Shown here piece by piece: positions 1 to 12,680 of a stretch of DNA of 12,680 nucleotides. This DNA comes from Gloeobacterales cyanobacterium. Lineage in GTDB: Bacteria; Cyanobacteriota; Cyanobacteriia; Gloeobacterales; PMM-0068. The translations under genes and the position numbers were made by a program. Numbering within the stretch: position 1 is the first letter of the stretch; each line of letters begins with the position of its first letter. The stretch spans positions 1 to 12,680 of the forward strand of contig JBBRSB010000052.1 in assembly GCA_038245785.1 (NCBI GenBank), in the 5' to 3' direction. The notes under the pieces are model-generated. The model made no database searches, was not told the origin of the DNA, and saw only the letters and a list, made by a program, of their open reading frames with translations.

Positions 1-209
1 CAGAAGGGACTTATCTAATCAACAGGCTCATCACCTAGACAGACAAACAGCCTCACTTCTGCCTCCCACTTCCTCTATAGGAAGTAGACCTGGAACCAGT
101 ATTACCTAGTTACCCAGTTAACTCTCAAGATACAAGACAGACTTTTTCAGCCCAAGATCCCTAAACTGGATGGTTAGACAGAGAAAGTCAGTCTAATAAA
201 TAGTTAGGC
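1..209 (+). mobile_element. attI: attI-like integron recombination site heading array 1 (left end probably outside the window)
   Basis: GTTAGAC(173-179)-agagaaagtca-GTCTAAT(191-197)-aaata-GTTAGGC(203-209). ATCTAATCAAC at 13-23 resembles ACCTAATCAAC in the intI-adjacent site (11033-11043). The crossover GTTAGGCGTC is the exact reverse complement of GACGCCTAAC (804-813) at the end of cassette 1. Confidence 0.75.
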
Positions 210-214
210 GTCAC

Positions 215-799
215 ATGACCACCGTTCACGATCATTGGCGCGAAGAACTCGTACGCATCATTCAGACGACGCCATGGTTCATGCAGGCGCTCAACGCCGC
301 AGGGTCGCTGCATCTGCAATCGTGGTGTATTGGAGCAGGCGCCGTCCGAAACTTGGTTTGGGACTACTTGCACGGCTTCACCCAACCTTCAACGCTCGCA
401 GATATAGACCTCGCCTACTTCGACCCAGATGACCTACGGCCTGAAACCGAGCAACAACTACAAGCCGAACTCGAAGCACGCTTCCCCAATTTCCCTTGGG
501 AAGTAACGAATCAAGCAGCAGTACACCTCTGGTTTGAAAGTCACTTTGGCCATCCTGCCTCTCCACTGAGCTCGTTGGAACAGGCTATTGCTTCGTGGCC
601 GGAATACGCCACGTCGGTCGGAATCACCATGAACCCTGACTCCAAAATCCATGTGGTTGCTCCTTACGGGCTTGAAGATCTTTTCGAGGTTAGAGTCCAG
701 CGCAACCCAGTGCGCGTGAGCAAGGAAACGTATCGCCAACGCAACGAGCAAAAACAGTACGCAAGTCGTTGGCCAAGAGTGACAGTCGTGCCGTGCTGA
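215..799 (+). CDS. Nucleotidyltransferase family protein (DUF925 / NTP_transf_6-like), gene cassette 1
   Basis: Motifs GAGAVRNLVWD, DIDLAYFD, WEVTNQAAVH and APYGLEDL are typical of this family. The ATG lies just after the GTTAGGC core site and the stop lies just before an attC. Confidence 0.85.
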   Translation: MTTVHDHWREELVRIIQTTPWFMQALNAAGSLHLQSWCIGAGAVRNLVWDYLHGFTQPSTLADIDLAYFDPDDLRPETEQQLQAELEARFPNFPWEVTNQAAVHLWFESHFGHPASPLSSLEQAIASWPEYATSVGITMNPDSKIHVVAPYGLEDLFEVRVQRNPVRVSKETYRQRNEQKQYASRWPRVTVVPC

Positions 800-806
800 G
801 AGCGAC

Positions 807-917
807 GCCTAACCCTTCCATCGAGCGGACTCGCACCGGCAGGGCGCTTCAGGCCCTCATTTCATTCTGGGCCTTACGCGCCCTGCCGGCGCGAGCCGCT
901 CATGTCAAACGTTATGC
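807..917 (+). mobile_element. attC: attC site of cassette 1 (111 bp)
   Basis: R'' GCCTAAC at 807-813 and R' GTTATGC at 911-917. The interior is a long imperfect palindrome (gagcggactcgcaccggcagggcgc ... gcgccctgccggcgcgagccgctc). Confidence 0.93.
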
Positions 918-926
918 ACCTTAAAC

Positions 927-1244
927 ATGAGTCTCGTCACTGAAATTGAATTTATCGACGATCCAGATGGTAAGTCATGCTTGGAAGGTCTCAACATACA
1001 ACTGCACGATTATTTGACAGATGACGCAGATTGGAATGCGGAGTACTGGGATTTTGAGTCTGAACACTTAAGAAGGTATTCGAAGATGATTGAGAACCTA
1101 TTCTCACAATCAGCCAATGGCCTCGAATTCCAAGCATTGTGGGTGGGCGAAAAACCAAGAACTATAATCGAACTGCCAATAGATAAGTTTCTAGAAGTTA
1201 TTGAGAGCAATAAGATTGCAACTGGAGGAAGATATGTTGTGTGA
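927..1244 (+). CDS. Hypothetical acidic protein, gene cassette 2
   Basis: The 105-aa ORF fills the space between GTTATGCAC (911-919) and its complement GTGCATAAC (1249-1257). No family recognised. Confidence 0.75.
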   Translation: MSLVTEIEFIDDPDGKSCLEGLNIQLHDYLTDDADWNAEYWDFESEHLRRYSKMIENLFSQSANGLEFQALWVGEKPRTIIELPIDKFLEVIESNKIATGGRYVV

Positions 1245-1250
1245 AAGAGT

Positions 1251-1307
1251 GCATAACAAATCGCCCCAGCCGGACGGCTTTGCCGCCGCTGGGCTCAATC
1301 GTTCTGC
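1251..1307 (+). mobile_element. attC: attC site of cassette 2 (57 bp)
   Basis: R'' GCATAAC at 1251-1257, stem gccccagccggacggc-ttt-gccgccgctgggc, R' GTTCTGC at 1301-1307. Confidence 0.9.
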
Positions 1308-1363
1308 CGCTTACGTTTTAGGTTGTGGCAGCGGTTTGAAGATCACTGGTGAGCAATAAAATA

Positions 1364-1393
1364 ACCTACCAAGATCGTAAGAAACTGGTAGGT
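1364..1393. terminator. Inverted repeat downstream of the inverted regulator gene; possible terminator
   Basis: ACCTACCA (1364-1371) ... TGGTAGGT (1386-1393), followed by a T-rich tract on the minus strand. Confidence 0.35.
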
Positions 1394-1424
1394 ATCACTA
1401 GTCTCATTCAGTTGTGAGTCTGGG

Positions 1425-2090
1425 TTAAACCGTCTCTGTCAGTTGATTGTTTAGGGCTTCAGCATCAATTTCGTAGCGTTGAAACAGTTCACTCAAAGCA
1501 GTTTTGTCTGTTTCGGCTAGTCGGACTAATCCCCACAGCAGATGTTCTGTTCCAATCGATTTCTTACCCTGAAGCCGAACAATTTGTAAAGCAAGCTCCA
1601 TTACGAATTTGCTTTTGGGGCTGAGTTTTTCACCCCCACGAGATTCAAAGGAATGCTCATTGATTTCGATATCTAGTGTCACACCATTGGCTCGAAGTAA
1701 TTGTGCTGAGGTTGTTGTTGGATCGGCTAACAAGCCTGCAAGCAGATGTTCTGGCTCGATTTGCAGGTGCTGCGATCGTAACGCCTCGTTTTGTGCAAAC
1801 TTGACCGCATTGATCGCCTTTTCAGTGAATCGCTCAAACCCAAACTCAAAGCCAAGAAAACTAGTAAATCGCTCAAGTAATGTTTGCATAGTGCTCTTTG
1901 CCTCGTAAATGAAGATGTTTTCAATTGCGACATGAAGCAGGTTGGCAAGTTTGAAAGCCATCTCTAGGCTGGGGTCAAACTTACCAGATTCAAATCCATT
2001 CACTGCTTGACGACTCACTCCTAATTCTCTAGCAAGGTCAGATTGTGAACATTGGTGAAGTTGTCGAAGTTCTTTCAGTCGGTTTTTCAT
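1425..2090 (-). CDS. XRE-family HTH regulator fused to a Clp N-terminal (Clp repeat) domain; inverted gene in cassette 3
   Basis: The N-terminus MKNRLKELRQ...SQSDLARELGVSRQAVNGFESGKFDPSLEMAFKLA is an HTH_3/XRE domain. The C-terminus FERFTEKAINAVKFAQNEA...IEPEHLLAGLL...IGTEHLLWGLV is two Clp-N repeats. Confidence 0.9.
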   Translation of the reverse strand: MKNRLKELRQLHQCSQSDLARELGVSRQAVNGFESGKFDPSLEMAFKLANLLHVAIENIFIYEAKSTMQTLLERFTSFLGFEFGFERFTEKAINAVKFAQNEALRSQHLQIEPEHLLAGLLADPTTTSAQLLRANGVTLDIEINEHSFESRGGEKLSPKSKFVMELALQIVRLQGKKSIGTEHLLWGLVRLAETDKTALSELFQRYEIDAEALNNQLTETV

Positions 2091-2106
2091 GTCTTTGCCT
2101 GCTTCA

Positions 2107-2160
2107 TGTCAAGTAACACTTTACATTCTTGTCAAGTGAATTGTCAAGTGTGGCTTGACA
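2107..2160 (-). promoter_or_regulatory. Putative promoter with tandem palindromic operators of the XRE-ClpN gene
   Basis: Perfect palindrome TGTCAAG-N5-CTTGACA at 2142-2160, near-copy TGTCAAG-N5-CTTTACA at 2107-2125, and an extra half-site at 2130-2136. On the minus strand, TTGACA (2147-2142) is followed 18 nt later by TAAAGT (2123-2118). Confidence 0.65.
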
Positions 2161-2212
2161 AAACATGTCTGTGATATCATTTGAAGAAGTTAAAAATCTT
2201 GCTTCCAGCGCG

Positions 2213-2299
2213 GCAGAACAACCCGGTTGGAGCGGACTTGCCAAGTTTATCGGTGTTGTGGCGAAGGTTATCGGTCGCCGCTCAACCGGAACGTTATGC
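2213..2299 (+). mobile_element. attC: attC site of cassette 3 (87 bp)
   Basis: R'' GCAGAAC at 2213-2219; GCGGCAGAAC is the exact complement of the cassette start GTTCTGCCGC (1301-1310). Arms ccggttggagcgg ... ccgctcaaccgg. R' GTTATGC at 2293-2299. Confidence 0.9.
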
Positions 2300-2414
2300 G
2301 GATTCCAAGTCGGCCAAACCAACGAAATAGAGGGATTCTTGCTATCTAGGAATCCATGTAAACGCCCTCATGGGGTGTTATGCGGACAGCAATCCGCATA
2401 AACAATAGTTAGGC
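2293..2414 (+). mobile_element. attI: ORF-less attI-like element embedded within array 1
   Basis: The left part gttatgcgga..tcggccaaaccaacgaaatag resembles attaggcgga..tctacctaatcaaccaaatag (11014-11050). The right part GTTATGC(2377)-ggacagcaatcc-GCATAAA-caata-GTTAGGC(2408-2414) has the same layout as 173-209 and 11055-11091. Confidence 0.7.
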
Positions 2415-2424
2415 GATTTCATCC

Positions 2425-3021
2425 ATGCGCGCAGTAATCTTCGACATCGACGGCACTCTCATTCACTCCAATAAAATCGATGACGATACGTACGCCTCTG
2501 TCGTTCACGATGTACTGGGACCTGTGCAACTCAGAAAGTCTTGGAGCCACTACAAAAACGTTTCTGGTTCCGGAACCCTCCTTGAAATTCTTGGTGACAA
2601 CAACATCCAAAATACTGCGGCTGTGCTGCGTGCCGTTGAGGAGGAATTTGTAGCTAGAATCTCCAGTCACATTGAAAACCACGGACCGATCATAGAGGTG
2701 CCAGGAGCAAAGGATTTTGTAAGTAGACTGGCGAGTTCAGCAGACTGCCAAATCGCCTATGCTACTGCCGGATGGTTTGCATCTGCTCGGATAAAATTGA
2801 AATCATCGCAGTTTCCAGTCGATGGGATACCCCTAGCGTCGTGCAACGATCACATCGACAAAGTCGCAATCATGACCCACGCGCTCAAACAACTCACTGC
2901 ACCGTTTGAATCAATTACATACTACGGAGACGGCGCGTGGGACAAGTCTACAGCCAGCGCGCTGGGTTGGAACTTCATCCCTGTGGGTGAGAAGCTAAAT
3001 GGTCTCCGGCACTTTCGTTAG
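2425..3021 (+). CDS. HAD-superfamily hydrolase, gene cassette
   Basis: Motif I FDIDGTL, motif II AT, motif IV YGDGAWD. It begins just after GTTAGGC (2408). Confidence 0.9.
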   Translation: MRAVIFDIDGTLIHSNKIDDDTYASVVHDVLGPVQLRKSWSHYKNVSGSGTLLEILGDNNIQNTAAVLRAVEEEFVARISSHIENHGPIIEVPGAKDFVSRLASSADCQIAYATAGWFASARIKLKSSQFPVDGIPLASCNDHIDKVAIMTHALKQLTAPFESITYYGDGAWDKSTASALGWNFIPVGEKLNGLRHFR

Positions 3022-3023
3022 TC

Positions 3024-3050
3024 ACCTAACATAGCCCCTGAGCCGGACGG
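3024..3050 (+). mobile_element. attC: Truncated attC (left arm only) after the HAD gene
   Basis: ACCTAAC-atagcccctgagccggacgg resembles the left arms of the other attCs and 12538-12565. There is no complementary arm and no GTT before the next ATG (3084). Confidence 0.65.
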
Positions 3051-3083
3051 ACGTAAAATGGAAAGAACCCAAACCTATTTCAT

Positions 3084-3500
3084 ATGAGTGAAACTGTCTA
3101 CATTGAAACCAGCATCTTGGGCTACCTTACTGCTCGACCAAGCAGGGATCTTGTTGTAGCTGCAAATATTGAGGTAAAGATGGAGTGGTGGGACACACGC
3201 CGCAGTAGCTTTTACCTCTACACTTCCCAAGCAGTCGTGAGAGAAGTCTCCCAAGGAGACACTGAACTCTCATCTCGACGCCTAGAAATCCTTCGCGATT
3301 TTTTGTTAGTAGACTTGAACCAATCGGTACTTAATTTAGCAGAGCAATTTTTGGAACGCAGTAACCTTCCCGCAAAAGCTGATGTTGATGCTGTTCACAT
3401 TGCCAATGCTCAGATTCAAAGGAAACTGTCAGCGATCAGCCTTGACTTTGGATACGAGTTGCCGATTCTTTTTACACCATATGAACTTCTTGGAGGTTAA
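3084..3500 (+). CDS. PIN-domain (VapC-like) toxin, apparently with an internal in-frame deletion
   Basis: VYIETSILGYLTARPSRD, YTSQAVVRE, DAVHIA and ILFTPYELLG match a PIN family common in cyanobacteria. The usual LLTWNCKH segment after DAVHIA is absent. Confidence 0.8.
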   Translation: MSETVYIETSILGYLTARPSRDLVVAANIEVKMEWWDTRRSSFYLYTSQAVVREVSQGDTELSSRRLEILRDFLLVDLNQSVLNLAEQFLERSNLPAKADVDAVHIANAQIQRKLSAISLDFGYELPILFTPYELLGG

Positions 3501-3502
3501 TT

Positions 3503-3730
3503 ATGTTTCAGGATGAGATTGTAGAAGAAATTCATAGAATTCGCGAAGAGTACTCTCGATCATTCAATCATGACTTGAAAGCAATCTTTGCTGATTTGCA
3601 AAAGCAGCAAGCTGAAAGTGGGAGAGAAGTTGTGAGTTTGTCGCGAGAACCTGGTCTAACAACACGGTGGAGCGGACGGGCGCGAGATCTTGGCGAGGAT
3701 GCAAAAGATGTTAGCCACCGCTCAACGTAG
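3503..3730 (+). CDS. Small partner protein of the PIN toxin (putative antitoxin); its C-terminus reads through the attC
   Basis: MFQDEIVEEIHRIREEYSRSFNHDLKAIFADLQKQQAESGREVVSL is typical of the small genes that follow this PIN family. It starts 2 nt after the PIN stop. Confidence 0.75.
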   Translation: MFQDEIVEEIHRIREEYSRSFNHDLKAIFADLQKQQAESGREVVSLSREPGLTTRWSGRARDLGEDAKDVSHRST

Positions 3731-3739
3731 CCGTTATGC
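3654..3739 (+). mobile_element. attC: attC site ending the TA cassette (86 bp); last clear attC of array 1
   Basis: R'' GTCTAAC at 3654-3660, arms acggtggagcgg ... ccgctcaacgt, R' GTTATGC at 3733-3739. Confidence 0.85.
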
Positions 3740-3996
3740 TGCGACCGTGCTTGGTCACACGCGTTGATTACAGTTACAAATTCTCTTATGGGCAATATCG
3801 ATACGTTACTAGAAAAGTTGGGCATGAAGCGTAGAATTCTGCTAAGACTACCCCACTTCCTCGCAGCCCCTCTGATGCTGACAATGCCACGACGATTGGC
3901 CATGTTATTTGCTGGATTTGCCAATTTGGCTCTGCTTGATTCTCCGCCTCCACAGATAACTAAAAGCTGCAAACAATTCACTAAATTCACCAAAAA

Positions 3997-4359
3997 TCAG
4001 GTCGTGTACCAATAGGCCCAAGCGATAAGCACTGCTTGAAAAGGCAAGCGAACCCATAAAGCTGTCGGGCTAATATTTGGAAATAAATCCGGATTGAGTG
4101 CCATGTGGAGATTAGCTGGAAATACTGCTATCAGTAATGCAATCAAGCCCCATCCCGCAATGCGGGTGAACTTTGGGACGATAACCATGATTCCCAAAAT
4201 AATCTCAAATACTCCACTCAGATAAACAAGAAATAGATGCCAAGGCAGATAGGGTGGCATCATCTTCAGATAAAAATCAACATTTAAAAAGTGGTTTGCC
4301 CCTGCTAAAACAAAGAAAATTGCTAGTAGGTACTGAAGGGCGAGCTTTAACTTGTCCAT
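3997..4359 (-). CDS. DoxX-family membrane protein
   Basis: FFVLAGANHF, MMPPYLPWH, SGVFEIILG, AVFPANLHMA and WVRLPFQ are DoxX-like motifs. About four hydrophobic segments. Confidence 0.85.
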   Translation of the reverse strand: MDKLKLALQYLLAIFFVLAGANHFLNVDFYLKMMPPYLPWHLFLVYLSGVFEIILGIMVIVPKFTRIAGWGLIALLIAVFPANLHMALNPDLFPNISPTALWVRLPFQAVLIAWAYWYTT

Positions 4360-4411
4360 TATTTCTTTTTAGACCACGATAAACACCTTTATACTCGAAC
4401 ACGACCGTAAA

Positions 4412-4446
4412 GCCAATACTGATTAGACGGCTGATTCGCAGGTATT
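4412..4446 (-). mobile_element. Degenerate attI-like box set upstream of the DoxX gene
   Basis: The minus strand reads CCGTCTAATCAGTA-TTGGC versus CAGTCTAAACAGTAGTTAGC (11071-11090). The G of GTT is missing. Confidence 0.4.
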
Positions 4447-4462
4447 GCTCACTTCAGTGATT

Positions 4463-5056
4463 TTAGTCTCTACCGCGCATTTTTCGCTTTAACTGTTGCA
4501 AGAAGGGGAATCTTAGAGGAGAGGTGCGTTTTAGCACACTGAAAGTATCTGACTTTAAATCTGTAAGCAACTCAGTATATTGACCTAATTCTTTCTCAGG
4601 TATATGCTTGTCTTCATCTTTTGTGCGAACGATCAATTCCTTATAGAACTGCTGAGATAATTCAATTTGAGAATGGATGCTATTGAGCTGTTTGATAAAT
4701 GAATTTTGTCCACTTTCTGATTCCCATGCCATGACTCTATCTAGAACGGTATCAAAGTCTTTGGGTAATAAGGGTGGGGTAGGTGGAGTCATTCTCTTCC
4801 AAGCGGTATCGATATCAAGCCCCCCTGCAGCGGTCTCTCTAGCTCCTGTTTTGAGTAAAACAGGAGCTACCTCAACAGGATTAATTTCAAGGTTGATGTA
4901 GATATTCTCTAAGACCAACCAAAGATGGGTGAACAGTTTCCGTTTCTCTTTCTCTTTAGCCCTGTATTCTTTTAACTCTGTCGTTAAGATACTTAGTAGC
5001 CAACCAACAAAAACAAGAACAATGTCCTCAACTGCTCTTATCGCTTCAGCATTCAT
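4463..5056 (-). CDS. Hypothetical protein with an N-terminal transmembrane helix
   Basis: 197-aa AT-rich ORF. IVLVFVGWLLSILTT is followed by a basic helix. No family recognised. Confidence 0.7.
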   Translation of the reverse strand: MNAEAIRAVEDIVLVFVGWLLSILTTELKEYRAKEKEKRKLFTHLWLVLENIYINLEINPVEVAPVLLKTGARETAAGGLDIDTAWKRMTPPTPPLLPKDFDTVLDRVMAWESESGQNSFIKQLNSIHSQIELSQQFYKELIVRTKDEDKHIPEKELGQYTELLTDLKSDTFSVLKRTSPLRFPFLQQLKRKMRGRD

Positions 5057-5134
5057 AGTGAATCACATCCTGAATCATGAGTTGCCACTGAAGTACTCCG
5101 ATGCGATAGAGCTGGATTAATCTCTATAGAGGGG

Positions 5135-5222
5135 AGCCACAACTACCGAGTATTTGCACGCACATATTACGTGGTATGTCACGCAAGAATTGAAATTGTA
5201 GCACCGACTAGGTAATGTGGCT
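5135..5222 (-). repeat. Imperfect inverted repeat resembling a degenerate att site upstream of the 197-aa gene
   Basis: AGCCACAACTACC (5135-5147) pairs with GGTAATGTGGCT (5211-5222). The minus strand reads ...tactcggtaGTTGTGGC, similar to ...taaacagtaGTTAGCC. Confidence 0.35.
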
Positions 5223-5331
5223 CAGTTCTTCTAGTTAGAACTATTGGCCACGATTTCTATAGAAATTGCTGAATTGTGTTTGGTATAAGGCAAATATCAA
5301 GCGCTTATGCCTAAAAGCTGAAGAGGAGAGG

Positions 5332-7146
5332 CTACATAGCCTCTGGTGCATGAATGCCTAGCAATCCCAATGCTGTGGCTAAAACCTGCTTCGCAGCTAC
5401 CATTAAAACCCCACGGGCATAGGCCAAGGGATCCTCAGCATTTTCACGGAGGAGGGGTAGAATCCGGCAGCGGTCATAGAACTTCATGAAGTCATTAGCC
5501 AGCTCTTCGCTGTAGCGCACCAGGATTTGAGGAGCCCGTTCTTCTGCCGCCCGACGAAACTGATCTGGGGCGTTGATCAGGTGCAGAATCAACGCTCTTT
5601 CCTCGGGGGTATTCAGGAGGAAACCAGAGGTTCCCATCAAAGTTTCCGGATTAAACTCAGTCCTGAGGTTGGCCAAGAATTTCTGCAGCTCAGGGTAGTG
5701 ACCGAGGTTTCTAAAAACGCTACAAGCTCGAGTATGGGCGTACTGGACGTAATAGACAGGGTTGTCCGTATCCCGTTTCACTGCCAAATCCAAGTCTAAA
5801 TTAACAGAGGAATCTGCCGACTGACCGAGAATGAACCATCGGGCTGCATCCGCTCCCACCGCATCTTCTGGACTATCAATGCCATAGATCAGGTCATCGA
5901 GGGTAATAAAGTTACCCGTGCGCTTAGACATGCGCACTTCTTCTTTTTTCCCTGTTTCCGGATTGAGCTTCAAAAGCTTGACCAGTTGACCAATGATAAT
6001 TTCCAGGTCTTCTGCCGGATGTCCCAGCGCTTGCACAGCTGCCTTTACCCTGGGCACATAGCCGTGGTGGTCCGCTCCCCAGATATTGATTAAAAGGTCA
6101 TAACCCCGTTCAAACTTCTCTCGATGGTAGGCAATGTCTGCCGCTAAATAGGTCAGAAGCCCATTAGAACGCTGGATAACCCGGTCTTTGTCATCACCAA
6201 ACTGAGCCGCTTTGAAAAATAAAGCGCCAGAGCCGCCTTCTTCGTCCGTTTCCCGCTCAACTTGGTCCGCTTGGGAGGTATCCGCCCGATAGAGCATTCC
6301 CCGCTTTTCTAAGTCATCGATCGCTTTCTGGACAATCCCTTCTGCGTGGAGGGTGCGCTCGGAGTACCAATGGTCAAATTCTGTACGAAAGGCAGCGAGG
6401 GTTTCTTTTTGCTGTAGAAGTAGGTGTTCGTAGGCGTAGTCCGTGAACCAGTCCACGGGAGCAGAAGCTTTTAGATCTTTCCATTCTGTAATTAGGGTCT
6501 GGGCCAAATCCTTGATGTAGTCCCCTTGATAACCTTTTTCCGGCATCGTCGCTTCATAGCCCAATGCCTGAAGATAACGGACGCCCAAAGATTGCCCAAG
6601 GAGGCTCATCTGGTTACCCGCATCATTAATGTAGAACTCGGTAGTAACTTCATGGCCCGCAAAGCGCAGGATGTTGGCCAAGGTAGAACCAATAGCTGCC
6701 CAACGCCCATGCCCTACATGGAGAGGACCTGTAGGATTGGCGGAAACGAATTCTAAAAGAATCTTTCTTGGTTTGGCTGGAATGGTTCTGCCATAGTCGG
6801 GACCTTGCTTCAAAATTAGCGCTAGCTGCTGGGTAAGCAGACGGTCTTGGACTTTGAAGTTGATAAATCCAGGTCTTGCCACTTCTGCCGTAAAACCCGA
6901 TTGGTCCAGATTTTCCACCAAAGTTTCCGCAATCTTGAAAGGATTCAATCCAGCTGGTTTCGCCAGTGAAAGAGCGATCGGACTGGCATAATCTCCGAAC
7001 GTTGGATTCTTGGGAGGCTGGAAGACGACTTCGGCCTCAGCAGGAATTTGGGCTAACTGGCCTAGTTGCCCCGCTTCAAAAGCTTTTTGGAGGGCAACAT
7101 AGAGCGTCTGCCGGAGCTGGTCCTGGAATGTCTGGCCTATTAGCAT
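5332..7146 (-). CDS. argS: Arginine--tRNA ligase
   Basis: FGDYAS, EFVSANPTGPLHVGHGR (HIGH motif), EFYINDAGNQM, YLAADIAYH, WGADHHGY, MSKRTG, NPVYYVQYAHTR, and C-terminal LLGIHAPEAM. Confidence 0.98.
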   Translation of the reverse strand: MLIGQTFQDQLRQTLYVALQKAFEAGQLGQLAQIPAEAEVVFQPPKNPTFGDYASPIALSLAKPAGLNPFKIAETLVENLDQSGFTAEVARPGFINFKVQDRLLTQQLALILKQGPDYGRTIPAKPRKILLEFVSANPTGPLHVGHGRWAAIGSTLANILRFAGHEVTTEFYINDAGNQMSLLGQSLGVRYLQALGYEATMPEKGYQGDYIKDLAQTLITEWKDLKASAPVDWFTDYAYEHLLLQQKETLAAFRTEFDHWYSERTLHAEGIVQKAIDDLEKRGMLYRADTSQADQVERETDEEGGSGALFFKAAQFGDDKDRVIQRSNGLLTYLAADIAYHREKFERGYDLLINIWGADHHGYVPRVKAAVQALGHPAEDLEIIIGQLVKLLKLNPETGKKEEVRMSKRTGNFITLDDLIYGIDSPEDAVGADAARWFILGQSADSSVNLDLDLAVKRDTDNPVYYVQYAHTRACSVFRNLGHYPELQKFLANLRTEFNPETLMGTSGFLLNTPEERALILHLINAPDQFRRAAEERAPQILVRYSEELANDFMKFYDRCRILPLLRENAEDPLAYARGVLMVAAKQVLATALGLLGIHAPEAM

Positions 7147-7168
7147 GATGAACTCAACCTAAACCTAA

Positions 7169-8164
7169 TCAAGACACAGGGGTCTTGGTACTTAATTGTT
7201 CCATAGTCACTTGAGCGATCCGTTGAGGCTTGATCTCTGCAATCGACTTTTGGTCCTGCAAAGGAATAAATCGCAGGGATTTAGGCAACAGCTGTACTAA
7301 ATTCCCAGGACCAAAAAGTGCCACCAGAGGCGTATTGGTTGCCACCGCAAGGTGCATCGGAGCACTGTCCACGCAGAGTAAAAGTTTTGCAGACTGGATC
7401 AGGGCTGTTAGAGAACCAAGGTCCGGCGGGCTAATAAACAGCACTTGATTGCCCAATTGCTCTTTTAGCTGCGCAGCAAATTGCTTATCCTCTGGCCCTT
7501 GAATCACAGCAAACTGGAGTTTTTGGTTCTTGGTTTTATCCATTAGATTCTGCAAGACCTGGCCCCATAGTTCGGTGGGATAGGGCCTTTGCACTTCATT
7601 TTTGGCCGAAAGCGTACCCGCCCCAGGATAAAGAAGCACCAGCTTGCCGGGTTCTATTTGGCGTTTTTCAAGCTCCTGGGCCATCCAAGTCTTGGCCTTC
7701 TCAGGAATGAGGGCTTGGGGGAGAGATCCCTCCTGCTTGACACCCACTCCCTTGGCGAGGTCATGGTACATCAAGGCCGCGTATTGATCTCGGCGCAAAG
7801 TAATTGGATTGGTTAGCAAGCGCTCTGTAAAATTGCCCGCATAGCCAATCCGGCGGGGAATACCTGTGAGCCAGAGCAAGAACCCATCTCCAGCTGAACG
7901 TCCGCTAGAAAGCACCACATCGTAATCCCGTTCCCGAATTTGACCAATGAGGTTGACCCAATCCGCAAGGCTAGGCTTACCACTAAAGCTGAAAGGAATA
8001 GTTTTGATTGGAACGGGACAAACTTGATAGGCTGCCGCCGCGCTCGGCTCTACTAAAACTTCTATAGATGCTGTCGGGAAAGCCTCCCGGATTCCTTGTA
8101 GAGTGGGAAAAAAGAGGATCTGGTCCTCAACTCCTCCCGGATTAATGGCTAGAAGGCGGAACAT
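7169..8164 (-). CDS. Glycosyltransferase family 9 protein (ADP-heptose:LPS heptosyltransferase-like)
   Basis: PGGVEDQILFFPTL, GIPRRIGY and DSAPMHLAVATNTPLVALFGP. It ends 22 nt upstream of argS, so the two are probably co-transcribed. Confidence 0.9.
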   Translation of the reverse strand: MFRLLAINPGGVEDQILFFPTLQGIREAFPTASIEVLVEPSAAAAYQVCPVPIKTIPFSFSGKPSLADWVNLIGQIRERDYDVVLSSGRSAGDGFLLWLTGIPRRIGYAGNFTERLLTNPITLRRDQYAALMYHDLAKGVGVKQEGSLPQALIPEKAKTWMAQELEKRQIEPGKLVLLYPGAGTLSAKNEVQRPYPTELWGQVLQNLMDKTKNQKLQFAVIQGPEDKQFAAQLKEQLGNQVLFISPPDLGSLTALIQSAKLLLCVDSAPMHLAVATNTPLVALFGPGNLVQLLPKSLRFIPLQDQKSIAEIKPQRIAQVTMEQLSTKTPVS

Positions 8165-8331
8165 CTTGTCTACAGAGTGGAATTACCTATTCATCTTAAG
8201 GGTTTCTAGCCGTTTCTTAGTGTGATTTGCGACCATATAGGATTTGAGCATGTATAACAGAGGGCTGACTGCAAGGCGTAGCGTCGGAAGACTCGGTACA
8301 CTAAATAGATCTACCTGTATAGCGATTTGTC

Positions 8332-8631
8332 GTGAAGCCTTTAGAAATTCTGATTTGGTTTTTCCTTCAACCTCTGCTGGGCTTAGGCATTCTTGCCTTT
8401 ATTCTCCGGTTGATTATGACCTGGTTCCCGCAAATAGACCTGAATAAGTTTCCCTACAACTTGATTGCCTGGCCGACAGAGCCCTTTTTACGCCCAACGC
8501 GCAAGCTGATTCCCAGTTTTGGCGGCGTGGACATAACCCCTTTCATCTGGTTTGCGATTCTCAGCTTCATCCGCGAAATTTTGCTGGGTCAGCAGGGAAT
8601 TTTGACCATGATGACCCGCCTTCAAGGCTAA
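8332..8631 (+). CDS. YggT-family protein, CCB3-like (cytochrome b6f heme ci assembly factor)
   Basis: PTEPFLRPTRKLIPSFGGVDITPFIW...EILLGQQGIL matches YggT. The EILxGxQG tail is characteristic of the CCB3 subgroup of oxygenic phototrophs. GTG start. Confidence 0.85.
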   Translation: MKPLEILIWFFLQPLLGLGILAFILRLIMTWFPQIDLNKFPYNLIAWPTEPFLRPTRKLIPSFGGVDITPFIWFAILSFIREILLGQQGILTMMTRLQG

Positions 8632-8703
8632 GGTTCGTCGTCTCATATCAGAAACATTCGTTTACAATGTGGCTATCCGCTATTTAAGAAGATCAGGAAG
8701 GCT

Positions 8704-9582
8704 ATGACTGTAACCTATCCCAAGAGACTTTATGGGACCATCAGCACTCAGCAGATGGTGGACATGGTGATCAAAGACCGTGAAATCCATTTAATAACCC
8801 TGAATCGTTACCGCTACTCCGAGCAGCGGAGCTGTAAGGATTTGACGGAAGTGATTGAGCGTTTAGATGGTCAGCCACGTGAACTGATTAAGGACCTTTC
8901 CAACCACGTTCGGGAAGAAGCTCAGCACGCTTTCTGGTTGACAGATTTGATTCTTGAGCTTGGTGGCGATCTAGGGACGCCTCCTGGCCCTTCCTACATT
9001 GACGAGTATGAAAAATATGTGGGTAGTGGTTCCATAGATGTAATTGAGACCTTGGCAGCGATCAATGTCACAGAAAAGCGCGGCTGTAACTTTTTCTCGG
9101 CCCACATCAAGGCCCTGAAAAATGCAGAACAGACGGAAGACAATATCAAAATTCGTGAATGCATCGAGCGGATCTTCCCTGAAGAAGCGAATCATGTGCG
9201 CTGGGGCAACCGCTGGCTGGCTACCCTGGCTAAGGAAAGCCCTGAAAATGCGCGCAAGGTAGAAGAAGCGAAACGCAAGTATGATGCCATTGAAAATGCA
9301 GCTTTTGAAGCGGGGATGGACATCACCCTCGGAGCCGAACTGCGTCGCTTTAACCGCCTGATTGAAATCTCGGAAACGCTTCCGATTTGGGAACGACCTC
9401 AGTATATGGCAGAGCAACTTCCTCGCTTGATTCCTGATGTCACCAAAGCTCGTTTCGGCACAGCCCGCATGGTCTTCGAAAGAAATCCTGCAGACTTTGT
9501 CCAGCGATTTATTCCGATGGTTATGGGGTTGAGTAAACAGCAGGCTAAGAAAGCAGAAACGAAAGTCCCTGCGACTGTTTAA
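8704..9582 (+). CDS. Ferritin-like domain (di-iron carboxylate) protein
   Basis: Two ExxH motifs (EEAQH, EEANH), each preceded by a helix carrying a Glu (YSEQRSC, VTEKRGC). RBS-like AGGAAGG before the ATG. Confidence 0.8.
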   Translation: MTVTYPKRLYGTISTQQMVDMVIKDREIHLITLNRYRYSEQRSCKDLTEVIERLDGQPRELIKDLSNHVREEAQHAFWLTDLILELGGDLGTPPGPSYIDEYEKYVGSGSIDVIETLAAINVTEKRGCNFFSAHIKALKNAEQTEDNIKIRECIERIFPEEANHVRWGNRWLATLAKESPENARKVEEAKRKYDAIENAAFEAGMDITLGAELRRFNRLIEISETLPIWERPQYMAEQLPRLIPDVTKARFGTARMVFERNPADFVQRFIPMVMGLSKQQAKKAETKVPATV

Positions 9583-9601
9583 GTTTGCACGAATGAATTG
9601 C

Positions 9602-9628
9602 AATCTCCTCTGCACAGGGGAGATTTTT
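9602..9628 (+). terminator. Hairpin between convergent genes; probable intrinsic terminator
   Basis: AATCTCCTC-tgcaca-GGGGAGATT followed by a T-run, between the stops at 9582 (+) and 9628 (-). Confidence 0.65.
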
Positions 9629-10446
9629 CATGCGTCTTGCCCTACGGGTCCTACGGCGCTCTCAGAGGACAGTCGATGGTATGCAAATGTTCCTCTGACA
9701 CTATTAATGAAGAATATAAGGAACAAGACAGCCGCCGTCACTGCCCCTGCTCTGGACGCTAACGTGTCCAACAGTTGCGGCTGTGAAAACTGGTGCATCT
9801 CATAAAGAATAAATAAACACAGTCCCGCAGTTGCAAAAACCTTTGAGCGGCGTTTGACTCCCCATGCAACCACACCAAACAACAACACCTCAAGGTAAGC
9901 CCAGATGTCGATTGTTCCGCTACCCAACAGGAGAATAAGTGCGACGAATAGGGATTTAACTACGGTGAGGAATACGGCAGCCCAGAAGCCTTGATTAGAG
10001 GTTGAGACGGCGGCTGGTAGATCAACTATCTTGGGCCAGAACCAATAGCCTATGTCCGTTTCGGGCGACAGTCGATGAAAGGCAAAGGTGCCTCTTACTC
10101 CGTTAATGTAGAAGACGAGGAGAAGGAAAGCGTATATGGGCAGTGACACTAGCGGAGTCGTTTGAGGTACTGAAATCGGGTACGCCTCCGCAAAAATATA
10201 TAAACATAGCCCAGCGATAGCAAAGGTTCTTGAGCGACGTTTGATCCGCCATGCAATCACGCCAAACAAAACCGTATACAGATAAGCCCCAGAGCTGAAC
10301 GGACATTGATTGATGAGTGCGACTATGGCTGGCATTACGGCACAAGATACGGCGGACCAGAAGCCTTGATCAGAGGCGGAGACTGCACCTGGTGCATCAA
10401 CGATCTTGGGCCAGAACAAATTCCCTTTGTTCGTTTCGATAGTCAC
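9628..10446 (-). CDS. Hypothetical multi-pass membrane protein made of two tandem ~125-aa repeats
   Basis: FWPKIVD..AVS.S.QGFW.AV, LFGV.AW..KRRS..FA.AGLCL and IN.VRGTFA.HRLS.E each occur twice. GTG start. Confidence 0.8.
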   Translation of the reverse strand: MTIETNKGNLFWPKIVDAPGAVSASDQGFWSAVSCAVMPAIVALINQCPFSSGAYLYTVLFGVIAWRIKRRSRTFAIAGLCLYIFAEAYPISVPQTTPLVSLPIYAFLLLVFYINGVRGTFAFHRLSPETDIGYWFWPKIVDLPAAVSTSNQGFWAAVFLTVVKSLFVALILLLGSGTIDIWAYLEVLLFGVVAWGVKRRSKVFATAGLCLFILYEMHQFSQPQLLDTLASRAGAVTAAVLFLIFFINSVRGTFAYHRLSSESAVGPVGQDA

Positions 10447-10467
10447 AACAAATTTCCCATGCTTGAT

Positions 10468-10480
10468 GCATAACGTTTGA
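10468..10480 (-). mobile_element. Probable attC right-end remnant (R') upstream of the repeat membrane gene
   Basis: The minus strand reads TCAAAC-GTTATGCA, identical to the end of the cassette-1 attC (905-918), about 20 nt before the start codon. Confidence 0.5.
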
Positions 10481-10742
10481 ATTCAATTGAGGAATAGCCA
10501 TCGGCTGGAATGAATTGTGCATTTACCTGATGTACTTACAGTTCTCTCAATCAAGTATTCCCAAGGCACTCTGGAATCATATGTTTTTCTAGTAAAGACA
10601 ACAGCTGATAATTCTAGAAGTATGTTGCCAAAGTCAGTCCAATATCCGCTCTGCGATCAATCTGCCTCACTCAACATTGGCACTCTAGAGCATGATAAAC
10701 CAGTGAGACATGCACCATATTCACTTTTACACCTCAATTAAG

Positions 10743-10882
10743 TTAATGTGTATGCCGTTTATCGTGAAAAGGATGTAGCAGCGAATCCACTGCACATAGG
10801 TTTCTTCAGTGCGGTAGGAGTAATGTTTGGCACGAATGGCATCGCGCACTTGGTCAAGAAGCTTTTTGGATGGAGTTTGAAT
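10743..10882 (-). pseudogene. intI: Integron integrase 5' remnant (N-terminal domain only; no ATG, frameshifted)
   Basis: Manual translation gives IQTPSKKLLDQVRDAIRAKHYSYRTEETYVQWIRCYILF, then HDKRH after a 1-nt frameshift. This is the hallmark IntI N-terminus (LLDQVR..IR.KHYS.RTE..Y..WI..YI.FH.KRHP). ATT stands at the expected start, no catalytic domain follows, and it is divergent from an attI and cassette array. Confidence 0.9.
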
Positions 10883-10894
10883 AGATGGTCTGGT

Positions 10895-10913
10895 GGGTTA
10901 TGAATCATAACCC
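10895..10913. promoter_or_regulatory. Perfect palindrome just upstream of intI
   Basis: GGGTTATGA-A-TCATAACCC, 12 nt from the presumed intI start. Confidence 0.4.
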
Positions 10914-10974
10914 TGAGCTAGAGGTGATTAAGATTTTGTACATAAGAATGACTTCATCCTTGAAAAAAGCGATT

Positions 10975-11091
10975 ATTAGGCTGACAATTTCCACCTAGTC
11001 TTCCCAGGAGCTGATTAGGCGGACGAATTTCTACCTAATCAACCAAATAGGGAAGATATGCAGAAAAGTTCAGTCTAAACAGTAGTTAGCC
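10975..11091 (+). mobile_element. attI: attI site of the decayed integron, with three inverted box pairs
   Basis: ATTAGGC..ACCTAGT (10975-10999), ATTAGGC..ACCTAAT (11014-11039), GATATGC..GTCTAAA (11055-11079), then the core GTTAGCC (11085-11091), which complements GGCTAAC at 11778. It lies between intI and the first cassette. Confidence 0.8.
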
Positions 11092-11105
11092 ATCCACAAC
11101 AAGCT

Positions 11106-11783
11106 ATGAAGATTCAGTTCGACAACACCATAAAAGCTGGTGACATACTCACATCGCTGACTATAGCGCTCTCTGTGATAGCTCTCGTTCTGTCACTGGC
11201 AAAGGATCGTGAAATCAAAACGGCGGATCAGGGAAATAAGATCCGAAGTGCTGCTGCAAGTGCAATCGTTAAGCTCGACCGCTGGCAGAGTGTTCAATTG
11301 TCCCTGTACCAAGAGCTTCAACCTTCTTTTGTAGAGACGAGCGAATTGCTGGCGCAGAAGTACGATGTTGTGGTTGCCAGAGATAAGTTCTGGCGACAGG
11401 TTAATGAAGAACGAACACGGATTTCTCATCAGGTGCTAGAAGAACAGCTCGGCACAGCCTACCTGGACATCCTTTCTCATTTTCCCGCCGCAAAAGTTAA
11501 GTATGTTGAATCTTTTACAAAGCTCGCAGCTGTCGAAGATGAAGTTTCGAATGAGTTCTTAGGCGGATCTGAACAGGAGATCTTAAATCTAGAAGATAAG
11601 CAGGCAAACTATTAGACGGCTGTCCTTGGAAATGCCTTTCGGGCGCAAGCGAAAAAGAGTTCCTCGGAACTAAAGAAGAAGTCCAAAGATGTCATTGCAC
11701 CCGTACGAAACTATCTTTTGAAGGTAATTGAGTTGCCTGATGAAAAGATCATCAATGCTAGTCGCAGCAACCGAGACGGCTAA
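11106..11783 (+). pseudogene. Cassette gene (N-terminal TM, helical) interrupted by an in-frame TAG at 11613-11615
   Basis: The frame stays open after the TAG (TAVLGNAFRAQAKKSSSELKKKSKDVIAPVRNYLLKVIELPDEKIINASRSNRDG) to a TAA at 11781-11783 inside the attC R'' GGCTAAC. Total length is 226 codons. Confidence 0.8.
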
Positions 11784-11835
11784 CCCTTCGTTCCAACGGA
11801 CTGCCTTCAGCCGATGCTGACCTTTGCCGTTAGCC
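11778..11835 (+). mobile_element. attC: attC site of the first cassette of array 2 (58 bp)
   Basis: R'' GGCTAAC at 11778-11784 and R' GTTAGCC at 11829-11835. The interior (ccttcgttccaacggactgccttcagccgatgctgacctttgcc) has the typical short attC layout, slightly degenerate. Confidence 0.85.
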
Positions 11836-12000
11836 CTCCTCCTTCAGCCGAGTTTATAGTTCACTTCCGATGGTTTGTGGGTGGCAAAGTGTTGCTGAGC
11901 GGAGATGGGGTGAGTGGGGGGATCGCCTTTTCACAATACTGAACTTCACGCTTGATAGGCCGTCTGAACAAGGTCTTATAATAAGCTACGATTTAGACCC

Positions 12001-12009
12001 TGCTAGAAT
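12001..12009 (+). promoter_or_regulatory. Putative extended -10 promoter of the TA pair
   Basis: TG-c-TAGAAT lies 8 nt before the ATG at 12018. A TATAAT is also present at 11977-11982. Confidence 0.4.
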
Positions 12010-12017
12010 TATTTGAA

Positions 12018-12254
12018 ATGCCTACTCTTCTGACTGTTGGTCCATATCGGTTTTTCTGCTACGCAGGGGATCGAGATGAGCCACCCCACGTACATGTTGA
12101 ACGCGATAAGGACGAAGCTAAGTTCTGGCTTAGCCCAGTCCGTCTTCAAAATAACAAGGGTTTTAACCGCACAGAGATAAATCGTATCCAAAAGCTGGTT
12201 GAAGAACACCAAGAACAATTGATAGAGGGTTGGAATGACTTCTTTAACGGTTGA
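12018..12254 (+). CDS. DUF4160 domain protein (putative TA component)
   Basis: MPTLLTVGPYRFFCYAGDRDEPPHVHVERD..EAKFWL.PV.L..N.GF...E...I...V.E......EGWNDFF. Confidence 0.88.
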   Translation: MPTLLTVGPYRFFCYAGDRDEPPHVHVERDKDEAKFWLSPVRLQNNKGFNRTEINRIQKLVEEHQEQLIEGWNDFFNG

Positions 12255-12543
12255 CCTATTCGAAGTACCCAAGATACAGACCATTGAGATCACAGATGAT
12301 ACTTTGTCTGTCGATCTATCTGACGGTCGCACTATTTCTGTCCCGCTGGCATGGTATCCGCGTCTCTTGCATGGTTCAGTGGAAGAAAGAAATAGCTGGC
12401 GGTTAATTGGTAGTGGAGACGGAATCCATTGGAATCAACTTGACGAAGATGTCAGTGTCAAGAACATAATCCTTGGGCAATCATCAGGGGAAAGTCAGAA
12501 ATCATTCCAACGATGGCTAAACGAGCGTCAATCAACGGTCTAA
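12235..12543 (+). CDS. DUF2442 domain protein (putative TA partner)
   Basis: LSVDLSDGRTISVPLAWYPRL....EERNSW.LIG.GDGIHW..LDEDVSV. It overlaps the DUF4160 gene, and its stop lies in GTCTAAC. Confidence 0.88.
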   Translation: MTSLTVDLFEVPKIQTIEITDDTLSVDLSDGRTISVPLAWYPRLLHGSVEERNSWRLIGSGDGIHWNQLDEDVSVKNIILGQSSGESQKSFQRWLNERQSTV

Positions 12544-12630
12544 CATAGTCCCTGAGGTGGACGGGAGTCAAGAGCAAACGCTGAACTTCTCTTCCTATCT
12601 TCCTAATTGCATTACAGGGATTATTAGGGC
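12538..12630 (+). mobile_element. attC: Degenerate attC after the DUF2442 gene
   Basis: R'' GTCTAAC (12538-12544) followed by atagtccctgaggtggacgg. A possible partner arm CAGGGATTATTAGG (12615-12628) lacks the GTT. Confidence 0.5.
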
Positions 12631-12680
12631 GCAAGAAATCTGTCTATTGTTAAACGATGAAGTCTCAATTCGGTCTCAAC

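Follow-up and report, generated by a model that had tools for sequence, protein, structure and literature searches.

Integrons are taught as systems of one integrase and one attI site. Cassette arrays devoid of an integrase gene (CALINs) are treated as lacking attI, since only for a few classes is the attI sequence known. The stretch of DNA analyzed here (12,680 nt from a Gloeobacterales cyanobacterium, hereafter the window) raises the question of whether several attI sites can share one chromosome and one integrase. A preliminary description had singled out three multi-box sites in the window and interpreted them as multiplied attI sites that an integrase encoded elsewhere could serve. Our analysis suggests that the three are, in all probability, genuine attI sites belonging to chromosomal integrons of cyanobacteria, each with a history of its own.

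Architecture of the three sites

In this lineage, attI spans 150-230 bp and contains three to six modules in tandem, each about 40 bp long, the number of modules differing from copy to copy. Within a module, two integrase-type boxes (ATTAGRC and GYCTAAT, with variants), 11-12 bp apart, form an inverted pair; the final pair is followed by 5-6 nt and by the R box G/TTRRRY (the slash marking the crossover), where cassettes are joined. The window sites have the core expected of attI, in which a short spacer separates an inverted L box from the R box GTTRRRY, and repeated box pairs, putative accessory IntI-binding repeats, are plainly present upstream of it. The terminal modules are as previously reported: TTAGAC-N11-GTCTAA-N6-GTTAG at 174-207, TTATGC-N12-GCATAA-N6-GTTAG at 2378-2412 and, at 11055-11091, a degenerate first box (GATATGC) followed by an intact GTCTAA-N6-GTTAG. 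The portrayal of the sites as modular, with inverted box pairs in tandem, and as multiplied likewise holds, the genome having 33 loci and a single intI above the family cut-off. IntI would presumably bind the boxes and recombine the DNA at G/TT.

In 10 of 14 related loci, this arrangement (box pairs in inverted orientation, then L, 5-6 nt and G/TTRRRY) was recognized by eye just upstream of an intact intI; the IntI proteins of these ten share 67-79% identity with the intact one of this genome. This bears out the earlier naming of the family as attI. A position between a divergent intI and the first cassette is found at these ten loci, at site 3 and, by way of an insertion sequence, at site 1; a search for intI near site 2 found none.

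Likeness inside each attI family ends at the crossover G/TT, with identities of 0.54-0.93 over positions -40 to -1 and of 0.20-0.26 over +7 to +46. At every site, the end coincides precisely with a cassette boundary. The R'' of the cassette that follows had been said to complement the GTT at each site: over the whole R box, the complement is exact at site 1 (GCCTAAC, 807-813) and site 3 (GGCTAAC, 11778-11784), and at site 2 the R''-like ACCTAAC (3024-3030) matches at six of seven positions and has no complete attC behind it. Genome-wide, 11 of 29 sites have an exact 7-mer R'' complement no more than 3.5 kb away, a count that carries little weight alone because about six are expected by chance (estimated as 3500/16384 per site).

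With a profile trained on 29 sites from across the genome, sites 1, 2 and 3, themselves part of the training set, reach E values of 7e-11, 1.4e-9 and 3.5e-7 within the window. Three further, degenerate copies had been listed. For the one placed at 4412-4446 (minus strand), the profile reaches E 1.3 at 4414-4436 (minus strand), which is chance level; near 5143 (minus strand) it finds nothing, nor does it on the plus strand at 12623-12648, a stretch lying inside an insertion sequence (ISb, see below). As for the upstream module ascribed to all three sites, a true arm, CAAC-[C/G]AAATAG-GGGA, is common to sites 2 and 3, and the copy at 13-23 belongs to another insertion sequence (ISa). The strict motif CYAAYCAAC matches at 15-23 and 11035-11043 and also at 5000-5008, with no match at 2313-2323.

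Histories of the three sites

Site 1 (138-209, plus strand) corresponds to the last 1.5 modules of an attI of family A, with box TTAGAC at 174-179, L box GTCTAA at 191-196, R box GTTAGGC at 203-209 and crossover between G203 and T204. It is preceded by the end of ISa, an IS110-family element (1-137, minus strand); this end comes from the outer portion of its long noncoding stretch upstream of the transposase, and the junction reads CAAGA|CAGAC. Window positions 1-142 are 93% identical to positions 1119-1260 of a complete ISa copy on contig C7 (26236-27520), whose transposase scores 220.8 bits with NF033542 (cut-off 140) and matches PF01548 and PF02371. Because the motif at 13-23 lies inside ISa, it is no part of an attI.

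The preliminary description took site 1 for a copy without an integrase gene. The search for an intact intI elsewhere in the genome yielded a single gene above the cut-off, on contig C2 (301-1257; TIGR02249, 479-480 bits against a cut-off of 265; no stops). An intact integrase matching the IntI profile, as expected of a complete integron, thus exists outside the window. Positions 3-106 of C2 and 1-142 of the window correspond to opposite ends of the element that is complete on C7. The C2 piece ends in GGGTGATTAGA and the window restarts at CAGACTTTTTCAGCC; when joined, they give an uninterrupted family-A layout. In a genome of the same genus (G001), the side of the window carrying DoxX (3999-5070) lies 30 nt from a region that is 80% identical over 3.1 kb to C2:1306-4452. 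From the agreement of IS ends, module register and synteny we infer that site 1 belongs to the only intact intI in this genome, as the distal part of an attI split by an insertion sequence. As the assembly has 255 contigs, the connection of C2 to the window through the element is deduced rather than read through.

ISa would have inserted specifically into the box GATTAGR^CAGAC, parting the working end of the attI from its integrase gene. All three ISa copies, and one relic, are found at this target. Target-like strings in its noncoding end (window 15-23 and 35-45) suggest a guide RNA; an Rfam search of the window and of the ISa copy returned no match. Site 1 illustrates how a fragmented assembly could make a live integron appear orphaned.

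Site 1 heads an array of five cassettes, all on the plus strand. The attCs were called with covariance models R1 and R2; a fold-based finder, which recovered part of the model set, was used solely for the R'' check. A hand-written expression for the attC left half gave 142 scattered matches and only one of the five window attCs (ISb-like relic at 3024), and was replaced by the models. Cassette 1 (204-917) carries an NTP_transf_6 ORF (215-799; PF06042, E 5.9e-56) and an attC at 807-917 (62-78 bits). Cassette 2 (912-1307) contains a 105-aa ORF without family match (927-1244) and a short attC (1251-1307), and cassette 3 (1302-2299) a reverse-oriented HTH_3 and Clp_N gene (1425-2090, minus strand) and an attC at 2213-2299. 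The R' of this last attC, GTTATGC (2293-2299), doubles as the first box of site 2.

Site 2 (2294-2414, plus strand), placed between the attC at 2213-2299 and a HAD hydrolase cassette, is an ORF-free, truncated attI embedded in the array and representing a sixth family (F). Its box pairs span 2293-2317 and 2377-2402 and its crossover lies between G2408 and T2409. No second copy of this family was found in the genome. A homologue in genome G263, 83% identical, continues upstream with more modules. As in cassettes of the ΔattI type, a unit of the array here ends, on its 3' side, in a partial attI instead of attC. We infer from this single junction that an attC may have recombined with the upstream G/TTATGC box of a family-F attI, which would have fused two arrays and left site 2 as a ΔattI-like unit. 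A reading of site 2 as a folded attC was rejected: it gives no model match and, although its bottom strand can fold (-17.8 kcal/mol, z -2.76), the R box is left unpaired.

Behind site 2, cassette 4 (2409-3055) holds the HAD hydrolase gene (2425-3021) and the R''-like ACCTAAC. The covariance models find no attC in this stretch: positions 3031-3050 resemble the end of ISb and occupy the place of the remaining attC. The 30 nt from 3021 to 3050, combining the R''-like box with the ISb-like stretch, are 90% identical to C8:135677-135706. Cassette 5 (3056-3739), with two ORFs lacking family matches (3084-3500 and 3503-3730) and an attC at 3654-3739, ends the first array.

Site 3 (10905-11091, plus strand) is a family-B attI with three box pairs (approximately 10973-11007, 11013-11040 and 11055-11078), L box GTCTAA at 11073-11078, R box GTTAGCC at 11085-11091 and crossover after G11085. 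About 215 nt upstream of the crossover lies an intI stub (10766-10870, minus strand) comprising codons 5-39 (35 codons), 86% identical to the intact IntI of C2. At the same locus, beside the same DUF455 gene, genomes of the same genus retain longer intI fragments (aa 36-178 in G001, aa 103-184 in G002). Site 3 would thus be the attI of an older, decaying integron at the DUF455/ArgRS locus, with intI worn down to the stub. A promoter scan of 10700-11110 gave one site against 1.0 expected and is silent on a cassette promoter kept in the stub.

The first cassette of the second array (11086-11835, plus strand) has an ORF at 11106-11615 and an attC at 11778-11835, whose R'' is the exact complement noted above. 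The second (11830-12544, plus strand), encoding DUF4160 (12018-12254) and DUF2442 (12235-12543) proteins, ends in R'' GTCTAAC (12538-12544). Directly behind this R'', ISb, the second IS110-family element, is inserted; the window includes only its end (12545-12680), from the noncoding region downstream of the transposase. Identical ends occur on contigs C8, C30 and C45, and three of four copies follow RYYYAAC. The ISb transposase scores 175 bits with NF033542 (cut-off 140). Both ISa and ISb are thereby IS110-family elements, characterized by DEDD, RNA-guided transposases.

Copies across genomes and possible service in trans

Searching the whole genome for attI copies, as the preliminary description had proposed, revealed copies both with and without an adjacent intI. 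The 33 attI-like loci fall into six sequence families, most of them with no trace of intI (none found at about 22). Clear intI, broken intI or stubs lie beside seven, in the divergent orientation expected. At least 12 of the 33 have a correctly oriented attC downstream. Among the 29 terminal-module sites, 23 keep GTT at the crossover and six have lost it. Family D, with no IntI nearby and one site behind a Xer-like recombinase, has a weaker claim to attI status. Assigning intI stubs to IntI lineages by blastx failed, the stubs being too short and all relatives scoring alike. Altogether, the 33 loci are probably for the most part platforms that lost, or never had, an intI of their own.

Such copies are not peculiar to this assembly. 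Three complete related genomes with one intact intI each also carry intI-less attI copies. In G020, which has one intI match, four of them match the intI-linked attI at 99, 99, 99 and 90% identity as far as the crossover; beyond it each copy continues into different sequence, and within the 1.5 kb examined two of the four have attC sites downstream. Three copies in G028 have a conserved terminal module and differ in R boxes or downstream sequence, and one in G033 is 97% identical. Thus the motif is found away from intI both here and in complete related genomes. Decay alone does not explain the G020 copies, near-identical and followed by different sequences, which point to ongoing use.

These observations make service in trans plausible. 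In its general form, the proposal is that intI-less attI sites are live docking sites where a single IntI inserts or exchanges cassettes at a distance. Besides the G020, G028 and G033 copies and the retention of GTT at most crossovers, it draws on three family-A copies of this genome, intI-less or with only a stub (C7:26065, C9:131235 and C75:4258), which match the last 20 nt of site 1 and are followed by different first cassettes. However, such copies may have gained their cassettes while their own intI was still present, or by rearrangement, and the G020 copies may be IS-mediated duplications, as at least 300 nt of upstream flank are shared and IS1-like elements adjoin. The loss of GTT at six sites and the IS-split state of the cognate attI also speak against it. 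Moreover, the six families differ in box sequence and traces of several intI lineages are present, so that one integrase serving all is unlikely. On balance we regard service by a single IntI as possible and lean somewhat against it. The fuller scheme is to be taken just as tentatively: cyanobacteria would possess distributed integrons in which one IntI would serve several dispersed, intI-less multi-module attI copies in trans, each heading an array, attI units would spread through their outer boxes used as G/TT crossover sites, and IS110-family elements would have evolved to home into the boxes.

Spread by outer boxes is in keeping with the left end of site 2 and with the G020 copies, whose left boundary follows a YAAC box.

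Could the modules instead be a MITE- or REP-like mobile or structural repeat, or a mere homing target of IS110-family elements, near integrons by coincidence? They are palindromic, tandem and dispersed, and all ISa copies and the relic sit in them. Yet they end exactly at G/TT cassette boundaries and lie between intI and first cassette in most of the related loci, and the divergent intI genes or remnants and rightly oriented attCs beside them largely refute this explanation, which we consider very improbable. A chance likeness of three AT-rich intergenic stretches is refuted: GYMTAA-N6-GTTAG matches three times in the window, whereas 200 shuffles average 0.01 matches and none of them reaches three (a post hoc test, since the pattern was taken from the three sites after they were seen), and BLAST independently recovers the family across contigs, with E values down to 1e-80, and in other genomes.

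Comparison with known systems

This lineage offers an attI architecture suited to searching, by which many intI-less arrays prove to retain a probable docking site. Copies in complete genomes that are near-identical to the integrase's own attI and lead into different cassettes make the long-standing question of capture at several chromosomal places by one enzyme directly testable. Our search of the literature on cyanobacterial attI, on intI-less or multiple attI and on IS110 elements with attI found no description of dispersed attI copies and no report of attI-targeting IS110 elements.

In PMC12901181, attI1 of class 1 integrons is described as a 65-bp site with four IntI1-binding regions, a "simple site" made of L and R boxes, and the direct repeats DR1 and DR2. 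The sites analyzed here have in common with it the inverted L box, short spacer and R box GTTRRRY with crossover after G, further integrase-type boxes upstream, and the location between intI and first cassette. Unlike attI1, with its two direct repeats, they extend over 150-230 bp in three to six inverted-pair modules, variable in number, and occur in many copies per genome. The same paper presents ΔattI-type cassettes of class 1 and 2 integrons as attC-...-ΔattI units, with a ΔattI of up to 244 nt, that IntI1 excises and inserts. Site 2 resembles them as a partial attI inside an array, directly behind an attC-bounded unit; it differs in having no ORF between attC and ΔattI, in belonging to a chromosomal cyanobacterial integron, and in that its left end is the upstream box (G/TTATGC) of the attI itself.

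CALINs, according to Cury et al. (2016, PMC4889954), are attC clusters without an integron integrase, with intI pseudogenes near 15 of 279; attI, being unknown for most integrons, could not be searched for. The arrays described here are like CALINs in having no intact intI nearby. They differ in that a recognizable attI heads intI-less arrays, several of which keep a short N-terminal intI stub, and in that behind some attI copies no attC could be detected. Insertion of cassettes into genomes outside att sites, at minimal attG sites, is described in a preprint (bioRxiv 10.1101/2022.09.11.507474). It shares with the present case the occurrence of cassettes away from the integrase's own platform, whereas the dispersed sites seen here have complete multi-module attI architecture.

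For seekRNA-guided IS110/IS1111 elements, PMC11187229 reports DEDD transposases, sequence-specific insertion and a long noncoding region upstream of the transposase gene in the IS110 type and downstream in the IS1111 type; ISa conforms to the former arrangement and ISb to the latter. The members of the IS1111-attC group covered there insert at one end of attC. The target of ISa, in contrast, is an attI box, which would add an attI-box-homing insertion sequence to the known attC-targeting ones.

Window layout and the three attI-like sites

We consider it likely that the window carries genuine multi-module attI sites, with its three copies (sites 1, 2 and 3, ending at 209, 2414 and 11091) representing, in turn, a live but IS-split integron, an array fusion and a decayed integron. 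The window is an entire contig (C52) of a fragmented 5.0-Mb assembly (255 contigs, estimated contamination 1.42%, 5,888 bases withheld). Two cassette arrays, oriented alike, lie on either side of core genes, namely ArgRS (5332-7146, minus strand), a family-9 glycosyltransferase and DUF455. Array 1 (138-3739) comprises five cassettes with four full attC sites (807-917, 1251-1307, 2213-2299 and 3654-3739), and array 2 (10766-12544) consists of an attI beside an intI stub, a single full attC (11778-11835) and a final cassette with a cut attC. Folding predicts bottom-strand hairpins of canonical form for these attC sites, which score 52-86 bits with two covariance models, both self-built from the attCs of the window and sites elsewhere in the genome.

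The cargo includes a DUF4160/DUF2442 gene pair (12018-12543), a reverse-oriented HTH_3 + Clp_N gene (1425-2090, minus strand), presumably with its own promoter region, and a two-gene cassette without family match (3084-3730). The 83-aa frame at 3764-4015, located between DoxX and the final attC, resembles by eye a C-terminal piece of a LysR-type regulator; a Pfam search with it gave no match. A 78-aa ORF (2165-2401), which spans attC 2213-2299, runs into site 2 and has no family match, is probably not a gene.

The three sites are present as the preliminary description had them. Their core, GYMTAA-N6-GTTAG, occurs three times versus 0.01 expected; the pattern was taken from the sites themselves and the test is post hoc, but the family also emerges independently from BLAST. 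All three sites stop precisely at a cassette boundary; the proposed complementarity between the R box and the R'' of the next attC is exact at sites 1 and 3 and drops to 6/7 at site 2. The shared upstream module fared less well. In its strict form (CYAAYCAAC) the motif misses site 2 and also matches an unrelated place at 5000, and the instance at 13-23 falls within an insertion sequence, ISa, in the long noncoding stretch ahead of its transposase gene. Nor were the proposed degenerate copies recovered, a 29-site profile yielding nothing significant at 4412-4446 (E 1.3), 5143 or 12623-12648.

Site 1, ISa and the fate of intI genes

Site 1 had been taken for an intI-less copy, and a search for an intact intI had been suggested. 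Among 16 genomic matches to the IntI profile TIGR02249, one alone, C2:301-1257, passes the cut-off (479-480 bits versus 265), and it contains no stops. A 1.3-kb element, present in full at C7:26236-27520, shares one end with positions 1-142 of the window (93% identity) and the other with C2:3-106 (100% identity). This element, ISa, codes for an RNA-guided transposase of the IS110 family (220.8 bits against a cut-off of 140); it occupies 1-137 of the window and is also found at C53:12494-12597 and C9:131243-131396. On C2, the attI modules extend from intI to ...GGGTGATTAGA, where the IS begins; in the window, the sequence resumes after the IS end at CAGACTTTTTCAGCC... Joined, the two halves rebuild an uninterrupted layout of family A (one of the groups defined by box sequence) as at C7:26065, and the same register pairs C53 with C9:131235. 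Independent support comes from synteny with the same-genus genome G001: there, 30 nt separate the orthologue of window 3999-5070 from a 3.1-kb stretch with 80% identity to C2:1306-4452, a segment that starts 46 nt behind intI. From the IS ends, the module register and this synteny we infer the order mgtE side, intI, left part of attI, ISa, window 138-209, five cassettes, DoxX, which ties site 1 to the intact intI. At the same spot in G001, mgtE abuts DoxX and the whole integron, including the 83-aa piece, is absent.

ISa is inserted at the same spot of an attI box (GATTAGR^CAGAC) in 3/3 copies and in a 26-nt relic (C12:107144-107169). Within its upstream noncoding end, TCTAATC (15-21) and TAGACAGAC (37-45) are similar to the two strands of the target GATTAGACAGAC. 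These strings would be consistent with a guide RNA such as those described for IS110 and IS1111 elements in PMC11187229; Rfam had no match in the window or the ISa copy.

At site 3, the intI stub (10766-10870, minus strand) corresponds to IntI codons 5-39 at 86% identity. In G001 and a second same-genus genome, G002, the DUF455 orthologue is adjoined by a longer piece of intI (aa 36-178 and 103-184) that is interrupted by the contig end and lacks the C-terminal half. The site 3 integron is therefore old and has a fixed location, and its decay has taken a different course in each species. Decayed intI genes have repeatedly been left beside attI as N-terminal stubs of 30-80 codons, in this genome (also at C3:222895-222984, C17:44345-44437 and C9:406-522) and in relatives (G029:C73, G024:C4, G019:C10, G015:C54, G036:C172). 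In class 1 integrons the cassette promoter lies inside the 5' end of intI; by analogy, the stubs could reflect a kept promoter.

attI-like loci with and without intI

Iterated BLAST and motif searches of the whole genome identified 33 attI-like loci, falling into families A to E plus site 2, with family assignment and several box calls done by eye. The terminal module is found in 29/33, and 23 of those 29 keep the GTT. Clear intI evidence exists at 7/33 loci: one intact gene and one stub of about 10 codons (C53 with C9:131235), both reached through ISa, one broken gene (C8) and four stubs (site 3, C3, C17 and C9:174). Weak traces occur at four more (E 0.004-0.13), and about 22 loci show no intI trace within 1.5 kb. 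An attC in the right orientation follows at least 12 loci (model R2, E below 0.01), a lower bound since the whole-genome model search scored 150 of 670 candidates and several loci abut contig ends. Family D attI-like sites (loci C25:43401-44432 and C25:44710, C38:23505, C5:57746) head clear attC arrays, with six model matches after C38:23505. No IntI was found near them; a Xer-like tyrosine recombinase, with a TIGR02249 score of 69 bits (cut-off 265), precedes one of them by 280 nt and has the same orientation. Literature searches (cyanobacterial attI; intI-less or multiple attI; IS110 with attI) returned no prior report of dispersed attI copies and none of an attI-targeting IS110 element.

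Three related genomes (G020, G028 and G033), kin and not independent of one another, were chosen as closed. G020, a single contig with one intI match, has four intI-less attI copies that are 99, 99, 99 and 90% identical to the intI-linked attI; identity ends at the crossover (G|TT), and the following sequence differs in all five. Within the 1.5 kb examined, an attC lies downstream of 2/4. In all four, the upstream flank is shared over at least 300 nt, and IS1-like elements lie alongside. In G028, three intI-less copies keep the terminal module but differ in R box or in what lies downstream, and they contain more modules than the intI-linked copy; G033 has one intI-less copy, at 97%. The left boundary of the G020 unit (L072-L075, L098-L101) falls right after a YAAC box, which on the bottom strand reads GTTRRRY. 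Upstream of the intI-less copies there is a leftward ORF and, in two of them, also an attC in opposite orientation. Cassettes may thus have joined on both sides of this attI.

That near-identical intI-less copies carry different cassettes favours a single IntI serving them in trans, as the preliminary description proposed. Such service would add to the genuine-attI reading rather than replace it, and is conceivable, if on balance doubtful, since the boxes fall into six families, there are several intI lineages, and the duplications are linked to insertion sequences.

What identifies the sites as attI is their layout and the place where their similarity stops. When 40 relatives were searched with the intact IntI and the region upstream of intI was inspected by eye at 14 related loci, 10/14 had a series of inverted box pairs spaced ~40 bp apart, with N5-6 and GTTRRRY after the final pair; the IntI proteins of those ten are 67-79% identical to the query. 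Within the families of this genome, identity is 0.54-0.93 over the 40 nt before the crossover but down to the random level (0.20-0.26) over a 40-nt stretch that begins 7 nt past it, behaviour that points to a recombination junction and bears out the attI assignment. A repeat unrelated to integrons is highly improbable in view of these junctions and contexts, which leave chance resemblance with practically no probability.

ISb and a proposed origin of site 2

The right end of the window (12545-12680) belongs to a second element, ISb, and is identical to ends at C8:135682-135822, C30:64742-64881 and C45:1-1448; the C45 copy encodes an IS110-family transposase (175 bits), with the noncoding region downstream of the gene. 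In 3/4 copies ISb directly follows GTCTAAC, ACCTAAC or GCATAAC (RYYYAAC, an attC R''); the fourth follows TGAAC inside an hsdM-like frame. IS breaks at integron sites thus form both ends of the contig. At 3024-3055, after the HAD cassette, an R''-like ACCTAAC precedes 20 nt matching the ISb end at 17/20; the rest of an attC was not found there, and an element like ISb may have inserted here and left this segment behind after a deletion. Insertion after the R'' box is the behaviour of the IS1111 elements that target attC ends, as described in PMC11187229.

Site 2 (2294-2414, 121 bp) has no second copy in this genome by BLAST. A copy 83% identical occurs in one (G263) of 300 genomes sampled from the class and has two or three further modules on its upstream side. 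In the window, the unit begins exactly at the box GTTATGC, which attC 2213-2299 also uses as its R'. Had this attC undergone an IntI-type exchange with an upstream box of a second attI, the site 2 junction and a fusion of two arrays would result, and we infer such an origin for site 2. A partial attI inside an array recalls the ΔattI-type cassettes of class 1 and 2 integrons, which PMC12901181 describes as partial attI sites that reach 244 nt in length and that IntI1 excises and inserts.

Follow-up and report, generated by a model that had tools for sequence, protein, structure and literature searches.

A 115-nt stretch in the cassette array of a Gloeobacterales cyanobacterium (2294..2408, + strand) is very probably a truncated multi-box attI that has been joined, at one of its accessory boxes, to an intact attC. 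The window analysed here is the whole 12,680-nt contig C52; the assembly to which it belongs has 255 contigs and totals 5.0 Mb. It carries argS and other housekeeping genes (Pfam search) and a cassette array that runs from an attI-like site at 191-209 to its last attC at 3654-3739. In integron models, attI is fixed beside intI and cassettes alone are mobile. The junction, for which uncut native homologues were found, shows how the greater part of an attI can become separated from its integrase. On balance, we lean towards the reading that the 3' end of an attI was cut at an internal GTT box, likely in an off-target IntI crossover, and that it likely arrived at the head of a composite cassette.

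The junction and the attI fragment

Upstream of the junction, the attC of cassette 3 (attC3, 2213..2299, + strand) is intact. A covariance model trained on 20 attC of the genome, with attC3 held out, gave it 36.3 bits (E 3e-7); the attC sites of the window score 34-55 bits on the model. Its bottom strand folds into one hairpin, and its R'' pairs at 10/10 positions with the start of cassette 3 (1301-1310). The crossover lies at G2293^T2294 (+ strand), where the R' of attC3 is also an accessory box of the attI fragment. The exact 10-mer repeat described earlier, GTTATGCGGA, was confirmed at 2293-2302 and 2377-2386. As GTTATGC stands directly behind 7 of the 32 listed attC of the genome, this repeat is less improbable than it appears. 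Cassette 3 holds an inverted gene encoding an HTH_3 and Clp_N fusion (1425-2090, - strand), with its own TTGACA promoter match at 2147-2118.

As in a gene-less cassette, the element begins at TTRRRY directly behind an attC, and the ORF list contains no ORF between attC3 and the attI fragment. It lacks the attC-hairpin end (R''-L''-L'-R') of a gene-less attC cassette. The preliminary description had proposed that the element ends in a core rather than an attC hairpin, and this agrees with the model scores: pieces of the element reached at most 7.9 bits on the held-out attC model. The best pieces (6.6-7.9 bits, E 2.5-7.5) were at the level of the window's two other attI cores. An attC-like fold over 2280-2414, returned by a structural scan, was rejected, being weak, losing to the attC3 hairpin and having no model match.

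By homology, the fragment comprises three box-pair units and the left side of the core. Unit 3 (2293..2319, + strand) consists of the forward box GTTATGCGGA at the junction and an inverse box, GCCAAAC, at 2313-2319. Unit 2 (2333..2363, + strand), which is conserved in the homologue L097 described below, combines a degenerate palindrome at 2333-2355 with TGTAAAC at 2357-2363, a putative inverse box assigned from its spacing. Unit 1 (2377..2402, + strand), a motif type found near intI, carries the second copy of the forward box and an inverted arm that ends in the L box. The core itself (2396..2414, + strand) is made up of the L box GCATAAA, a 5-nt spacer and the R box G^TTAGGC, with the crossover at 2408/2409, and its geometry (L box, 5-nt spacer, R box GTTRRRY) equals that of the window sites 191-209 and 11073-11091. 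The box at 2293, which had been called the first box of the attI, is instead the third from the core.

Similarity to other attI tracts extends along the whole element. Unit 3 aligns in register with 11014-11091 and with the attI on C110, and the 16/21 match reported between 2310-2330 and 11030-11050 was reproduced. The claimed similarity between 2293-2376 and 11014-11091 modestly exceeded shuffled controls, its score being reached by 4 of 1000 dinucleotide shuffles, and no shuffle of 1000 reached the score of the whole element against the attI on C24 or against that on C110. These tests covered 25 partly redundant targets, and the single p values are uncorrected. For the 30 nt upstream of unit 1, a profile comparison gave p 0.07-0.09. 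A profile of the genome's own attI built from 8 seeds did not find the element, and one built from 23 seeds matched only 2363-2411 (E 0.081). Since these profiles miss or barely match it, the element represents a divergent attI subtype in this genome. The two small hairpins noted previously (2333-2355 and 2361-2379) are present as imperfect inverted repeats; stronger inverted repeats are formed by 9-bp arms at 2378-2386/2393-2401 and by 11-bp arms at 2294-2304/2391-2401. A promoter scan of 2050-2450, limited to the sigma-70 consensus, gave no + strand match and none facing the downstream HAD gene.

Uncut homologues and metagenomic copies

Among 400 genomes of the class, one (G603) contained a match spanning the element (L097). 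A search of the genus of G603 added a second locus (L108, in G714), and across its order matches were found in 2 of 48 genomes. Both hosts are cyanobacteria of another family. L097 is identical to the element at 95 of 114 aligned positions (83%) and L108 at 83 of 110 (74.8% over element positions 1-111); for unit 3, identity to the counterpart unit was 21/26 in L108 and 19/26 in L097. Neither locus has an attC. L097 runs on upstream into extra box pairs and has a different cassette behind its core, and L108 runs on upstream into more units.

In L108, GTTATGCGGA occupies both places, as in the window element, and the ATG of an intI lies 144 nt from the box. The reading frame of this intI breaks off at about 65 codons, and decay has affected the R side of the L108 core. 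The IntI beside the nearest homologue is only 61% identical to that of the window's genome over 61 residues. The three units of the element are colinear with the intI-adjacent tract of L108, so the upstream accessory boxes expected of an attI are present. The element itself has no intI near 2293, while its homologue L108 does lie beside one. As the exact 10-mer repeat and the 11-bp end complementarity are present in the uncut homologues, both belong to the native attI architecture.

Of the 60 positions preceding the box, 48 are the same in L097 and L108, and the window agrees with either at no more than 19. Homology to L097 and L108 thus stops exactly at the internal box at 2293, which strongly supports the earlier proposal of a recombination between an attC and one accessory box of another attI. 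Judged from these alignments, all attI sequence upstream of the box G is replaced by attC3 in the window. No close copy of the lost upstream tract was found in the assembly (best E 0.004).

The cassette in the internal core encodes a HAD-family hydrolase (2425..3021, + strand; Pfam PF00702, E 2.6e-10). DNA 85-88% identical to it occurs in G058 and G590, in both without the element. In G058 it starts, at the position of 2408, directly behind a full attC in two loci (36.5 and 43.1 bits), and in G590 it lies about 80 nt behind a weaker attC. The core G^TT is accordingly an exchangeable cassette boundary, with HAD behind an attC in G058 and other sequence behind the core in L097. Only the left arm of the HAD cassette's own attC is left (3024..3050, + strand), the right arm having been lost; the R'' side of this remnant pairs at 8 of 9 positions with 2408-2416, and it has no match to the attC model. 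The HAD cassette lacks its own attC in the G058 and G590 loci (L095, L096) too, where a small gene, acetyltransferase-like by eye, lies between HAD and the next attC.

Downstream follow a gene likely encoding a PIN/VapC-type toxin (3084-3500) and a small partner gene (3503-3730), together spanning 3084..3730 on the + strand. Neither gene had a Pfam match. Atlas features gave a score of 0.94 to VapC/PIN clusters, with PIN on 25-40% of members, and a related toxin/partner pair lies behind an attC on C38. The two genes are likely a PIN toxin-antitoxin pair fused to the HAD cassette. The first intact attC downstream, which is also the last of the array (3654..3739, + strand), scored 54.9 bits as a training sequence of the model, and would close a putative mobile unit of 2294-3733.

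The end of the element was further characterised with a degenerate pattern for its last 33 nt, which carried no intI information. It returned 69 metagenomic loci, 45 of them distinct. At 17 of 42 distinct sites (31 of 62 by locus), the opposite strand encoded the N-terminus of an intI 60-500 nt upstream, and none of the 42 had one in any of three control zones; the 42 are the sites with at least 250 nt upstream, 3 having been dropped. By this association, the end of the element is an attI end.

The element was present in one (X2, a biocrust metagenome from an independent study) of the four sequencing runs examined among 21 listed. A 1380-nt contig of X2 starts at 2292, spans the element and the start of HAD, and shows 12 differences over 2292-2600, 8 of them within the element. 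If colinear, a fit of length only, it would end at 3671, inside the attC at 3654-3739. In two further X2 contigs, which end on 2292-2321, the sequence upstream is different; the sum of their depths (8.4 + 3.4 = 11.8) matches the depth of the long contig. In the loose upstream ends, one mixed 30-nt consensus (agreement 0.7) has a GCCG motif at attC right-arm distance. This upstream variation proves a cassette boundary, not movement, as loss of upstream cassettes from an array fused once fits it also. In X12, HAD lies behind an attC-like arm without the element. Word shares of 0.29-0.36 in 18 of the 21 runs had been read as the element; this reading was discarded, the other examined runs holding attC-like or HAD pieces only. 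Two fused copies are therefore known, both with the same HAD cassette in the core.

Origin of the junction and relation to known systems

We propose the following route. From the homologues, the donor was an intI-adjacent tract of four to five box pairs of about 40 nt each, ending in a core of L box, 5-nt spacer and R box. Within the third forward box, the window copy begins at G^TT; here IntI may have recombined the bottom strand of a folded attC with the box, as double-stranded DNA, rather than with the core. Use of a downstream attC, the step we favour, would then release a circle consisting of the attI end, HAD (with or without the toxin-antitoxin pair) and an attC. Such a circle would be an ordinary attC-bearing cassette and could integrate into another array, in which later insertions and shuffling would place a different attC in front of the element. 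The internal core is predicted to accept cassettes with a compatible IntI, two accessory units being kept. After the fusion there is no sign of a new insertion, HAD occupying the core of both fused copies.

The composite-cassette route is favoured because the assembly holds no close donor tract, the nearest native tracts lie in another family and a single off-target step is needed. A different course, possible but in our view less likely, would give the same junction and corresponds to the fusion of two arrays in the preliminary description: an attC of the upstream array crossed over in place with an accessory box belonging to another integron, located on the same molecule or in a cointegrate, with deletion of the intI, fusion of the arrays and an immobile scar as the result. 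The genome is rich in attI sites and intI remnants, so neighbouring integrons existed, and the varying upstream attC in X2 could be obtained by excision of upstream cassettes. The right flank of the array (3734 on) starts with TTATGC, which is complementary to the L box of the internal attI and thereby gives a weak hint that the attI is in its original place; TTATGC, however, follows 7 of the 32 attC anyway. An in-place fusion also requires two co-oriented integrons with dispensable DNA between them, and it is at odds with the closest native tracts being in another family and with none being found in the 255 contigs, although a donor may be unassembled.

The preliminary description had also offered that attI itself travels as a cassette. 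This was not borne out for the 115-nt piece alone, as both fused copies carry HAD behind it; any movement of the fragment would be at the head of a larger unit. In our estimate it is improbable that the piece is an autonomous attI cassette without a gene, one that attC x core recombination releases as a minicircle, with a perfect 9-11-bp inverted site at the circle junction, and that reinserts on its own. The start of the element and its L-side arm are complementary at 11 of 11 positions, HAD also occurs without the element, and IntI1 excises and inserts units of attC, ORF and partial attI (PMC12901181). The complementarity, however, is native to the repeat tract, as seen in L108, HAD is the sole downstream cassette in both fused copies (2/2), and a 115-bp circle would be a strained substrate. 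Least probable by far is a cassette without an ORF in which the terminal 8-11 nt of an attI took the place of the attC at R'', as in short partial attI of the oxa10/aadA type. The sequence GCATAA followed by ACAATAG^TT does resemble the short partial attI1 ends shown in PMC12901181, but homology to the native tracts L097 and L108 covers all 115 nt and not the last 11.

An off-target crossover of this type has precedents in earlier studies. Within a 244-bp partial attI2, 20% of the excisions by IntI1 went through an upstream G'TTATGA (PMC12901181), and IntI excises at nearby non-canonical sites, the target consensus being GWT (10.1101/2022.09.11.507474). Cassettes behind a very short partial attI1 were not excisable, and the simple site alone was weak with attC (PMC12901181). 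Since the present fragment keeps two further accessory units, its competence is predicted to be higher than that of a very short partial attI1.

The closest known counterparts are the Delta-attI-type cassettes from integrons of classes 1 and 2, including aadB-Delta-attI2(-238), in which an attI fragment likewise ends at G^TT inside an array, and for which the upstream G'TTATG of a long fragment was shown experimentally to be usable as a second crossover (PMC12901181). In those cassettes a gene has lost its attC at R'' to the fragment, whereas here the upstream attC is intact, the element is gene-less and the G^TT at the accessory box looks canonical. The integrons there are clinical and mobile, and the element comes from an environmental cyanobacterial integron. 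With attI1 and its DR1 and DR2 (PMC12901181; PMC4792948), the element has in common the L box, the 5-nt spacer, the GTTRRRY R box and upstream accessory boxes. It differs from attI1 in that its accessory boxes form inverted pairs spaced ~40 nt apart, native tracts containing four to five such units, and in that the window copy has no adjacent intI. Insertion at attG or secondary sites and off-site excision (10.1101/2022.09.11.507474) also involve attC and a double-stranded GWT outside the attI core; here the off-target site is the attI's own integrase box, and the product retains a near-complete attI. In fused or pseudo-cassettes such as qacE101, and in gene-less cassettes, a non-coding leader without attC rides on the attC of the downstream cassette (PMC8876359; 10.1101/2023.11.21.568050). 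The leader of the present element, unlike that of the qacE101-type fused cassettes, is a recombination site. Searches of the open-access literature turned up no attI attached, through one of its accessory boxes, to the back of an intact attC. Relative to the class 1 and class 2 partial-attI cassettes, the element is a variant that is gene-less, long and entered at a box.

Provided that the internal core is still functional, an array could also be extended from within, and some attI without intI, together with orphan arrays, would originate otherwise than by integrase loss. A tentative extension, to which we give limited weight, is that box-cut attI ends hitchhike with first cassettes across lineages and open a working second insertion point where they land. 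If so, cyanobacterial integrons would themselves create a route by which intI-less attI and branched arrays arise.

Frequency, look-alikes and genomic setting

An attI stands directly behind only one of the 32 listed attC of the genome; an attC on C5 has a core 401 nt downstream. The genome search gave at least 32 distinct attC sites among 36 covariance-model matches, and the list may be incomplete, as 150 of 684 candidates were scored. A full attC at the box was found at none of the 45 distinct metagenomic attI sites, a soft figure given that the arm-matrix scan used recovers four of the five window attC and misses attC3. Short attC-attI fusions were found in none of 401 genomes with a search pattern too short to match the window's own junction. 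A search for the element in 60 relatives gave nothing beyond one 26-nt match, and the element was not found in viral contigs, in plasmids or, by exact-type pattern, in genome contigs. On present counts, the box-entered attI junction is rare and is not the main source of the genome's many attI sites.

Two candidates for further box entries were rejected. L080, from a Xenococcaceae MAG (G723), carries an attC of 57.6 bits but is a fusion of a different kind: its first 40 nt follow an attC at two other loci of G723, and the native attI shares only the last ~39 nt. On this evidence, L080 is a partial attI in the middle of an array that arose within a cassette and not through box entry. L081, the second of two matches in a targeted scan of genome contigs, is a chance match. 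In G723, the same 40-nt start occurs behind three different attC (L119, L120 and L080); it can pair with the L arm of the G723 attI and possibly represents the right-hand part of an empty attI left at array ends. At L079:653-774, one of the 45 metagenomic sites, an attC left arm is joined to attI unit 1 and core, and the hybrid scores 18.5 bits as an attC.

The genome has one intact intI (C2:301-1266) and remnants on C8, C52, C3, C17 and C9. The remnant at 10766-10870 is the only one in the window; it adjoins the second attI-like site of the window (11014-11091) and belongs to that site, at 11085, not to the internal element. Hand-picking gave 24 attI-like cores in the genome, and further ones matched by profile. 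These cores, at least 24 of them multi-box and of several subtypes, are spread genome-wide (including 191-209 and 11014-11091 of the window), and in most cases neither an intI nor an attC is nearby. Next to the sole intact intI, the attI tract (C2:111-300) is interrupted before its core, and the same interrupting sequence cuts the tracts on C53 and C7. We take this sequence to resemble the end of an IS110-family element.

Several other features of the window and the assembly were observed. The ~140 nt at 12540-12680, which combine an attC left arm with an inverted attI-like box tract, are identical on C8, C30 and C45, and in three copies form a contig end. A TAG at 11613-11615, possibly a premature stop, ends the cassette gene at 11106, the frame of which seems to continue towards an attC at 11778. 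Two small contigs, C81 and C213, carry arrays of near-identical 90-nt attC unlike those of the rest of the genome and may not belong to the bin. Downstream of the intI remnant, a lone cassette-like gene (9628-10520, - strand; 272 aa, with an internal 119-nt duplication) lies behind a weak attC right arm (10468-10520) and ends near the terminator of a ferritin-like gene.
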